64,000 bases of DNA from Elusimicrobiales bacterium. GTDB lineage: Bacteria > Elusimicrobiota > Elusimicrobia > Elusimicrobiales > UBA9959. Within the stretch, counting starts at the first letter, position 1, and each line of letters starts with the position of its first letter. The notes under the pieces were generated by a model that was not told the DNA's origin, ran no database searches, and was given only the letters and a program-made list of their open reading frames with translations. Positions 1 to 64,000 of this stretch are shown here, one piece after another. The position numbers and the translations under genes are program-made. The stretch lies in the NCBI GenBank assembly GCA_024681855.1, contig JAILAB010000058.1, positions 982 through 64,981 of the forward strand. Reading direction: 5' to 3'.

Positions 1-2
1 TG

Positions 3-764
3 CGCTTCATTGCGCATGCTGCCATGCAGGGCATTTATCTGAAAATCATTGAGCGCAGGTCTTTTTTTCAATTCCTCTATGGTTCTGTTTATCTCGTATG
101 CTCCAGGCATAAAAATAAGAGTATGCCTTTCAGTCTGTTTTGTAAGCATTGCCGCTGCTTTGGCTGCGCTTTCCCATATAGGCATTTTTGCAGAGATGCT
201 GTCGCAGTATTTTATTGCGACAGGATACATTCGGCCTTCTGCGATTACTGTTCCGCAAGGGGCCATATAAGCTGATATTTTTTTTATGTCTAAGGTTGCG
301 GACATTACCGCTATTAACAGGTCTGGCCTGGATTTTTTCTGTAATTCAAGGCAGGCCGCAAGGGCAATGTCTGACGCTATGTGCCTTTCGTGAAATTCAT
401 CAAATATTATGCAACCGTATTTTTGCAGTTTTGGATCCCGTATTAAATCCCGCAATAATATGCCGTCTGTTTCAAATACTATTTTAGTTTCCCGGCTGGT
501 TTTGTCTTCCAGCCTTACCCTGTAGCCTGTTTCTTTGCCCAGCTCAGAATTACGTTCTTGAGAAATGCGCTTTGCTAGCATTCTGGCGGCAAGACGGCGC
601 GGCTGAAGCACGGCTATAAGTCCTTTTATTTTTCCGCATTCCAGCAGCATCTGCGGAACCTGCGTAGATTTGCCGGAGCCGGCAGGAGCTGCAAGCGCAA
701 GTCTCCGCTCCGCAAGCAGTTTTTCTGTTATTTCAGTTTTTTTTTCTAATATCGGAAGCGGCAT
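3..764 (-). CDS. hrpB: ATP-dependent DEAH-box RNA helicase HrpB, N-terminal part (runs off the window start; missing from the ORF track)
   Basis: Manual minus-strand translation from ATG at 764 (in-frame stop just upstream): MPLPILEKK...APAGSGKSTQVP (Walker A), LQPRRLAAR, GYRVR, TDGILLR, FDEFHER, MSATLD, FMPG, LHGSM. Confidence 0.85.
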   Translation of the reverse strand, partial: MPLPILEKKTEITEKLLAERRLALAAPAGSGKSTQVPQMLLECGKIKGLIAVLQPRRLAARMLAKRISQERNSELGKETGYRVRLEDKTSRETKIVFETDGILLRDLIRDPKLQKYGCIIFDEFHERHIASDIALAACLELQKKSRPDLLIAVMSATLDIKKISAYMAPCGTVIAEGRMYPVAIKYCDSISAKMPIWESAAKAAAMLTKQTERHTLIFMPGAYEINRTIEELKKRPALNDFQINALHGSMRNEA

Positions 765-828
765 TTGTTTATGTGTTGCGCTTTATTTATCTTCTAAAAT
801 TAATATTTATTTTCCAGTATTAGGCTTA

Positions 829-2652
829 TCAGTTAGCAAAGGGCTTTTCTGATATTTCCGGCAGCGGATTCCCCTCAGTGATTCTGATGAAATGATTGGC
901 CGGAAGATTCCTGTATATTGCTTTGCCGCTGTTCCATTCCACAGTAAGCGAAGCTTTTTTGTTTTTGCCAAGGCCGAAGTGCAGCCGCTGCGAATCCGCA
1001 AGGCCGGAGTGTCCGTGAGATGTTTTTACAAAACGCATCTGCCGTTTAGGGAAAAGAAAGCCTGTTCTAAGAATGGCTTTAGTGCCGGCAGGGCTTTTTG
1101 CCGTAAAGCCTTTGCCTTTGCCTTTTAAGGTTATATGAAGCCAGCCATTGCCATTATCGCAAGCATTCAGGAAAAGAGCGGGAGAGGGAACCCTGCCTTG
1201 TCTTTTTTCCGCAGGCATGCGCATCCAGGATTTGCCTGCTATTATGTCCATGCAGCCGTCATTATTATAGTCGGCTATTGAAATGCCTGCGGAGCTTTCC
1301 CAGTCAAAGCCAGCAAGCTCTGTCTTTTCTTCAAACACAAGCGGTTTTTTAGCGCTGTACAGTCGCAGGTACTGGCCGTCAGGATAATCCCCGCTGGAGA
1401 GCAGCAGATCCTGTTTTCCGTCATTGTCAAAATCTGCCCAGCTTGCCCGCATGTCTCCCTGATTCCAGTTATCCGGGTGCTGGTGAACCCTGTTCAGCAG
1501 ATCTGGGTAGCGGGTAAATGAAAAATCTTTTTTCTTGCCGCCGTTCACGAGCAGGCTTGAGCGATCAGATGAGTTGCCTGCCCAGCCATGCGTTATTTCT
1601 CCGAGGAAAATGTCTAAATCTCCGTCATTGTCATAGTCAGCCGGGGCGGCAGAGAATGTATTGCCATGAGAGCGGAATTCCTTTTCCGGCTGGCGGCTGG
1701 ACTTAAGCCATTCAGGATACAGGCCATGGCGTATTTCATCACCGTCAAAATGCGTTTTTTTCGCTATATCTGTGAAAGTTCCGTTTCCATTGTTTTTCCA
1801 AAGCCTGTTTGCCTGGCGGCCATATACTGATACGAATATGTCTTCATATCCGTCATTATTCCAGTCTCCATGGGAAACTCCGTATACTGGCCTGCTTGAA
1901 TCCGTTTTGCCTTCTGTTTCCTTTGTGAGCAGGCCTGCTTTTTCTGTTATATCTGTGAAGGTTCCGTCGCCATTGCCTTTGTAAAGCCTGGACGGATAGC
2001 AGATTAGCGATATTCCGTATTCTTTGTACCAGCTGCCTGTGAACAGGTCTAAATTTCCATCCTTGTCATAGTCCATGAATAATGCTGAGGAAACAGTTTC
2101 AGGAGGAAAATTATTTCCTGAAACCTGAGCAAAATGGCCATTGCCGTCGTTTAGATATATCTGTGATCTCAAGCCGTCGTCTTTTTTTTCATATATAATG
2201 TTCCCGGCTTCATCTTTAAGAATATTCCCTGCTTTATCAGTTTTAGGCTTGTCATATTCGCAATATATGGCGGAGAATATGTCTGTAAAACCGTCATTGT
2301 TTATATCTGCGGCAGTAAAGAAAGCAGCCTGCCTTTCCATGCCGGGGAATGCAGGGTCTTTGGCAAGGCCGGATTCTTCGGTGAAATCCCTGAATGTTCT
2401 TTTGCCGTCTTTTTCCTCGTTAAGCAGCACTTTTGTCTTTGTTGTTCCGTCTTTGCCTGTTATAATGAGATCGTCCCATCCGTCGCCGTTTATGTCGGCC
2501 CATATTCCATTTTGCATGCTCGTGTCGGACAGTCCTGCTTCTTCAGCTGCGTTAGTAAACCATTTTTTTGAATTCTGTGGCTGAGCTGATATTGAGGCTG
2601 CTGCTGAAATAAAAAATATGCTTGTGCCGAATAATAAAACTGTTTTTCTCAT
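829..2652 (-). CDS. Secreted CRTAC1/ASPIC-UnbV family FG-GAP repeat protein
   Basis: Signal peptide; about seven DxNxDGxxD Ca-binding FG-GAP motifs (ADINGDGWDD, ADINNDGFTD, DYDKDGNLD, GDWNNDGYED, DYDNDGDLD, DFDNDGKQD, DYNNDGCMD); C-terminal ASPIC/UnbV signature RLHFGLG...VEWNSG. Confidence 0.85.
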   Translation of the reverse strand: MRKTVLLFGTSIFFISAAASISAQPQNSKKWFTNAAEEAGLSDTSMQNGIWADINGDGWDDLIITGKDGTTKTKVLLNEEKDGKRTFRDFTEESGLAKDPAFPGMERQAAFFTAADINNDGFTDIFSAIYCEYDKPKTDKAGNILKDEAGNIIYEKKDDGLRSQIYLNDGNGHFAQVSGNNFPPETVSSALFMDYDKDGNLDLFTGSWYKEYGISLICYPSRLYKGNGDGTFTDITEKAGLLTKETEGKTDSSRPVYGVSHGDWNNDGYEDIFVSVYGRQANRLWKNNGNGTFTDIAKKTHFDGDEIRHGLYPEWLKSSRQPEKEFRSHGNTFSAAPADYDNDGDLDIFLGEITHGWAGNSSDRSSLLVNGGKKKDFSFTRYPDLLNRVHQHPDNWNQGDMRASWADFDNDGKQDLLLSSGDYPDGQYLRLYSAKKPLVFEEKTELAGFDWESSAGISIADYNNDGCMDIIAGKSWMRMPAEKRQGRVPSPALFLNACDNGNGWLHITLKGKGKGFTAKSPAGTKAILRTGFLFPKRQMRFVKTSHGHSGLADSQRLHFGLGKNKKASLTVEWNSGKAIYRNLPANHFIRITEGNPLPEISEKPFAN

Positions 2653-2693
2653 TATGTCTTCCTTAACTTTTTATTTGAGATGTTTATAAATTT

Positions 2694-3335
2694 CTATTTA
2701 AGATGTGAGAACGGAATTAATTTTTCTCCAAATTTGCCTGGAGTGTATGTGCCGGGGACTTTTGTCTGTTCTGCTTTTTTTATGCGCAGAGGCCTTATGC
2801 CGGCTTTCATAGCTTGGGCAAGCCCTTCATCAGATGATGCGGCAAAAAAGAACGGCTTCTCTTTTTCCAGCAGAATATACTTATCATTCGGCTCTGGCGT
2901 GAAATATATTTCAGAAGGCAGCCTTTTCCATGTGTTTTTAAGAATGTCTCCTCCATAGTTTTCCCTGTCGCAAAGCACAATAACCCTAATGCCCATTGTT
3001 TTTGCGGCCAGGCACATAAGGCTTGGCACAGGCTTTGCCAGGTCTTTTTCTGCTGAGGCATTTAGCATTTCCCAAAACTTAGAGTTGCCTTGCTTTAGCC
3101 CGGATTCTTGTGCTGCTGCCCATGACTTCGTGGAATCTGCCAGTCCGCCATCGTACTCAATGGCTATGGAATTTTTCATTATGCTGTTAATGCTGTAACA
3201 TAATGCCCACAGGCTTATTATTGAAACAGTTATCTTTATTTTAAAAAAAAGCCTTGAGAAAAAAGATTTTTCTTTTGGCGGCTGATAAGGAGGATAGGGG
3301 GGATAAGGATATGGGTATTGATTGCCGCCTGTCAT
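2694..3335 (-). CDS. Membrane-anchored class B acid phosphatase (AphA, HAD IIIB)-like protein with degenerate catalytic motifs
   Basis: Collinear with AphA: NSKFWEMLN ~ NPVFWEKMN; GIRPLRI...TPGKFGEKLIPFS ~ GARGIRI...QAGAFGEEVIVNS. Motif I reads IEYDGG instead of FDIDDT and motif IV reads ASSDEG instead of GDSDND. Pro/Tyr-rich N-terminus and one TM helix. Confidence 0.65.
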   Translation of the reverse strand: MTGGNQYPYPYPPYPPYQPPKEKSFFSRLFFKIKITVSIISLWALCYSINSIMKNSIAIEYDGGLADSTKSWAAAQESGLKQGNSKFWEMLNASAEKDLAKPVPSLMCLAAKTMGIRVIVLCDRENYGGDILKNTWKRLPSEIYFTPEPNDKYILLEKEKPFFFAASSDEGLAQAMKAGIRPLRIKKAEQTKVPGTYTPGKFGEKLIPFSHLK

Positions 3336-3336
3336 T

Positions 3337-4809
3337 TCATTTTCCTCTTTTTATGAAAATTCTTTCAGTAAATGGCGTAAAAGCATATTTAGATGAAATG
3401 CACCAGCGAATCACTTCCCTGGTAGGGCGTTTTGAATTTGCAAATTCCGCGGCATTGGCAAGCAGCGAAGTGTTTTCTGCCGTTATCATAGAATCAGGCA
3501 CAGAAACATGATATATTTTTTCTGGCTTTATTGGGCCTGCATCGCTTTCTATCTTTTCCATCTTTGCGGTTTTATTGCCTTCAGCGGCATAATATAACTT
3601 CAGTCCTGAAACAGTAAAGCTGTCTTTTGGAAGCTGTCTTATGGAATCAATCAGGTTCTCTCCCCGTATTTTAACGAAAACAATGCTTGAGTCTTTAGGA
3701 AAAGAAGAATATAAGTCTTGAAGCCTTACCGTGGTGCTGGAAAATGGGCTGGCCGGTTCGGAAAGAGGCATTAGCGAAGCATTCGTCCTGGCCCATCTCC
3801 TTATGCAGTCCGCAGAGAAATTTGCCATAGGATACATTCCTGAAGCCTTTAGCGGCAGGGGGGAACGCAATGTTCCTATTTTTTTTGAGAAATGTTTTTT
3901 TTCCGATATCTGATACCGGACAGCTATATTATGAAGTTCCTGATCTTCTTTGTATCTGAGCGGATCTATGTCTATGGTTTTTGAATTGATGGAAGAGATT
4001 TTTCCGCTTTCTCGGCTGAATGATATTTCAGTGCGTTCTACTTTCTTATTGCCCTTCCCGGCTGGAATGATCCAGGTGTTGCCAGAGCGGAATGTTTTTT
4101 TTACTTCAGGATCGTCTGTTATTATAAGGCTGGTCCTTTTTGCCTGGCTAAGGAATTTTTTGTAATAGCCCTTGTCTGATTTTGCTTTAGGATCAATGGA
4201 AAGCAGCATTACTATTATTTTTGCGCCTTCTTTTTTCATGGCGTTTATTGCCAGATTGGCGTCAAAGCTGCCTTTTTCCAGACGGAATCGGGCATAATTC
4301 TTCTGTCTTTCGGGACTCTCTGGATTTGCTAGCAGAACTGAGAAAAATCCTATCTTATGTCCGTTTATGTCTATTATATGATACTGCGGCAATCCGGGCT
4401 GGCGCTGGCCATTTCTTAAATACAGATTAGTTGCTATAAGCGGAAATTTGGCATTGTCTGCCAGCCTGTCAAAATCTTTTGCCGGCAGGTTTATGTCTGT
4501 TATGCCTGGGGCTGCGGCTGAATAAGGAAAAGCATTCATCATTTCCAGCACATCAGAGCCTTTGGTAAGCCTTCCAGCCGGAGTGTCTGCGGACCAGTTG
4601 CCTAGATCCACTATAAGCTTTGGCAGCGTTTCCCTGCCGTATATGTTTTTTAATGCAGGGAAACCGCCGCAGCTTCCCTGTTTGAAGCAGTCATCAGGCG
4701 CCTGTATGCTGCCCTGGGCGCGCGCGGTAGAAAAAATAACGAAACTTTCTTTTTTCGCGCATGCGCCCAGCATTAGCAGCATGGCGGCTAAAAGCCGCAA
4801 TTTTTCCAT
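3337..4809 (-). CDS. 5'-nucleotidase-fold lipoprotein with metal-binding residues lost (pseudo-enzyme)
   Basis: Lipobox LGAC (Cys17); collinear with the upstream 539-aa nucleotidase (GGF, DxG, T-KG, FP..TNLY, KIGF) but STARAQG/DLGN/PGITD/LLSID/ITDDP replace HTxDxHG/DxGD/GNH/H/GHxH. Confidence 0.75.
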   Translation of the reverse strand: MEKLRLLAAMLLMLGACAKKESFVIFSTARAQGSIQAPDDCFKQGSCGGFPALKNIYGRETLPKLIVDLGNWSADTPAGRLTKGSDVLEMMNAFPYSAAAPGITDINLPAKDFDRLADNAKFPLIATNLYLRNGQRQPGLPQYHIIDINGHKIGFFSVLLANPESPERQKNYARFRLEKGSFDANLAINAMKKEGAKIIVMLLSIDPKAKSDKGYYKKFLSQAKRTSLIITDDPEVKKTFRSGNTWIIPAGKGNKKVERTEISFSRESGKISSINSKTIDIDPLRYKEDQELHNIAVRYQISEKKHFSKKIGTLRSPLPLKASGMYPMANFSADCIRRWARTNASLMPLSEPASPFSSTTVRLQDLYSSFPKDSSIVFVKIRGENLIDSIRQLPKDSFTVSGLKLYYAAEGNKTAKMEKIESDAGPIKPEKIYHVSVPDSMITAENTSLLANAAEFANSKRPTREVIRWCISSKYAFTPFTERIFIKRGK

Positions 4810-4815
4810 TGCTGC

Positions 4816-6435
4816 TTATTTTACCTGAACAAGGCGAGGCCCATAAGGCGCAACCTTAACGGGATTGGCTTTCAGGTCATCAATCAGATAATCGCGCAGC
4901 ACGCGCTGATTGTCTTCTTTTATATTGCCCTGTCCCAATATGTCTCCGCCATTTCCGCCGCCTACGAGATAATTATTGGTGGCTATGCGATATGTTTTTG
5001 TATAGTCAATAGGAGTGAACACCGGGTTTTCACTGTCGCAGGTATTGCCGCAGAGGCTTACTTCAATGACTTCTGTCTTGGCAGGCTCATTGGTAGCAGC
5101 ATTTTCTTCCTTTACTTTCCAGAGAGCTTTTATTCCGGAGAACTGAAGCGTTGTGGTTGGCTGGCCGCCTTTGAGATGAATGCTCTTGTTTACCATGTCA
5201 AATACCTGCTGGCCTGTAAGTTCAGTAACAACAAGAGTATTGTCAAAAGGCATTATCTGATAAACATCGCGGAAGGTGATCTTGCCTTTTGCTATGTTTG
5301 TGCGCACTCCGCCGCTATTCTGAACGCCTATGTCTGTTTTGGCCTGGCGGCGCATTGCATCCGCAAACCAGTCTCCGGCCATATTGTCAATGCCGCCATC
5401 GCGGAAATTGCGGTCCAGGTCTATGTCTGTATAGCTTATTTCCTGATTCATGACTGCATCGGCTTCATCTTTGTATTTCTGGATTGTGGGCAGAACATAT
5501 TCTTCGCTGCCTGTGTCTTCTGTCCAAAGCTCAATGAGTTTGCCGGATGTGTTTTTGAGCTTGCGTGTTTCATCGTCAAATTCTAGTTCTACTCTTGAGG
5601 CATTATAAAGATGAGATCCGCTTTCCGTTAGAAGTATGCCGGACTGCTCGTCTTTATAGCTTGTATAAAAGGCTGAGTGATTATGCCCGCCGAAGATAAC
5701 GGCAGGATAGCCTTTTATGGCTCTTGCTACCGCAAGAGTGCCTGACTGTTCCATTTCAGGCAGTATCTGCTTTACTTCTGTTCTCTTTCCGCCGTATGGG
5801 CCGCCAAGACCAAAATGCGCAAGGATTATGATTGCATCCGGCTTTTCTTTGCGCATTATTTTCTTTACCCATTTTTTTGCTTCTTTAGTCTCATCGCCAA
5901 AATAGTAATCTTTCACATTTGCTGGCAGCGTGGAAGTGGCAGTGTGCGTTCCTACTATGCCCAATATTGCTATTTTATAGCCTCCGACTATGCGTATTGT
6001 ATATGGATGAGTGAAGCTGGGGGTCTTTTTTGTTGCTTTTTCATACATATTTGTGCTAAGCACAGGAAAGTTGAAACCCTTTGCCATTTTTTTTAGCACG
6101 TCTATGCCATAGTCAAAATCGTGATTGCCGGGAACCATTGCTGAATATCCAAGCAGGTTCATAAGCTCTACTGTGGCAGCGCCTTTAGAAAAATTTCCTT
6201 CCGGCGTACCTTGGAAAGTGTCTCCGGAATCTAAAAGCAGGTATGGATTTTTTTCTTTGTGTATAAGCGAAGCAAGCGCTGCGAAGCCGCCTATGGGTTT
6301 CTGCTCTCCATTGCGTTTTGCCTGATGCACGGAGTATCCTCCATGAACATCACTGGTATGGTATATTACTACTGTCCCCGCAGAAGCAGGCATTGCCAGA
6401 GCTAAGGATAGGAATATGCTTGAGAGTAATTTCAT
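4816..6435 (-). CDS. Secreted 5'-nucleotidase / UDP-sugar hydrolase (UshA-like metallophosphoesterase with 5'-NT C-terminal domain)
   Basis: Signal peptide; intact HTSDVHG, DSGDTFQG, PGNHDFD, LAHFG, GGHNH; C-domain QNSGGVR, MPFDN, ATNNYL. Confidence 0.9.
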   Translation of the reverse strand: MKLLSSIFLSLALAMPASAGTVVIYHTSDVHGGYSVHQAKRNGEQKPIGGFAALASLIHKEKNPYLLLDSGDTFQGTPEGNFSKGAATVELMNLLGYSAMVPGNHDFDYGIDVLKKMAKGFNFPVLSTNMYEKATKKTPSFTHPYTIRIVGGYKIAILGIVGTHTATSTLPANVKDYYFGDETKEAKKWVKKIMRKEKPDAIIILAHFGLGGPYGGKRTEVKQILPEMEQSGTLAVARAIKGYPAVIFGGHNHSAFYTSYKDEQSGILLTESGSHLYNASRVELEFDDETRKLKNTSGKLIELWTEDTGSEEYVLPTIQKYKDEADAVMNQEISYTDIDLDRNFRDGGIDNMAGDWFADAMRRQAKTDIGVQNSGGVRTNIAKGKITFRDVYQIMPFDNTLVVTELTGQQVFDMVNKSIHLKGGQPTTTLQFSGIKALWKVKEENAATNEPAKTEVIEVSLCGNTCDSENPVFTPIDYTKTYRIATNNYLVGGGNGGDILGQGNIKEDNQRVLRDYLIDDLKANPVKVAPYGPRLVQVK

Positions 6436-6504
6436 TGTTTCTCCTTGTTTTTTGGCTATTTATGGAACTGTAATTTATTTGGCCACCATTATTAATATTA
6501 AAAT

Positions 6505-6541
6505 AAAAAAAAGGAAGGCGGGGCAAGCCTTCCTTTTTTTT
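6505..6541 (-). terminator. Intrinsic terminator downstream of rpsI
   Basis: aaaaaaaaggaaggc-ggggcaa-gccttcctttttttt inverted repeat with A/T tails. Confidence 0.85.
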
Positions 6542-6562
6542 GTTGCTTCCGGATACAGAGTA

Positions 6563-6961
6563 TCAGCGTTTTGAGAACTGGAAGCGTCTTCTTGCTTTCG
6601 GCTGGCCAGGTTTCTTTCTCTCAACCATGCGGGGGTCGCGAGTGAGGAATCCTGCCTTTTTCATCGTAGCATGGAAATCATCTCCAAGCTTAGCGATGGC
6701 GCGGGCAATGCCATGGCGGATTGCTCCCGCCTGGCTGGATGGGCCGCCGCCCTCTACTTTGGCTGTGCAGTCAAATTTCTGGTCTTTTGTGAGGCTGAAA
6801 GGTGAATTTACAACATACGCAAGACGCGGAATATTTCCGAAGTATTCTTCAAGTGTTTTTCCATTTATAGCTATTTTGCCTTCTCCGTTCTGGAAAAGAC
6901 GCACTTGAGCTATAGAAGTTTTGCGCCTGCCTGTTGCTGAAATATAATTCTGTTTTTCCAT
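6563..6961 (-). CDS. rpsI: 30S ribosomal protein S9
   Basis: ATGRRKTS, GGG..SQAGAIRHGIARA, LTRDPRMVERKKPG..KARRRFQFSKR. Confidence 0.98.
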   Translation of the reverse strand: MEKQNYISATGRRKTSIAQVRLFQNGEGKIAINGKTLEEYFGNIPRLAYVVNSPFSLTKDQKFDCTAKVEGGGPSSQAGAIRHGIARAIAKLGDDFHATMKKAGFLTRDPRMVERKKPGQPKARRRFQFSKR

Positions 6962-6979
6962 TTGTTAATCCTGCTTGAA

Positions 6980-7411
6980 TTATTTGGCCGTTTTGGCCGC
7001 TTTGAACTGCGTCTGCTCACCTTTAAAAAGGCGGAGGCGTTTCATGCGTTTTGCGCGCATTTTGTTGTTGTCCAGCATGCGGTAAACGGCGAGCTCAAGC
7101 ACTTTGGTGGAATCCTGTTCCATCTGTCTCTTGTAAGGGATGGTTTTAGCCCCGCCGGCATAGCCGGAATGGCGGAAGTAGAATTTGTCTTCCGCTTTGT
7201 TGCCTGTGATCCGAATCTTATCGATGTTGGTAACGACAACAAAATCACCGCAATCTGTCTGCGGCGCGAAATCGCGTTTGTGTTTGCCGGCTAAAAGCAC
7301 GGCAATTTTTGTGGCAAGTCTGCCTAATACCTGGTTTGACGCATCGAGAAAATGCCACTGGCGGCTCTTCTCCATTACATCAACCTTTGGAAGTGTTGTT
7401 CTCTGTATCAT
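6980..7411 (-). CDS. rplM: 50S ribosomal protein L13 (start revised to MIQRTT)
   Basis: WHFLDAS..VLGRLATKIA..L.GKHK, DCGDFVVV.N, YFRHSGYAGG; the extension to 7489 overlaps the promoter. Confidence 0.97.
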   Translation of the reverse strand: MIQRTTLPKVDVMEKSRQWHFLDASNQVLGRLATKIAVLLAGKHKRDFAPQTDCGDFVVVTNIDKIRITGNKAEDKFYFRHSGYAGGAKTIPYKRQMEQDSTKVLELAVYRMLDNNKMRAKRMKRLRLFKGEQTQFKAAKTAK

Positions 7412-7421
7412 AGTACGATAT

Positions 7422-7450
7422 ATATTAGCAAATTTTTTTATTCTCTGCAA
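7422..7450 (-). promoter_or_regulatory. Sigma70-type promoter of rplM-rpsI
   Basis: Minus strand TTGCAG-17 nt-TAATAT with extended TG, 10 nt before the ATG. Confidence 0.6.
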
Positions 7451-7498
7451 TTTGCTGAACGGCATGTATTTAGCATTTAAGCATGCCAAGATTTTTTG

Positions 7499-9481
7499 CT
7501 AATTCATCCATATCTTTCCTTCTTCGCAGAATCTGTACTGCTTAACGCCTCCCGTGCCGAAAAATGAGGTGGATTTTCCGCTAGACACAGATGTGTCTCC
7601 GTTCCTGTATCTTTCTATATAGCTGGGCAGGCCTTTATTTATTGGATTCATGCAGCCTGAATTTTCTATATAGCAGAGCAGGTAATGAGTCATTGCCCCG
7701 TCATTAATTTCTTTCAGTTTTACTTGATCGCCTTTAAGAACATGATCCGGGCAGTTTGTGGCTTTGAGCAGCCAAAGATATTCCGGCTCTGATATTTCCC
7801 TATAGCCGCTCTTCACCAGGCTTGTTATTTCTCTGCTTGCCTTAATCTGTTTGCGGCTGCCTGGAACGGGCTGGTATGAAAAAATCCAGGTTGTTTTTCC
7901 GGTTGACGCGGCCTCGCTCCATGCGTTTATGCCTTCAGGCGTTATTTGTCCGTTTTTGTCAAAAATAAGATCCCCGTTTGCATCGCGCAGCTTAAATATT
8001 TCCCTTAGATTTATGCCTTTTTTTTCAAAGAATTTCAGCGCATCGCGGCTTACGGTGCGGGCATAGGCATTGTATCCCTGCATCGTAAGCCTGAATTTAA
8101 GGCCGTTTTCTGAGTCTTCATAATAAAGCCCAGGCCTGCCGGGGAATTTTCCGCGAACGACCTCGACAGCCCCATTTGCTTCTGCTGCCCTCATGTTGCG
8201 GTGCAGCCTTAAGTGTTCTTCTGATAGCATGTCAACGGTGGTCCTTTGATTAACGGCACCCCTTGTTTTTAATTCTTCCAGTATTTCCTCATCGCTCATA
8301 AGGTCAACTTTCAGCTTATCAGCGTTTATAATGGCTTCCCTGTTGTTAGGAGAAATCTGAATGACTAAAGAGAAATAATGAAGCGCTTCTTTATACATTG
8401 ACTGGGCAAGGAAATAGTCTGCCACCTCTAAAAGAATTTTTTCATCAAATGGCGCTGCAGCGGCTGCCATGCGGTATTTCTGATCTGCCGCTGACCTGTC
8501 TTCAAGACGGATAAGCGTTTCGGCTTCTTTTATGCAGAGCCTGGCATGCTTGGCATGCTCATTGCCTGTTAATTTCTGCGCCCTTTCATATTCATCAATA
8601 GCCTCTTCGTATTCTCCGGCATTAACGAGGACATCTGCCAGCTTTGATGCAAGCTCCAGGTTTCTATTATCTATTTTGCGGCAGCGTCGTCCTGTTGCGG
8701 CAGCGGCAATAAAGTCTTCTTTTTCAGCCTCTTCATTAAATTTTTTCATGCAGGCTACTGCTTCTTCGCCTTTGTTTTCTTTGGCTTTTTTTGCCGTTGC
8801 CATGCTGTTTGTTTTTTTCTGCTTGTTTGAAACCCTTTTCATTGCTGCCGATGCTTTTGCGGCATTGGCATCTGCTTTTGCTGATATGTCTTCTCCTGCT
8901 GAGGCAAGCGCTGTGGCATAAGCTTTTTTCGCTTTTATGAACAGATCCTGAGCTTCGTAAATTTCTCCTTTGGAATAAAGCGCTTCAAAATCCGTAGGGT
9001 TTATTTCTAGAGCGCTTGAAATAAGCTCTTCCGCCCTGTCATATATGCCCATGGCCATATATGTCTTTGCCGCTTCCAGGTTAGGCTTAAATTCACCTTT
9101 GCCATATTGCATAGCTTTAAGGCAGTTCTGCAAGCCTTCATCAGGCTTGCCTTTCATTCTTTTAAATTTGCAAATCCCCAAATTCCATGCATAGTCTTTA
9201 GGGTATTTTTTTTCCATTGACGAAGCTGTTGTTTCCAGTGAGGTAAGCTGGCTTTTGTTTGCATAAGATGAAAGGTCTAGCGCATATAAGAAAAGATTTC
9301 TGTCATTAGGAAATTTCCTAAGTCCGTCCATTGCGGCATCAAAAGCTGCTTCTTCGGAATGAGCCCTCTCTTCAAATTTTGCTTTCTGCAGCTCTTCTGC
9401 TGCTCCTGCATGAGCGAATGACGGCAGCAGAAGAGCCGGACAGATAATCATTAATTTGCTGAAAAGGGCTTTTAATTGCAT
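7499..9481 (-). CDS. Secreted TPR-repeat protein with an uncharacterised C-terminal domain
   Basis: Signal peptide (AHA); several TPR units (e.g. ALEINPTDFEALYSKGEIY, LVIQISPNNREA); non-TPR C-terminal ~260 aa with 4 Cys; ATG overlaps the dcd stop. Confidence 0.75.
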   Translation of the reverse strand: MQLKALFSKLMIICPALLLPSFAHAGAAEELQKAKFEERAHSEEAAFDAAMDGLRKFPNDRNLFLYALDLSSYANKSQLTSLETTASSMEKKYPKDYAWNLGICKFKRMKGKPDEGLQNCLKAMQYGKGEFKPNLEAAKTYMAMGIYDRAEELISSALEINPTDFEALYSKGEIYEAQDLFIKAKKAYATALASAGEDISAKADANAAKASAAMKRVSNKQKKTNSMATAKKAKENKGEEAVACMKKFNEEAEKEDFIAAAATGRRCRKIDNRNLELASKLADVLVNAGEYEEAIDEYERAQKLTGNEHAKHARLCIKEAETLIRLEDRSAADQKYRMAAAAAPFDEKILLEVADYFLAQSMYKEALHYFSLVIQISPNNREAIINADKLKVDLMSDEEILEELKTRGAVNQRTTVDMLSEEHLRLHRNMRAAEANGAVEVVRGKFPGRPGLYYEDSENGLKFRLTMQGYNAYARTVSRDALKFFEKKGINLREIFKLRDANGDLIFDKNGQITPEGINAWSEAASTGKTTWIFSYQPVPGSRKQIKASREITSLVKSGYREISEPEYLWLLKATNCPDHVLKGDQVKLKEINDGAMTHYLLCYIENSGCMNPINKGLPSYIERYRNGDTSVSSGKSTSFFGTGGVKQYRFCEEGKIWMN

Positions 9482-10047
9482 TATTTCTCCTTTGTTAGTA
9501 TCCTAGGGAGCGTAACTCCGCGCTGGAGCTGATATTTTCCATTGCGGTCTTTATAAGAAATTTCGCATTCTTTGTCAGCTTCTAGGAAAATCAGCTGTGA
9601 TATTCCTTCATTTGAATAAATTTTCGCTGGCAGCGGCGTTGTGTTTGATATTTCAAGCGTCAGATGTCCTTCCCATTCAGGCTCAAGCGGCGTTATGTTT
9701 ACAACTATGCCGCAGCGCGCGTATGTGCTTTTGCCTATGCACAGGCCTATAACCTCGCGTGGAATTCTGAAATATTCCACTGAGCGGGCTAAAGCGAACG
9801 AATGGGCTGGGACAATGCAGCTCGGGGCTTTTATGTCAACAAAAGACCTGTCATCAAAATTTTTAGGGTCAACAATGCAGTTATGAACATCTGTGAATAC
9901 CTTGTATTCGTCTGACACTCTTATGTCATAGCCATATGATGAAAGACCATAAGAAATTTTCCCTTTGGCTTCAAGCTTTTCGCAGTATGGCTCTATCATG
10001 CCATGCTTTCTGCACATTTCCCTTATCCAGGCATCATTCTTTAACAT
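9481..10047 (-). CDS. dcd: dCTP deaminase
   Basis: [54 protein letters not shown]. Confidence 0.95.
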
Positions 10048-10054
10048 TGCAGCC

Positions 10055-10930
10055 TCATGAAATACGCATTTTCAGGCTTTTCAGCATCGCTTTGATAAGC
10101 GAGGATATTTTTTCGCCTTTTGTTGTTTTTACTTTTCCTTCTTTTACATGGAAACCGCTTTTTTCTATTTTAAGCAATAGGTCATAGTATACTTGCCATA
10201 TTATGAGAGAAGGGAAAAATTGTCCGGCTAGTTTTTTGTTTACTAAGGCAAGCGTATCCATATAGTATTTTTTAGCGCGTTCTGCCTCAAAGGTCATTAA
10301 ATCCGTAAATTCCTTTGAATATCCCGGTTTGGAAAAGTTTTCCTTGTCGCAGCTGAAACGCGCAAGATCCTGGTATGGAATATATACTCTGCCAGATTCA
10401 TAGTCTTCCCTAACATCTCTTATTATATTGGTTAGCTGAACGGCATATCCGTGCATTCTTGCTATAGCTTTTGAGTTTTCCTCATTTTCAGAGTCTGCGT
10501 CATTGCCATTTCTGTATTCAAATATGCGCAGGCATACTTCGCCTACAACTCCGGCTACCCTGTACATATAATATTCCAAATCTTCTATTGTCGCATATTC
10601 ATGTTTGGTAAGGTCCAGTTCCATTCCTTCTATCAAAAGAGTGAAATGTTCTTTCTTCAGATTATAGAATACGCATGTTTCCGCAAGATTTTGGCATAGC
10701 GTGTCATTTTCAGGAATCTGGCCTATAAAAATGCCGTCTATTTTTTTACGCCATGCCATAAGCTCCTCTTTTTTCTGTTCGGTGCTTTTTTGCGTGTCAT
10801 CCACAATGTCATCAACTGCGCGCGCGAAAGCATAATAAGAGGAAAGGGCTTTCCTTTTAGCATCGGTAAGAAATTTAAAAGCTATGCTGAAACTGCTGCC
10901 CGATTCAGGGGCTTTATTTTCTTCAGACAT
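10055..10930 (-). CDS. Squalene/phytoene synthase family protein (HpnD/CrtB-like)
   Basis: [45 protein letters not shown]. Confidence 0.88.
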
Positions 10931-11131
10931 TATCTGCTCCTAAATGCAAAATTAAAAAAGTAAAAATAAATACTAATAAAATAATTATGCTAATAATGTG
11001 CGGCATTAATCAAGCATTGGCATTCTATACAGCGTCTGGACTGTATGCTTTATGCCGAAACTCTGATAAGTGAAAAATTTCTGGGCTTCGGCGGCCAGCT
11101 AAATGAAAAGACTTAATATTTGTTGCGATTT

Positions 11132-12418
11132 TTAGTTCATGCAATTCTTTCCTGCCATTATGTCTAGGATAATATTGTCTACCTTGCTCATGCCTGTGCA
11201 GGAAATGCGGGCCATGTTTTTTATCGTCTCTTCACCGTTTGAGCCTATGAATCCCTCCTGCTCGGTTATGCCTTCTCCATGTATGGCCATATAAGAGGCC
11301 CTTATGGCTGAATCCGCTGAGGAAGCCACTTTAAGCGAACAGCCGCTTTTTGCGCCGTCGCACAATGTGCCGCCTATATCGCTGATAATGGTGTTTACGG
11401 CCAGAGACATCTTATGCGTGTTTGCCTTGCAGAACTGCCACACTATGGCGACTGCTGCGCCTACTCCGGCGGCAACCGCGCAGCCGCATATAGGGGCAAG
11501 CTCGCCAGTGAACACTTTTATATAAGAATTGACCAGGTGGGAGAGTGCTATGCTTTTTAATATCTTTTCTTCCTTGCGGCCTGCGCTTGTTCCTACTATC
11601 CATGGCACAAGTATTGCTACCACTCCCTGATTGCCTGATTCCCCGCTAGACATTACCGGCACAGGTATGCCGGCCATTCTGGCATCCGTTGCTGCTGCTG
11701 CCATGCGCTTAGCCTTTGAAAAAACATCTTCTTTCATGAACCCTTTTTCTATGAGATCATTAAGGTAATACCCTACTTTTTTTAGTTCCAGGCCTTTTTT
11801 GCTGGCGGACAGATTCATCTCAACGCCTTTTTTTATATATTCCAGCTGTTCAGGCGTTGCATTTTCCGCTGCCTTGCAAAGGTCTTTAAGCGTGGCTTTT
11901 TTCAGATCGTTTTTATACTGCCGGCAGGTCTGCTTGTTTGATTTCTTATTGCTTATCAGAACTTTGCCTTCATGTTCAAGATATGATATTTCCTTATGGC
12001 TGTTTTTGAGTATGCAGCAGGCTTTTTCTTTGCCTGAAAAAATTTCTGCCGATATATAAATGCCATGTTTTTTAGTGTCTGTTTTTATGGAAGCCATTCC
12101 TGCTGATATGAGCTTTTTCGCCTCGTCTATTTCACCGGTTATGTGCTTGAAAATCTCTGGGCCTGCATCTGGCTTGCGTATTAGCGCGCCCAAAGCGGCA
12201 GCAAGCAGATTGCCCTTGCGCCCGTTAGTATTAGGTATTGAAACGGCAAGCCCGTTCTTGTACGTGGCTGTATCTGTTATTATTCTTACTTCGGTAACTG
12301 GTCCGCTTAGCAGTTTAGCGGCGCTGGCGGCGGCAAATGCCACTGCGACTGGCTCCGTGCATCCCATGGCTGGATAGACTTCATTTTTTAAAACTTCTTC
12401 TAACAGATTCTCAAACAT
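11132..12418 (-). CDS. L-cysteine desulfidase / serine dehydratase alpha family (UPF0597, CyuA/YhaM-like)
   Basis: PAMGCTEP, DARMAG..PVMS.G.SGNQG, LAPICGC, G.LCDGAKSGCSLK. Confidence 0.88.
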   Translation of the reverse strand: MFENLLEEVLKNEVYPAMGCTEPVAVAFAAASAAKLLSGPVTEVRIITDTATYKNGLAVSIPNTNGRKGNLLAAALGALIRKPDAGPEIFKHITGEIDEAKKLISAGMASIKTDTKKHGIYISAEIFSGKEKACCILKNSHKEISYLEHEGKVLISNKKSNKQTCRQYKNDLKKATLKDLCKAAENATPEQLEYIKKGVEMNLSASKKGLELKKVGYYLNDLIEKGFMKEDVFSKAKRMAAAATDARMAGIPVPVMSSGESGNQGVVAILVPWIVGTSAGRKEEKILKSIALSHLVNSYIKVFTGELAPICGCAVAAGVGAAVAIVWQFCKANTHKMSLAVNTIISDIGGTLCDGAKSGCSLKVASSADSAIRASYMAIHGEGITEQEGFIGSNGEETIKNMARISCTGMSKVDNIILDIMAGKNCMN

Positions 12419-12950
12419 TGCGGCCTCCGTGCGCGGCGAAAAATGCAGATTTGCTGCATATAATTAAAACTATTTCATATAGTAAATATGATGCTTAAAT
12501 TTAATTATAGAAATAAATTGCCATTGTTCAAAATAAAAATAACAAAATACTGATATGCTTCATAATTATGCATATGCTTAAAGCATGAACCATTTTTTAA
12601 GCAGCTAAGCAGCTGTTTCCAGAAAAAAAATTTTGCTTTAGCAAAAATTTTACGGGTAAAATGAATTTATGCGTAAATAAAATGCTAGTAATGAGACATA
12701 TTATGCTATGACTAATGAAATAAGCCAGCTGGGCTTTTGAATTATTCTTTTAGCATAGTTTGGAAAGACATTGACAAAATATAGCCAGAATTAAAATATT
12801 CAGCTAAGTTTGCAGTGGAATATAATGCTATAGGCAAATATATTGTTAACGCTTTGCTATTGCCAAGCATTATTTTCCTGTTAGGAATACTAGTGTAACT
12901 AATACAGTAAAATTAGGCATTGCACTTGATATATGATCAAAGACCGGTAT

Positions 12951-13160
12951 TTATTTGAGAAGATACTGTTTATTAGCTTTTATTTTTTTTGTGCGGAATG
13001 AGTGACAAGCCGCACAGGCGGAACAGCTGCTTGACGCTTCGCCATTGGCATTGACTCCGCAACAGTATGGGCATCTGCTCCCTTTTTTGATAAGTGAGCG
13101 GATTATCAGCAATACAATCGCTGCCAAAGATGTTATTACTATTATATCACCTGGTGTCAT
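12951..13160 (-). CDS. FeoB-associated Cys-rich membrane protein
   Basis: N-terminal TM helix then CPYCC...CSACAACH; lies just downstream of feoB. Confidence 0.8.
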   Translation of the reverse strand: MTPGDIIVITSLAAIVLLIIRSLIKKGSRCPYCCGVNANGEASSSCSACAACHSFRTKKIKANKQYLLK

Positions 13161-13286
13161 GAGTGTTTATTTCCATGTTTATATGCTTATCTTTATCACT
13201 TGCTTGTTCTGCCATTTTACCTTTAATTATTTTGCGGTATCAGAGCCTGGATTATTTGCTTTGTTTTATTGAATAATAAAAACATA

Positions 13287-15515
13287 TTATCCTTTGTAAT
13301 CGCAGCGGCGATGTCTTCGCTTGAAGCGAATGTATTTGCGGTAGCGGCGTCCAGTCTGCTGTAATTCAGACGTAGGCACATATCCTTTTCTGAAAACAAA
13401 ATAGAGCATTGTGGCAAGCGCTATGGCTGCAATAACCGTGAAAGGCCCGAAATCAGCTTCTCCTGTGAACAGTCCGCCGAACTGATAGGCTATCATTGAA
13501 ACCAGGTATGCGAAACCGCACATATAAGCTACTGTTATCCAGGTCCATCTGGCATTGCCCATTTCTTTGTAAATTGCGCCTATGGCTGCAAAGCATGGAG
13601 CGCATAAAAGATTGAAGATTAGAAATGAATAAGCGCGCACAGGCCCGAAATCAGCTCCTATCTGTGTCCAAATTTCTCTGCCGGTTTCGCTGATTTCCCC
13701 TGCAAAATGGTACAGTGAGCCGAATGTCATGACTATCTGTTCTTTTGCTATAAGCCCTGTTACGCTAGCCACAGCGGCTTTCCAAGCCATGTCGCCCATC
13801 CAGCCAAGAGGATAGAATATCCAGGCAATGGATCTGCCAAGGGCGGCAAGCACTGAATCATTCGGGTCTTCTACAGCTGTCCAGGAGCCGCCTTCAATGC
13901 CGTATGTCTTGAGGAACCATAATACTATGGAGCTCAAAAGCACTATTGTGGCTGCTCTCTTCACGAAGTCCCAGCCTCTGTCAAGCGTGGTGCGCAGCAC
14001 ATTCTTGACCGCAGGCCTGTGATAGGCGGGCAGTTCCATAACAAAGGGGGCTGGCTTTCCTGCTAAAGCCCTGAATTTCTTCAGTATCACTCCTGAAACT
14101 ATTACTGCCGCAAGGCCTATGAAGAATGCGGATGTAGCCACCAGCGGGGAATTGCCGAATACTGCGCCGGCGAACAGGCCGATTATAGGCATTTTAGCGC
14201 CGCATGGTATGAAACCGGTTGTCATTACGGTTATCTTGCGGTCATTTTCCATTTCTATTGTGCGTGAGGCTAGTATGCCAGGCACTCCGCAGCCTGTTGC
14301 CACCAGCATAGGTATTATGGATTTGCCGGAAAGGCCGAATTTTCGCAGCAGTCTGTCCATTATGAAAGCGACTCTTGCCATATAGCCTATATCTTCCAGA
14401 ATGGCAAGCAGCAGGGAAAGCACTAGTATCTGCGGCACGAAGCCCAGCACTGCGCCTACGCCTGCCAGTATTCCGTCAAGAATAAGCCCTTCAAGCCATT
14501 TGCTTACGCCTAATGCGGCCAAGCCTTTTCCTATCCAGTCCGGCATCCATTGCCCGAATAATACATCATTGGCCCAATCTGTGCCTATTGTGCCTATTGA
14601 CCATGGGAAGCTGCCCATGGCTATCGCATACATAAGGAACATTGCCGCAATGAAAATAGGTATTGCCAATATGCGGTTTGTTACTATTCTGTCAATCTTG
14701 TCCGAAAAGGAAAGGCTGCCGCCTTTTTCGTTCTTGATAATGGCGGAGCTTATCATGCTGCTTATGTATTTATAACGCTGATCAGCTATTATGCTTTCCG
14801 TATCATCGTCAAGCTCTTCTTCGCAGGCTTTTATGTGTTTTTCCAAATGTTCTATTTCAGCCGGAGTGAGAGCCAGTTCCTTGCGCACTATCTCATCTCT
14901 TTCAAAAACTTTTATGGAATACCAGCGCAGATAATTGCTTTTGACTTTATCTTCTATGTTTTCCTCTATGTGTGCTATGGCATGCTCTACGCTGCTGCAA
15001 TAAACATGAGGAATCTCTCCGTGATGATGGTTTTTGGCTATTTCAACGGCTTTTTCTGCCGCTTTCATGCAGCCTTCGCCTTTGAGCGCGCTTATTTCCA
15101 CGCAAGGGCAACCGAAGGCTTTCCCTAGCTTTTCAAGGTCAATCTTATCGCCCTTTTTGCGTACCAGGTCTATCATGTTTACAGCCACAACTACCGGGTA
15201 GCCCAGTTCTATCAGCTGCGTGGTGAGATACAAGTTCCGTTCAATGTTTGTGCCATCCACAATGTTTAAAATTGCGTCGGGATGCTCATTCACGAGATAT
15301 TTTCTTGAAACTACCTCTTCAGGCGAATATGGGGAAAGCGAATATATGCCTGGCAGGTCTTGTATTGTTACATCTTCATAGCCTTTCAGCTGTCCTTCTT
15401 TTTTTTCAACGGTTACTCCTGGCCAGTTGCCTACATATTGGTTTGACCCGGTCAAGACATTGAACAGCGTTGTTTTTCCGCTGTTCGGATTACCGGCTAA
15501 AGCTATCTTTATCAT
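13287..15515 (-). CDS. feoB: Ferrous iron transporter FeoB
   Basis: GNPNSGKT, VGNWPGVTVEKK, DLPGIYSL, NMID, GCGVP, PFVMELP, PCFAAI. Confidence 0.96.
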   Translation of the reverse strand: MIKIALAGNPNSGKTTLFNVLTGSNQYVGNWPGVTVEKKEGQLKGYEDVTIQDLPGIYSLSPYSPEEVVSRKYLVNEHPDAILNIVDGTNIERNLYLTTQLIELGYPVVVAVNMIDLVRKKGDKIDLEKLGKAFGCPCVEISALKGEGCMKAAEKAVEIAKNHHHGEIPHVYCSSVEHAIAHIEENIEDKVKSNYLRWYSIKVFERDEIVRKELALTPAEIEHLEKHIKACEEELDDDTESIIADQRYKYISSMISSAIIKNEKGGSLSFSDKIDRIVTNRILAIPIFIAAMFLMYAIAMGSFPWSIGTIGTDWANDVLFGQWMPDWIGKGLAALGVSKWLEGLILDGILAGVGAVLGFVPQILVLSLLLAILEDIGYMARVAFIMDRLLRKFGLSGKSIIPMLVATGCGVPGILASRTIEMENDRKITVMTTGFIPCGAKMPIIGLFAGAVFGNSPLVATSAFFIGLAAVIVSGVILKKFRALAGKPAPFVMELPAYHRPAVKNVLRTTLDRGWDFVKRAATIVLLSSIVLWFLKTYGIEGGSWTAVEDPNDSVLAALGRSIAWIFYPLGWMGDMAWKAAVASVTGLIAKEQIVMTFGSLYHFAGEISETGREIWTQIGADFGPVRAYSFLIFNLLCAPCFAAIGAIYKEMGNARWTWITVAYMCGFAYLVSMIAYQFGGLFTGEADFGPFTVIAAIALATMLYFVFRKGYVPTSELQQTGRRYRKYIRFKRRHRRCDYKG

Positions 15516-15576
15516 TTTTAACCCTGTTTTTTATTTTGCTTAGTGGATTTATGCAATAAGCTCTAATTAAGGAATA

Positions 15577-15807
15577 TTATGCCGCTGCGGATATTTCTAT
15601 CATAACAGCATCAGCCTTGCGCAGCGTAAGCTCATAGCCTCGCAGATTAAGTTCCATCGGATCGCCGAGGGGGGCAACTTTTCTTATAAAAATTCTCACG
15701 CCCTTGGTTATGCCCATGTCCATTATCCTGCGCCTAACGGGGCCATAGCCTTGAACCCTGCTGACTTGAACTGTCTCTCCTACTTTCGCATCTTTTAATG
15801 TTTTCAT
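15577..15807 (-). CDS. feoA: Ferrous iron transport protein A
   Basis: RRRIMDMGIT.G, APLGDP.E..LRGYEL.LRK.DA. Confidence 0.95.
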   Translation of the reverse strand: MKTLKDAKVGETVQVSRVQGYGPVRRRIMDMGITKGVRIFIRKVAPLGDPMELNLRGYELTLRKADAVMIEISAAA

Positions 15808-15846
15808 TTTTCCTCAATAAGGCTGCTCTGTTTTTTTTGTTTATTG

Positions 15847-15890
15847 GTTAGTATATACTAACTTTATTAAATATCGTATGAGTATGTCAA
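15847..15890 (-). promoter_or_regulatory. feoAB promoter with a perfect 16-bp palindromic operator (probable metal-responsive repressor site, DtxR/MntR type)
   Basis: GTTAGTATATACTAAC at 15847-15862 is a perfect palindrome; TTGACA at 15890-15885 on the minus strand; the operator abuts the -10/TSS region. Confidence 0.7.
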
Positions 15891-15909
15891 GAATATGGGG
15901 ATATAATAA

Positions 15910-15946
15910 GGGCATTATCTTCTCTATACTTATGAAGATAATGCCC
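15910..15946. terminator. 13-bp perfect hairpin between the rluE operon and the feoAB promoter
   Basis: GGGCATTATCTTC-11 nt-GAAGATAATGCCC; weak U tail. Confidence 0.6.
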
Positions 15947-16007
15947 CTGCCTGCGAAAGCGGCTGCGCTTTTTTAAAGCATGCTATATTATAAAGCTGTC
16001 TCTGATT

Positions 16008-16436
16008 TTATTTGCCTTGTTTTTTATGCTCCAGGTTTTGTTTTGAATTTTGTGTCTTAGCCTGCTCTTGGGCGCCTTTTTCTTTTGCCGCATTCCTGTT
16101 TGTTTTTTTTGCTTCCTCGTAGAAATAATCTGGTATTGCAGCCGGCCTGCGGATCATGTGTTCATACTGTTTCTGATGTTTTTCCGCAATTTTTTTTAGA
16201 TCTGCCGGATCAAGATTGCAAGATTTGCATTTGCGGCATGTTAGGCCGGAAAAAACTATCGAAAATGTATTGTCTTTAATCATTTTGCTAGTCATGTTTA
16301 TAAATATCCATGCTAGCAGAATGCATATTACTATATTAATTGGCAGTACGATTTTCCTGTGTCTGTATCCAAGCTCTATTACACGAAGCAATAATGCAAT
16401 AAATTTTGCTGTCAGCCTTTTTATCTTATTTTTCAT
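16008..16436 (-). CDS. Hypothetical membrane protein with a CxxCxxC motif
   Basis: Hydrophobic helix IVLPINIVICILLAWIFI, TCRKCKSC; overlaps the upstream gene end by 11 bp. Confidence 0.55.
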   Translation of the reverse strand: MKNKIKRLTAKFIALLLRVIELGYRHRKIVLPINIVICILLAWIFINMTSKMIKDNTFSIVFSGLTCRKCKSCNLDPADLKKIAEKHQKQYEHMIRRPAAIPDYFYEEAKKTNRNAAKEKGAQEQAKTQNSKQNLEHKKQGK

Positions 16437-17310
16437 ATTCTTTAAGGCCTTTGTATATTGCGCTTATATCCTCGCCGCCATATCCCATGTTATTGCTTTT
16501 TTCTAAGAGCTCAAGCACTTTTTCTGTTACTGGAATGTATGCCTGTTTCTGTTCTGCGGCTGACATTATAAACCTAGCGTCTTTAAGCATGTGCTTAAGC
16601 GGGAATGCAGGCGGAAATTTCTTATCTAGAAGCAACGGGCGCTTCATGCTGAAATACCTGCATTGCAGCGCCGGGTTTGCGTCAAGCGTGTCAAACATAA
16701 GGGCAGGATTTATTCCGCATGCTTCCGCAAATTCAGTGCCTTCCGCAATGGCAGATGTCATATGCCCCATTACAAGGTTTACACATAGTTTCAGATAGGA
16801 ACCGGCAGGGGCTTTGCCCGCATGGATGACTTTGCGGCCCATTGAAAGCAGAATAGGCTCATGGCGGCATATCTCAGCTTCTTCGCCTCCTGCCAGTATT
16901 ACTAGCGTTCCGGCTTCGGCTAAAGGCTTTGACCCTGAGACAGGGCAGTCTAAGAATATTATCCCTGTTTTAGAACATTTTTCTGCCAGCTGGCGCGTAA
17001 ATTCTGGGGAAACCGTGCTCATATTGATGAACGTTTTTCCCTTGCATAGCCCTTCAAAACCGCCATTTGGCCCTTCCATTACTGCATCTACGGCTGCCGG
17101 ATCTGAAACCATTGTTATCAGCACATCGCACCAGCCTGCCAGCTGTTTTGGCGTATATGAAACCCCACAGCCTTTTTCTGCAAAAGAGGCGGTCTTTTCC
17201 CTTGTTCTGTTATAAACGCATACTTCATAGCCTGCTTTCAGAAGGTTTGAAGCCATTGCCTGGCCCATTATGCCTAGCCCGATGAATCCTATTTTTTTCT
17301 TTGTTTCCAT
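16426..17310 (-). CDS. NAD(P)-dependent beta-hydroxyacid dehydrogenase (3-hydroxyisobutyrate/glyoxylate reductase family)
   Basis: IGFIGLGIMG..MA.NL, FLDCPVSGS, catalytic K in YLKLCVN, F.LKHMLKD; start revised to METKKK after GAGGAG. Confidence 0.9.
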   Translation of the reverse strand: METKKKIGFIGLGIMGQAMASNLLKAGYEVCVYNRTREKTASFAEKGCGVSYTPKQLAGWCDVLITMVSDPAAVDAVMEGPNGGFEGLCKGKTFINMSTVSPEFTRQLAEKCSKTGIIFLDCPVSGSKPLAEAGTLVILAGGEEAEICRHEPILLSMGRKVIHAGKAPAGSYLKLCVNLVMGHMTSAIAEGTEFAEACGINPALMFDTLDANPALQCRYFSMKRPLLLDKKFPPAFPLKHMLKDARFIMSAAEQKQAYIPVTEKVLELLEKSNNMGYGGEDISAIYKGLKEYEK

Positions 17311-17861
17311 AATTCTCTTATCTCCTCTTGCGTAGCTTCGCGCCATTTTCCTTCTTGTATGCCGTCTAGCGTGAAAATTCCTATGGAATGCCTTATTAGC
17401 CTTAGCACCGGAAAGCCTACCGAAGCAAGCATTCTTCGCGCTTGCCTGTTTCTGCCTTCCGTCAATATTATTTCAACCCAGCTTGTGGGGACTGTTTTTC
17501 TTTCCCTTATCGGCGGATTCCTTGGCGGCAAGCCGGGTTCTTCCATTAATCTGGCTTGGCAGGGCTTTGTGGGGCCGTCTTTGAGTATTATGCCATTTCT
17601 TAGTTTTTCTAATGCTTCTTCGGTTATTATCCTTTCAACCTGTGCCCAGTATGTTTTCGGCTGCTTATGTTTAGGTTCTGAAATATAAGCCTGAAGCTTG
17701 CCTTCAGATGTAAGCAGCAGAAGTCCTTCGCTGTCAGCGTCAAGCCTTCCTGCCGGATATATTTTTTTCGGCAAGCCGAAACATGCCAGAGACTTGTGTC
17801 CGTCTGCAGGAGTGAATTGTGAAAGCACTCCATAAGGTTTGTTGAAAAGAATTGTCGGCAT
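17289..17861 (-). CDS. rluE: RsuA-family rRNA pseudouridine synthase (RluE-like)
   Basis: FNKPYGVLSQF, YPAGRLDADSEGLLLLT, PRNPPIRER, EGRNRQ.RRM. Confidence 0.88.
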   Translation of the reverse strand: MPTILFNKPYGVLSQFTPADGHKSLACFGLPKKIYPAGRLDADSEGLLLLTSEGKLQAYISEPKHKQPKTYWAQVERIITEEALEKLRNGIILKDGPTKPCQARLMEEPGLPPRNPPIRERKTVPTSWVEIILTEGRNRQARRMLASVGFPVLRLIRHSIGIFTLDGIQEGKWREATQEEIRELWKQRKK

Positions 17862-18001
17862 ATTCTGCTTTTGCCTGCCTTAGCTCTTAAAACTGTTAGC
17901 GGAAACATTCCTTTGCTATATTCCTGTTCTGGCTGTTTTGCATCCAGAACTGTTTTTTTAAGTCCTTAAAGCAGGTCTCTCAATATGATATATTATATTC
18001 C

Positions 18002-19138
18002 ATGAGTTATGCATTTGTTAATAATCAAAAAGATTTTAATGCCTTGTGTTTAAGCATAGCTGCGCATCCTTATCTTTCAATAGACACAGAATCTAACAGC
18101 CTTTTCTCTTATAGGGACAGGCTGTGCGTGCTTCAGCTTTCTACAGAAAATATAAATGCTGTTGTGGATATGCTGGCCGTGGACCTTAAGCCTATTCTTC
18201 CGATTTTCGCAGATCCCAAAGTTGAAAAAATATTTCATTCCGCTGATTCAGATATCAGGGTTTTGAAAAGCGCAATGAAATGCCGTTTCGTAAATATATT
18301 TGATGTAATGATAGGGTCAAAGTATCTTGGCTTTGAGCGCTGCGGCCTTGATAGCCTGGTAAATCATTATTTTGGAATAGTTCTGAATAAGAAATACCAG
18401 AAGGCGGACTGGGGGAAAAGGCCGCTTACAAAAGCTATGCTTGATTATGCTGCCGGCGACACTATTTATCTTAAACGCTTGCGGGATTTAATATCCGCAG
18501 AGCTGAGCCGCCAGGGCAAGCTAAATGAGGCCATGGAGCATTTTTCCCATATAGCTGAAGTTGTTCCGCATCCTCATCCTAAGTTTGATAAAGAAGGATA
18601 TCAGAATATACGCGGGGCAAGAAAACTTAACGGGCGTGGCCTTGCCGTGCTGCGGGAACTTTATCTTGCGAGGGAACAGGCTGCTATAAAAAGGGATCTT
18701 CCTCCATTTAAAATAGTTAGTGAAGATTATATGCTGCGCCTTTCCGCCGCTCCGACTGAAGCTTTGGAAAATCTGGCATCTTTTAGGGGATCATCTGATT
18801 ATGTGATGGAAAACCATGGCCCATGGATAATGGAAGCTTTGAGAAAGGGTCTTTCCTGCCGTAAACTCCCTGCGCTGAAAGGTCGGGTATATGATGAAAA
18901 GAAAAAAATGGAGGCAGTAAGGGATCGTTTTCTTGCCATGAAAAAATGGCGCAAGGAAACAGCTGAGCGGCGCGGCATGTTGCCTGAAACAGTGCTGGAA
19001 ACCTCACTTTTGGAAAAGCTTGCCTTTGCCCAGCCGTCGAGCATGGTAGATCTTGGAAAAATCAAGGGAATTACTCCGGAAAAGCTAAATGCTTACGGAA
19101 AAGGGCTTTTGGAATTTTTTAGAACTCATAAGCTGTAA
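18002..19138 (+). CDS. rnd: Ribonuclease D (DEDDy 3'-5' exonuclease with HRDC domains)
   Basis: IDTE, KIFH...DI, FDVMI, QKADW.KRPL...ML.YAAGD; C-terminal HRDC WRK.TA..R. Confidence 0.88.
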   Translation: MSYAFVNNQKDFNALCLSIAAHPYLSIDTESNSLFSYRDRLCVLQLSTENINAVVDMLAVDLKPILPIFADPKVEKIFHSADSDIRVLKSAMKCRFVNIFDVMIGSKYLGFERCGLDSLVNHYFGIVLNKKYQKADWGKRPLTKAMLDYAAGDTIYLKRLRDLISAELSRQGKLNEAMEHFSHIAEVVPHPHPKFDKEGYQNIRGARKLNGRGLAVLRELYLAREQAAIKRDLPPFKIVSEDYMLRLSAAPTEALENLASFRGSSDYVMENHGPWIMEALRKGLSCRKLPALKGRVYDEKKKMEAVRDRFLAMKKWRKETAERRGMLPETVLETSLLEKLAFAQPSSMVDLGKIKGITPEKLNAYGKGLLEFFRTHKL

Positions 19139-19379
19139 ATAGCTAAAGACGGCAAAATAGCCTCATAGCCTGGTCTAATATAAAATACAAGGCCAGGCTT
19201 TTTTATTTATTGCCTGCTTCGTTTTATTGCAAAGACATAAAAAAAGCCAGGGGAAGATTAACATCCTCTGGCTCTTGCTTTGTTCGGCCTAAAAATTCTG
19301 TGACTATCTTGGGAGCGTCATTTTTAGCCTTTTTTTGACATTTTAGTCATCGGCTCTCGTCGTAGACACATAAAAAAAC

Positions 19380-19463
19380 TGCGCGGAAAGGGACTTGAAC
19401 CCTTAAGGCCTTTCGGCCATACGGTCCTGAGCCGTACGCGTCTGCCAGTTCCGCCACCCGCGC
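19380..19463 (-). tRNA. tRNA-Leu(CAG), CCA not encoded
   Basis: GCGCGGGTGGCGGAACTGGCAGACGCG-TACGG-CTCAGGA-CCGTA-long variable arm-GGTTCAAGTCC-TCCGCGCA. Confidence 0.95.
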
Positions 19464-19473
19464 ATTGCAAACA

Positions 19474-19557
19474 TGGTTGGGATAGGATTCGAACCTATGT
19501 AGGGCAGGGCCCGACGGTTTTACAGACCGTTGCTTTTGACCGCTCAGCCACCCAACC
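19474..19557 (-). tRNA. tRNA-Tyr(GTA)
   Basis: GGTTGGG...ACGGT-CTGTAAA-ACCGT...ATAGGTTCGAATCCTAT-CCCAACCA; perfect acceptor and T stems. Confidence 0.95.
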
Positions 19558-20054
19558 AGGGTGAGTTTAAATTTATTTAAAGAACTTAAACTGCAACAAC
19601 ATAAATAGTATAGCAAAAAAAATTTTCTATGTAAATCTTTTGAATGCGCCCGTACATTAATTAATATTGTAATCCTAAATAATGCAATATTCTGAATTAA
19701 GAGCATTATGCCGCGCCATACAGGCAGTGATGCTGCCTTATGCGCATATCGTAAATGCTTAATCCGAAAGAACCGGAAGAAATTGAGCGCATAAGCTGCA
19801 TTTTTTTCAATTACATAATCCCTTTAATGAGTGTCAGAATACATGAGAGATCAAACCGCATATAAATGGAATATTTATGATATATGACCCTATTTGAAGC
19901 GTAGTAAAATTAGTATTGCCTCCGGAGCAGATAAAACGAAAAGTTTTCAGCCCAAAAACAATCAATGTTTTTTATAAACCGTTGCGCTTAACCGTTTAGC
20001 GTGCGTTGTTTTTTAAGCATGGATTTTTTTAGATTATTTTGCTATAATTTTAAT

Positions 20055-20188
20055 AGAAGAAGAAATGTAGTATAAGCGCAAGGTAAAAGCGCATTAACGA
20101 TCCCGGGGCCGGACTGTATTTCCCAAAACCCCCAACCCAAACCCTAAAAAGACGCACAATGCGTCACCAGTCCGGCCCCCCTTTTTTT
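20055..20188 (+). ncRNA. Candidate small RNA or terminated leader with a C-rich loop
   Basis: TG-TATAAT at 20040-20048; 12-bp stem GGGGCCGGACTG (20105-16)/CAGTCCGGCCCC (20168-79) enclosing C-tracts and an inner GACGCA/TGCGTC hairpin, then T7. Confidence 0.45.
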
Positions 20189-20242
20189 CTATAATATACT
20201 GGACGCTCTTTTTCATATATAATGTTTAAGGCGAAAGATATT

Positions 20243-21148
20243 ATGCTCAGATTCCTTTTATTATCCCTTGTATTGTGCCTTGCTGCATGTACTGGCAGCA
20301 AGAAATTTTCTTTTGTTCATGTTGATTTTCCAGATAAATCTCCTTCTGAGCTTGCTTCCGAAAAAAAGTCGGCAAATCCTGAAGAATCTGCGGAATACAT
20401 CGCTGACGAATCTGAACATCCTGAGGATGAGCCTGTAACGCAGTTTGAAGTAGCTGAGGCGGAAAAAGACAGCGATGAAGTTTATTCCATAAGCGAAGGA
20501 TACAGGCCTCATGCCCCGGAACCTCAGAATTTCGGAGGAGATGGCAAAATAACCATATTCCGCAATGGCACAAAGGAGAAAATAACCGTAACTTACAGGA
20601 AAAAAGACGGCACTTATGATCATGATGCTTTGGAGAAGATAAACCATATAATGCGCTGTTATGATGATGACAGCGAAATTGAAATGGCTATAAAACTCAT
20701 TGAGCTGCTTGATGCCGTAGACGATCATTTTGGCAGGAAAGGAATAACTTTACTTAGCGGATACCGGACTCCGGAATATAATAGAAAAATAAATGGTTCT
20801 GCAAAAAACAGCCTGCATTTGCTGGGCTGGGCCGCTGATATAAGGATTCCAGGAGTAAAAGCTTCAAGAATAAGCTCGTATGTTAGAAATAAATATGCCG
20901 GTGGGGTTGGCTATTATCCTTATTTGGGATTCGTGCATATAGATGTTGGAAATGTCCGCTATTGGCAGCAGACAAGAAGACGCGGTAAAGTCAAGCGCAA
21001 AGCGGCTGTAAAACGAAAGGCAGCAAAAAGAAAATCATCAAAAAAATACACTGTCAAGTCTCAGCCGAAGAAATCTGTAAGGAAACAGGCTCGGAAAAGT
21101 TCCGTAAAGTCAAAAAAGACTTCTTCGAGGCAAACTAAAAAAAGGTAA
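20243..21148 (+). CDS. YcbK/DUF882 (peptidase M15A) lipoprotein with Lys/Arg-rich C-terminal tail
   Basis: Lipobox LAAC; LSGYRTPEYN, AKNSLH..GWAADI, GGVGYYP..GFVHIDVG.VRYW. Confidence 0.85.
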   Translation: MLRFLLLSLVLCLAACTGSKKFSFVHVDFPDKSPSELASEKKSANPEESAEYIADESEHPEDEPVTQFEVAEAEKDSDEVYSISEGYRPHAPEPQNFGGDGKITIFRNGTKEKITVTYRKKDGTYDHDALEKINHIMRCYDDDSEIEMAIKLIELLDAVDDHFGRKGITLLSGYRTPEYNRKINGSAKNSLHLLGWAADIRIPGVKASRISSYVRNKYAGGVGYYPYLGFVHIDVGNVRYWQQTRRRGKVKRKAAVKRKAAKRKSSKKYTVKSQPKKSVRKQARKSSVKSKKTSSRQTKKR

Positions 21149-21228
21149 TATGCCGCAAACTGTTTGCTGATATGTGCTGTTGAATAGATTTATATTTGAA
21201 ATTTACGTTTTTTTAGGCTCATTTATAA

Positions 21229-21266
21229 TTAGCAGTCTTGACAAAAGAGTGCTAACAATGTATACT
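21229..21266 (+). promoter_or_regulatory. CIRCE (HrcA operator) overlapping the sigma70 promoter of clpB
   Basis: TTAGCAGTC-N9-GAGTGCTAA (21229-21255; 1 mismatch to TTAGCACTC-N9-GAGTGCTAA); TTGACA 21238-43, 17 nt, TATACT 21261-66. Confidence 0.92.
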
Positions 21267-21318
21267 TTTAATGCAAAGAGAAAAGCCGCATGGCTAATCT
21301 CGGCAAAAGGAGCATAAA

Positions 21319-23910
21319 ATGAGCATAAGAATGGATAAATTTACAGTTAAAGCGCAGGAAGCAATACAAGCCTGCGAAGAGGAAGCTGAACGTTTCGGCA
21401 ATCCTGAAATCCGCCCTGTACATCTTTTCCTTGCTCTTCTTCAGCAGAAAGATGGGCTTGTGCCTGACATAGTTAAAAAACTTGGAGGGGATTTTAATCG
21501 CCTTCTGTCAGATACTGAAAATTTTTGCAAAAGCCTGCCCAAGACACAAGGCGGCGACCGCTATTTTTCCCAGTCTTTGAGAAAAGTTCTTGAACAAGCC
21601 ATTCAGGAAATGGATAAGTTCAAAGATGAATATGCTTCTACTGAGCATCTTTTGCTTGCGGCTGCCGCAGTAGATGGGGATGTGAAAACAATTCTTGGGC
21701 AGAACGGAATGTCCCGTGATTCAATTTTGAAGGCATTGCAGTCAGTGAGAGGGAATCAGCGTGTGACTGATCAGAATCCTGAGGCAAAATATCAGGCTTT
21801 GGATAAATATGCTAGGGATCTCACTGATGCTGCCAGAAAGGGCAAGCTAGATCCAGTGATAGGCCGCGATGAGGAAGTGAAGCGTGTTACTAGGGTGTTG
21901 AGCCGCCGCACTAAAAACAATCCTGTTTTAATTGGCGAGCCTGGCGTGGGAAAAACTGCAATCGCGGAAGGCATAGCCCAAAAGATTGTAAGCGGAGAAG
22001 TTCCGGAAAACCTGCGCAACAAGCGTCTTGTAGCTCTTGACTTGGGTTCCATGCTGGCTGGAGCAAAATTCCGGGGCGAATTTGAAGACCGCCTTAAAGC
22101 CGTATTAAAGGAAATAGAGAAGTCTGATGGCGGAATAATCCTGTTCATAGATGAACTGCATACTCTTGTCGGAGCAGGAGCGGCTGAGGGAGCGATTGAT
22201 GCCTCTAATATGCTGAAGCCTGCTCTTGCCAGAGGCGAATTGCGCTGCATAGGCGCGACTACGCTGAACGAATACAAAAAATACATTGAGAAAGATGCCG
22301 CACTGGAGCGCCGCTTTCAGCAGGTTTATGTTGGAGAACCTACGGTAGAGGATACAATATCAATATTGCGTGGAATTAAGGAAAAATATGAGATACACCA
22401 CAGCGTGCGAATAAAGGATTCCGCAATAATTGCCGCAGCGCGCCTTTCAAACAGATATATCACGGATCGTTTCTTGCCGGATAAAGCCATAGACTTGGTA
22501 GATGAGGCTGCGGCCAGTCTGCGCATAGAGATAGATTCCATGCCTGCGCCTCTTGAAGCCGTTGAGAGAAAGAAAATACAGCTTGAAATAGAAAAACAGG
22601 CTCTAAAAAAAGAAGAAGACCAGGCCAGCAAAGACCGCCTTGCCGCTGTGGAAAAGGAGCTTGGAGAGCTGAAAGAAAAATCCGCAGGCCTGCATTTGCG
22701 CTGGAAAGCAGAAAAAGAAGTAATAGCGGAAATAAAAGCTGTCAAGCAGGAAATGGAAAATCTTCGCCATGAGGAAGAAACGGCCCGCCGTAAAGGAGAT
22801 CTTTCTAAGGCTTCTGAAATACAGTATGGCAAAATACCGGCTCTTAAAAAGAGACTTGATTTAGCTAATGCCAAAATGGATAAGTTTAAGAAAGACGGCG
22901 GGGCTATGCTCAAAGAAGAAGTTGACGAGGAGGACATAGCTAAAATAGTTTCCCGCTGGACAGGCATTCCTGTTTCAAAGATGATGGAAGGCGAAATGGC
23001 GAAGCTGGTTCATATGGAAGACAGCCTCCGTACACGTGTGGTCGGCCAGGATGAGGCTTTGAAACTTGTTGCAAACGCTGTGCGCCGCAGCCGTGCCGGA
23101 ATAGGCGAGGCGGGAAAACCCATAGGCAGTTTCCTGTTTCTTGGGCCTACCGGCGTAGGCAAGACGGAACTTGCGCGTGCTCTTGCATCTTTCCTTTTCA
23201 ATGACGAAAAAGCCATGATTAGGATAGATATGTCAGAATACATGGAAAAGCACAGCGTTGCCCGTCTTATAGGAGCTCCTCCGGGCTATGTGGGTTATGA
23301 TGAAGGCGGTCAGCTTACAGAGCATGTCCGCCGCCGCCCGTATTCCGTCATTCTGTTTGATGAGGTTGAAAAAGCTCACCCGGATGTGTTCAATGTTTTT
23401 CTGCAAGTTCTAGATGATGGCCGCCTTACTGACGGCAAAGGCCGCGTTGTGGACTTTAAGAATACACTGATAATAATGACGTCCAATATCGCTTCCGGTA
23501 TGATACTGGAAAATTCCGGCTCTCCTGAGAAGATAAAGCAGGCTGTTCAGGGCGAACTGCTTAATCACTTCCGACCGGAATTTTTGAACCGCATAGACGA
23601 AACTGTCGTGTTCAATCCTTTGGGCAAAGATGAGATATCAAAGATAATTGATATGCAGTTAGCCCGTCTGCTTAAAGTTCTTGACCAGCGTGGCATAACT
23701 TTAACGCTGGATCAGTCCGCAAAGGATGCGCTGTTTGCCGCAGGGTACGACCCGCAATACGGAGCCCGTCCTATGAAGAGGGCTTTGCAGAGAATGGTTG
23801 AAGACCCGGTTGCCCTTAAAATTCTGGAAGGTGCGATAAAATTCGGCGACACGGTCAAGGCTGCCGCCGGACAGGATGGTCAGCTGGCATTCTACAAGCC
23901 TAAGGCGTAA
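21319..23910 (+). CDS. clpB: ATP-dependent chaperone ClpB
   Basis: Two AAA+ modules ([16 protein letters not shown]), middle coiled coil, [24 protein letters not shown]. Confidence 0.97.
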
Positions 23911-23936
23911 ATAGAAAGTAAATTATTAAAGCATAT

Positions 23937-23971
23937 AAAAAGGCATTCCTGTCAGACAGGGGTGCCTTTTT
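23937..23971. terminator. Bidirectional terminator between clpB and the convergent gene
   Basis: aaaaaggcattcctgt-cag-acaggggtgccttttt. Confidence 0.8.
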
Positions 23972-23977
23972 GATATT

Positions 23978-25048
23978 TTATCTGTCTTTGCTCTGCTCTT
24001 CCTCTTTCAATGTTTCTTTTTTCCGGCTTTCTATATAAGCCTTGATGTCTTCGTATTCAAAATTTGGCGGGCTGAAATAATCGGCATATTCTTTTTTTAT
24101 TTTGTCAAAAACATCGTATTTTTCAAATATTTCAATGGCTTTTCTGCCAGAAATTTTTTCTCTTTCCCTAAACATTTCAAGCCCGGAAATGTAATAATCA
24201 TCAGCAAGGGGTAAAATGGAATCAGCATCAGGATAAATGAAACTGCCTGATTTCATTTCGCTTATAAGCATTTCGCCTAATGCCGCGCTGCTGAAACGCC
24301 AGACTTTGTAATATTTGTTTGAAAGAGCTTCGTAAACTCTGGAGCGGTATAGCTTTTTGATTAATTCTTTGCAGGGCAGCCCTGTTTTTGTCGCCGCATA
24401 TTCAATAATGTTATATGCGATTTTTTCCAATGTCAGATAAGAAGGCTCTTCAACGCCGCAAGCGGAAATGTCTCTGTCATGCGGAGGAAATGAACCAGTC
24501 ATCGTTTTCCAGTTTTCATAGGTTTCAGAATCCTTATCATCCGCTTGTTCTTCGTAGACAGGCTGGGCCTGATTATCTTTTATTTTCAAATAAGAAAGTG
24601 ATTTCTGTGTTTTGAAGATTATCTGCCTTGGCCTGGGAATTTCTTTAAAATTATCGTAGTCTGTTTTGCCGTATTTGGAAGATTCCCTTACAATGAAGTT
24701 AAGATAATCTTCCACTGTTGGAGCAAAAGAGTATACAATATCATAATTCCCCTGGCCTTTTCCTGCTCTTGAATCCATTACATAATCTGCCCATGAATTG
24801 TCCGGATGCTCAAATTTTTTTACATTAAGTTCTTCGTCTGCCTTTTCGGACATAAATTCATATACATTGACATATCCTGTCATGTCAAATCTGTATATGC
24901 GTTCTTTTAAAATCATTCTGGCAAATTCAAAGTCATTTGTTGTTGAAAAGCCAAGCCCGCTGTCAGAAAATATGGTCTGAGGCCGTATTTCCGGCTTTTC
25001 TCTTTCCGCAGTTGCTGCCTTGTATACAGTCATGCTCATATCGGGCAT
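23978..25048 (-). CDS. DUF3990-like domain fused to two DUF3791-like helical domains
   Basis: SDSGLGFSTT.D..FA, W.DYV..SR, YDIVY, QIIFKTQKSL (DUF3990 pattern); IIEYAA.KTG...ELIKKLYRS.VY..L and LE.F.EREKISG.KA.EIFEKYDVF..I...Y (DUF3791 pattern). Confidence 0.65.
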   Translation of the reverse strand: MPDMSMTVYKAATAEREKPEIRPQTIFSDSGLGFSTTNDFEFARMILKERIYRFDMTGYVNVYEFMSEKADEELNVKKFEHPDNSWADYVMDSRAGKGQGNYDIVYSFAPTVEDYLNFIVRESSKYGKTDYDNFKEIPRPRQIIFKTQKSLSYLKIKDNQAQPVYEEQADDKDSETYENWKTMTGSFPPHDRDISACGVEEPSYLTLEKIAYNIIEYAATKTGLPCKELIKKLYRSRVYEALSNKYYKVWRFSSAALGEMLISEMKSGSFIYPDADSILPLADDYYISGLEMFREREKISGRKAIEIFEKYDVFDKIKKEYADYFSPPNFEYEDIKAYIESRKKETLKEEEQSKDR

Positions 25049-25150
25049 TATATAAATTATGACGCGTAATGGTAAAAAATGGAAATAATGTACGGCTGTT
25101 ATCCTGATTCCTGTCTGCTAAAAAAGAGTGCTTTTTTATAAAATTTATAT

Positions 25151-25687
25151 ATGTGCAAGGAATTGGAGCTTTTTCTTGTTTTTGCTAAAATAGGCATGTT
25201 CACTTTTGGCGGCGGATATGCAATGATAGCCATGATGGAAGATGAGCTTGCGGTAAGGCGCTCTTTTATCTCTGCCGGTGATTTTCCGGAATTGGTTGCC
25301 GCTTCGCAGGCTTGCCCTGGTTTATTTGCATTGAATATGGCTGTGTTTACAGGAATGCGCATCTCAGGGTTTGCCGGAGCAGTCTTTGCGGCATTGGGAG
25401 CTGTTCTTCCGCCTTTTATATGCATACTGCTTATAGCGGCTTGTTTCCGTTCCTTTAGGGATAATGAGTATGTTAATCGGGTATTAATGGGATTAAGGCC
25501 AGCCGCCGCCGCAATGGTTGCCGTTCCTGTTTTTACGCTGGCGCGCCGTTCTGGGATTAATATCAGAAATGTATGGATTCCAATAGCGGCGGCTATTCTT
25601 GTGTGTCTGGCCGGCATTTCGCCCGTTTACATTGTTATTGCAGCAATCGCCGGCGGCCTTGCAGCAGGAAGGTTAAGAAGAAAATAA
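25151..25687 (+). CDS. Short-chain chromate transporter (CHR family), subunit 1
   Basis: FAKIGMFTFGGGYAMI, SQACPG, GAVLPPF. Confidence 0.9.
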   Translation: MCKELELFLVFAKIGMFTFGGGYAMIAMMEDELAVRRSFISAGDFPELVAASQACPGLFALNMAVFTGMRISGFAGAVFAALGAVLPPFICILLIAACFRSFRDNEYVNRVLMGLRPAAAAMVAVPVFTLARRSGINIRNVWIPIAAAILVCLAGISPVYIVIAAIAGGLAAGRLRRK

Positions 25688-25688
25688 T

Positions 25689-26213
25689 ATGATTTATTTA
25701 AGCCTTTTCCTTGTCTTTTTTAAAATAGGACTTTTTAATTTTGGCGGCGGATATGCGATGATTTCATTCCTGCAGAATGAGACTGTATTGAGTCATGCCT
25801 GGCTTACGGCTTCAGAATTTACGGATATTGTAGCTATAAGCCAGATGACTCCCGGACCGCTTGGCGTTAATCTGGCTACTTATGCCGGCTATGTCGTTTC
25901 CGGCAATATATTGGGTGCTGCTATTGCCACATTTGCTTTATGCCTTCCATCTTTTCTGCTAATGCTTTTTCTTAGCAGCTGGCTTCAGAAGCATCATTCT
26001 TCAAATGCGGTGCAAGATGCTTTTTCAGTTCTTAAGCCTGCTGTCTGCGGTCTTATAGCCGCTGCTGCTATAATGCTGTGCGGCAATGGAAATATACAGG
26101 ACTGGCGCGGAATTCTCATTTTCGCATTATCATTTATTGCCATTATGTTCTTTAAGGCAAAGCCGGCTTTAGTTATGGCTGTTGCAGGAAGCATGGGGCT
26201 TGTTATTTTTTAG
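25689..26213 (+). CDS. Short-chain chromate transporter (CHR family), subunit 2
   Basis: FFKIGLFNFGGGYAMI, AISQMTPGP.GVN.ATY.GY, LPSF. Confidence 0.9.
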   Translation: MIYLSLFLVFFKIGLFNFGGGYAMISFLQNETVLSHAWLTASEFTDIVAISQMTPGPLGVNLATYAGYVVSGNILGAAIATFALCLPSFLLMLFLSSWLQKHHSSNAVQDAFSVLKPAVCGLIAAAAIMLCGNGNIQDWRGILIFALSFIAIMFFKAKPALVMAVAGSMGLVIF

Positions 26214-26237
26214 CGGCAAATAAATTAGGAGCAAACA

Positions 26238-27518
26238 ATGTCTGTTTATAAGTATAAGAATTTGGAAGGCAAAGAATTTGAAGCGGCAAATATGAAGGAT
26301 ATTCTGCTGTGCCTTGATGTGGCTCTTTTTTTCATTTTTCTTTCCGATATAGAGCAAAAAGGTTCTTTTTTCCGCTGGCTTCAGGAAAATTATCCTGAAA
26401 AATGCAAAAAGGTCATGAATCTGATGAGCCTGTCGGACTCAACGCTTAAAGATTTGTTTCCGGCCCTTTTTGGAGAGGAGGAGCTTACAGAGCCTTATGC
26501 TGATGCGCTTATGTCCTTGCTTTATTTTTCCGGCCGGGTTAAAGATATGGATTTCCTTACGCCAGATGCCCTTGCTTTGCTTGTGAAAGCATCTATGGCT
26601 GGCAGCGGCAGCGCGGATTTCTGTCTCGGAATAGCTTGGAGAGATTCTGTTGGCGGAATAAAAAAAGACATGGCAAAAGCTTTTGATTATTTCCAAAGCG
26701 GCATTGCCAGAAATAATGGCCGCTGCATTAATGAGATGGCCTATCATTATATGCTTGGCCAGGGAGTCAAAGTTAATTTTAAGGAAGCGCTCCGTTTGGG
26801 ATACCTTGCCGCAGAACAGAAAATACCTTCCGCATTTGTTCTGCTTGGAACGCTTTATCAGTACGGCAGAGCCGTTCAGCAGGACTATGCCGAGGCCATG
26901 CGCCTTTACAGAGAGGCTGCAAGTCTTGGCAGTACGGATGCATGCAATCGCATAGGCTATCTTTATCAGCTGGGGCTTGGATGCGAGCAGTCTTATGAGG
27001 AAACAATTTCATGGTATAAGCGTTCTGCTGATGCTGGAGATTCGGTAGGGGCAAATAATCTTGCTAATCTTTATCTTAATGGCACTGGAGTAAAAAAAGA
27101 CTTACAGAAGGCAATCAGGTATTATGAAATGGCCGCAGAGCTTGGGCTTGCGGCAGCGCAGGCATCTTTAGGTTCTCTGTATGCTTTTGGAGATGAGCCG
27201 GGACTGGAGAGACAGCCGGATAAAGCTGAAAAGCTGCTGCTTGCCGCAGCGGAACAAGGCGATGCAATGTCTCAGTTCGGACTTGGCATGCTTTACCTTG
27301 AAGATGGCGAAAAACAGGACCGTAATAAAGCTGTTGGCTATCTGGAAAAAGCTGCTGAAACAGGATATGCGGAAGCCCAATTTGTTCTTAGCCAGGAATA
27401 TCTAAATAAAGACAATTCCTTTTATGACCGGGAAAAGGGAATAAAATGGCTGTGCTTAGCTGCAGATAAAGGCTTGGATGAGGCCAGGGAGGCTCTTAAA
27501 AGGCTTGGCGAAGAATAA
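26238..27518 (+). CDS. Sel1-repeat protein with an uncharacterised N-terminal domain, no signal peptide
   Basis: About 8 Sel1 repeats (LG.LY..G.GV..D...A..YY..AA..G). Confidence 0.85.
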   Translation: MSVYKYKNLEGKEFEAANMKDILLCLDVALFFIFLSDIEQKGSFFRWLQENYPEKCKKVMNLMSLSDSTLKDLFPALFGEEELTEPYADALMSLLYFSGRVKDMDFLTPDALALLVKASMAGSGSADFCLGIAWRDSVGGIKKDMAKAFDYFQSGIARNNGRCINEMAYHYMLGQGVKVNFKEALRLGYLAAEQKIPSAFVLLGTLYQYGRAVQQDYAEAMRLYREAASLGSTDACNRIGYLYQLGLGCEQSYEETISWYKRSADAGDSVGANNLANLYLNGTGVKKDLQKAIRYYEMAAELGLAAAQASLGSLYAFGDEPGLERQPDKAEKLLLAAAEQGDAMSQFGLGMLYLEDGEKQDRNKAVGYLEKAAETGYAEAQFVLSQEYLNKDNSFYDREKGIKWLCLAADKGLDEAREALKRLGEE

Positions 27519-27536
27519 ACTGCTTTTTTTGTAATA

Positions 27537-27568
27537 AAAAAAGGCTGCGCTTAATGGCAGCCTTTTTT
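27537..27568. terminator. Bidirectional terminator
   Basis: aaaaaaggctgc-8 nt-gcagcctttttt between convergent genes. Confidence 0.75.
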
Positions 27569-27589
27569 GATTTCCTTGCTTTAAAGGAT

Positions 27590-28036
27590 TTATTTCTTGA
27601 CAGGAGCTTTCGGAGCTTTTGGCGCAGCAGCGGGAGCTCTCTGCGGTATGCCTATGTTGACAGGACCGCAATGTCTTACAAATCCTTCTCCTGTTACTGC
27701 AAGAGCATTCTTGCCGCAGACAAAGAGATTGTTGTAAGTTTTTTCCGGCTGGCTGAAAAAAGCCCTGAGCATAAGATCATCTGTCTTAAGCATGACATTG
27801 CAGATCTGGTCTACTACAATCTGTTCTTTATATTTTAAATTTAGAGACTTGTTCAGCTCTTCAATCTTTGATGCGCATTTGCCATTCTTCACAATAAATT
27901 CTTCCTGCTGGGACAGAATGGTCTTGAAGTCATTGGCAATTGCCTTTGCTTTTTTTGTTTCCTGTGTTTCAGATGGGCACTGGCAGCAAGCGGCAAGACA
28001 AGCCAGGCTGGTAAATATAAGTAATGCTTTCTTCAT
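27590..28036 (-). CDS. Cys-rich lipoprotein with a pilin-like helix
   Basis: Lipobox LAAC (Cys17); KTILSQQEEFIVKNGKCASKIEELNKSL resembles the alpha1-C region of type IV pilins; Pro/Ala/Lys tail. Confidence 0.6.
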   Translation of the reverse strand: MKKALLIFTSLACLAACCQCPSETQETKKAKAIANDFKTILSQQEEFIVKNGKCASKIEELNKSLNLKYKEQIVVDQICNVMLKTDDLMLRAFFSQPEKTYNNLFVCGKNALAVTGEGFVRHCGPVNIGIPQRAPAAAPKAPKAPVKK

Positions 28037-28375
28037 GTTTTGATCCTTCTATAATTCAATAAGTATTCCTAAAAAAACAATCGGAACGTTATTTATTGTA
28101 CAACATTTGCTGCCATATTGTCTTTTTTATAGATTATGGACATAATAGCAGGCAGATTTAATCTTGTTATCTTTGTTCTTCTATGGTTCGCTCTATTTAT
28201 TGTATGCTTGTTTTGCTCAAAAAAAACGCTTTTTTGGCTTTCTTATGCAGTTCAGATATAAACCTTGTTTATACTTAGGAGACCTGACTAAAAATGCTAT
28301 AATTTTATTAATTACAAATACTGCCGGCTGTTGCCATTTTGTCTTGTGGCTTCTCCGGCATTGTATGGAGCAGAT

Positions 28376-28612
28376 ATGGTAACGGATGCATTGATAATAA
28401 CCTGCATAGGAATGGGCTTTGTGTTCATTTTCCTTGGCATACTTGTCTTGGTAATGGGCCTGCTGAGCCGCATAATGCCTGTGCTTAACAGATTTATTCC
28501 TGAGCCTGTAGTGCCAGCAAAGCCTAAACCGGCAATAGCAGCGCAGGCATCAGATGCTGCAATAGCGGCAGCCGTGGCTTTGGCCTGGTATAACAGCGGA
28601 AGGAGCAAGTAA
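28376..28612 (+). CDS. oadG: Na+-translocating oxaloacetate decarboxylase gamma subunit
   Basis: GMGFVFIFLGILV TM segment, Pro/Ala linker, AAIAAAV; SD GGAG before ATG 28376. Confidence 0.85.
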   Translation: MVTDALIITCIGMGFVFIFLGILVLVMGLLSRIMPVLNRFIPEPVVPAKPKPAIAAQASDAAIAAAVALAWYNSGRSK

Positions 28613-28617
28613 ACAGT

Positions 28618-30411
28618 ATGAAAAAAATTAATGTAATGGTAACTGCGTTCCGGGACGGATTCCAGTCCGTTTTCGGTGCAAGGGTTCTGCCGAAAGATTA
28701 TCTTCCGGCGGTTGAAGCGGCAGCTGCTGCCGGAATTGATCATTTTGAAAGCGGCGGCGGCGCTATTTTCCAGTCCCTGTGCTTTTACTGCAACACAGAC
28801 CCGTTTCAGGCAATGGACGATTTCCGCAAGGCGGCAGGTCCTAATGCCAATCTGCAGACTCTGGCCCGCGGCGTGAACGTGGTAGGCCTTGAAAGCCAGC
28901 CTATTGATGTTATAAAACTGCACGCCAGAATGTTCAAAAAGCACGGAGTTACCACAATACGCAACTTTGATGCCCTGAATGATGAAAACAATCTGATTGA
29001 ATCAGGAAAGGCCATAAAGGAAGCCGGATTAAGGCATGAGGCCGTGGTTACGCTTATGTCCCTGCCTCCGAACTGCGAAGGCTCTGACAAGGTTCATACA
29101 CCGGCATTCTATCTCGGCGTAATAAAGAAACTTTTGGACGCAGGAGTAGAGTTTGACTCTCTCTGCTTTAAGGATGCTTCCGGCACTACCACGCCTGCCG
29201 TTATACGGGAGACAGTGAAACGTGCCAGAAAGCTGCTTGGCAACAAAATGCCGATACGCTTCCATACGCATGACACAGCCGGCACAAGCATTGCCTGCTA
29301 TCTTGCCGCAATAGAGGGCGGAGCAGATGCGATAGACCTCGCAATGGCCCCAGTCAGCGGCGGCACAAGCCAGCCGGACATCATTTCCATGTGGCACGCA
29401 TTAAGAGGAACGGAATACGATCTTGGATTTGACATTGACAAAATCGTCGAGGCGGAAGAGGTTTTCAAGGACTGCATGAAGGATTATTTCGTGCCGCCGG
29501 AATCAAAGGCCGTAGAGCCGCTTATACCGTATTCCCCTCTGCCAGGCGGAGCATTGACTGCGAATACACAGATGCTGCGCGACAATAAGATGATGGACAA
29601 ATATCCTGCCATGCTCAAGGCCATGAAGGAAGTTGTCCGTCGCGGCGGATTCGGAACTTCCGTTACCCCGGTGTCCCAGTTCTATTCGCAGCAGGCCCTG
29701 AACAATGCCATGTTCGGCGAGTGGAAGAAAATCGCCCCCGGATACGGCAAGATGGTGCTTGGCTATTTCGGACGCACCCCGATTGAGCCTGATCCGGAAA
29801 TCGTAAAGATTGCTTCCGAACAGCTCAATATGCAGCCTACGAAGAAAACCCCGCTTGAAATCAACAATGCGGACCCCAACAAGGGTATAGAGGCCAACAA
29901 GAAAGTCCTTGAAAAAGAAGGACTGCCGATTACCGATGAGAATATATTCCTGGTGGCAACCTGCAAGGAAAAAGGCATAGCATTCCTCAAAGGACACGGC
30001 CCAGTCAACCTGCGCAAGAAAGCGGCAGCACCTGCGGCAAAGCCCGGAGAAACAAAGTTCACTGTAACCCTCAACGGCAAAGACTATAAGGTTGAAATAA
30101 AGGACAATGCCGCCGTAGTGGACGGAACCGAATATTCAGCCTCCGTAAAGGCCGGATTCGCAGGCGGAGCTTCCGCTCCTGCAGCTGCTTCCGGAACAGC
30201 GAAACAGATCAAGGCTGAGCTTCCCGGACTGGTTCTCCGCATTGAGAAGAAGCCGGGAGAGAAAGTGGCCAAGGGCGATACTGTTATAGTGCTTGAATCC
30301 ATGAAAATGGAAATTCCCGTCAAGGCAGGATTTGACGGCACGGTTACAGCTATACCTGTAAGCCAGGGCGCGCAGATACAGAGCGGCGATGTTCTTGCCG
30401 AAATAGCATAA
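28618..30411 (+). CDS. oadA: Oxaloacetate decarboxylase alpha subunit (carboxyltransferase plus biotinyl domain)
   Basis: RDGFQS, FDALND, FKDASG, HTHDT, PGG, VTPVSQ; biotin site ESMKME. Confidence 0.92.
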   Translation: MKKINVMVTAFRDGFQSVFGARVLPKDYLPAVEAAAAAGIDHFESGGGAIFQSLCFYCNTDPFQAMDDFRKAAGPNANLQTLARGVNVVGLESQPIDVIKLHARMFKKHGVTTIRNFDALNDENNLIESGKAIKEAGLRHEAVVTLMSLPPNCEGSDKVHTPAFYLGVIKKLLDAGVEFDSLCFKDASGTTTPAVIRETVKRARKLLGNKMPIRFHTHDTAGTSIACYLAAIEGGADAIDLAMAPVSGGTSQPDIISMWHALRGTEYDLGFDIDKIVEAEEVFKDCMKDYFVPPESKAVEPLIPYSPLPGGALTANTQMLRDNKMMDKYPAMLKAMKEVVRRGGFGTSVTPVSQFYSQQALNNAMFGEWKKIAPGYGKMVLGYFGRTPIEPDPEIVKIASEQLNMQPTKKTPLEINNADPNKGIEANKKVLEKEGLPITDENIFLVATCKEKGIAFLKGHGPVNLRKKAAAPAAKPGETKFTVTLNGKDYKVEIKDNAAVVDGTEYSASVKAGFAGGASAPAAASGTAKQIKAELPGLVLRIEKKPGEKVAKGDTVIVLESMKMEIPVKAGFDGTVTAIPVSQGAQIQSGDVLAEIA

Positions 30412-30424
30412 GGAGTATCACACA

Positions 30425-31633
30425 ATGCAGGTATTAGACAGTTTGATATCCCTGTGGCATTCCACCGGCCTGTATAATTTTACATGGCCAAATGCCATAA
30501 TGCTTGTGATATGCTTTGTGGTACTTTACCTTGGCATACGCAAGGGCTTTGAGCCGCTTCTGCTTATCCCTATAGGCTTTGGCGGCGTGCTGGCCAATAT
30601 TCCGTTCCCGCCGGATGCAATGCCGATAATAGGCCATACCATTACAGCGGTTGACCCGAACACCGGACTTGTTGCCGTGCAGACTTATGGCGGTTTCCTT
30701 GGCCAGATATTTGACTTCGGCATAAATTCAGGCATATTCCCGCTGCTCATATTCATGGGCGTGGGAGCCATGACGGACTTTGGCCCGCTTATTGCAAATC
30801 CGAAAATGGCATTTCTTGGCGGAGCGGCGCAGCTAGGCATATTCATGACGCTTATAGGCGCTATTCTGCTTAGCAAATACTGCCCCGGAATCAGCTTTAC
30901 CATAAAGGATGCTGCCTCCATAGGCATTATAGGCGGAGCTGACGGCCCTACGTCCATATTCCTGGCAAGCCGTCTCGGCACGCCGTACATTGGCGCTATC
31001 GTGGTTGCGGCTTATTCTTATATGGCGCTTGTGCCTATAATACAGCCTCCTATTATGAGAATGCTTACCACCAAAGAGGAAAGAGCAGTAAAAATGGAAC
31101 AGCTGCGTCCTGTGAGCAAGAGGGAAAAGATACTGTTCCCGCTTATAGTGCTTTTCATTTGTATGCTGTTCTTGCCTGACGCAACTCCGCTTATGGGCGC
31201 ACTGTGCTTTGGCAACCTTATAAAGGAAAGCGGCGTGACTGACCGCCTGGCAAAGACGGCCTCAAATGAGCTGATAAATATTGTTACCATTCTTCTGGGA
31301 CTTTCAGTAGGTTCCAAGCTGTCTGCGGCGCAGTTCCTTACGCTTAATACAATAGGAATACTTGTCCTCGGACTGCTTGCCTTCTCTTTCGGCACTGCTG
31401 GCGGTGTTCTGCTTGCAAAACTGTTCTACAAATGCGGCATGAAGATTAATCCGCTTATCGGTGCGGCTGGCGTTTCCGCCGTTCCTATGGCGGCCCGCGT
31501 AGTGAACAAGGTAGGCCAGGAAGAGAATCCGCAGAACTTCCTGCTCATGCATGCCATGGGTCCGAATGTGTCAGGCGTTATCGGCAGCGCTGTAGCTGCC
31601 GGCATACTGCTTGCCATTTGCGGCAGAATGTAA
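30425..31633 (+). CDS. oadB: Na+-translocating decarboxylase beta subunit
   Basis: EPLLLIPIGFG, GAMTDFGP, IGIIGGADGPT, AYSYMALVP.IQP, SAVPMAARV, HAMGPNVSGVIGSA. Confidence 0.95.
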   Translation: MQVLDSLISLWHSTGLYNFTWPNAIMLVICFVVLYLGIRKGFEPLLLIPIGFGGVLANIPFPPDAMPIIGHTITAVDPNTGLVAVQTYGGFLGQIFDFGINSGIFPLLIFMGVGAMTDFGPLIANPKMAFLGGAAQLGIFMTLIGAILLSKYCPGISFTIKDAASIGIIGGADGPTSIFLASRLGTPYIGAIVVAAYSYMALVPIIQPPIMRMLTTKEERAVKMEQLRPVSKREKILFPLIVLFICMLFLPDATPLMGALCFGNLIKESGVTDRLAKTASNELINIVTILLGLSVGSKLSAAQFLTLNTIGILVLGLLAFSFGTAGGVLLAKLFYKCGMKINPLIGAAGVSAVPMAARVVNKVGQEENPQNFLLMHAMGPNVSGVIGSAVAAGILLAICGRM

Positions 31634-31652
31634 AGCTTAAGTGCCTTAATGG

Positions 31653-31685
31653 AAATGCCGGACAAATAACTGTCCGGCATTTTTT
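31653..31685 (+). terminator. Intrinsic terminator of oadGAB
   Basis: aaatgccggaca-aataac-tgtccggcattttt. Confidence 0.85.
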
Positions 31686-31836
31686 ATTTATTATTTTTGT
31701 TCCGATAATACTCTATGTGATTTGAGCCGCTTACCTTAAAATTAGCTTAGCCATGAATAAAGAGACTAATATCTTTTTTTAATTTCAATATGTCGGCTTA
31801 ATATGATTGCAGAACATTAACAAGGACATTCTTTCC

Positions 31837-32799
31837 ATGCCTGATTTTAATATCATTAAATTTGAAAAACTTGATTCCACAAATCTTTTTGCATTAAGGG
31901 AATTTGAATCATTGCCTGACGGAACTGTGATACTTGCCGGAATGCAGACTGCAGGAAGGGGACGCATGGGCAGGCATTGGCTTTCTGAAGGAAAGGGCAT
32001 ATATTTTACTGTGGTTTTGAAAAATGCTGCGCGGATTGAATATTATGCAGCATTTTCTCATCTTATGGCCATAAGCGTATGCGAAGCATTAGAGCATTGC
32101 GGTTTGTCCCCGCAGGTAAAATGGCCAAATGACGTGTTATGCTCCGGGCCATTTCATAATCAGCCGGGCAAAATATGCGGCATGCTGTCGCAGGCTGCTT
32201 CTGGCCCGCGCGGCATACTTGGCATTGCCTTAGGCTGCGGCATTAACTATTCTCAGACTGCCGCAGATTTTGGCGGTGTTATGTACCCTGCCGTATCAGT
32301 TCGCATGCTGGCTGATGAAAAACATAGTGAGTCTGCCCAGGGAGGGAAGTCCAATACGGGAAAAGAAAATCTTGTTGCGGAAGAGAATGTGCAGGCTTGC
32401 GATAATGGCATAAAAAGCATAGATTCTGCTATGATTCCGGGAAAACAGGGATTTCTTGAAATGGTTCTTGAATTTTTCTTCAAAAGAAAAAGAAATTTTG
32501 AGGAAAAAGGATTCGCCTCCATTTATGATGAATATCTTCAGCGCTGCCATTTTCTTGGAAAAGAAATAAAAATTTCCGCAAATGCGGGAATTAAGCCTGC
32601 CTGGAATTTGCCTGGAAAAAACTTGGATTCAGCCAGCATGTCTGGCAGCAAAACTATGCTTGGCAATGATATTTCTGCTGATGAAAACATGCCGGCAAAA
32701 TATAGCGCAATAGCGAAAGCTGTAAATATGGACGGTACACTGACAATAATTCGCAATGGACATGAGACCGTGCTTGCTGCGGCTGACATACTGCCATAG
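31837..32799 (+). CDS. birA: Biotin-protein ligase, no N-terminal HTH, two loop insertions
   Basis: LDSTN, QTAGRGRMGRHW.S, VKWPND, KICGML, G.GIN. Confidence 0.88.
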   Translation: MPDFNIIKFEKLDSTNLFALREFESLPDGTVILAGMQTAGRGRMGRHWLSEGKGIYFTVVLKNAARIEYYAAFSHLMAISVCEALEHCGLSPQVKWPNDVLCSGPFHNQPGKICGMLSQAASGPRGILGIALGCGINYSQTAADFGGVMYPAVSVRMLADEKHSESAQGGKSNTGKENLVAEENVQACDNGIKSIDSAMIPGKQGFLEMVLEFFFKRKRNFEEKGFASIYDEYLQRCHFLGKEIKISANAGIKPAWNLPGKNLDSASMSGSKTMLGNDISADENMPAKYSAIAKAVNMDGTLTIIRNGHETVLAAADILP

Positions 32800-33097
32800 T
32801 CTGTTTTTTGGGGTTCGCTTTTGGAGCGGGAAAAGCATTTGATGATTACCGCATAGCCAAATTTTAGCGTAATTATGGCAATCTAAACACAGGATTATAT
32901 GAAATATATATGCGTTTTTAATATTTCCCTAAAGACCATATAAAATTGATAGAATTGTTATATCGGCTTTATATATAAAAGCAGATTCCGCTTTAAACAT
33001 CATGCTGTTATGAAGCGCTAAGCATAATAAGCTTTATTCTTGCCAAGTGTTTACTTGATGTTTTTGCGGAAAAGAGATGTCTGAAAAGGAGATAAAA

Positions 33098-33262
33098 ATG
33101 GATAAGAAATATGTTTGCCAGCCATGCGGCTGGGTTTATGATCCTGAGCTGGGAGACCCTGATAACGGCATTCCTCCGGGCACGAAATTTGAGGACCTTC
33201 CTGAAGACTGGGTATGCCCTGTCTGCGGTGCGCCCAAAAGCGAATTTTCCCCAGAGAATTAA
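33098..33262 (+). CDS. Rubredoxin
   Basis: [36 protein letters not shown]. Confidence 0.95.
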
Positions 33263-33310
33263 TTGTATTATAAGGCATGGCCTGCCTTAGCCGCAAGCTT
33301 TGCCTTGCCT

Positions 33311-33339
33311 AAATCCCCTTTTTTTAAACGGGGATTTTT
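33311..33339 (+). terminator. Terminator after rubredoxin
   Basis: aaatcccc...ggggattttt. Confidence 0.6.
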
Positions 33340-33446
33340 ATTTAATGGCTTATTATATGACTAAACCAGGCTTAGATTTGCCGGTTTGCTAATAACTTAT
33401 AATAAGTTTTTAATAATGCCCGTTTTATTGGCTGCAGGAGTCCCTT

Positions 33447-36400
33447 ATGGCTGTTGAATTTGTCCATCTTCATAATCATACCGAATATTCCATGCTTGAC
33501 GGCATGCTTCGCATTCTTGACCTGAAAGGAAAGAAGCCTTCTGATTTCCTTAAAAGACTGGGCGAAAGAAAAGTGCCGGCCATGGCTATAACAGATCATG
33601 GCAATATGTATGGCGCTATGGAATTTTATTTCAACTGCCAGAAGGTCGGAGTGAAGCCAATAATCGGCTGCGAAGTGTATCAGGCACCGGGCGGCAGGGA
33701 CAGGCATGACAAAAGCACGAAAGCTGGCGAAAACCGCCATCTCACCGTTCTGGCTAAGGACAATAAGGGTTATCGGAATCTGATGCATCTTGTTTCAGAT
33801 GCTTTTACGGAAGGCACTCACTATAAGCCCAGAATAGATTTCGGCACTCTGGAAAAATATCATGAGGGCCTTATATGTCTTTCAGGCTGCCTTGCCGGAG
33901 AAATATCTCAGCTATGTCTTGCCGGAAACATAGACCAGGCTGTGCAATATGCCGGCAGATATTCCGAAATACTTGGAAAAGGCAATTTTTATATTGAGAT
34001 AATGGATCATAATATTCCCGATGAGAGCCGGGCCAGGGCAGGTTTGCTGGAAGTTTCTCGCCGCACAGGCTTGCCGCTTGTTGCCACAAATGACTGCCAT
34101 TATGAAAAAGAAGGGGATTGGGAGCTTCAGGACGTGAGCATATGCATAGGAACAAAGCGTAAGCTGAATGATCCTGACAGAATGAGGGCTTTCCGCGAAC
34201 TCTATTTCAAAAGCCCGGAGCAGATGGCGGCTCTTTTCAAAGATGTGCCAGAAGCTATAAAGAACACAATAGTAATTGCGGAACAGTGCAATGTAAGCAT
34301 AGAAACAGGAAAGCTTCATTTGCCCGAATTTCCGATACCGGAAAAATACCATACGCCGGAATGCGGCGATGAGGGGGACTATTACTATCTTCGCGATTTA
34401 TGTGAGGAGGGGCTTAAAAAGAAACTTCCTAATGCCGATAAAAAATATCATGACCGCCTGGAATTTGAGCTTAGCGTAATAAGAAAAATGGGTTTTTCAA
34501 GCTATTTTCTTATAGTGCGGGACTTCATAGCTCATGCCAGGTCAAAAGGCATAGCGGTAGGCCCCGGAAGAGGCTCTGGCGCAGGGGCCCTGGTCGCATA
34601 CACTCTGGACATAACCAGGGTTGACCCTCTGCCTTTTTCACTGCTGTTTGAAAGATTTCTGAATCCTGGACGCAAGAGCATGCCCGACCTTGACATAGAC
34701 TTTGATGAAGAAAGGAGAGAAGAGGTTATTGACTATGTGCGACAGAAATACGGCAAGGATCATGTGGCCCGTATAATAACTTATGGCACAATGGCAGCCA
34801 AGAATGCCATAAAAGACGTGGGCAGGGCGATGGACATTCCTCTTACGGAAATAAATGCCATTACAAAACTGATACCAGATAAGACCCATCTGTATGAAAC
34901 AATAGCCCCGATAGATCCCGGCAGAAAAGATAATACGGGCGTGCCTGAACTGATTGAGAAAACCAGAGATCCTAAAATAAAGAAGCTTTTTGAATATGCC
35001 ATGGGGCTTGAGGGGCTTCCAAGGCAGGAGGGCATACATGCCTGCGGCGTTATCGTTTCCCCGGAGGAAATACTTAATTATGCTCCGCTTTCAAACCGCA
35101 ATAATAAAAATGCCGTAACCACGCAGTATGACGGCCCGATGCTTGGCGATACGCTCGGCCTGCTGAAAGTGGACTTTTTGGGACTGCGCACGCTTAATGT
35201 GATAGAAATGGCTTGCGATTTCATAAGGAAAAACGGCAAGCCGGATTTTGACATTTATGACATTCCTCTTGACGATAAGAAGACTTATGACATGATGAGC
35301 GAGGGGAAAACAGTTGGAGTGTTCCAGCTTGAAAGTTCCGGCATGCGCGAGCTGGTGCGCCGCCTGCATCCTAATGTGTTTTCGGACATTTCAGCGCTTG
35401 TGGCGCTTTACCGGCCAGGACCGCTGCAGTCAGGATTTACGGATCAGTTCGTTGAATGCAAAAACGGAGCGGAAGTAAAATATGACCATCCTCTTATGGA
35501 GCCTGTTCTGAAAGACACCTATGGCACAATGGTGTATCAGGAGCAGGTCATGGAAATTTCCAAGCGCATGGCAAATTTCACGCCTAGCGAAGCTGATGAC
35601 CTGCGCAAGGCCATGGGCAAGAAAAAACTGGAAGTGATGGAGAAAATGAAAGGGAAGTTCATAGAGCAGTCCCATAAATTCCATGACGTGCCGGAAAAGC
35701 TTTCAGCAAGCATTTTTGACAAAATGGCTGCCTTTGCCGGATATGGCTTTAATAAATCCCATTCAGTGGCATACGCTTTAGTATCATATCAGACGGCATG
35801 GCTTAGGGCAAATTATCCCACCGAGTTTTTTGCCGGACTTATGAGCTCTGAAATAGGCAATAGCCCGATGGGCTCTGCGGAAAAGGAAAATAAGATTGTA
35901 ACTTACATAGGCGAATGCCAGGATTTGGGCATAGAAGTGAGAGGCCCTGATATAAACCATTCTTTCCATAAGTTCGCCATAGAAAGAGAACTTGATAAAG
36001 ACGGGCAGCCCAAGGCCAGCATAAGGATTTCCCTTGCCGCCATACGCAATGTGGGCGAGGGCATGGCGGAAGAGATAGTGAAAGAAAGGGAGAAGAACGG
36101 CCCGTTCAAGTCCTTTGAGGAATTTACTATGCGCGTAGATTCTAAACAGCTAAATAAGCGCTGTCTTGAAGCTCTTTCCAAGGCTGGAGCTTTTGACTGT
36201 CTTTATGAAGCCCCGACTGTGTCTGGCAGGAGAGGCAAGGCTGTTCAGGCGGTAATGGATTTTTGCGAGGGTTCAGGAAAGAAGAACTTTGACCCTAATC
36301 AGTCCATGCTTTTCGGCATGCCGGAAGAGGAAGAAAATACAATGGCTTATACGGAGACCATGATGCTTAAAGATGAATATGAGTTTTTAGGCATGTATCT

Positions 36401-37007
36401 TTCCGGCCATCCGCTTAACAGCTACCGCCGCCACATGTCAATGCTTACAGACATCAGCGTAGAATCGGTAAATGCCGGGGAACATAAGGAAAAGAGCATA
36501 GTAAGGCTTGCCGGAATGATAACGCAGCTTAAACTGTTAAAAACAAAGAAGACAGGCGAGACCATGGCCAAATTTACTCTGGAGGATTTAACAGGCAGCA
36601 TAAATGTATGCATATTCCCAAAAAAATACCAGATGTTCGGGCATGTCCTTGCAAATAACAGCCTTGTAGTGATTACAGGCCGCGTGCAGATTTCCGATTT
36701 CGGGGATACTGAGCATTATGAGCTTCAGGCTGAAGAAGCATACGGTCTTTTTGAAGCGCTTAATCATTGGGGAAGAAGCCTTGTTATAAACCTTTCTTCT
36801 AAAATACTTGAGGACAAAAATGATCTTTCAGGCATAAAAAAACTTATTGATAAGGAAAGCGGCCTCTGTCCTGTTTGTTTTTCCGCTTCTGCTGCTGGAA
36901 AAAGGTATTTCATAGAAACAGACGGAAGGGTTTCAATAAGCGATAGTCTGTTGAAAAATGTTTCTGGAATAGCCGGTAACAATTCTTGGAAAATTGATGC
37001 GGCATAA
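33447..37007 (+). CDS. dnaE: DNA polymerase III alpha subunit
   Basis: HLHNHTEYSMLDG, PGRGSGAG, FERFLNPGR.SMPDLDIDF, GYGFNKSH; OB fold at the C-terminus. Confidence 0.97.
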   Translation: MAVEFVHLHNHTEYSMLDGMLRILDLKGKKPSDFLKRLGERKVPAMAITDHGNMYGAMEFYFNCQKVGVKPIIGCEVYQAPGGRDRHDKSTKAGENRHLTVLAKDNKGYRNLMHLVSDAFTEGTHYKPRIDFGTLEKYHEGLICLSGCLAGEISQLCLAGNIDQAVQYAGRYSEILGKGNFYIEIMDHNIPDESRARAGLLEVSRRTGLPLVATNDCHYEKEGDWELQDVSICIGTKRKLNDPDRMRAFRELYFKSPEQMAALFKDVPEAIKNTIVIAEQCNVSIETGKLHLPEFPIPEKYHTPECGDEGDYYYLRDLCEEGLKKKLPNADKKYHDRLEFELSVIRKMGFSSYFLIVRDFIAHARSKGIAVGPGRGSGAGALVAYTLDITRVDPLPFSLLFERFLNPGRKSMPDLDIDFDEERREEVIDYVRQKYGKDHVARIITYGTMAAKNAIKDVGRAMDIPLTEINAITKLIPDKTHLYETIAPIDPGRKDNTGVPELIEKTRDPKIKKLFEYAMGLEGLPRQEGIHACGVIVSPEEILNYAPLSNRNNKNAVTTQYDGPMLGDTLGLLKVDFLGLRTLNVIEMACDFIRKNGKPDFDIYDIPLDDKKTYDMMSEGKTVGVFQLESSGMRELVRRLHPNVFSDISALVALYRPGPLQSGFTDQFVECKNGAEVKYDHPLMEPVLKDTYGTMVYQEQVMEISKRMANFTPSEADDLRKAMGKKKLEVMEKMKGKFIEQSHKFHDVPEKLSASIFDKMAAFAGYGFNKSHSVAYALVSYQTAWLRANYPTEFFAGLMSSEIGNSPMGSAEKENKIVTYIGECQDLGIEVRGPDINHSFHKFAIERELDKDGQPKASIRISLAAIRNVGEGMAEEIVKEREKNGPFKSFEEFTMRVDSKQLNKRCLEALSKAGAFDCLYEAPTVSGRRGKAVQAVMDFCEGSGKKNFDPNQSMLFGMPEEEENTMAYTETMMLKDEYEFLGMYLSGHPLNSYRRHMSMLTDISVESVNAGEHKEKSIVRLAGMITQLKLLKTKKTGETMAKFTLEDLTGSINVCIFPKKYQMFGHVLANNSLVVITGRVQISDFGDTEHYELQAEEAYGLFEALNHWGRSLVINLSSKILEDKNDLSGIKKLIDKESGLCPVCFSASAAGKRYFIETDGRVSISDSLLKNVSGIAGNNSWKIDAA

Positions 37008-37076
37008 AACGGCTAAAAATACTTATATTTAATATTTATCTAATCTTTGATAAAATATTATAATTGGAGCGTTAGT

Positions 37077-37808
37077 ATGAAAAAACTGTTTTTTTTCTTT
37101 TGTTTTTTTCTCATAGCATGCCCTGTTTATGCGGAAGATGATTCCGTAGTTGTATCTGATATAAATCAGATTGACATTCCTACGGCATCTGCTTTTGACA
37201 AATATGCCTTCCGTTTTGGCAGCCGCCTTTATTCCGGCGGCGGAGCACAGGTAAACCTTGGTTTTGGCATACATGACAGGCTGAGCCTTGGCACTTCATT
37301 TCTGATAGACGGACTCATAGGCAATGACACGCATATAAGAATGCGCGTGCCTGAAATAGATGTGAAATTCCGTTTTTGGGACGGGGGCCGTTATATTCCT
37401 GCTTTTGCCCTCGGTTATAATGGGCAGGGTTATTTCTATGACAGCGATCTGAAAGAATATCAGGAAGACGAGAAAGGGCTGTATCTTGTTGGAACATCGG
37501 AGCTTCTTCCTGCTTTCTTTGCTAACTTCGGCGTTAATATGTTTGATTTTGACACAAACAAGGTTTATGGATTCATTGGTTTTAACTACACTCTTGAAGA
37601 AGTTGTAACAATAATGGCTGAATACGACAATCTGTTCCATCATGTCACAAGCCAGGAAAGGTTTAACGCCGGCTTGCGTTTCCATATAACGCCTGAATTT
37701 TCTGTTGATGTCGCTGTGCGTGACATTAACTGCTCAGGCCATTATAAAAACGGGGCGGAAAGACATCCTGAGAGAATAGTGCAGCTTAGCTATGATGCTA
37801 AGTTCTAA
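37077..37808 (+). CDS. Outer-membrane beta-barrel protein (YjbH-like)
   Basis: Signal peptide (VYA), IDIPTA, amphipathic strands, C-terminal YDAKF. Confidence 0.65.
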   Translation: MKKLFFFFCFFLIACPVYAEDDSVVVSDINQIDIPTASAFDKYAFRFGSRLYSGGGAQVNLGFGIHDRLSLGTSFLIDGLIGNDTHIRMRVPEIDVKFRFWDGGRYIPAFALGYNGQGYFYDSDLKEYQEDEKGLYLVGTSELLPAFFANFGVNMFDFDTNKVYGFIGFNYTLEEVVTIMAEYDNLFHHVTSQERFNAGLRFHITPEFSVDVAVRDINCSGHYKNGAERHPERIVQLSYDAKF

Positions 37809-37831
37809 ATAAAAATTTTCGGAGAATAAAA

Positions 37832-38383
37832 ATGTCAGACAATGAAACAAAAAAGAAGGCGCCATTTCAGCGCAAGCAAATATTCGTGAAGAAAGGCATG
37901 CAGTTTCGTTACATAGCTACGATATTATTAAGCGCGCTGTTTGCTTTTGGCATGACAATACATGAGGTTATATGGGCGGCAGAACAGCTGGCAGTAAAAA
38001 ATCCGGCTGTTAAAGATATAATGGCTGAGCTTAAAGCGCTTATACCTATTTTTTCATTCAAGGCTTGCCTGTTTATTGGCATTATTCTTATTTTTGCCAT
38101 AGTTGTGTCTCATCAGCAGGCCGGGCCGATATATAAGTTTGAGAAAAGCCTTGGCAATATTAAAGACGGAGACCTTACTTACCGCGTTTATTTGCGCAAG
38201 GGCGATCAGCTTACGGAAATGCAGAGAGAATTTAATGAAATGGCTTCCTCCTTGCAGAAAGTGATAACTGCATATGAAAATTTCCGCTCTTATGCTGCAG
38301 GCTCAAGCGATGCTCGCGTTAAGGAACAGGCAATCGCAACTGGAGATAATATAAAGAGAATAATGCCTGGCATTAAAATTTAG
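37832..38383 (+). CDS. Two-TM HAMP-domain membrane protein without an output domain
   Basis: RKQIFVKKGMQFRY, two TM helices, SH..AGP.YKFE..L..IKDGDLT.R..LRKGDQL.E....FNEM. Confidence 0.75.
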   Translation: MSDNETKKKAPFQRKQIFVKKGMQFRYIATILLSALFAFGMTIHEVIWAAEQLAVKNPAVKDIMAELKALIPIFSFKACLFIGIILIFAIVVSHQQAGPIYKFEKSLGNIKDGDLTYRVYLRKGDQLTEMQREFNEMASSLQKVITAYENFRSYAAGSSDARVKEQAIATGDNIKRIMPGIKI

Positions 38384-38426
38384 CATGCGTGTTGGCCTAA
38401 TATCAGCAGATTCCTATTTAAGCTGC

Positions 38427-39722
38427 ATGAAAAAAATATTCTTTTTTTTATGTTTGGTTTTGGTTTTCCCAGAATTTTTATATTCTGAAGATACTCCTGC
38501 TGATTCAATCACTCTGAAGCAGGCTATAGAAATTGCTGTAAGGAACAGTCCTGAAGTATTATCAGCTGAGCAGGAGGTCAAACTTGCCAAGCAGCGCGTG
38601 CGTGATGCAAAATTTCAGTTTGGCCCGCAAATAATGCTTTCCGGCACTGCATCCCGCTTTAACATAGATGAGCCTATGACATCCGGCATGGAGCTTGGGG
38701 ACAGGTTTTTTCTTCCAGAATATGCTAATGAGCGTTATTTTACAATAAGAAGCCAGGTTCTTCTGCCTCTTTATGTCGGCGGAAGAAATGTTAATAATCT
38801 TAAGCTTGCCAAGGTGGCATATAATAGGGCAAAAGTAGCGCATAGCTCATTGCGCTCTGCAAAAGCATTTGCTGTAAAAAAGGCATATTTTAAGCTGCAG
38901 TATGTCAGGCAGCTGCTTGAATTAACTGAAAAGACTGTTTCGGAGATTAAATCTTCTTTTGAAGGCAAAAAAATTTCTTTGGAAGACAATTATGAAGCCG
39001 GCTTGCGCTCTTCACTTATGGAAGAAAAAAAGAGAGAGCTGGCAATGAAGGAGGAAAATGCCTTAACAGAATTTCTTGCCCTAATAAGCCGTGATCCGTT
39101 TTTTTCTTTTAAGCTGGCGGATGCGTTTGAAATAATACCGGTAAATGACTCTTTGCAGCAGTGCATTGTTGCTGCAACGGAATATAGGGCTGAGCTGCAA
39201 AATGAAATTTTTCAGGCTCAGATAGACCAGATAGCCGTGAATATGTCAATTCTGCGCAATTATCCCACAATAATGCTTGGTGCAGTTTATGATATAAATT
39301 CAAATCATTTTTCGGATTTAGCCGACAGAGAGACTTATAGCAGAAACTGGCTCACAATGATTTCAGTCAGACTGCCAATCAGCATTAATTCCTGGTCCAC
39401 GGTTTCCCAAAGCCGCATGCAGCAGCGCCAAGGTGAGCTGAAAAGGGTAGAAATACGGGATGCCATACGCATGGAAATAACAGGCGCGTATCGGGAAGCC
39501 TTGTTTTGGGAGAATGAGAACTCTATCTTGACTGCTGAACTGGAAAAGGCAGAAAAACTGCATTCTGAAATATCAGCAAAGTCTGACAACCCCGTATCTG
39601 CAGCCAGATATTCAGGCCTCCTGTATGATATGCGGAGCAATGTGCTTAAATCCATTTATTCCCAGCTTGAGGCGAGGGCCAGGCTGGAATGGGCCAGAGG
39701 CCTTGATTTTGCGGACAGATGA
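38427..39722 (+). CDS. TolC-family outer-membrane protein
   Basis: Signal peptide; TL..AI..A..NSP, P.I.L.G, LPLY.GG, VKKAYF, YPTI.L. Confidence 0.8.
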   Translation: MKKIFFFLCLVLVFPEFLYSEDTPADSITLKQAIEIAVRNSPEVLSAEQEVKLAKQRVRDAKFQFGPQIMLSGTASRFNIDEPMTSGMELGDRFFLPEYANERYFTIRSQVLLPLYVGGRNVNNLKLAKVAYNRAKVAHSSLRSAKAFAVKKAYFKLQYVRQLLELTEKTVSEIKSSFEGKKISLEDNYEAGLRSSLMEEKKRELAMKEENALTEFLALISRDPFFSFKLADAFEIIPVNDSLQQCIVAATEYRAELQNEIFQAQIDQIAVNMSILRNYPTIMLGAVYDINSNHFSDLADRETYSRNWLTMISVRLPISINSWSTVSQSRMQQRQGELKRVEIRDAIRMEITGAYREALFWENENSILTAELEKAEKLHSEISAKSDNPVSAARYSGLLYDMRSNVLKSIYSQLEARARLEWARGLDFADR

Positions 39723-39741
39723 GCTATTTAGGCTTTATGCA

Positions 39742-40734
39742 ATGAAGACAATTACAGTGAAATCAATGTCTTTTTTTCTCGCAATTGCTCTTATTGTTTT
39801 TACCATTCCGCAATCATGGGCATCTGGCCAGTCCCCAGTCAATGGCAGTCAGGCAGGCGATGATGAGCTTCTTACTGAGCTTTTGTGGCCTGGAATAAGC
39901 AATGCTCCGGTCGGAAAAAGGCCTTCCGTAGGCGTTGCTCTTGCTGGCGGCGGAGCTAGGGCATTTACGCATACAGGTTTTATTCAGGCCATGCAATATG
40001 CATCTTTTCCCATTGACTATGTTGCTGGAACGTCAATGGGCTCCATAATAGGCGCATATTATTCGGCAGGTAAGCCTATAGATGGTTTGTGGCAGCTTGG
40101 AGGAAAGCTCGTAAAACTTGGCATAAAAAAAGATTTCTTAAATGTAAAGCTGCTTCCGCTGGTCTTTAAAAATAAAATGATGCCTGCCAATAATATAAAG
40201 CGCATTATAGGCGAGATGTTCGGCAGCCTTAACATAGAAGATCTTGATAAGCCCTTTGCCTGTGTAGCCGTAGATGTGCGCACTGGAGAAAAAATAGTAT
40301 TTCGCAGCGGCCCCGTGGCCATTGCTGTGCGGGCAAGCGCCAATTTCCCTGGTTTTTTTGAGCCTCTGCAATATAATCAGCGCTATCTGATAGACGGAGG
40401 CGTAGTGGAAAATATTCCTGTTGATGTTGTAAGGGCCATGGGAGCAAACTGGATAATAGCCAGCGTTGACAATGTGATTTCTGATTCCATGCCTGAAAAT
40501 GTCCTCTCCGTGCTTATGCAGGTAATAGATGTGCGCGGCAGGATGCTTGCCGAAGAATCTGTAAAAAAAGCTGATTTTGTAGTGGATCCACCAGTAGGCG
40601 GCATTTCCACAATAGCATTTGAAAAGTCAATAGAAGCTGCAGAGGCAGGACTTTTGCAGACAATGAAAGATATGCCGGCTATGAAAAGGGCATATATATT
40701 AAAAGCTATAAAAATGAGAACGGAGGCGGAATGA
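39742..40734 (+). CDS. Secreted patatin-like phospholipase
   Basis: Signal-like N-terminus; LAGGGARAF.H.G, GTSMGS, VRAS.NFPGFF.P, IDGG. Confidence 0.9.
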   Translation: MKTITVKSMSFFLAIALIVFTIPQSWASGQSPVNGSQAGDDELLTELLWPGISNAPVGKRPSVGVALAGGGARAFTHTGFIQAMQYASFPIDYVAGTSMGSIIGAYYSAGKPIDGLWQLGGKLVKLGIKKDFLNVKLLPLVFKNKMMPANNIKRIIGEMFGSLNIEDLDKPFACVAVDVRTGEKIVFRSGPVAIAVRASANFPGFFEPLQYNQRYLIDGGVVENIPVDVVRAMGANWIIASVDNVISDSMPENVLSVLMQVIDVRGRMLAEESVKKADFVVDPPVGGISTIAFEKSIEAAEAGLLQTMKDMPAMKRAYILKAIKMRTEAE

Positions 40735-41729
40735 AAATAAACATATCCTCTGGCTCATTTAAAATGGCGTTCTTCTTGTTTTTATCTTCACTTGCTGTAT
40801 GCCCAGCTTCGGCATGGTTTTTTTTTCAGCCTAAGAATAAGGCCGCTGAGAGCATTCTCAAGGATATGGAAAAAGCCTATGATAAAGGAAACTGTCTCCT
40901 TGTGCATGAGCTTTATGAAAAAATATTTGCCGAAAATCCATCTGCGGAAATTAGAGAAAAAGTTTATAATTATGTTGGAATATGTTATGAGAAAAGCGGT
41001 CCTGCGGATAAGGCCATAAGTATTTATAAGCTGGCATCTGGCCTTTATCCTAAAAATGCTTTTTTTTCTTATAGGCTTGCGCTAATATATAATGAAACCG
41101 GTTTTTATGATAAAGCCTTGCCCCTTTTTAAAACAGCTATAAAAAAACATTTTAATGAAGTTGGCGCTCTTGTTGGAGCTGCCAGGGCCAGCGAAAAGCT
41201 TGGAAAACTTGGAGAAGCGGCTAAATATTATGAGGAAGCTCTTTCAAACTCTGAAGATGAAGATATATCTGTTATTAAAGAGTTTGCATCATGCCTGATC
41301 AAATCTGCCCGTTTTGAAGAAGCCCGGGCTGTTATAGAGAAAGGATATGCCATTAAGCCTGAAGCAGACTGGCCTGCGCTTATAGCTAAAACTTTTGCCG
41401 CTGAAGGCCGTTTTGATGATGCTTCTGCAGCCATGGCTTCTGCCATTGGTTATGATCCTAAAAGAGAATATCGTATTTCAAAAGGCTTTTACGATTACTG
41501 GGCCGGGAATAAAGAGGCTGCTGAATCTGCAGCGGATGATTTGCTTGCGGCAGATGGCAAGGATTTCCTTGCGGCATTTTTAAAGGGACTGTTGCTGTAT
41601 TCTTCGGATAAAAAATCTGAAGCAGATAAGTATTTCCGCCTTGCGGCTTGCGGAGGAAATTTTGTTTCTGAAGCTGCAAGAAAAATGTCTTCGGCTGAAC
41701 TGCCGGATGCTAAGGAGCTGTGCAAATGA
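40731..41729 (+). CDS. Secreted TPR-repeat protein
   Basis: Signal peptide; repeated TPR helices; ATGA overlaps at both ends. Confidence 0.75.
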   Translation: MKINISSGSFKMAFFLFLSSLAVCPASAWFFFQPKNKAAESILKDMEKAYDKGNCLLVHELYEKIFAENPSAEIREKVYNYVGICYEKSGPADKAISIYKLASGLYPKNAFFSYRLALIYNETGFYDKALPLFKTAIKKHFNEVGALVGAARASEKLGKLGEAAKYYEEALSNSEDEDISVIKEFASCLIKSARFEEARAVIEKGYAIKPEADWPALIAKTFAAEGRFDDASAAMASAIGYDPKREYRISKGFYDYWAGNKEAAESAADDLLAADGKDFLAAFLKGLLLYSSDKKSEADKYFRLAACGGNFVSEAARKMSSAELPDAKELCK

Positions 41730-42592
41730 AGTTTTGGAAAATGTCAGGAGCAGGCAATGATTTTGTTCTTATAGAAGATAAGAGCTTTTCTTATAAATAT
41801 CTTTCAGGCCTTGCCGTTAAATTATGCCGCCGCCGCATTTCCATAGGAGCAGACGGACTTCTTGCCGTTAGCCGGCTTGATAATGGCAATGTTCGCATGC
41901 GTTATTTCAATTCAGACGGCACGGAGGCTTTCTGCGGCAATGGATCAAGATGTTCTCTTTTGTGGGCTTATGCAAAGGGGCTTTGCGGCCGCAAGGTTTC
42001 TTTAGAAGCTCTTCCAGGCATTCTAAATGCTGAAATCATTTCTGATAAAGAAGTAAAAATGGCAATGCCTGATGTAAAAAGCCCAGAAATGTTAAACCTG
42101 AACCTTCTTTCCGGCATAAAAAAGGATATTATATTTATGGATACCGGCGTTCCGCACTGCGTTGTGATTCTGCCGGAATGGCAGCTGGATTCATTTGACA
42201 TAGCCTCAGAGGGCCGCGCCTTGCGTTATAATAAGATTTTTCCACAAGGCGCTAATGTGGATTTTATTTCAATATCCAAGCCTGATGACAGCGTAGCGCT
42301 TGTGAAGGTCAGAACATATGAAAGGGGCGTTGAGGCTGAAACTCTGGCCTGCGGAACAGGCATAACAGCTTCGGCTATTGCCGCAGCATTGTCTGCAAAG
42401 CTTCCTTCCCCTGTTTCATTGCGCAGCCTTAGCGGCGAGAATTTTAAAGTGTGGTTTGAAATTAGCAATGGGCCTGAATATGAAGCAAGGCTTGAAAAAG
42501 ACAGCCGGAAAAACTCTCTTTTCCCTGATGCAAAAAATATTTTCATTCAGGGCCCGGCTGAAATAACTTTTACAGGAGAAATAAATGTTTAA
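41726..42592 (+). CDS. dapF: Diaminopimelate epimerase
   Basis: KMSGAGNDF, IGADG, FCGNGSRC, TGVPH, ERGVE.ETLACGTG. Confidence 0.95.
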   Translation: MKFWKMSGAGNDFVLIEDKSFSYKYLSGLAVKLCRRRISIGADGLLAVSRLDNGNVRMRYFNSDGTEAFCGNGSRCSLLWAYAKGLCGRKVSLEALPGILNAEIISDKEVKMAMPDVKSPEMLNLNLLSGIKKDIIFMDTGVPHCVVILPEWQLDSFDIASEGRALRYNKIFPQGANVDFISISKPDDSVALVKVRTYERGVEAETLACGTGITASAIAAALSAKLPSPVSLRSLSGENFKVWFEISNGPEYEARLEKDSRKNSLFPDAKNIFIQGPAEITFTGEINV

Positions 42593-43451
42593 TCTTTCAG
42601 GATGTTTTACCGCTCTCATAACGCCGTTCAAAAATGGCGGCATTGATTTTCCTTCATTAAGAAGGCTTGTGCGCTTTCAGATAGAAAATGGCGTTTCAGG
42701 CATTGTGCCATGCGGTTCCACAGGCGAAGCCTCATCTCTTTCTGCCGATGAGCATATTGCTGTAATCAAGACCGTAATTGAAGAGGCTGGGGGAAAAATT
42801 CAGGTGCTTGCCGGCGCAGGGTCTAATTGCACGGCTGCTGCTGTTGAGCTTGTCCGGAAAACAGCAGCTCTAAAGCCTGATGCTATTTTATCTGTTGCTC
42901 CATGCTATAATAAGCCCACACAGGAAGGGCTTAAAGCGCATTTTAAGGCCATAGCCGAGGCAGCATGCATGCCAGTGGTTCTTTATAATATCCCAGGCAG
43001 AACGGGAGTTAATATGAGCCCTGATACCATATCCATGCTTGCAAGGGAATGCTCAAACATAATAGGCATAAAAGAGGCTAGCGGCAGCCTGGACCAGGTT
43101 AGCGAAATAAAGAGAAATGCACCGGAAAAATTTTCTATTATAAGCGGCGATGACAGCCTGACTCTGCCAATGATGTCCATAGGGGCTTCCGGAGTGATTT
43201 CTGTAGTTTCAAATATCTATCCTAAGGAAACAGCGGAAATGTGCCGTCTTGCCGCTATGGGAAATTTTACGGAAGCGTCAAAAATACATTATAAGCTTTT
43301 CCCTATTATAAAGGCTCTCTTCTGTGAGACGAACCCCATTCCGATAAAATATGCTGCAAGCCTGAAAGGCTTTTGCCAGCCGGATATGCGCCTTCCGCTT
43401 CTTCCTTTTTCAGAGGAAAAAAGAGAAAAGCTGTCCAAACTTCTCTTCTGA
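42585..43451 (+). CDS. dapA: 4-hydroxy-tetrahydrodipicolinate synthase
   Basis: ALITPF, GSTGE, YNKP.QEG, LYNIPGRTG, GIKEASG, SGDD, ETNP.P.K. Confidence 0.96.
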   Translation: MFNLSGCFTALITPFKNGGIDFPSLRRLVRFQIENGVSGIVPCGSTGEASSLSADEHIAVIKTVIEEAGGKIQVLAGAGSNCTAAAVELVRKTAALKPDAILSVAPCYNKPTQEGLKAHFKAIAEAACMPVVLYNIPGRTGVNMSPDTISMLARECSNIIGIKEASGSLDQVSEIKRNAPEKFSIISGDDSLTLPMMSIGASGVISVVSNIYPKETAEMCRLAAMGNFTEASKIHYKLFPIIKALFCETNPIPIKYAASLKGFCQPDMRLPLLPFSEEKREKLSKLLF

Positions 43452-43487
43452 AATATTAAACAGTAAATTTTTACTGCTCATTTCCTG

Positions 43488-43653
43488 TTTTCTTTTTTGC
43501 TCCGTATAAGGAGAGCATTGATTTTAGAATTTTCTCGTAATGCTGAATTTATTTCAGCAACTCTGCGGCTTAATGATGTTCTGAAACAAGTTCAGGACGA
43601 CGAAGTAATATTTGCGTTTTCTATAAATATTTTGTGTCAATGCTTTCTTTTAA
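43488..43653. repeat. Dispersed ~165-bp palindromic repeat, copy 1
   Basis: Core TGCTGAATTTATTTCAGCA...CTGAAACAAGTTCAGGAC; aligns with the reverse complement of 56641-56808. Confidence 0.8.
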
Positions 43654-43667
43654 CAGGGCATTCTTTT

Positions 43668-44981
43668 TTATTCTTTCAGAATTGAGCGAGCGGCTTCAAT
43701 ACCTTCTTTTATGGCTTCTTCCATGAAAGAATATTTCCACGCCCCATAACGGCCTATGGAAAATATTCCCCTGTCTTTAAGCCAGCTGAATATTTCTGGC
43801 AAGGCTTCAGCCCTTTCCCTGTCATAGATTACATAAGCAGGATTCATTTTTAGCCATAGCTTTTCTTCAATCTGATTGAGGTTTTTAATGAAACCGCATT
43901 CTTTTAATGCCCGGAATGAAGTTTTTTCCAGTTTGTTAAAATCAATTTCCCCGTTTCCATTGTCGCTGTCAGGAGGAAATGCAAATTCAAGATATAAAGA
44001 TGCCTTGCCTTTAGGGGCAGTTTCATTGGAAAAATTTGAGGCTGCCCCGGCACGGTAAAAAGGGTATTTTTTTTCTGGAAAATATGCCCAATGCGTTTTA
44101 GGAGCAGGTTTTTTTATCCCCAGGTTTAGAACATAAACGGTATTGCTTTTAAGTCTTGAAGCGTGGCTAAGTATGTGCTTAGGCGCATTTTTCTGCATTT
44201 TTATAAAAAAAGGCAGCGGAGCTGTGTTTATAAGATGACGGAATTTTATTTTTCCTAAATTTTTTATTTCTGCTGTCTTTGTTTCCATGTTTATGGAAAT
44301 AACTTCACATCCAAGACGAAGCCCGGAAAGAGTCTCAGCCATTTTTTCCGCAAGAAAGCCTATGCCTCCCTTTTTAGGATAACGGAAAACTGTATTATAT
44401 CCGAATTTTTTTTGGCTGCTGCCATAAGCGCCTTTAAGAATGTCATTCCTGTCTGGCATGGGAACAAACGGAGCGCACCATTCTGTTGTTACCTTGTCAA
44501 GCGGATGCTGAAGCAGCTTAAAATTATATGGAAGCATAAAATGCCTCGATATCCCTTTGCCGAATACCCGTTCTGCCCAGCATTTATAATTTTCATGCTC
44601 TTGAGGCGGCATGCCCAGGTCTGCCGCTTTTAGAAATTCCCTTACGCATTCTGAGCGTACTTTTTCAGGCAGTTTTTTTAGATTAGCCTGAAAAGGAAAA
44701 GGAATGTTTTTGCCGAAAATGCGCACTTTGGCATTTCTTTCCAACAGCATGCAGTTGTTTCCGAGAAGAGAAAGTATCAGTTCTGTTGTCTCAGGCCAGC
44801 GCAGATGCAGCAGATGGCCTGAATAATCAAAGAAATAGCCTTTTGTTTTTATTGTTGCTGAAAGCCCGCCGGGGCGCAATTCCCGTTCGGCTATGATATA
44901 TGGCTGTTTTCCTTCCAGCGTATATCCTGCAGCCAGTCCGGCTAAGCCGCCGCCTATAATGAGCGTTCCGGTTTCAGTCAT
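43668..44981 (-). CDS. FAD-dependent oxidoreductase resembling eukaryote-type UDP-galactopyranose mutase
   Basis: GGGLAGL, FDYSGH, PFPFQ.N, FM.PYN.K, FRYPK.GG.G, YFPE..YPFYR, GRYGAWKY. Confidence 0.75.
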   Translation of the reverse strand: MTETGTLIIGGGLAGLAAGYTLEGKQPYIIAERELRPGGLSATIKTKGYFFDYSGHLLHLRWPETTELILSLLGNNCMLLERNAKVRIFGKNIPFPFQANLKKLPEKVRSECVREFLKAADLGMPPQEHENYKCWAERVFGKGISRHFMLPYNFKLLQHPLDKVTTEWCAPFVPMPDRNDILKGAYGSSQKKFGYNTVFRYPKKGGIGFLAEKMAETLSGLRLGCEVISINMETKTAEIKNLGKIKFRHLINTAPLPFFIKMQKNAPKHILSHASRLKSNTVYVLNLGIKKPAPKTHWAYFPEKKYPFYRAGAASNFSNETAPKGKASLYLEFAFPPDSDNGNGEIDFNKLEKTSFRALKECGFIKNLNQIEEKLWLKMNPAYVIYDRERAEALPEIFSWLKDRGIFSIGRYGAWKYSFMEEAIKEGIEAARSILKE

Positions 44982-45000
44982 TGCATTTATGTTAATGCAT

Positions 45001-45027
45001 GCCGCCTGCCTTATGCGGGCAGGCGGC
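45001..45027. other. GC-rich 10-bp hairpin between tkt and the downstream oxidoreductase
   Basis: GCCGCCTGCC-7 nt-GGCAGGCGGC; no U-tract on the minus strand, so possibly a stabiliser or partial terminator. Confidence 0.55.
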
Positions 45028-45034
45028 TATGTTT

Positions 45035-47002
45035 TTATTTCAGCATTTCCTCAGCTTTGGCGGCTATGGCTTCTGCTGTTATGCCGAGAGCTTCATATAC
45101 TTTCCCGGCGGGACCTGAAATGCCGTACCTGTCAATGCCTGCTGATGATGATGAATGGCCCAGGAAATCTGTCCAGCCTGTGGTTCTTCCAGCTTCAGCT
45201 GAAACTTTAGGCAGGTTAGGCATAAATACTGAATTGCGGTATTCCTCGTCTTGTTTCATAAACAGTTCAAAGGAAGGCACGGATATTATTCTTACGCCTA
45301 TGCCTTTTTTCTCAAGAATCTTTGCTGCATCGAAGAGCATGTGAACCTCGCTGCCTGTACCGGCCAGTTCAATCTGCGATGGCATTTTTGATGTGTAAAG
45401 TACATAAGCGCCCTTTTTAACTCCCTCCGAGATTTGTGCGCGGTATTCGGTGAGCAGTGGCAGTTTCTGGCGTGAGAGTGCCATACATACTGGCTTTCCG
45501 CTGCGTATGGCTGCCTCCCAGGCATAAAGCGTTTCCCAGGCATCTGCGGGGCGGAGCACTGTAAGCCCTGGTATCAGGCGCAGGCTCATCAGATGTTCTA
45601 TAGGCTGATGGGTGGGGCCGTCTTCTCCTACGCCTATGCTGTCATGCGTAAATATAAATATTGATGGAACCTGCATCATTGCGGCAAGGCGGATTGCCGG
45701 GCGCATGTAGTCAGAGAAAACAAGGAATGTGGCGCCAAAAGGTATTATGCCGCCATGAATTGCCATGCCGTTAATTAATGCTCCCATGGCATGTTCGCGT
45801 ATGCCATAATGCAAAGTTCTTTCCGGTTCTTCAGTGAAATTAGTTTTTGTGGAAGGGCCAAGGTCAGCCGCGCCGCCTGCGAGCCCTGGTATTCCTTTTG
45901 CTATAAGGTTAATCACTTTTCCGGAGGCTTCCCTCGTTGCTAAAGGTTTGTCAAAGAAAGCATTGTCAGGGTTAAAAAGCTTTTCAGGAATTTCCTTGCT
46001 TAAAAGGCTTTGCGCTATGGCCGCATTTTCCTGATATTGTTCCTGATATTTTTTCCACAGCTTGAACCAGGATTTTAATTCTTTTTCTCCGCTTTCTGCC
46101 TGCTTGGCGAAGCGTTCTCTCGCTTCATCTGGAACAAAAAAGGATTCCTTGGATGGCCAGCCCAGTTTTTCTTTAGTAGCAAGTATTTCTTCCGGCTTAA
46201 GAGGTTCCCCATGCACGGAAGCTTTATCCTGTTTTGGGCTGCCAAAGCCTATATGTGTTTTCGCTATAATGATTGACGGCTTTTCTTCTTCCCTTTTGGC
46301 TTTCCTTATTGCTGAATCTATTTCCTCTATGTCATTTCCGTCTTCAACTTCCAAAACTTGCCAGTTCTGCGCAAGGAAACGCTTTTTTATGTCCTCTGAG
46401 AAGGCTATGTCCGTGGAACCTTCAATTGTTATTCCATTTGAATCGTACAGGCATATAAGCTTGCCGAGTTTCATCTGGCCGGCAAGGGATGCCGCTTCAT
46501 AAGAAATGCCTTCCATAAGATCGCCGTCTCCAGCCAGCACATAAGTGAAATGGTTTACAAGCGGCTCTGCGTCTTTTTTATTTATCTTTTTAGCCGTAAG
46601 GGATTCAGCAAGAGCCATGCCTACTGCGGTGGCGAATCCCTGTCCCAACGGGCCTGTAGTCATTTCCACGCCTTTTGTGTGGCGATATTCAGGATGCCCT
46701 GGAGTAAGCGAGCCCAGCTGGCGGAAATTCTTTAAGTCATCCATTGTAAGTCCGAAGCCGTACAGGTGCAGTATGGCATAAAGCATTGAGGAGCCGTGCC
46801 CGGCTGAAAGCACAAAGCGGTCTCTGTCAAACCATTCCGGATTTGATGGCGAAAATTTCAGATGCCTGGACCATACGGTATAGGCCAGCGGCGCAGCTCC
46901 AAGCGGAATGCCGGGATGCCCGGAATTGGCTTTGCCTATCATATCTATGGCAAGCGTCCTTATGCTGTTTATGCAAAGTTCATCTGTAGCGTCTTTTTTC
47001 AT
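45035..47002 (-). CDS. tkt: Transketolase
   Basis: SGHPG, RDRFVLSAGH, TPGHPE, TTGPLGQG, GDGDLMEG, THDSIGVGEDGPTHQP. Confidence 0.97.
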   Translation of the reverse strand: MKKDATDELCINSIRTLAIDMIGKANSGHPGIPLGAAPLAYTVWSRHLKFSPSNPEWFDRDRFVLSAGHGSSMLYAILHLYGFGLTMDDLKNFRQLGSLTPGHPEYRHTKGVEMTTGPLGQGFATAVGMALAESLTAKKINKKDAEPLVNHFTYVLAGDGDLMEGISYEAASLAGQMKLGKLICLYDSNGITIEGSTDIAFSEDIKKRFLAQNWQVLEVEDGNDIEEIDSAIRKAKREEEKPSIIIAKTHIGFGSPKQDKASVHGEPLKPEEILATKEKLGWPSKESFFVPDEARERFAKQAESGEKELKSWFKLWKKYQEQYQENAAIAQSLLSKEIPEKLFNPDNAFFDKPLATREASGKVINLIAKGIPGLAGGAADLGPSTKTNFTEEPERTLHYGIREHAMGALINGMAIHGGIIPFGATFLVFSDYMRPAIRLAAMMQVPSIFIFTHDSIGVGEDGPTHQPIEHLMSLRLIPGLTVLRPADAWETLYAWEAAIRSGKPVCMALSRQKLPLLTEYRAQISEGVKKGAYVLYTSKMPSQIELAGTGSEVHMLFDAAKILEKKGIGVRIISVPSFELFMKQDEEYRNSVFMPNLPKVSAEAGRTTGWTDFLGHSSSSAGIDRYGISGPAGKVYEALGITAEAIAAKAEEMLK

Positions 47003-47556
47003 TTTTCCTCCAACAGGCGTATTTTCCAGGCCTGAAGCGCAATAATCGTTTTAACGTCTTTTATCTTTCCTTTTTTGAAAAGATTCCAAGCCTCTTCAAA
47101 AGGCATGGCTTCTGTTTTTAAAAATTCGTCCTCATCCGGGTGGCTTATGCCTGGGGTAAGGCCTTTCGCCGCATATACATGAAGAATCTCATCTGAAAAT
47201 GCGGCAGTTGTCCAAAAATCAGTTATTTTTTCATATTTCTCTGCCTTGTATCCGGTTTCTTCTTCCAGCTCAGCTTTAGCTCTTGCTAGAGGGTCATCTT
47301 CTGGCCCGGTGAGTTTCCCTGCCGGAATTTCAAGCGTTACCTGCCTTACAGGATAACGGTATTGACGCACAAAAATGATTCTTCCGTCAGGCAGTACTGG
47401 CAAAACGGCAGAAGCTCCCGGATGTTCCATGTATTCGCGCACGGATTTTTTTCCGTTAGGCAATATGATAGTGTCAGCATGAAAGCTTACTGCATTGCCC
47501 TTGAAAACAATTTTTTTCTCAAAAGGCAATTCTATTATGCTTGTGATTTTTTTCAT
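46999..47556 (-). CDS. NUDIX hydrolase, ADP-ribose pyrophosphatase family (NudF-like)
   Basis: RE...HPGA, VRQYRYP, EIPAGK, A.AELEEETGY, DEDEF. Confidence 0.88.
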   Translation of the reverse strand: MKKITSIIELPFEKKIVFKGNAVSFHADTIILPNGKKSVREYMEHPGASAVLPVLPDGRIIFVRQYRYPVRQVTLEIPAGKLTGPEDDPLARAKAELEEETGYKAEKYEKITDFWTTAAFSDEILHVYAAKGLTPGISHPDEDEFLKTEAMPFEEAWNLFKKGKIKDVKTIIALQAWKIRLLEEK

Positions 47557-47619
47557 TTAGATAAATTATATAAATTTGAAAAAAAAATAAAAACCTTATA
47601 ATTTGTTAAAATTATATCT

Positions 47620-48585
47620 ATGAACAAGATAAGTTTTTTCTCATTTGGTACGGCATTGATATTTTTTTCTGTTTTCTTTTTGGCCTCATGCTCAAACAAC
47701 AAGGAAATAATAGAAGCATATAATAACGGCAATTTTGAAAAGGCTGAATCATTATGCAGGCCTTTAGCAGAAAAAGATGAGCCGAACTGTCTTTACTTGC
47801 TTGGACGCATGGCCTATGAAGGAAGCGGCAGGCTTCAAAACAAAGAAGAGGCATATAAGCTTATGGGTAAGGCAGCGCAGCTGAATCACAGGAATGCTCA
47901 GTTCTTTTTAGGCATGATGCTTATAAATGATGAACAGGAAATAGACAATATTTCAGAAGATGCTTTAAATAACATAATGTATGCGGCAGAAGGCGGCCTT
48001 CCGGTTGCTCAAGAAACTTATTACTCTATTATTTCTAAAAAGAAGAATGCCACAGAGGAAGAAAAGAAAAAGGCAGAACTTTTCCTTAACTCAGCTGCTG
48101 AAAAGGGGAATGCAAGTGCCCAGGTTATATTGGGCAGCCAATATTGCGTGCCTGTGTCAACTGTAACCGCATGCCAGGAACAGGGGATCCCTCTGCTTGA
48201 AAAAGCCGCTGCTGACAATATGTTTGCCCAGCGCTCGCTTGGCATTGTTTATTATTCACGCAATGAATTTGACAAATCCATAGAACCTTTAAGGAAGGCA
48301 GCTCTGCAGGGAGATGGAGAGTCAGCATTTTTCTTGGGACGCATATATCTTGTTGGCAAAGGTTATGAGGATGGCTATAAATGGATTAAGGCAGCTTCTG
48401 TGGCAGGCGTTAAGGGTGCGGATGAACAGCTTAAAACATTTTCTTCCAGCGGTAATGCCAGCCTGATTCAGGAAGGGGAAAAACGCTATGCCCAGATACG
48501 CAAGACTATTGAATATAACAAGATGATCCTTAAGCGCCGCGTTGAGACCAGAGACATTGAAAAAGCATTCCTTGATAAAATCTGA
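47620..48585 (+). CDS. Sel1-repeat lipoprotein
   Basis: Lipobox LASC; Sel1 repeats (AA...NA.AQ..LG..Y). Confidence 0.8.
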   Translation: MNKISFFSFGTALIFFSVFFLASCSNNKEIIEAYNNGNFEKAESLCRPLAEKDEPNCLYLLGRMAYEGSGRLQNKEEAYKLMGKAAQLNHRNAQFFLGMMLINDEQEIDNISEDALNNIMYAAEGGLPVAQETYYSIISKKKNATEEEKKKAELFLNSAAEKGNASAQVILGSQYCVPVSTVTACQEQGIPLLEKAAADNMFAQRSLGIVYYSRNEFDKSIEPLRKAALQGDGESAFFLGRIYLVGKGYEDGYKWIKAASVAGVKGADEQLKTFSSSGNASLIQEGEKRYAQIRKTIEYNKMILKRRVETRDIEKAFLDKI

Positions 48586-48675
48586 GAATAGTAAGCATGA
48601 GATACATTAGCAGGGGCCTATAAAAGCCTGCTATGTTGAATATAAAAAAGCATTTGCACGGCAGTTAAGCGCATG

Positions 48676-48714
48676 GCAAATAAAAAACCCGGCTTGGCCG
48701 GGTTTTTTATTTGC
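48676..48714. terminator. Bidirectional terminator
   Basis: 18-bp perfect stem gcaaataaaaaacccggc-ttg-gccgggttttttatttgc. Confidence 0.88.
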
Positions 48715-48727
48715 TTGTTTTGTTCTG

Positions 48728-49852
48728 TTATTTTTTCAGAGATGCTTTAACGGCATCTGTAACCAGCTTAATCTGCTCATCCGTAAGCTCTGGATACATT
48801 GGCAGAGAGAAAACAGTATCCTGTACTTTCTCAGCATTGGGAAGATCTCCTCTCTTGCCTCCGAGATGCGCATAAGCTTTCTGCAAATGCAGTGCTATCG
48901 GATAGTATATCTGATTGGCTATGCCCTGTTCTGTAAGATATTTCTGGGCATTGTCGCGCTGTTCCTTTGTATCAAAGCGGATGGTGTAATAGTTAAAGGA
49001 ATGGCGGCAGTTTTCAGGCACTACGGGCGTAGCGCAAAAGCCTTTAAGCGCTTCCGCATATTTTGCTGCTACTGCTTTTCTCATCTCTGTCCATTTTTCA
49101 ACATGCTTTAGCCTTACGCTTAATATGGCGGCCTGTACGGTGTCAAGCCTTGAATTAAAGCCTTCTATTTCATGTATATAGCGTATTTTGCTGCCATGAT
49201 TGCGCAGGGCTTTCAGCTCTTCATAAATTGCATCATCGTTAGTAAGAACTGCCCCGGCATCGCCGAAAGCTCCTAAGTTCTTAGCTGGGAAGAAACTGAA
49301 AGTTCCGCAGTCGCCTATTGTTCCAAGGTATTTCCAATTCCCGTCGGCCATGCGGTATTTCCCGGTAAATGCTTGGGCTGTGTCTTCAATTACTTTTAAA
49401 TTATGTTTTTTCGCTATGGCCATTATTTCGTCCATTTCGGCAGGCATGCCATAAAGATGGACAGGAAGTATTGCCTTAGTTTTGCTTGTTATTTTGCTTT
49501 CCACTGATTTAGGGCAAAGAGTGTATCTTTCAGGATCAATGTCAGCGAAAACAGGAATGGCTCCAGCCTGGCTTATAGTTTCTGATGTGGCTATGAATGT
49601 GAAAGGCGTTGTTATAACCTCATCTCCCGGCTTAATGCCGCTTGCCAGCAGGGCAAGCCTAAGAGCATCAGTGCCGCTATTTACTCCAACAGCGTATTTA
49701 GCGCCATTGTGAGCGGCAAACTCTTTTTCAAATTCAGAAACTTGCGCTCCGAGAATAAAATTCGCTTTTTCAAACACTTGTTTTACTGCTGTTTCTATTT
49801 CTTCTCTTATGGGCGGATATCCGGCCGTAAGATCTACCATTGGTACTTTCAT
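48728..49852 (-). CDS. DegT/DnrJ/EryC1/StrS PLP-dependent sugar aminotransferase
   Basis: NSGTDAL, TPFTFIAT, PVHLYG, IEDTAQA, FSFFPAKNLGAFGD.G, GFNSRLD. Confidence 0.93.
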   Translation of the reverse strand: MKVPMVDLTAGYPPIREEIETAVKQVFEKANFILGAQVSEFEKEFAAHNGAKYAVGVNSGTDALRLALLASGIKPGDEVITTPFTFIATSETISQAGAIPVFADIDPERYTLCPKSVESKITSKTKAILPVHLYGMPAEMDEIMAIAKKHNLKVIEDTAQAFTGKYRMADGNWKYLGTIGDCGTFSFFPAKNLGAFGDAGAVLTNDDAIYEELKALRNHGSKIRYIHEIEGFNSRLDTVQAAILSVRLKHVEKWTEMRKAVAAKYAEALKGFCATPVVPENCRHSFNYYTIRFDTKEQRDNAQKYLTEQGIANQIYYPIALHLQKAYAHLGGKRGDLPNAEKVQDTVFSLPMYPELTDEQIKLVTDAVKASLKK

Positions 49853-49930
49853 GTATCCTCCTTAGGATTACTACAAACAAATTTTATAAAACGCAGGGCA
49901 AGCCGTGCAAATGCTATAATTGAATTAATA

Positions 49931-52150
49931 ATGAAAAAATTTAATTTTTCTAATCCGTTTATTCGATTTTCAGATTGGTTTGAAAGCCTTTCTCTGCATA
50001 AAAAGGCTTATGCCATTCTAGGCATTGTCTCATCGCTTATATTGCTGTGCATGGTTGCAGTTTGCATTCCGCTTCATTATCTGCTTGGCTCCCTGCCTTC
50101 GACTGACAGTTTGGAGAATTACACTCCATCTCTTACAACTTATGTGTATGACATAAATGACACAATGGTAAGCGAGTTTTCTGTTGAAAAGAGGGCATAC
50201 CTTAATCTTGACAGAATCCCAGAGAATCTTCAGCATGCTCTAGTCGCTATGGAAGACCAGCAGTTTTATAATCATCCTGGCATTTCCGTAAGGGGTATTT
50301 TCCGTTCTGTGGTAAGCAATGTCATGCGCGGCAGAAAAGCACAGGGCGGTTCTACTATTACCCAGCAGCTCTCCAGAGGCATTTTCCTAACTGCTGAAAA
50401 AACTATTATCCGAAAAATAAAGGAAATCCTGCTTGCTTTCCATATAGAACGCAAATTTTCAAAGCAGGAAATACTTACCCTTTATCTTAATCAGATTTAC
50501 CTTGGTGGCGGCGTTTATGGAGTTCAATCTGCGGCAAAACATTATTTTGGCAAAAACGTGGATGAGCTGTCTTTAGCTGAATGCGCAATGCTTGTTGGCC
50601 TTATTCCTTCTCCTGAGAGATATTCCCCTTTTAAGAACCCTGATTCGGCAAAGCAGCGTCGCAAAATAGTCCTTGATCAGATGGTGAGTTTCTCACAAAG
50701 AAAAAAAGATAAGGATGACAAAACTCCAAATTATTCCGCAATAACAAAAGAAGCTGCGGATCTTGCGGCTGAAGAGCCTTTTGCCACAGAACCTGATGCC
50801 AAGGGAAATTCTCATGGCGCATATTTCGTAGAACATGTGCGGCAGCAGCTTAAAACCCTGGGTTTTTCAGATGATCAGATTTATAAGGGAGGATATAAAG
50901 TCTATACCACTCTTGATATAAATATGCAGAAGGTTGCGGAAGAGGTAATGGAAAAATATCTCTCTAAGTATGATGAGGCTGTAGCACAAATGCCAAAGCC
51001 TGCGCCTGAAAAAATTATAGATGAGAATGGCGTAGAGCAGGAAGCTCCAGCTCCGTCTACAGCTCCGGTGCAGGGGGCTTTTATAATACTTGATAATAAG
51101 ACTGGCGGCATACGCTGCCTTGTTGGAGGCCGCAATTTCAAAGATAGCAAATTTAACAGGGCTTTGCAGGCAAGGCGTCAGCCAGGCTCAACATTTAAGC
51201 CTTTTGTATGGATGGCTGCGCTGATGAACGGATATACTCCTGCCAGCATTGTGGACGACTCTCCAATGGCTTATTATTTTGACGGCAGGGACTGGCGGCT
51301 TTTAGAAGGAGCAACTGATCAGTATTCCATAGATTTGGCTGTTGCCCCATTTGTCGGAAATCCCGAATTTAAGATATGGGTTCCGAATAACTTTGACGGC
51401 AAGTCCCGCGGTCCGATAACTGCTAGGAGAGCATTGGAAGCATCTAGAAATTTGGCCTCCATTTATTTGGTAACCCGCGTAGGCCCCACTTCAGTGGTTG
51501 ATGTGGCTCATCAGGCAGGAATAGACCCTAAGCGCTTCCTTAATCCAGTGCCGTCAATAGGTTTAGGAACATCTCTGGTTACTCCGATGGAAATGACCAC
51601 GGCATTTTCTACTTTCGCGAATGGAGGCATTCATGTAGAGCCTTTCGCCATAGCAAAAGTTGTGGACAGCCAGGGCCGTGTAGTATATGAAAATTATCCT
51701 GAAGAAACGGAAAGTTTTTCTCCGCAGCTTTCATATGTTCTTGTGAATATGATGAAAGGCGTTGTTCAGCGCGGAACAGGCGTAAGAGCCTCTGTCTTGA
51801 AACGCCCTCTTGCTGGAAAAACAGGCACAAGCCAGGATTCAAAGGATATGTGGTTTATAGGCATGACGCCTGACCTTACCGCTGGAGCATGGATGGGCTA
51901 TGATGACCAGATAATGATGTCAAAGCAGGACTGGACCGGCGGTTCTACCGTGTTGCCGTGGTGGACGGAAATCATGTCGTCTGTTTTTAAGGATATGCCT
52001 GTAAGGGACTTCACCGTCCCAGATGGAATAACTTTTGTTACCATAGACCAGGACAGCGGAAAACTTGCCCTTCCTACCTGTAAAAAGAAGCTGCTTGAAG
52101 CTTTTGTTGCCGGCACAGAGCCGCATGAGTTTTGTGATGTGGAACATTAA
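49931..52150 (+). CDS. Class A penicillin-binding protein (PBP1A family)
   Basis: TM anchor; GT motifs AMEDQQFY.H.G, GGSTITQQL, RK..E, YLN.IY.G; TP motifs STFK, SRN, KTGT; start revised to 49931. Confidence 0.93.
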   Translation: MKKFNFSNPFIRFSDWFESLSLHKKAYAILGIVSSLILLCMVAVCIPLHYLLGSLPSTDSLENYTPSLTTYVYDINDTMVSEFSVEKRAYLNLDRIPENLQHALVAMEDQQFYNHPGISVRGIFRSVVSNVMRGRKAQGGSTITQQLSRGIFLTAEKTIIRKIKEILLAFHIERKFSKQEILTLYLNQIYLGGGVYGVQSAAKHYFGKNVDELSLAECAMLVGLIPSPERYSPFKNPDSAKQRRKIVLDQMVSFSQRKKDKDDKTPNYSAITKEAADLAAEEPFATEPDAKGNSHGAYFVEHVRQQLKTLGFSDDQIYKGGYKVYTTLDINMQKVAEEVMEKYLSKYDEAVAQMPKPAPEKIIDENGVEQEAPAPSTAPVQGAFIILDNKTGGIRCLVGGRNFKDSKFNRALQARRQPGSTFKPFVWMAALMNGYTPASIVDDSPMAYYFDGRDWRLLEGATDQYSIDLAVAPFVGNPEFKIWVPNNFDGKSRGPITARRALEASRNLASIYLVTRVGPTSVVDVAHQAGIDPKRFLNPVPSIGLGTSLVTPMEMTTAFSTFANGGIHVEPFAIAKVVDSQGRVVYENYPEETESFSPQLSYVLVNMMKGVVQRGTGVRASVLKRPLAGKTGTSQDSKDMWFIGMTPDLTAGAWMGYDDQIMMSKQDWTGGSTVLPWWTEIMSSVFKDMPVRDFTVPDGITFVTIDQDSGKLALPTCKKKLLEAFVAGTEPHEFCDVEH

Positions 52151-52166
52151 TAATCCTGCTTAGATA

Positions 52167-52204
52167 AATTAGAAAAGGCTGTCTAATGACAGCCTTTTCT
52201 AATT
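52167..52204. terminator. Bidirectional terminator
   Basis: aattagaaaaggctgtc-taat-gacagccttttctaatt. Confidence 0.85.
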
Positions 52205-52267
52205 AGCCAGATAAGTTTTCTTTCAGCATGAATTCATTCTGAATTATTATTTAGCCGGTCTTAGCCT

Positions 52268-53395
52268 TTAAATATATATTTTAGGAATAAGCGTGTTTGC
52301 TGCCGTTCTCCTTACATGAAGAGAAACTGCAGTTCCTGGAATAGCTTCAGGTATTTCTGAAACATCAAGCAGTGTATGTGATATCCCAGGCTTGCTTATA
52401 AAGAATGCCTTTTTATTATTTATAACGCCCCAATAGCGGAATCCGGAAGAAATGCGTATTTGGTATTCTGCCGGCTCCATGGTAAGGCCGTCGCTGTATC
52501 CTGCTGGTATTGCGGCTATTCTCATATCTTTAGGAGCGGTAAATTCAGCATTGTATCCCAGTTTCTGTCCTTTCCTTATTTGTTTTACTGAAATTATTTT
52601 TGCGAAAAATTTCCAAGGCCTCAGCAAGCCTGGCAGCGGCGGGCCCTGCCTGCGTTTGCGGTAAATGTCTGTGGGATATATGCCGTACATAAGATTCCCT
52701 ATCCTTACCTCATCATGCTGGCTGTCAGGAAAATCGCAGAATACGGAACTATTGGCTGCGCAGGCTTCAATATGCCTGCCGGCAGCAGAGGAAGCCTGTT
52801 CTGCCAATTTGGCAAAGAGCTTGAGTTTTTCTTCAGCGTCTGTCATGTTTTGAGGAGGCTTATATCCGAGATGAGTGCTTATTCCGGCAAGTCTTATATG
52901 CTGAAATTTGTCCGTATCTGTTGCTTCTTTAAGAAAAGAAGCAAATTCTTCCGGAGCTATACCCCAGCGTCCCATGCCTGTGTCCGCAGGCAATGTCCAT
53001 GGCAGAAAGCCGGATTTGTCTTTGTGCTTTTTAGCTGCTTTTTCAAATGCCAGCAGAAAATCTATAGAATCAGGGCAAGGCTCCAGTTTGCCGGCGGCTA
53101 TCGCTTCTGCTTCTTCAGGAAGAGAGGGGGCGAGAAGTTTTATTTTCGCATCAGGGAATGCTTTTCTTAATTTAAGCCCTTCTTCCGCAGTAAGCACGGC
53201 AAGGCTGTCAGCTCCTCCGATGATTGCTGCCTCAGCTGTTTCACATGCTCCATGCCCGTATCCATTGGCTTTGACAACCGCTGTAAACTTAACTCCTTTT
53301 TTCAGCGCGGCTTTTATTATCCTTACATTTTCTGTTATTACTTTTTTGTCAATTTCAATCCATTTAAGCATTGTTCTGCGCCTTGATATTGGCAT
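52268..53395 (-). CDS. alr: Alanine racemase family protein
   Basis: AVVKANGYGHG (PLP Lys), DTGMGRWG, ANSS, VRIG..MYG, LGYN, GYSDG. Confidence 0.85.
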   Translation of the reverse strand: MPISRRRTMLKWIEIDKKVITENVRIIKAALKKGVKFTAVVKANGYGHGACETAEAAIIGGADSLAVLTAEEGLKLRKAFPDAKIKLLAPSLPEEAEAIAAGKLEPCPDSIDFLLAFEKAAKKHKDKSGFLPWTLPADTGMGRWGIAPEEFASFLKEATDTDKFQHIRLAGISTHLGYKPPQNMTDAEEKLKLFAKLAEQASSAAGRHIEACAANSSVFCDFPDSQHDEVRIGNLMYGIYPTDIYRKRRQGPPLPGLLRPWKFFAKIISVKQIRKGQKLGYNAEFTAPKDMRIAAIPAGYSDGLTMEPAEYQIRISSGFRYWGVINNKKAFFISKPGISHTLLDVSEIPEAIPGTAVSLHVRRTAANTLIPKIYI

Positions 53396-53459
53396 TCTCT
53401 CCGCTCAATGAGGACATGCGGCGGCTTATGCCGATATGTTAAAATTATATCAAAAGGAA

Positions 53460-56400
53460 ATGGAATATTCTGTAAAGGGCATTCCTAATTTGAGCGCCCG
53501 CCTCTGGTTTGCCCTTGCCAGACAGCAGGAAAAAAAAACGGACGCTTTATTTATCATTAAACCGGAAGAAGCGCAAGAAGCGCTGAATGCCGCAGAATCG
53601 CTTTTGTCCATAATGCCTGAGAACTCGCAGATTCCGGAGCTTTGCGTTTGGGAAGGAGATACTGCCCAGAAAGCCGCCGCATTGCGGAAACTGTGCCGTC
53701 ATGAAAAACAACAGCTGATATTTCACATACTTTCTAAAGAAACATTATGCTCTTCATTTCCAGATAAAGCGGCATACGATGACTTGTCGCTGCGTATTAT
53801 CAGAGGAAGAAATTATCAGCGCAATAAGATAACCGGCAGGCTGTCAGAAATTGGTTATGAGCGTGTTTTTTTTGTAGAGGAGAGAGGCGATTATGCGGTT
53901 AGGGGCTCAGTTCTGGATGTCTTTCCTTTAGATGCTGAGAAGCCTCTGCGTCTTTTTTTTGATGATGATCTGCTTGCTGGCATTAGATATTTTGAAATAG
54001 ACAGCCAGCACACTTCAGATTTCCTTGACTCTTTTGAAATTCCGCCAAAAAATTTTGGCAGCGCGCGCCGGCCATTCATTTCCTTTTTAGGAAAAGAATT
54101 TTTTGCTGTTTCCTGCATGGATATCTGGAAGGAAGATATGCCGGAAATTCCCTGTCTTTATCTTGCGGAAGCAATTACTCCTGACTTTGATGAAGATTTC
54201 GGGGCTGCAAAAAATTTGAGTTTCGGCCTTTCTCCCGAAATGCTTTCCGCTGAAATTCGCCGCTTGCGCAAATGCGGATTTACTGTATATTTCTTTTGCA
54301 TAAATAAGGGCGAGGCGGAAAGGATAGGCCGGCTTCTCCAAGGCAAGGATATTGGCGGAACTCTTATTCCTAAAATAGGCTATATATCGGAAGGTTTTGT
54401 TCACAATCCCGGCAAAATAGCTGTTATAACCGCGTCAGAATATCTGATGCGCCGCTATTCTTTCAGCATGGACTCCCATAAGGCAGGCAAGAAATTCTTC
54501 AAGTGGAGTGATTTGAAGCCTGGGGATTATGTGGTTCATGAGGATTATGGCATAGCAAGGTATCGCGGCCTGAAAAAGGCGTATTACCGTACTCAAGATG
54601 GTCAGACGGCAGAAGATTCCGATTGCCTTTATCTGGAATATGCCAGGGGGGATGCTCTTTTTGTCCCATTAGATGATTTCACTAAAGTTCAAAAGTTCAT
54701 AAGTTCGGAAGGAAAACAGCCTCATCTTTCTCACATGGACACAAAAACATGGAAAGACATGAAGGGCCGTGTGAAGGAAGAAGTGCGGGAAATGGCAGGA
54801 AATATTCTCAGGCTGGAAGCCGAAAGAGCATTGTGCCATGCCTGTTCATTTGCTCATGGAGGCATTCTGGAGACTGAATTTGAGGAAGCCTTCGCTTATG
54901 AGGAAACGCCTGATCAGAAAAAAGCCATAAAGGAAGTTCTTCAGGACATGGAGGGAGAAATTCCCATGAACAGGCTTATTGCCGGAGATGTCGGATTTGG
55001 CAAAACGGAGGTTGCAATGCGTGCAGCTATGCGCGCGGTGATAAACGGAGCGCAGGCTGCGTTAATTGCCCCTACCACAATACTTGCAGATCAGCATTTC
55101 AGGAGCTTTAAGGCCCGTTTTGCAGGATTTCCGGTGCGGATAAAAGTGCTTTCCCGTTTTGTTTCAGCTAAAGAACAGAAAGAAACCTTGCGTGAGCTGG
55201 AATCAGGCAAGGCTGATATAGTGATTGGCACGCATCGCCTGCTTCAGAAGGATATTAAATTTTCCAATTTAGGCCTGATGATAGTTGATGAGGAACATCG
55301 CTTTGGCGTTAAGGCTAAAGACCGCATAAAAGAAACAGCAAAAGGCGTTCACTGTCTTCTTATGAGCGCTACGCCAATTCCAAGGACGCTTTACCAGTCT
55401 TTGTCTGCCCTTAAAAGCATGAGCGTTATTGAAAGCCCTCCTGTGGGAAGACAGGCCGTGTCAACTTTTGTGCGCCCTTTCTCCGAACAGGATGTTGCTT
55501 CAGCCGTAGCATACGAGCTTGCAAGGGGCGGCCAGGTTTTTTATGTGCATAACAGGGTTAAGACAATAGATAGCCGCTGCGCCTATCTTAAAAAGATAAT
55601 GCCGGAACTGCGCATAGCTGTAGCGCATGGCCAGCTGTCTTCGGAATCCGTTGCCGGAACCATGAAAGCCTTTCTAAACGGGGAATACGATGTGCTTATG
55701 GCTACCACGATAATAGAGTCAGGCATAGACATTCCTAATGTGAATACTCTTATTGTGGAACAGGCTCATGAGCTTGGTCTTGCGCAGCTTTATCAGCTGC
55801 GCGGAAGAATAGGAAGAGGAAAACGCAAGGCTTTCTGTTATCTTTATTATCCTGGCTGGCTTAATAGCAGCAATGGCAAGGATATTCTGAATAAAAAAAC
55901 AGATTTGAATATTTCTTTAAATGCGGAAAAAAGAAAAAAAGATGATAAGACAAGTTCTGTTTCAGAAGATGCTGCCCGCCGGCTAAGCGCATTAGAAGAA
56001 TTTACAGCATTGGGATCGGGGTTGAGGCTGGCCATGCGTGATTTGGAAATACGCGGCGCTGGCGATCTCTTAGGCTTGCGGCAGCATGGATTTATAAACA
56101 GCGTGGGCCTTGAAATGTACATACAGCTCCTTAATGGGGAAATAAACCGCCTTAAAGGCAAAAAGCCTGAAGAAGATTTGCCGGATCCGAGCCTTGACAT
56201 AGCCGTTACGGCTTATCTGCCTGAATACTATATTGAAGATGAAATGGAAAGGCTTAATTACTATAAAAAGATTTTGAAAGCGCCGCTCAAGCAGCTTTCA
56301 GCCATTTATGATGAACTGGAAGACTTGTCCGGCCCGGCCCCTGAGCCGGTTAAAAGCCTTTTCCGAATAGCTCGCCTAAAAAAGAGGCTTGGCCGCATTG

Positions 56401-56645
56401 GAGTTCGTTCAGTAAGACATGTTAAGGACAGTCTTGAGATTTTTTTCCGCCATAGCGCGCCGGTAAGCATGGAATTAGCAAAATTATGGACAAAGGTTTT
56501 TGGACAGCGCCTTTCTTTCATTCCATCTCCTGACGGCGACGGACTGCGCTTCCTCAAAATCAGCCGCCCGATAGATCTTTTGGATAATTTCCTTAAAATA
56601 ACGGAAGATAAAATGAAAGTCTCTTTTAATGAAAGTCTCTTTTAA
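53460..56645 (+). CDS. mfd: Transcription-repair coupling factor
   Basis: GDYAVRG..LD.FP, GDYVVH.DYGI.RY, GDVGFGKTEVA, DEEHRFG, SATPIPRT, QL.QLRGR.GR, DLEIRGAGDLLG. Confidence 0.95.
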   Translation: MEYSVKGIPNLSARLWFALARQQEKKTDALFIIKPEEAQEALNAAESLLSIMPENSQIPELCVWEGDTAQKAAALRKLCRHEKQQLIFHILSKETLCSSFPDKAAYDDLSLRIIRGRNYQRNKITGRLSEIGYERVFFVEERGDYAVRGSVLDVFPLDAEKPLRLFFDDDLLAGIRYFEIDSQHTSDFLDSFEIPPKNFGSARRPFISFLGKEFFAVSCMDIWKEDMPEIPCLYLAEAITPDFDEDFGAAKNLSFGLSPEMLSAEIRRLRKCGFTVYFFCINKGEAERIGRLLQGKDIGGTLIPKIGYISEGFVHNPGKIAVITASEYLMRRYSFSMDSHKAGKKFFKWSDLKPGDYVVHEDYGIARYRGLKKAYYRTQDGQTAEDSDCLYLEYARGDALFVPLDDFTKVQKFISSEGKQPHLSHMDTKTWKDMKGRVKEEVREMAGNILRLEAERALCHACSFAHGGILETEFEEAFAYEETPDQKKAIKEVLQDMEGEIPMNRLIAGDVGFGKTEVAMRAAMRAVINGAQAALIAPTTILADQHFRSFKARFAGFPVRIKVLSRFVSAKEQKETLRELESGKADIVIGTHRLLQKDIKFSNLGLMIVDEEHRFGVKAKDRIKETAKGVHCLLMSATPIPRTLYQSLSALKSMSVIESPPVGRQAVSTFVRPFSEQDVASAVAYELARGGQVFYVHNRVKTIDSRCAYLKKIMPELRIAVAHGQLSSESVAGTMKAFLNGEYDVLMATTIIESGIDIPNVNTLIVEQAHELGLAQLYQLRGRIGRGKRKAFCYLYYPGWLNSSNGKDILNKKTDLNISLNAEKRKKDDKTSSVSEDAARRLSALEEFTALGSGLRLAMRDLEIRGAGDLLGLRQHGFINSVGLEMYIQLLNGEINRLKGKKPEEDLPDPSLDIAVTAYLPEYYIEDEMERLNYYKKILKAPLKQLSAIYDELEDLSGPAPEPVKSLFRIARLKKRLGRIGVRSVRHVKDSLEIFFRHSAPVSMELAKLWTKVFGQRLSFIPSPDGDGLRFLKISRPIDLLDNFLKITEDKMKVSFNESLF

Positions 56646-56808
56646 AGAAAAGTATTGATACAATATAATTATAAAGAACGCAAAGATTACTTCGTAGTCC
56701 TGAACTTGTTTCAGGCCCTCTTTAAGCTGCAGAGATGCTGAAATAAATTCAGCACGGCGTAAAAACTGTAAAATCAATATTCTTCTTAATAAAGAGCAAA
56801 ATGAAAAG
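56641..56808. repeat. Dispersed ~165-bp palindromic repeat, copy 2 (inverted relative to copy 1)
   Basis: GTCCTGAACTTGTTTCAGG...TGCTGAAATAAATTCAGCA core plus conserved flanks. Confidence 0.8.
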
Positions 56809-56946
56809 TTCTGAAAAATAAAAATTGCCGCGATTAATGATGAAAACAGTTTCTTTTGTTAATTTTTCATGCTCTTGCAAATAAAGATTATAATTAGTAA
56901 AAATGTATAATTAAGGAAGTTCAGTATTTTACCGAAAGGAGTATTT

Positions 56947-57663
56947 ATGAAAAAGCTTCTTATGCTTGTTATGATGTTCATGATTGCAGTTCCGGCATCT
57001 GCCTCTAATGTGCTTTTCATCGGTGATTCTCATTCCGTAGGGCCTTTCGGCTGGAAAATGGATGAGCTTGTGCGCCGCGAGTCTGGAATTAATATTGGCA
57101 CTTATGCAAGCTGCGGCTCTGTGTTTAACTGGTGGGAAACAGGCCATGCTACATCATGCGGTTATTTTTTTAGGGATATTAAAGGCTCAACTCTTCATGG
57201 CACAAAAACAGCAACGCCCATTTTTGATAATCTAATGAAAGAAATAAAACCTCAGATGGTTATTGTTGAGCTTGGCGCAAACTATGCAGGCTGGACTTCA
57301 GACGAAGCTGCAGTGGCAGATATGAAAAAACTTGTTAAAAAAATCTCTGACGCTGGGGCAAAATGTTTTTGGATAAGCAAGCCCGATGCCCGCAAAGGCA
57401 AGGAGAACATCCCCCGCATATTAAGGCTTACCAGAGAGGCTGTGTTGCCATACTGTGCTTTTTTTGACAGCACTTTAGTTACCGAATATCCTGCTGAAGG
57501 AGGAGACGGTGTTCATTATTGGAATGAAAAGGGCCGTCCCATTGCCGAAAACTGGGCGCATGAGGCTTTTAAGGCAATGAAGCCTATGCTTGCGGATCTG
57601 CATGGCAAACAGGATTCTTCTGATAAGGAATCCTCTAATAAAACAGAGGCAGAATCTAACTGA
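56947..57663 (+). CDS. Secreted SGNH/GDSL hydrolase
   Basis: Signal peptide; FIGDSH, ELGANY, DGVHY. Confidence 0.85.
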   Translation: MKKLLMLVMMFMIAVPASASNVLFIGDSHSVGPFGWKMDELVRRESGINIGTYASCGSVFNWWETGHATSCGYFFRDIKGSTLHGTKTATPIFDNLMKEIKPQMVIVELGANYAGWTSDEAAVADMKKLVKKISDAGAKCFWISKPDARKGKENIPRILRLTREAVLPYCAFFDSTLVTEYPAEGGDGVHYWNEKGRPIAENWAHEAFKAMKPMLADLHGKQDSSDKESSNKTEAESN

Positions 57664-57688
57664 AATATTTTTATAATTAACACGAAGT

Positions 57689-58105
57689 ATGGGAAAAAGG
57701 CTTTCTTCAAAATCAACTGTTTATCTTATTGACGGGTCAAATTTTGTAATGCGTTTTGGCGACAAGCCTTTTCATATCGCCGAAGAAGAGTTTACTGACT
57801 GGCTAAGTTTGGCTCGCAGCACAGAGCTTCTTTCCAATGATGAATTCAGAGTTATATTTGATGGCCCCTGCCGCAGGGAAAAACCTGCGGGACAGGGAAT
57901 AATCGTTTATTATACGGATTCAGAGCCTGCTGATGACTATATAGTCGAGACTGGGGCTTTTCTTACTGGCGCGCATTCCAGAACTGTAATCGTTTCCTCT
58001 GACAATGGACTGCTTGCCAGAGCAAAAGAAGACAATGTCCTCACATTGAGATGTGAGGCTTTTTTTAAACTTGTTCAATGCGAGATTGATAAAAAATCCC
58101 GCTAA
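57689..58105 (+). CDS. NYN/PIN-like (YacP family) domain protein
   Basis: YLIDGSN, VIFDG, ADDYI, VSSDNGL. Confidence 0.8.
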   Translation: MGKRLSSKSTVYLIDGSNFVMRFGDKPFHIAEEEFTDWLSLARSTELLSNDEFRVIFDGPCRREKPAGQGIIVYYTDSEPADDYIVETGAFLTGAHSRTVIVSSDNGLLARAKEDNVLTLRCEAFFKLVQCEIDKKSR

Positions 58106-58124
58106 AATATTACTAAAATATCGT

Positions 58125-59153
58125 ATGAATATAAAAAAACTGTTATTTATATTTTTTTCAATGGCATTGCTTGCTGCCATTCCTTATGCAGCGTTTGCTG
58201 CCGATGATGATTTTATGTGGCAAGATGAGGATGAGACTGCATATACTGCGCCTGCCGCAAAAAAATCAGTTAGCAATAAGAAAAAGACAAAGGCTATGTC
58301 AGCAAATGCTTCTAAATCAGCAAAAAAAAGATTGAACAAAAAAAATAAACGCAATAATACTGCTCTGAATGATGATGCCGCGTCTGAAAAATCGGTTTTA
58401 TCAAATAAAAATAAACCTGCTGCACAGACTGCGAAAATAAAAAAGTTTAGAAAGAAAACATCAGATGAAATAGACCAGCTTCCATTGCCGCCTCCTCCTA
58501 AGAAGAAAAATAAAGAGGATTCCCTTTTGCCAAGTAAAGATAAAAAGGAGAATTCTGGAACGGAGAAAAAGACAGAATCTTCTTCTGAGCCGGGAGAGCC
58601 TGATTATGAGGCATGGGATAGGGAGTATCAGGAAGCTCTTGCCGCTGAGGAAGCGAAAAAAAAGCAGGAGCAGGCTGCTGAAGAGGACTCTGAGCCTAGG
58701 GAGCTTAATTATAAGATGCTTTCCGGGTGGGAGACAGATTCCCGCGATGGCCGCGGAGCGGCTTTCTCTATGAAAAAAAATTCAGCTTCATTCGTAGTTA
58801 ATGAAAAAAAAGAATCGTGCGATTCTAAACTGATATTGAAAGAAGTCAATGCTGAACATAAAAAATTTAAACAGAGGGATCGTCCGTCAAAAGTCAAAGC
58901 CTATGCCATAAAAAATGGCGTTTCAGGGTATTACTTCAGTATTGATGACGATCGCAGCAAGCATTATTTTGCTTTTATATGCGCAGGCTCTAAAACTCTT
59001 TACATTACATTGAAAAATGCAGAGTCTGATTCTGTCTTTCAGGAAGCTATGAAATCTTTGCAGATGGAAAAGATCAGCTCAAAAAATAAAAAAAATGCAG
59101 AAAAACCTACTCTTAAGCCTGTAGTTTATATGACGGACATTCTTGTGAGATAA
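58125..59153 (+). CDS. Hypothetical secreted Lys/Glu-rich protein
   Basis: Signal peptide (AFA); low-complexity K-rich region, poly-Pro, globular C-terminus with 2 Cys. Confidence 0.6.
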   Translation: MNIKKLLFIFFSMALLAAIPYAAFAADDDFMWQDEDETAYTAPAAKKSVSNKKKTKAMSANASKSAKKRLNKKNKRNNTALNDDAASEKSVLSNKNKPAAQTAKIKKFRKKTSDEIDQLPLPPPPKKKNKEDSLLPSKDKKENSGTEKKTESSSEPGEPDYEAWDREYQEALAAEEAKKKQEQAAEEDSEPRELNYKMLSGWETDSRDGRGAAFSMKKNSASFVVNEKKESCDSKLILKEVNAEHKKFKQRDRPSKVKAYAIKNGVSGYYFSIDDDRSKHYFAFICAGSKTLYITLKNAESDSVFQEAMKSLQMEKISSKNKKNAEKPTLKPVVYMTDILVR

Positions 59154-59240
59154 ATTTTTCTGTTAATTGATTAATATAAATTGCTACAATAATATTTGTC
59201 CAGCTTATGGACAAAGCTGTTTGAAAAGCAGTTTTCTGCC

Positions 59241-59324
59241 GGGCTTGTGGCGGAACTGGTAGACGCGACGGACTTAAAATCCGTTTCCCGCAAGGGAGTA
59301 TGGGTTCGATTCCCATCATGCCCA
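59241..59324 (+). tRNA. tRNA-Leu(TAA)
   Basis: GGGCTTGTGGCGGAACTGGTAGACGCG-ACGGA-CTTAAAA-TCCGT-variable arm-GGGTTCGATTCCC-CATGCCCA. Confidence 0.93.
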
Positions 59325-59354
59325 CACAAATTTTTAATGTATCCTGGAGGATAT

Positions 59355-59981
59355 ATGCCTGTTGCCCCTATTGGATTTAAAGTCATCGCTTTTGGCCTTG
59401 CTGCTGTTGTAGCAGGGCTTATTCTTTTAAAATGGTGTTTTTGGCTCGGCATGCCTCTGATTGTATTAGGCATTTTATTCTCTGCGTTTTCACTTTATTT
59501 TTTCCGCGACCCGGAAAGGCCTAGAGTATTTGCTGATCAGGAAATTGCATGTCCTGCGGATGGCACTGTAATGTCTGTTCAGAATGAAGGCAAGCCCGGA
59601 ATAACGGTAATCAGAATTTTTCTCTCCATTTTTAATGTGCATGTTCAGCGCGCTCCCATTGCCGGCACCATTACGGAGACAAAATACACGAAAGGCAAGT
59701 TTGCCGTAGCATATAAGCCTGAAGCTCGTGAAAATGAAAAAAATTTAATAGCTATAACAGGCCAGGATGGCCGAAAGGTTGAAATTGAACAGATAACTGG
59801 CGCAATTGCCAGAAGAATAGCCTGCTATGTTGCTGAAGGACAGAATGTTAAGTCTGGAGAAAGAGTAGGAATGATTTACTTCGGTTCACAGGTCGCTGTT
59901 TATCTTCCTGAAAACGCAAAAATTCTTGTTAAGCCTGGAGATAAGGTGGCCGGCGCGGAGACTGTCTTAGCTACATGGTAA
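59355..59981 (+). CDS. psd: Phosphatidylserine decarboxylase proenzyme
   Basis: FFRDPER, PADG, IFLS.FNVH.QR.P, NE.N, GAIARRI, autocleavage site FGS; start revised past the tRNA (SD GGAGG). Confidence 0.93.
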   Translation: MPVAPIGFKVIAFGLAAVVAGLILLKWCFWLGMPLIVLGILFSAFSLYFFRDPERPRVFADQEIACPADGTVMSVQNEGKPGITVIRIFLSIFNVHVQRAPIAGTITETKYTKGKFAVAYKPEARENEKNLIAITGQDGRKVEIEQITGAIARRIACYVAEGQNVKSGERVGMIYFGSQVAVYLPENAKILVKPGDKVAGAETVLATW

Positions 59982-59991
59982 TGTTTAGGTA

Positions 59992-60804
59992 ATGACTATG
60001 CAGGAAAAAAAGAATATTGCTGATAAAATCGGAAAAATAGACATAGAAAAAATAAAGCATACTGGAGCCGTGGCTGTTCCGTCTATGTTCACGCTTGCAA
60101 ATATGGGCTTTGGCTTTTTTGCGATACTTTCAGCATCGGAGGGGGATTATGTCCGCGCTGCATGGCTCATAGTGTGTTCTTATTTCATGGATATGTTAGA
60201 TGGCCGTGTTGCCAGATTCCTCCATGGCGAAAGCCCATTGGGCGTTGAGCTTGACTCATTTGCCGACTGGATGTCTTTTGGCATTGCTCCTGCATATATA
60301 ATGTTCCGCATGACCTTAAAGGATATCGGTTATATAGGCTATGCCATAGCTTTCTTTTATGTCCTTTGCGGCCTTTTGAGGCTTGCCAGATTCAACCTTA
60401 AAGCTCATTTTGGCGAAGAAGAAAATTCTCATGCCTCTTTTCAAGGTCTGCCAATTCCGGGAGCGGCTGGCGTAATAATTGCCATTGTTTTAAACTATAG
60501 CCTTGTGGAGTCGCTTAGGGAAGGCGTTTGGGCTAGCATTATGGCAGGCGTATTCGCTTCCTCCTCTTTTATAGTGCCAGTTCTTTCCCTGCTAATGGTG
60601 TCTTCAATTCCTTTCCCGGCTTATAAGGGCGGCATAAGTATGGCTTCTAAATCCGCGCTTATACTTTTGACTGCTGTTCTTGTTCTTTTTATCGGATATC
60701 CGAGAGAAACCCTTTTTGTTGTTTTTTCTTGTTATGTGCTTTACGGCATATTAAGATGCTTGCTCAATCTGATTAAATCTTTATTTAAAAGCAAGACAGC
60801 TTAA
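59992..60804 (+). CDS. pssA: CDP-diacylglycerol--serine O-phosphatidyltransferase
   Basis: PS.FT.AN, D.LDGRVAR, G.ELDS.AD..SFG.AP, LRLARFN, FQGLP.PGAA. Confidence 0.93.
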   Translation: MTMQEKKNIADKIGKIDIEKIKHTGAVAVPSMFTLANMGFGFFAILSASEGDYVRAAWLIVCSYFMDMLDGRVARFLHGESPLGVELDSFADWMSFGIAPAYIMFRMTLKDIGYIGYAIAFFYVLCGLLRLARFNLKAHFGEEENSHASFQGLPIPGAAGVIIAIVLNYSLVESLREGVWASIMAGVFASSSFIVPVLSLLMVSSIPFPAYKGGISMASKSALILLTAVLVLFIGYPRETLFVVFSCYVLYGILRCLLNLIKSLFKSKTA

Positions 60805-60823
60805 TTTTTTTGCGGCTTAATAT

Positions 60824-60864
60824 AAAACAGCCTCGGAAATAATATTTATTTCCGAGGCTGTTTT
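60824..60864. terminator. Bidirectional terminator between pssA and metG
   Basis: aaaacagcctcggaaataa...ttatttccgaggctgtttt. Confidence 0.88.
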
Positions 60865-60884
60865 TTTACAATGCTTATTCTTCT

Positions 60885-62348
60885 TTAGGCCTTGCGCGGG
60901 AAAAGAGGCTTTACCTTTTCTCCGTCAGCTATGGCTTTTTTTGCTCCAAGATGAATTTTCATGGCTTCTGCCGTAGATGGCATAAACGGCTCTATCCAGC
61001 TTGCAATAAGCCTAAGGCACCATATTAGTTCATTTAAAAAGCCAGGAAGGGCTTCAGGATCCTTTTTTGCCATTTCCCATGGCTTCCTGTCTGCAACTAT
61101 CTTGTTTAGGCCGCTAATGGCAGTCCATATTGTTTCAAGAGCATCTGAAAATTGTAAGGTTTCTATGCTATTGTCTATTTTTCCAGTAAGGGCCGCTAAT
61201 TCAGCATATATTTTGGACGAAGGATCTTCTGGCAGCCTTTCATTAAGATTTTTATTAGCCATGTTTATTATTCTTGAAAAAAGATTGCCAAGATCATTTG
61301 CCAGGTCAGAATTGTAGCGGCGCTTAAATGCTTCCATAGAGAAATCGCCGTCTTGTCCGAATGTTACTTCCCTGAATGTGAAATATCTTATAGCGTCCAG
61401 GCCATATTCTGCCACTACATCTTCCGCTTTTATGAAATTGCCTGTGGATTTAGACATCTTGTCTCCGTTTACAGTCCACCAGCCATGCGCATATACCTGT
61501 TTTGGCAAGTCCAGTCCTAAAGCCATTAGCATGGCTGGCCATATCACTCCGTGAAAGCGGAATATTTCCTTGCCAACAAGATGAACGTCAGCTGGCCAAT
61601 ATTCATTGAAATCTGCTGAAATATGTTCAGGATTATATCCTCGTCCGGTTATGTAATTCAGCAGCGCGTCAAACCATACATAAATTGTATGCCTGGGGTC
61701 TGATTTTACTGGGATGCCCCAATTAACTTTTGTTCTTGAAACGGAGAGATCTGTTAGCCCTGATTTTACAAAGTTTACAAGCTCTTTGGCTCTATATGAC
61801 GGCGCGAGGAAGTCAGGGTGCTCTTCATAATATTTCAGCAGCTGGTCTTGGTATTTTGACAATCTGAAGAAATAAGATTCTTCTTTAAGCGCATCCACAG
61901 GCTTGTGATGAATGGGGCATTTCCCGTCTTGCAGTTCGTTCTCAGTATAGAAAGCTTCGCAGGATTTGCAGTAAAGACCTTCATATTCACCTTTATATAT
62001 ATCCCCGCTTTTTATGAGTTTTTCAAAAACAGCCTGCACTGCTTGCTCATGCAGGCTGTCTGTTGTTCTTATGAAATAATCATATTTTATACCGAGAGTT
62101 TCCCAAAGAACGCGGAAGTGTGATGAAATTTCATCGCACCACTGCTTTGGAGGAATGTTTTTTTCTATAGCTGTTTTCTCTATATTAGAGCCATGCTCAT
62201 CTGTTCCTGTCTGAAGAAAGGCTTCCCTGTTTTTCATTCGCAGGTGACGGGCTAGAATGTCTGCTGCCATTGTCGTGTAAGCATGCCCTATATGGGGATC
62301 GCTGTTCACATAGTATAAAGGCGTTGTGATATAGTATTTCTTTTTCAT
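60885..62348 (-). CDS. metG: Methionine--tRNA ligase, short form without C-terminal tRNA-binding domain
   Basis: YITTP.YY.N..PHIGH, TGTDEHG, YVWFDAL, KMSKS.GN, LAND.GNL. Confidence 0.96.
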   Translation of the reverse strand: MKKKYYITTPLYYVNSDPHIGHAYTTMAADILARHLRMKNREAFLQTGTDEHGSNIEKTAIEKNIPPKQWCDEISSHFRVLWETLGIKYDYFIRTTDSLHEQAVQAVFEKLIKSGDIYKGEYEGLYCKSCEAFYTENELQDGKCPIHHKPVDALKEESYFFRLSKYQDQLLKYYEEHPDFLAPSYRAKELVNFVKSGLTDLSVSRTKVNWGIPVKSDPRHTIYVWFDALLNYITGRGYNPEHISADFNEYWPADVHLVGKEIFRFHGVIWPAMLMALGLDLPKQVYAHGWWTVNGDKMSKSTGNFIKAEDVVAEYGLDAIRYFTFREVTFGQDGDFSMEAFKRRYNSDLANDLGNLFSRIINMANKNLNERLPEDPSSKIYAELAALTGKIDNSIETLQFSDALETIWTAISGLNKIVADRKPWEMAKKDPEALPGFLNELIWCLRLIASWIEPFMPSTAEAMKIHLGAKKAIADGEKVKPLFPRKA

Positions 62349-62356
62349 GTCTGTGA

Positions 62357-63433
62357 TTATTCTCCAAGTAATTGGTCAATTGTTATTCCTGCTTCTTCGC
62401 TTGAAAGCAGGGCTGCTTCCAGTATTCTAGAGGAGGAAACATTGCGCCTGGTTAATGAACGGAGTTCCATTACTTCCTTAATTAGTTTTGCATAGGAATG
62501 CTGCTTCCCAGGGGTATTTTTCCATATCTCTCTTTGCCTGTATGCCATTAGTTCCAAAAAAGCATTTGTCTCTTCCCTGGCTTTATGGGAATCTTTTGGC
62601 AGCATTGATGCAAATTGAAAAATCCTGCTCCTGTCATTATTAAGCATTCTGCTCCTATCCCTAAAGATTTTTATTTTTCTGGCTTTGTCTAGTGAACCGA
62701 GGCTGTTTTTTGAGAAAAATTCCAAGTCATCGCTGGGAAAACCTTCTTTTTTTAAAAGTATTTTCATCGCTTCTTCTGACAAGGGGGAAAATTTTACTAT
62801 TGCTGCTCGGGATAGAATTGTTGGCAGCAGAGAGTTTTTATCTGAAGCAAGCAGGCAGATTATTGTTCCTTCCGGCGGATCTTCCAAAGTTTTTAATAAT
62901 GAGTTTTGAGCCTCCGGCAAAAGTTTTTCAGCATCTCTTACTATAAAAACCTTATGGGGGGAGATAAAGGGCTTCTGATATGCTTTCTTTATCATTTCTC
63001 TCATTGTGTCAATTTTAAGATTAGCTGATTCTTTGCCAGTTTTTTCCAGCTGATCTTCCAGGCCTGTTATTATTATGTCTGGATGCGCGTTATTTTTTAT
63101 CTGAATGCATGAAAGACACTTGCCGCATGATTCCCATGGCGGAATGTTAAGTTTTTCAGGTATGTTTTCTTCTTCCGGGAGTTCATGCTGCTCTGGTTCT
63201 TCTATGGAGCTAAAGAGATCGTCGGATATTTTTGGCAAAGTTTTTTTCTTTGCTTTCTCTATATACGGAATTTTTGTGCAATTAAGCGCAGCTGAAAAAG
63301 CAATGGCCGCAGGATATTTGCCGCATCCTGCCGGGCCGAGAAATATCAATGCCGGGGGAATCCTGCCTGTTTTAAGCATAGATTGCAGGTGATGCGTTGC
63401 GCTTTTTTGTGATAAAATTTCAGAGAAGTTCAT
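62357..63433 (-). CDS. holB: DNA polymerase III delta' subunit
   Basis: GPAGCGK, LNC...CGKCLSC, HPD, AQNSLLKTLEDPP, LLPTILSR; follows tmk. Confidence 0.88.
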   Translation of the reverse strand: MNFSEILSQKSATHHLQSMLKTGRIPPALIFLGPAGCGKYPAAIAFSAALNCTKIPYIEKAKKKTLPKISDDLFSSIEEPEQHELPEEENIPEKLNIPPWESCGKCLSCIQIKNNAHPDIIITGLEDQLEKTGKESANLKIDTMREMIKKAYQKPFISPHKVFIVRDAEKLLPEAQNSLLKTLEDPPEGTIICLLASDKNSLLPTILSRAAIVKFSPLSEEAMKILLKKEGFPSDDLEFFSKNSLGSLDKARKIKIFRDRSRMLNNDRSRIFQFASMLPKDSHKAREETNAFLELMAYRQREIWKNTPGKQHSYAKLIKEVMELRSLTRRNVSSSRILEAALLSSEEAGITIDQLLGE

Positions 63434-63999
63434 TTTATGATTATTTCTTTTACTAACCGCAGCACTTCTTTCCGTATGTCATCTATGCTTTTTGAAGCAT
63501 CTATTTTTTTTATGCCTTTTCTTTGGGCAAAATCTTTATAGGCCTTGTGTATTTTACTCCGGAAATCCAAATGTTCGCTTTCAAATCTGTCTGTGCCATT
63601 TTTAGTTTCTTCAGCACGCATTCTTTTCTCAAATTCTTGTTCCGGAATATCAAACAGAATTGTTAAGTCTGGCTGAATGCTTTCAGATGCGATATTGTTT
63701 ATAGTCTGTATTTCGTCTAGCGGTAAGCCTCTTCCATAGCCCTGGTAGGCTTCTGTTGACAATGTGAATCTGTCTGATATTACTATTTTGCCTGCCGCAA
63801 TAGCTGGCTTGATTATTTCAGCTGTATGCTGGCTTCGCGAAGCTGAAAAGAGAAAAAGTTCTGCCAAAGGTGAAACTTTTCCATTTGGATCTAAAAGGAT
63901 TTTTCTTACTTGTTCTGATAGAGCTGTTCCGCCTGGCTCACGCGTTAAAATAACATCAAAGCCGTTTTCTTCCAGCCATGCTTTTAGCAATGCTGCTTG
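63430..63999 (-). CDS. tmk: Thymidylate kinase (5' end outside the window)
   Basis: TREPGGT, ELFLF.ASR.QH, SDRF..ST.AYQG.GRG, PDLT, DRFE. Confidence 0.95.
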   Translation of the reverse strand, partial: QAALLKAWLEENGFDVILTREPGGTALSEQVRKILLDPNGKVSPLAELFLFSASRSQHTAEIIKPAIAAGKIVISDRFTLSTEAYQGYGRGLPLDEIQTINNIASESIQPDLTILFDIPEQEFEKRMRAEETKNGTDRFESEHLDFRSKIHKAYKDFAQRKGIKKIDASKSIDDIRKEVLRLVKEIIIK

Positions 64000-64000
64000 C

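Follow-up and report, generated by a model that had tools for sequence, protein, structure and literature searches.

The window, a stretch of 64,000 nucleotides from a gut Elusimicrobia bacterium, carries near its left end a run of five genes, all on the minus strand (Table 1), whose intergenic gaps from gene 1 to gene 5 are 6, 1, 41 and 64 bp. A strong terminator hairpin lies directly past the rpsI stop codon, ahead of gene 1. The open reading frames and this hairpin bear out the layout given in an earlier note, which had described five co-oriented genes with these gaps behind the rpsI terminator.

Table 1. Features of the locus and their positions in the window
Feature	Position	Strand	Description
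rplM-rpsI	6563-7411	-	conserved upstream neighbours of the cassette
Intrinsic terminator after rpsI	6505-6541	-	predicted; 15-pair stem, 5 GC pairs, T-run
Gene 1 leader	6436-6504	-	AT-rich; Shine-Dalgarno AAGGAG 5 nt before ATG
Gene 1	4816-6435	-	539 aa ORF; secreted 5'-nucleotidase, UshA/CD73 family
Gene 1 signal peptide	6379-6435	-	about 19 aa, ends ASA|G, no lipobox; cleavage site placed by eye
Gene 2	3337-4809	-	490 aa ORF; lipoprotein paralogue of gene 1
Gene 2 lipobox L-G-A-C (residues 14-17)	4759-4770	-	Cys17 invariant in 19/19 aligned gene 2 sequences
Gene 3	2694-3335	-	213 aa ORF; membrane-anchored AphA-like (class B, HAD) protein
Gene 3 N-terminal transmembrane helix	3177-3233	-	AF2 helix 25-53, pLDDT 97-98
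Gene 3 motif I, E60-Y-D-G-G64	3144-3158	-	D-I-D-D-T in AphA; nucleophile Asp replaced by Glu
Gene 3 motif IV, S167-S-D-E-G171	2823-2837	-	D-S-D-N-D in AphA; both catalytic Asp lost
Gene 4	829-2652	-	607 aa ORF; secreted FG-GAP/UnbV_ASPIC repeat protein
Gene 5	3-764	-	N-terminal 254 aa of HrpB DEAH helicase; cut by window end

Boundaries of the gene cluster

The predicted terminator appears to set the ribosomal-protein genes apart from the cassette. A scan for hairpins followed by a T-run detected no other minus-strand terminator-like site in positions 1-6500, and a sigma-70 scan found no consensus promoter in the gene 1 leader. Hints of expression came from the RNA libraries of run X17, which may contain DNA. 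Contigs 4676-6479 and 3098-4695 span the gene 1/gene 2 and gene 2/gene 3 junctions, respectively, a contig over two genes not being proof of one transcript, and one contig starts at 6479, inside the gene 1 leader.

Gene 4 contains the Pfam domains FG-GAP_3, FG-GAP and UnbV_ASPIC, and gene 5 matches the N-terminus of HrpB (TIGR01970, E 1.6e-67), in agreement with the FG-GAP/UnbV_ASPIC and DEAH helicase identities proposed earlier. The locus was compared with 20 loci fetched around gene 3 matches (18 from f1, the family of the window genome, and 2 from family f3). The order rplM-rpsI-gene 1-gene 2-gene 3 was recurrent across f1, and rplM-rpsI lay upstream in 17 of the 20 loci, a contig end being reached in the remaining three. 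FG-GAP and HrpB genes followed gene 3 at a single locus, that of the same-genus genome L011, where the complete gene 5 orthologue has 850 aa. At 13 other loci HIT came after gene 3, and then dnaG and rpoD in most of those 13. This synteny contradicts the idea that the nucleotidase, the two pseudoenzymes, the FG-GAP/UnbV protein and HrpB form one functional operon, which we consider very unlikely even though the five genes are co-oriented, the last two gaps are 41 and 64 bp with no terminator-like hairpin from gene 3 to gene 5, and L011 has the identical order. We also know of no link between HrpB, a cytoplasmic helicase, and periplasmic phosphatases. From gene order, the conserved unit appears to comprise genes 1-3 only, with genes 4 and 5 as unrelated neighbours. 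The five-gene layout was not upheld, and the link of genes 4 and 5, which the earlier note itself had called its weakest part, is where the proposal gave way.

The nucleotidase and its two degenerate neighbours

Gene 1 carries the Pfam domains Metallophos and 5_nucleotid_C, both above gathering score, and all five metallophosphoesterase motifs, which were complete in 19/19 aligned gene 1 rows. Residues D29, H31, D72, N104, H105, H207, H251 and H253 were invariant among 18 orthologues. The closest solved structure was the Thermus 5'-nucleotidase 2z1a (E 1.7e-44). Its UshA equivalog score of 197 bits is far below the cut-off of 600, and the protein is therefore of the UshA family and not UshA proper. 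The earlier description of an intact, secreted UshA-type enzyme thus holds for the motifs and the signal peptide, and is narrowed to the family level. Judged by its residues, gene 1 appears to encode the only catalytically competent member of the cassette. Two more 5'-nucleotidase paralogues are present elsewhere in the genome, so gene 1 is not the sole candidate partner or enzyme. Excerpts of a published survey score Elusimicrobiota as lacking ushA-like genes (PMC10454023).

In gene 2, 5_nucleotid_C was the only Pfam domain detected. All five metal motifs are replaced, the complete set was found in 0/19 aligned rows, and the canonical nucleotide-contact residues are absent, as are all metal ligands. 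Nevertheless, a gene 2 profile matched UshA (1hp1_A) over the full length with an E value of 7.2e-38, and Foldseek searches with the AF2 model (pLDDT 87) retrieved both UshA and CD73, with E values near 1e-32. The model thus predicts a full two-domain 5'-nucleotidase fold, and the earlier view of a lipoprotein with a nucleotidase fold and no metal ligands agrees with these data and with the lipobox. All 21 gene 2 rows formed one side of a branch (value 100) in the tree, which points to a lipoprotein paralogue of gene 1 with a single origin. This branch falls outside all gene 1 sequences of the class, a position for which long-branch attraction is possible.

The single gene 3 sequence gave a weak AphA match only (TIGR01672, E 1.3e-3). 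A profile of 21 gene 3 sequences matched AphA structures across the entire HAD domain (E 5.1e-14), and the top 10 Foldseek matches of the AF2 model (pLDDT 91) were all AphA. The DDDD motif reads E-D-S-G, with one of the four Asp kept. The nucleophile position is Glu in 19/19 f1 rows, and in this family the Mg-ligand position D167 varies among S, A, P, N and V, with C, A, I or L in place of the motif II Thr/Ser, while D62, S168 and D169 stay conserved. Outside f1, families f3 and f9 have Asp at the nucleophile position, as do most of f6-f8 and the other classes. In f1 the motif has changed to E-D-x-G. Relatives outside f1 with intact DDDD lie directly after gene 1. Basic residues precede the helix, in which W43 is invariant and S48 nearly so; by the positive-inside rule, the predicted topology is N-in with a periplasmic domain. 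We infer that gene 3 retains part of the AphA nucleoside pocket, the fold and the conserved membrane helix. The earlier claim of an AphA-like protein with broken HAD motifs was right about the fold and the Asp losses, but a site with Glu at the nucleophile position and one Asp kept is not simply broken.

The Glu variant was found in two separate clades, f1 and one f8 genus (branch value 99 for each), both of which also have Gly at the D171 position. In a third lineage Gly occupies the nucleophile position, yet the gene remains under constraint. This pattern appears to require three or more independent losses of catalytic residues, two of which arrived at the same Glu/Gly state. The repeated combination resembles a specific solution rather than random decay, and Glu at this position could in principle allow slow or altered chemistry. 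Gene 3 might still be an enzyme, with Glu60 and Gly171 marking a remodelled site (Glu nucleophile, other metal geometry, or phosphotransfer). The early-stage f8 variants, which retain Mg-ligand Asp167 and in one case also the motif I Thr, would fit such a site, as would the conserved D62, S168 and D169. We consider this quite unlikely, given the variability of D167 and the motif II replacements in f1. In addition, the lineage with Gly is constrained, and the selected function of gene 3 therefore needs no carboxylate there. Both class B Asp pairs are termed absolutely conserved and essential in excerpts of a review (PMC8475336), and HAD phosphatases are described elsewhere as acting via an aspartyl-phosphate intermediate (PMC3498132).

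Selection and linkage in relatives

The NG86 dN/dS values were 0.11-0.25 for gene 2, 0.07-0.24 for gene 3 and 0.04-0.23 for gene 1; dS was saturated in several of these pairs, and those ratios are therefore rough. In family f2 the values were 0.14-0.17 for gene 2 versus 0.12-0.17 for gene 1, and the dead gene 3 of L108/L109 gave 0.04. Purifying selection on genes 2 and 3 appears to be as strong as on gene 1. Three observations would suit the view that genes 2 and 3 are functionless, decaying remnants, namely the loss of catalytic residues in both, the faster evolution of gene 2 (mean column identity of 37% vs 57% for gene 1), and, in the single genome G016, a gene 2 that appears to be split over two frames. 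This view is scarcely credible, since it is contradicted by the synteny and by dN/dS of 0.04-0.25, and since both frames are intact and full-length in about 20 genera, both AF2 models are confident, the lipobox Cys is invariant, and gene 2 is kept in genomes of 1.2-1.7 Mb. Low dN/dS and recurrent synteny therefore mark genes 2 and 3 as selected pseudoenzymes and not decaying genes. The central claim of the earlier note, that full-length degenerate homologues are kept by selection beside an active nucleotidase, is borne out by the linked orthologues in relatives and by ratios not near 1.

Gene 2 was directly upstream of gene 3 in 20/20 loci (18 by BLAST and 2 as divergent lipoprotein copies), and gene 1 was upstream of gene 2 in 18 of them, the junctions being 0-8 nt or overlapping in most. 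In f2, gene 1 was followed by a motif-less lipoprotein gene 2, with no gene 3, in all six loci examined. The gene 1-gene 2 adjacency thus extends to each of the three families sampled from the order, including the small genomes. In other orders of the class, gene 1 adjoined gene 3 with no gene 2 in 12/14 loci, some of which had a PHO4 phosphate transporter just upstream. The gene 3 tree matches taxonomy. Since f2 has gene 2 without gene 3 and the f8 Glu variant of gene 3 occurs without gene 2, the pseudoenzymes are not interdependent.

The linkage to gene 1 has exceptions. G014 has a 52-aa remnant of gene 1 at the locus and the intact copy on another contig, the 670 nt ahead of gene 2 in L014 showed no gene 1, and L108 and L109 keep the dead gene 3 with no adjacent gene 1. 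Genes 2 and 3 may each be non-catalytic with a function unrelated to gene 1, for example as a structural envelope lipoprotein and an inner-membrane transporter partner, respectively, their adjacency being a relic of tandem duplication and of an old operon. The retention of gene 2-gene 3 in G014, the strong constraint in L108/L109 and the conserved helix residues of gene 3 speak for this, as does the placement of intact gene 3 after an SNF-family transporter gene, with no gene 1 nearby, in 5/6 loci of other classes. However, the few-nt junctions between genes 1 and 2 in f1/f3 and f2, and the adjacency of genes 1 and 3 in other orders, argue against it. Genes with no functional tie seldom stay linked so persistently across a whole order or class, and we hold this explanation to be possible though doubtful.

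A candidate nucleotide-dephosphorylation cassette

The favoured reading, at a probability of roughly 55%, is that genes 1-3 are passed on vertically within Elusimicrobiales as a cassette for periplasmic nucleotide dephosphorylation, in which genes 2 and 3 would now be non-catalytic accessories. The ancestral module would have consisted of a 5'-nucleotidase and a class B acid phosphatase, the two converting external nucleotides to nucleosides and phosphate. In this lineage, genes 2 and 3 would have turned into membrane-attached accessory proteins of nucleotide dephosphorylation. Gene 2 would most likely pair with the gene 1 product or position it at a membrane, and gene 3 would most likely bind a ligand or a membrane partner without hydrolysis. 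Both may serve gene 1 as accessory subunits. An envelope complex of the three proteins, or nucleotide sensing by them, as put forward in the earlier note, is hypothetical.

E. coli UshA and AphA have the same two unrelated folds, are periplasmic and act on nucleotides, and genes 1 and 3 are their homologues in both sequence and fold. In E. coli ushA and aphA are unlinked and AphA is a soluble homotetramer, whereas here the genes are adjacent and gene 3 is predicted to be membrane-anchored. In contrast to E. coli UshA, gene 1 scores under the equivalog cut-off, and unlike active AphA, f1 gene 3 is without three of the four DDDD Asp residues. According to review excerpts, both E. coli enzymes are active and growth on purine nucleotides requires them together (PMC8475336). 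In H. influenzae the corresponding set is NadN with e(P4)/Hel and AphA, a 5'-nucleotidase-family enzyme with DDDD-superfamily acid phosphatases, one a lipoprotein; jointly they process nucleotides and NAD from outside the cell to nucleosides for uptake (PMC10694654). All three Haemophilus proteins are active and their lipoprotein is a HAD enzyme, whereas the lipoprotein here, gene 2, is a dead 5'-nucleotidase paralogue.

Inactive relatives that control an active enzyme have a precedent in the LytM-domain protein EnvC and the lipoprotein NlpD, catalytically inactive hydrolase homologues, some lipid-anchored, that activate amidases in the Gram-negative envelope. Their fold and pathway differ, and activation of gene 1 by gene 2 is hypothetical. 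CD73, the eukaryotic ecto-5'-nucleotidase, is a lipid-anchored homodimer with the two-domain fold matched by gene 2 and may be a model for a gene 1-gene 2 pair, although both of its chains are active and such a heterodimer is hypothetical. Plant vegetative storage proteins (VSPs) belong to the same DDDD superfamily as gene 3 and have non-catalytic or weakly catalytic roles; soybean VSPs are without the nucleophile Asp. Arabidopsis VSP1 is described as active in a passage of one study (PMC3498132). Unlike gene 3, these proteins are eukaryotic, class C-like and soluble, with no nucleotidase link.

Two selected dead relatives beside a working nucleotidase suggest helper roles that are non-enzymatic and so far undescribed. 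The cassette would extend the known periplasmic nucleotide scavenging by UshA/NadN plus AphA/e(P4).

Conservation of the g1-g2-g3 cassette

Five minus-strand open reading frames occupy positions 3-6435 of the window, separated by intergenic gaps of 6, 1, 41 and 64 bp. We refer to the first three, which code for a 5'-nucleotidase (g1), a lipoprotein paralogue (g2) and an AphA-like protein (g3), as the cassette, and to the FG-GAP and HrpB genes behind them as g4 and g5. The stop codon of rpsI is followed by a 15-pair hairpin and a T-run, the sole minus-strand terminator-like site below position 6600, and AAGGAG serves as the Shine-Dalgarno sequence before the ATG of g1. No riboswitch or leader was found before g1, since an Rfam scan of the whole 64-kb window at gathering level returned only three tRNAs, distant from the locus; a sigma-70 scan, which is uninformative for this phylum, revealed nothing promoter-like from the rpsI terminator to g1. 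A gene for a 660-aa secreted TPR-repeat protein was seen upstream of rplM. As contig C78, the window belongs to a 2.0-Mb genome that is 90% complete and whose named relatives are Elusimicrobia; the stretch is present in gut metagenome runs, ruminant and other, from 10 studies.

Coordinates of the cassette and of other features, with NG86 dN/dS ranges (prefixes L120-L122 denote other loci; all other positions are those of the window)
Feature	Position	Strand	Description	dN/dS
g1	4816-6435	minus	UshA-family 5'-nucleotidase	0.04-0.23
g2	3337-4809	minus	motif-less lipoprotein paralogue	0.11-0.25
g3	2694-3335	minus	AphA-like	0.07-0.24
Pro/Tyr-rich N-terminus of g3	3234-3335		residues 1-34	
rpsI terminator	6541-6505	minus	hairpin and T-run	
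TPR-repeat protein gene	7499-9481	minus	secreted protein	
Three tRNA genes	19380-19557; 59241-59324	minus; plus	only Rfam gathering-level matches in the window	
Second nucleotidase paralogue	L121:4923-6665	plus	contig C41	
Third nucleotidase paralogue	L122:3145-4797	minus	contig C79	
Isochorismatase-family gene	L122:2529-3053		PncA-like	
Nicotinate phosphoribosyltransferase gene	L122:1160-2353			
Apparent split of g2, first frame	L120:3724-4674		316 aa	
Apparent split of g2, second frame	L120:4703-5206		167 aa	

In related genomes, g3 was present in 26 of 41: in 23 of 24 from the window's own family (f1) and in both from f3, against none of 14 from f2, these being families of the order Elusimicrobiales. 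Inspection of 20 loci around g3 matches revealed g2 directly upstream of g3 in every one, 18 by BLAST and two (L019, L020) as very divergent lipoprotein copies, and g1 upstream of g2 in 18. The two exceptions were L014, where the remaining 670 nt gave no g1 match, and L016 (genome G014), where g1 is a 52-aa remnant and an intact copy lies on another contig. The rplM-rpsI pair was found upstream in 17 loci, and the contigs end in the other three. Thus the linkage of the first three genes that an earlier note had proposed was borne out among relatives.

The same note had placed all five genes in one operon. The domain assignment of g4 held: it matched FG-GAP_3 (144 bits in 6 stretches) and, at its C-terminus, UnbV_ASPIC (35 bits, cut-off 23.4). 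The product of g5, a putative HrpB-type DEAH helicase gene that is partial in the window, scored 228.5 bits against TIGR01970 with the 254 aa inside the window, covering profile positions 1-251 of 825, the 546-bit cut-off applying to the whole protein (the same-genus orthologue has 850 aa). The five-gene layout as a conserved system did not hold. Because FG-GAP and HrpB genes follow g3 only in L011, a locus from the same genus (1 of 20), g4 and g5 are on this synteny lineage-specific neighbours. In 13 other loci g3 is followed by a HIT-domain gene, after which most have dnaG and rpoD. At the other end of the cassette, the rpsI-to-g1 interval of many f1 genomes (L012, L015, L017, L018 and L024-L027) contains a fast-evolving ORF of 150-220 aa directly upstream of g1; it had no Pfam match and is absent from the window, in which only 127 nt separate rpsI from g1.

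Catalytic sites of the three proteins

We examined the product of g1 against domain profiles and solved structures. Metallophos (56.5 bits, cut-off 21.5) and 5_nucleotid_C (108.7 bits, cut-off 23.6) both exceeded their gathering scores, and the five metallophosphoesterase motifs (DxH, GD, GNH[DE], H, GHxH) are present in the window's protein and all 18 orthologues, with the dimetal-site residues D29, H31, D72, N104, H105, H207, H251 and H253 invariant. Also invariant are R378, F397 and Y489, in the columns aligned to the nucleotide-contact residues of the UshA C-terminal domain, which we take to be R410, F429 and F498. The nearest solved relative is the Thermus 5'-nucleotidase 2z1a (E 1.7e-44), with full-length matches also to UshA, NadN and CD73, and the signal peptide has no lipobox. 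Against the UshA equivalog NF007109, g1 scored 197.4 bits, far below the curated cut-off of 600; therefore g1 belongs to the UshA family and is not UshA proper, which refines the earlier description of an intact UshA-type nucleotidase, whose domains and metal motifs stand. In a published survey, ushA-like genes were scored negative for Elusimicrobiota (PMC10454023).

The same genome carries other 5'-nucleotidase paralogues. The second, on contig C41, has 580 aa, a Lys/Ala/Glu-rich C-terminal tail and GDYH in place of the GHNH of g1; two ABC exporter genes and a gene for an alkaline-phosphatase-family lipoprotein lie downstream (L121:10339-12000 is also in this locus). The third, on contig C79, has 550 aa and intact motifs and lies beside the isochorismatase-family and nicotinate phosphoribosyltransferase genes; it could be a nucleotidase of NAD salvage resembling NadN.

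The g2 protein carries the lipobox LGAC, whose Cys17 is shared by all 19 aligned sequences. Pfam detected only its C-terminal domain (5_nucleotid_C), with no Metallophos match. The profile built from the 19 sequences nevertheless matched UshA 1hp1_A at E 7.2e-38 over positions 22-458, covering residues 5-483 of E. coli UshA, and Foldseek searches with the AF2 model (pLDDT 87, pTM 0.80) retrieved UshA, CD73 and NadN at E 1e-30 to 1e-32. Profile, model and Foldseek thus agree on homology to the two-domain 5'-nucleotidase fold along the full length of g2. At the five metal motifs the window's g2 reads ARAQ, GN, GITD, S and TDDP, and a complete set occurs in none of the 19 rows, with remnants kept in two f3 sequences (L029 has DIH and SHSH). 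In the alignment to UshA, g2 has variable or non-aromatic residues in the nucleotide-contact columns. Because the metal motifs are replaced and the contact columns variable, g2 is, as judged from its residues, dead for both catalysis and canonical substrate binding. The earlier description of a same-fold lipoprotein without metal ligands is borne out.

In the tree, g2 (21 rows) branches outside all g1 sequences of the class, a position that may be due to long-branch attraction and does not fix the date of duplication. A database cluster (Atlas) search with g2 returned only generic 5'-nucleotidase clusters. Among the clusters nearest to g2, some from Bacteroidota (5'-nucleotidase-family proteins, 582 aa) carry 5_nucleotid_C on 100% of their members and Metallophos on only 13-37%; since Metallophos is so poorly detectable in these proteins, degenerate N-domains or dead 5'-nucleotidase paralogues may exist in other phyla and be commoner than reported. 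In L120 (G016:C18), from one family member, g2 is seemingly split into two frames and the contig ends before g3, which could be a true break or an assembly error.

The lone g3 sequence matched TIGR01672 weakly, with 18.3 bits (equivalog cut-off 195.8) over the C-terminal 59 residues only. Its family profile matched AphA 1z5g_A at E 5.1e-14 over residues 42-214, the entire HAD domain, and the top 10 Foldseek matches of the AF2 model (pLDDT 91) were all AphA (E 3e-9 to 5e-8, TM about 0.6), so that profile and structure searches both place g3 in the HAD/AphA fold. The four catalytic Asp of AphA-type phosphatases (the DDDD motif) align with E60, D62, S167 and G171, which leaves one Asp of four, and the nucleophile position is Glu in 19 of 19 g3 rows of f1. 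A review of class B enzymes describes these two Asp pairs as absolutely conserved and essential (PMC8475336). In f1, then, g1 alone of the three can, to judge from its residues, still perform the chemistry.

Where AphA has its N-terminal arm, g3 has a long helix with Lys and Arg residues ahead of it, as seen in both sequence and AF2 model; W43 of the helix is invariant and S48 nearly so. AphA itself, once its signal peptide is cleaved, forms a soluble homotetramer in the periplasm. The helix of g3 is predicted to be an uncleaved N-in membrane anchor, which would place the domain in the periplasm. The AphA pocket aromatics, presumably F56 and W77, have an equivalent aromatic in about 20 of 21 alignment rows and an equivalent Trp in 17 of 21, respectively. 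Hence the earlier view of g3 as a membrane-anchored AphA-like protein with broken HAD motifs was supported in fold and motifs, the anchor being a prediction from sequence and model. A Pro/Tyr-rich run, YPYPYPPYPPYQPP, in the presumed cytoplasmic N-terminus of the window's g3 is missing in the other 20 aligned homologues.

Distribution of the cassette and repeated loss of the g3 site

Across the phylum, 33 of 201 genomes gave a match to the g3 profile, and the g3 tree tracks taxonomy. A scan for the FEYDD pattern gave 69 loci, 65 of them Elusimicrobia by title and 4 plain 'bacterium'. In the other orders of the class (f6-f9), g1 directly precedes g3 with no intervening g2 in 12 of 14 loci, and a PHO4 phosphate transporter gene lies just upstream in f9 and some f8 loci. 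A PHO4-family gene together with a conserved ORF of about 190 aa (cluster c17, no Pfam match) was found beside g1-g3 or near g3 in L112 and L113 (f9) and L102, and also in L108 and L109; these neighbours point to phosphate acquisition. In six loci from other classes g3 is DDDD-intact with no g1 nearby, and five of them (L114, L116-L119) have a co-oriented SNF-family (sodium:neurotransmitter symporter) gene directly before g3. In f2, g1-like genes occur in 29 of 29 genomes, and each of six inspected loci has one or two g1 copies followed by a motif-less lipoprotein g2, with no g3; these genomes are mostly 1.2-1.8 Mb. We read this distribution as an old g1-g3 pair to which g2 was added in Elusimicrobiales, before f2 lost g3 and the g3 of f1 degenerated catalytically.

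The 19 Glu-bearing rows of f1 form one clade in the g3 tree (99*). A second Glu clade, of three f8 rows (99*), is nested in an f8 group that otherwise consists of DDD members, and the D171 position is Gly in both Glu groups. A third lineage, L108 and L109, has Gly at the nucleophile position. By these alignments the catalytic Asp of the AphA-like protein has been lost at least three times, two of the losses leading to the same Glu/Gly state. Among the f8 Glu variants, D167 is kept in two of three and the motif I Thr in one. Variation at D167 and at the motif II Thr is seen in f1. The pattern resembles a stepwise path beginning with the Glu/Gly pair.

Constraint, expression and possible function

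Ratios of dN/dS (NG86, 5 to 7 pairs per gene) for g2 and g3 were as far from 1 as those for g1, and are rough because several pairs have a saturated dS (greater than 1 or undefined). L027/L030, the pair with the least saturation (dS 0.06-0.12), gave 0.17 for g1, 0.11 for g2 and 0.17 for g3. In f2 the ratio was 0.14-0.17 for g2 against 0.12-0.17 for g1; it was 0.085-0.33 for the f8 Glu variants and 0.04 for the dead g3 of L108/L109, which has no adjacent g1. No ratio came near 1. Neutral decay of g2 and g3 was rejected, since all ratios are well below 1, in agreement with the earlier argument against random decay.

Metatranscriptome run X17 contains a contig at 4676-6479 that covers all of g1 and crosses the g1/g2 junction, and another at 3098-4695 that covers g2 and crosses the g2/g3 junction; parts of the stretch also occur in two further RNA runs. 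These contigs are assemblies from libraries possibly containing DNA, and they demonstrate bridging of the junctions, not a single transcript. Among the RNA contigs listed, none spans g3/g4 or g4/g5, where coverage of g4 and g5 is patchy and is not evidence of separate transcription. RNA depth declines from rpsI to g5, in per-contig figures that do not rank the genes. An X20 contig (6428-7016) runs through the rpsI terminator and reaches the first part of g1, and X17 and X19 contigs stop on either side of the terminator, which may reflect partial read-through.

That a 5'-nucleotidase and an acid phosphatase of class B or C together scavenge nucleotides in the periplasm is textbook knowledge, and to our knowledge all partners are enzymes in every described case. 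In E. coli, UshA and AphA jointly turn external nucleotides into nucleosides and phosphate (PMC8475336), and in H. influenzae NadN, e(P4) and AphA cooperate in converting nucleotides to nucleosides (PMC10694654). The DDDD-intact g1-g3 pairs, some of them beside a phosphate transporter gene, match this role. The ancestral pair would likewise have turned external nucleotides into nucleosides and phosphate, and in f1 g2 and g3 would have been retained for something other than catalysis. We favor accessory roles tied to g1, because the g1-g2 linkage persists across an order and the g1-g3 linkage across a class, the gene junctions are only a few nt, g2 has acquired a lipid anchor, and the membrane helix of g3 is conserved, as are in part its AphA pocket aromatics. 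The main rival would give g2 and g3 functions separate from g1, and is supported by the broken linkage in G014, L014 and L108/L109 and by the absence of g3 from f2.

One specific form of such roles, to which we give roughly one chance in five, is a membrane-organised nucleotide-harvesting assembly with a single catalyst. In it, g1 and lipid-anchored g2 would form an active/dead heterodimer, a bacterial counterpart of the CD73 dimer, and g3 would be a ligand-binding or transporter-coupling subunit in the inner membrane, converted repeatedly and convergently by change of the nucleophile Asp to Glu and the motif IV Asp to Gly. Complex prediction with mature g1 (21-539) and g2 (18-490) scored 0.16, 0.56 and 0.00 (mark 0.32), without controls, and is neutral on binding. 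Were the single-catalyst assembly true, nature would here provide a case of a HAD phosphatase becoming a receptor at least three times inside one phylum.

Our literature search found no published account of a lipoprotein paralogue of 5'-nucleotidase that is dead, or of an AphA with Glu at the nucleophile position; the supplementary tables of PMC10454023, outside that search, might list Elusimicrobia. The organisms are largely uncultured Elusimicrobia of gut and groundwater, and the mechanism is one that we infer. The pattern across genomes is clean, and the convergence on Glu/Gly was unexpected. Two folds in one small cassette gave up catalysis, yet are constrained like the active enzyme, and g2 is kept even in streamlined genomes (1.2-1.7 Mb). 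With pairs of active and inactive orthologues available for experiments, the cassette offers a natural system for the roles of bacterial envelope pseudoenzymes, be it anchoring, regulation or ligand hand-over.
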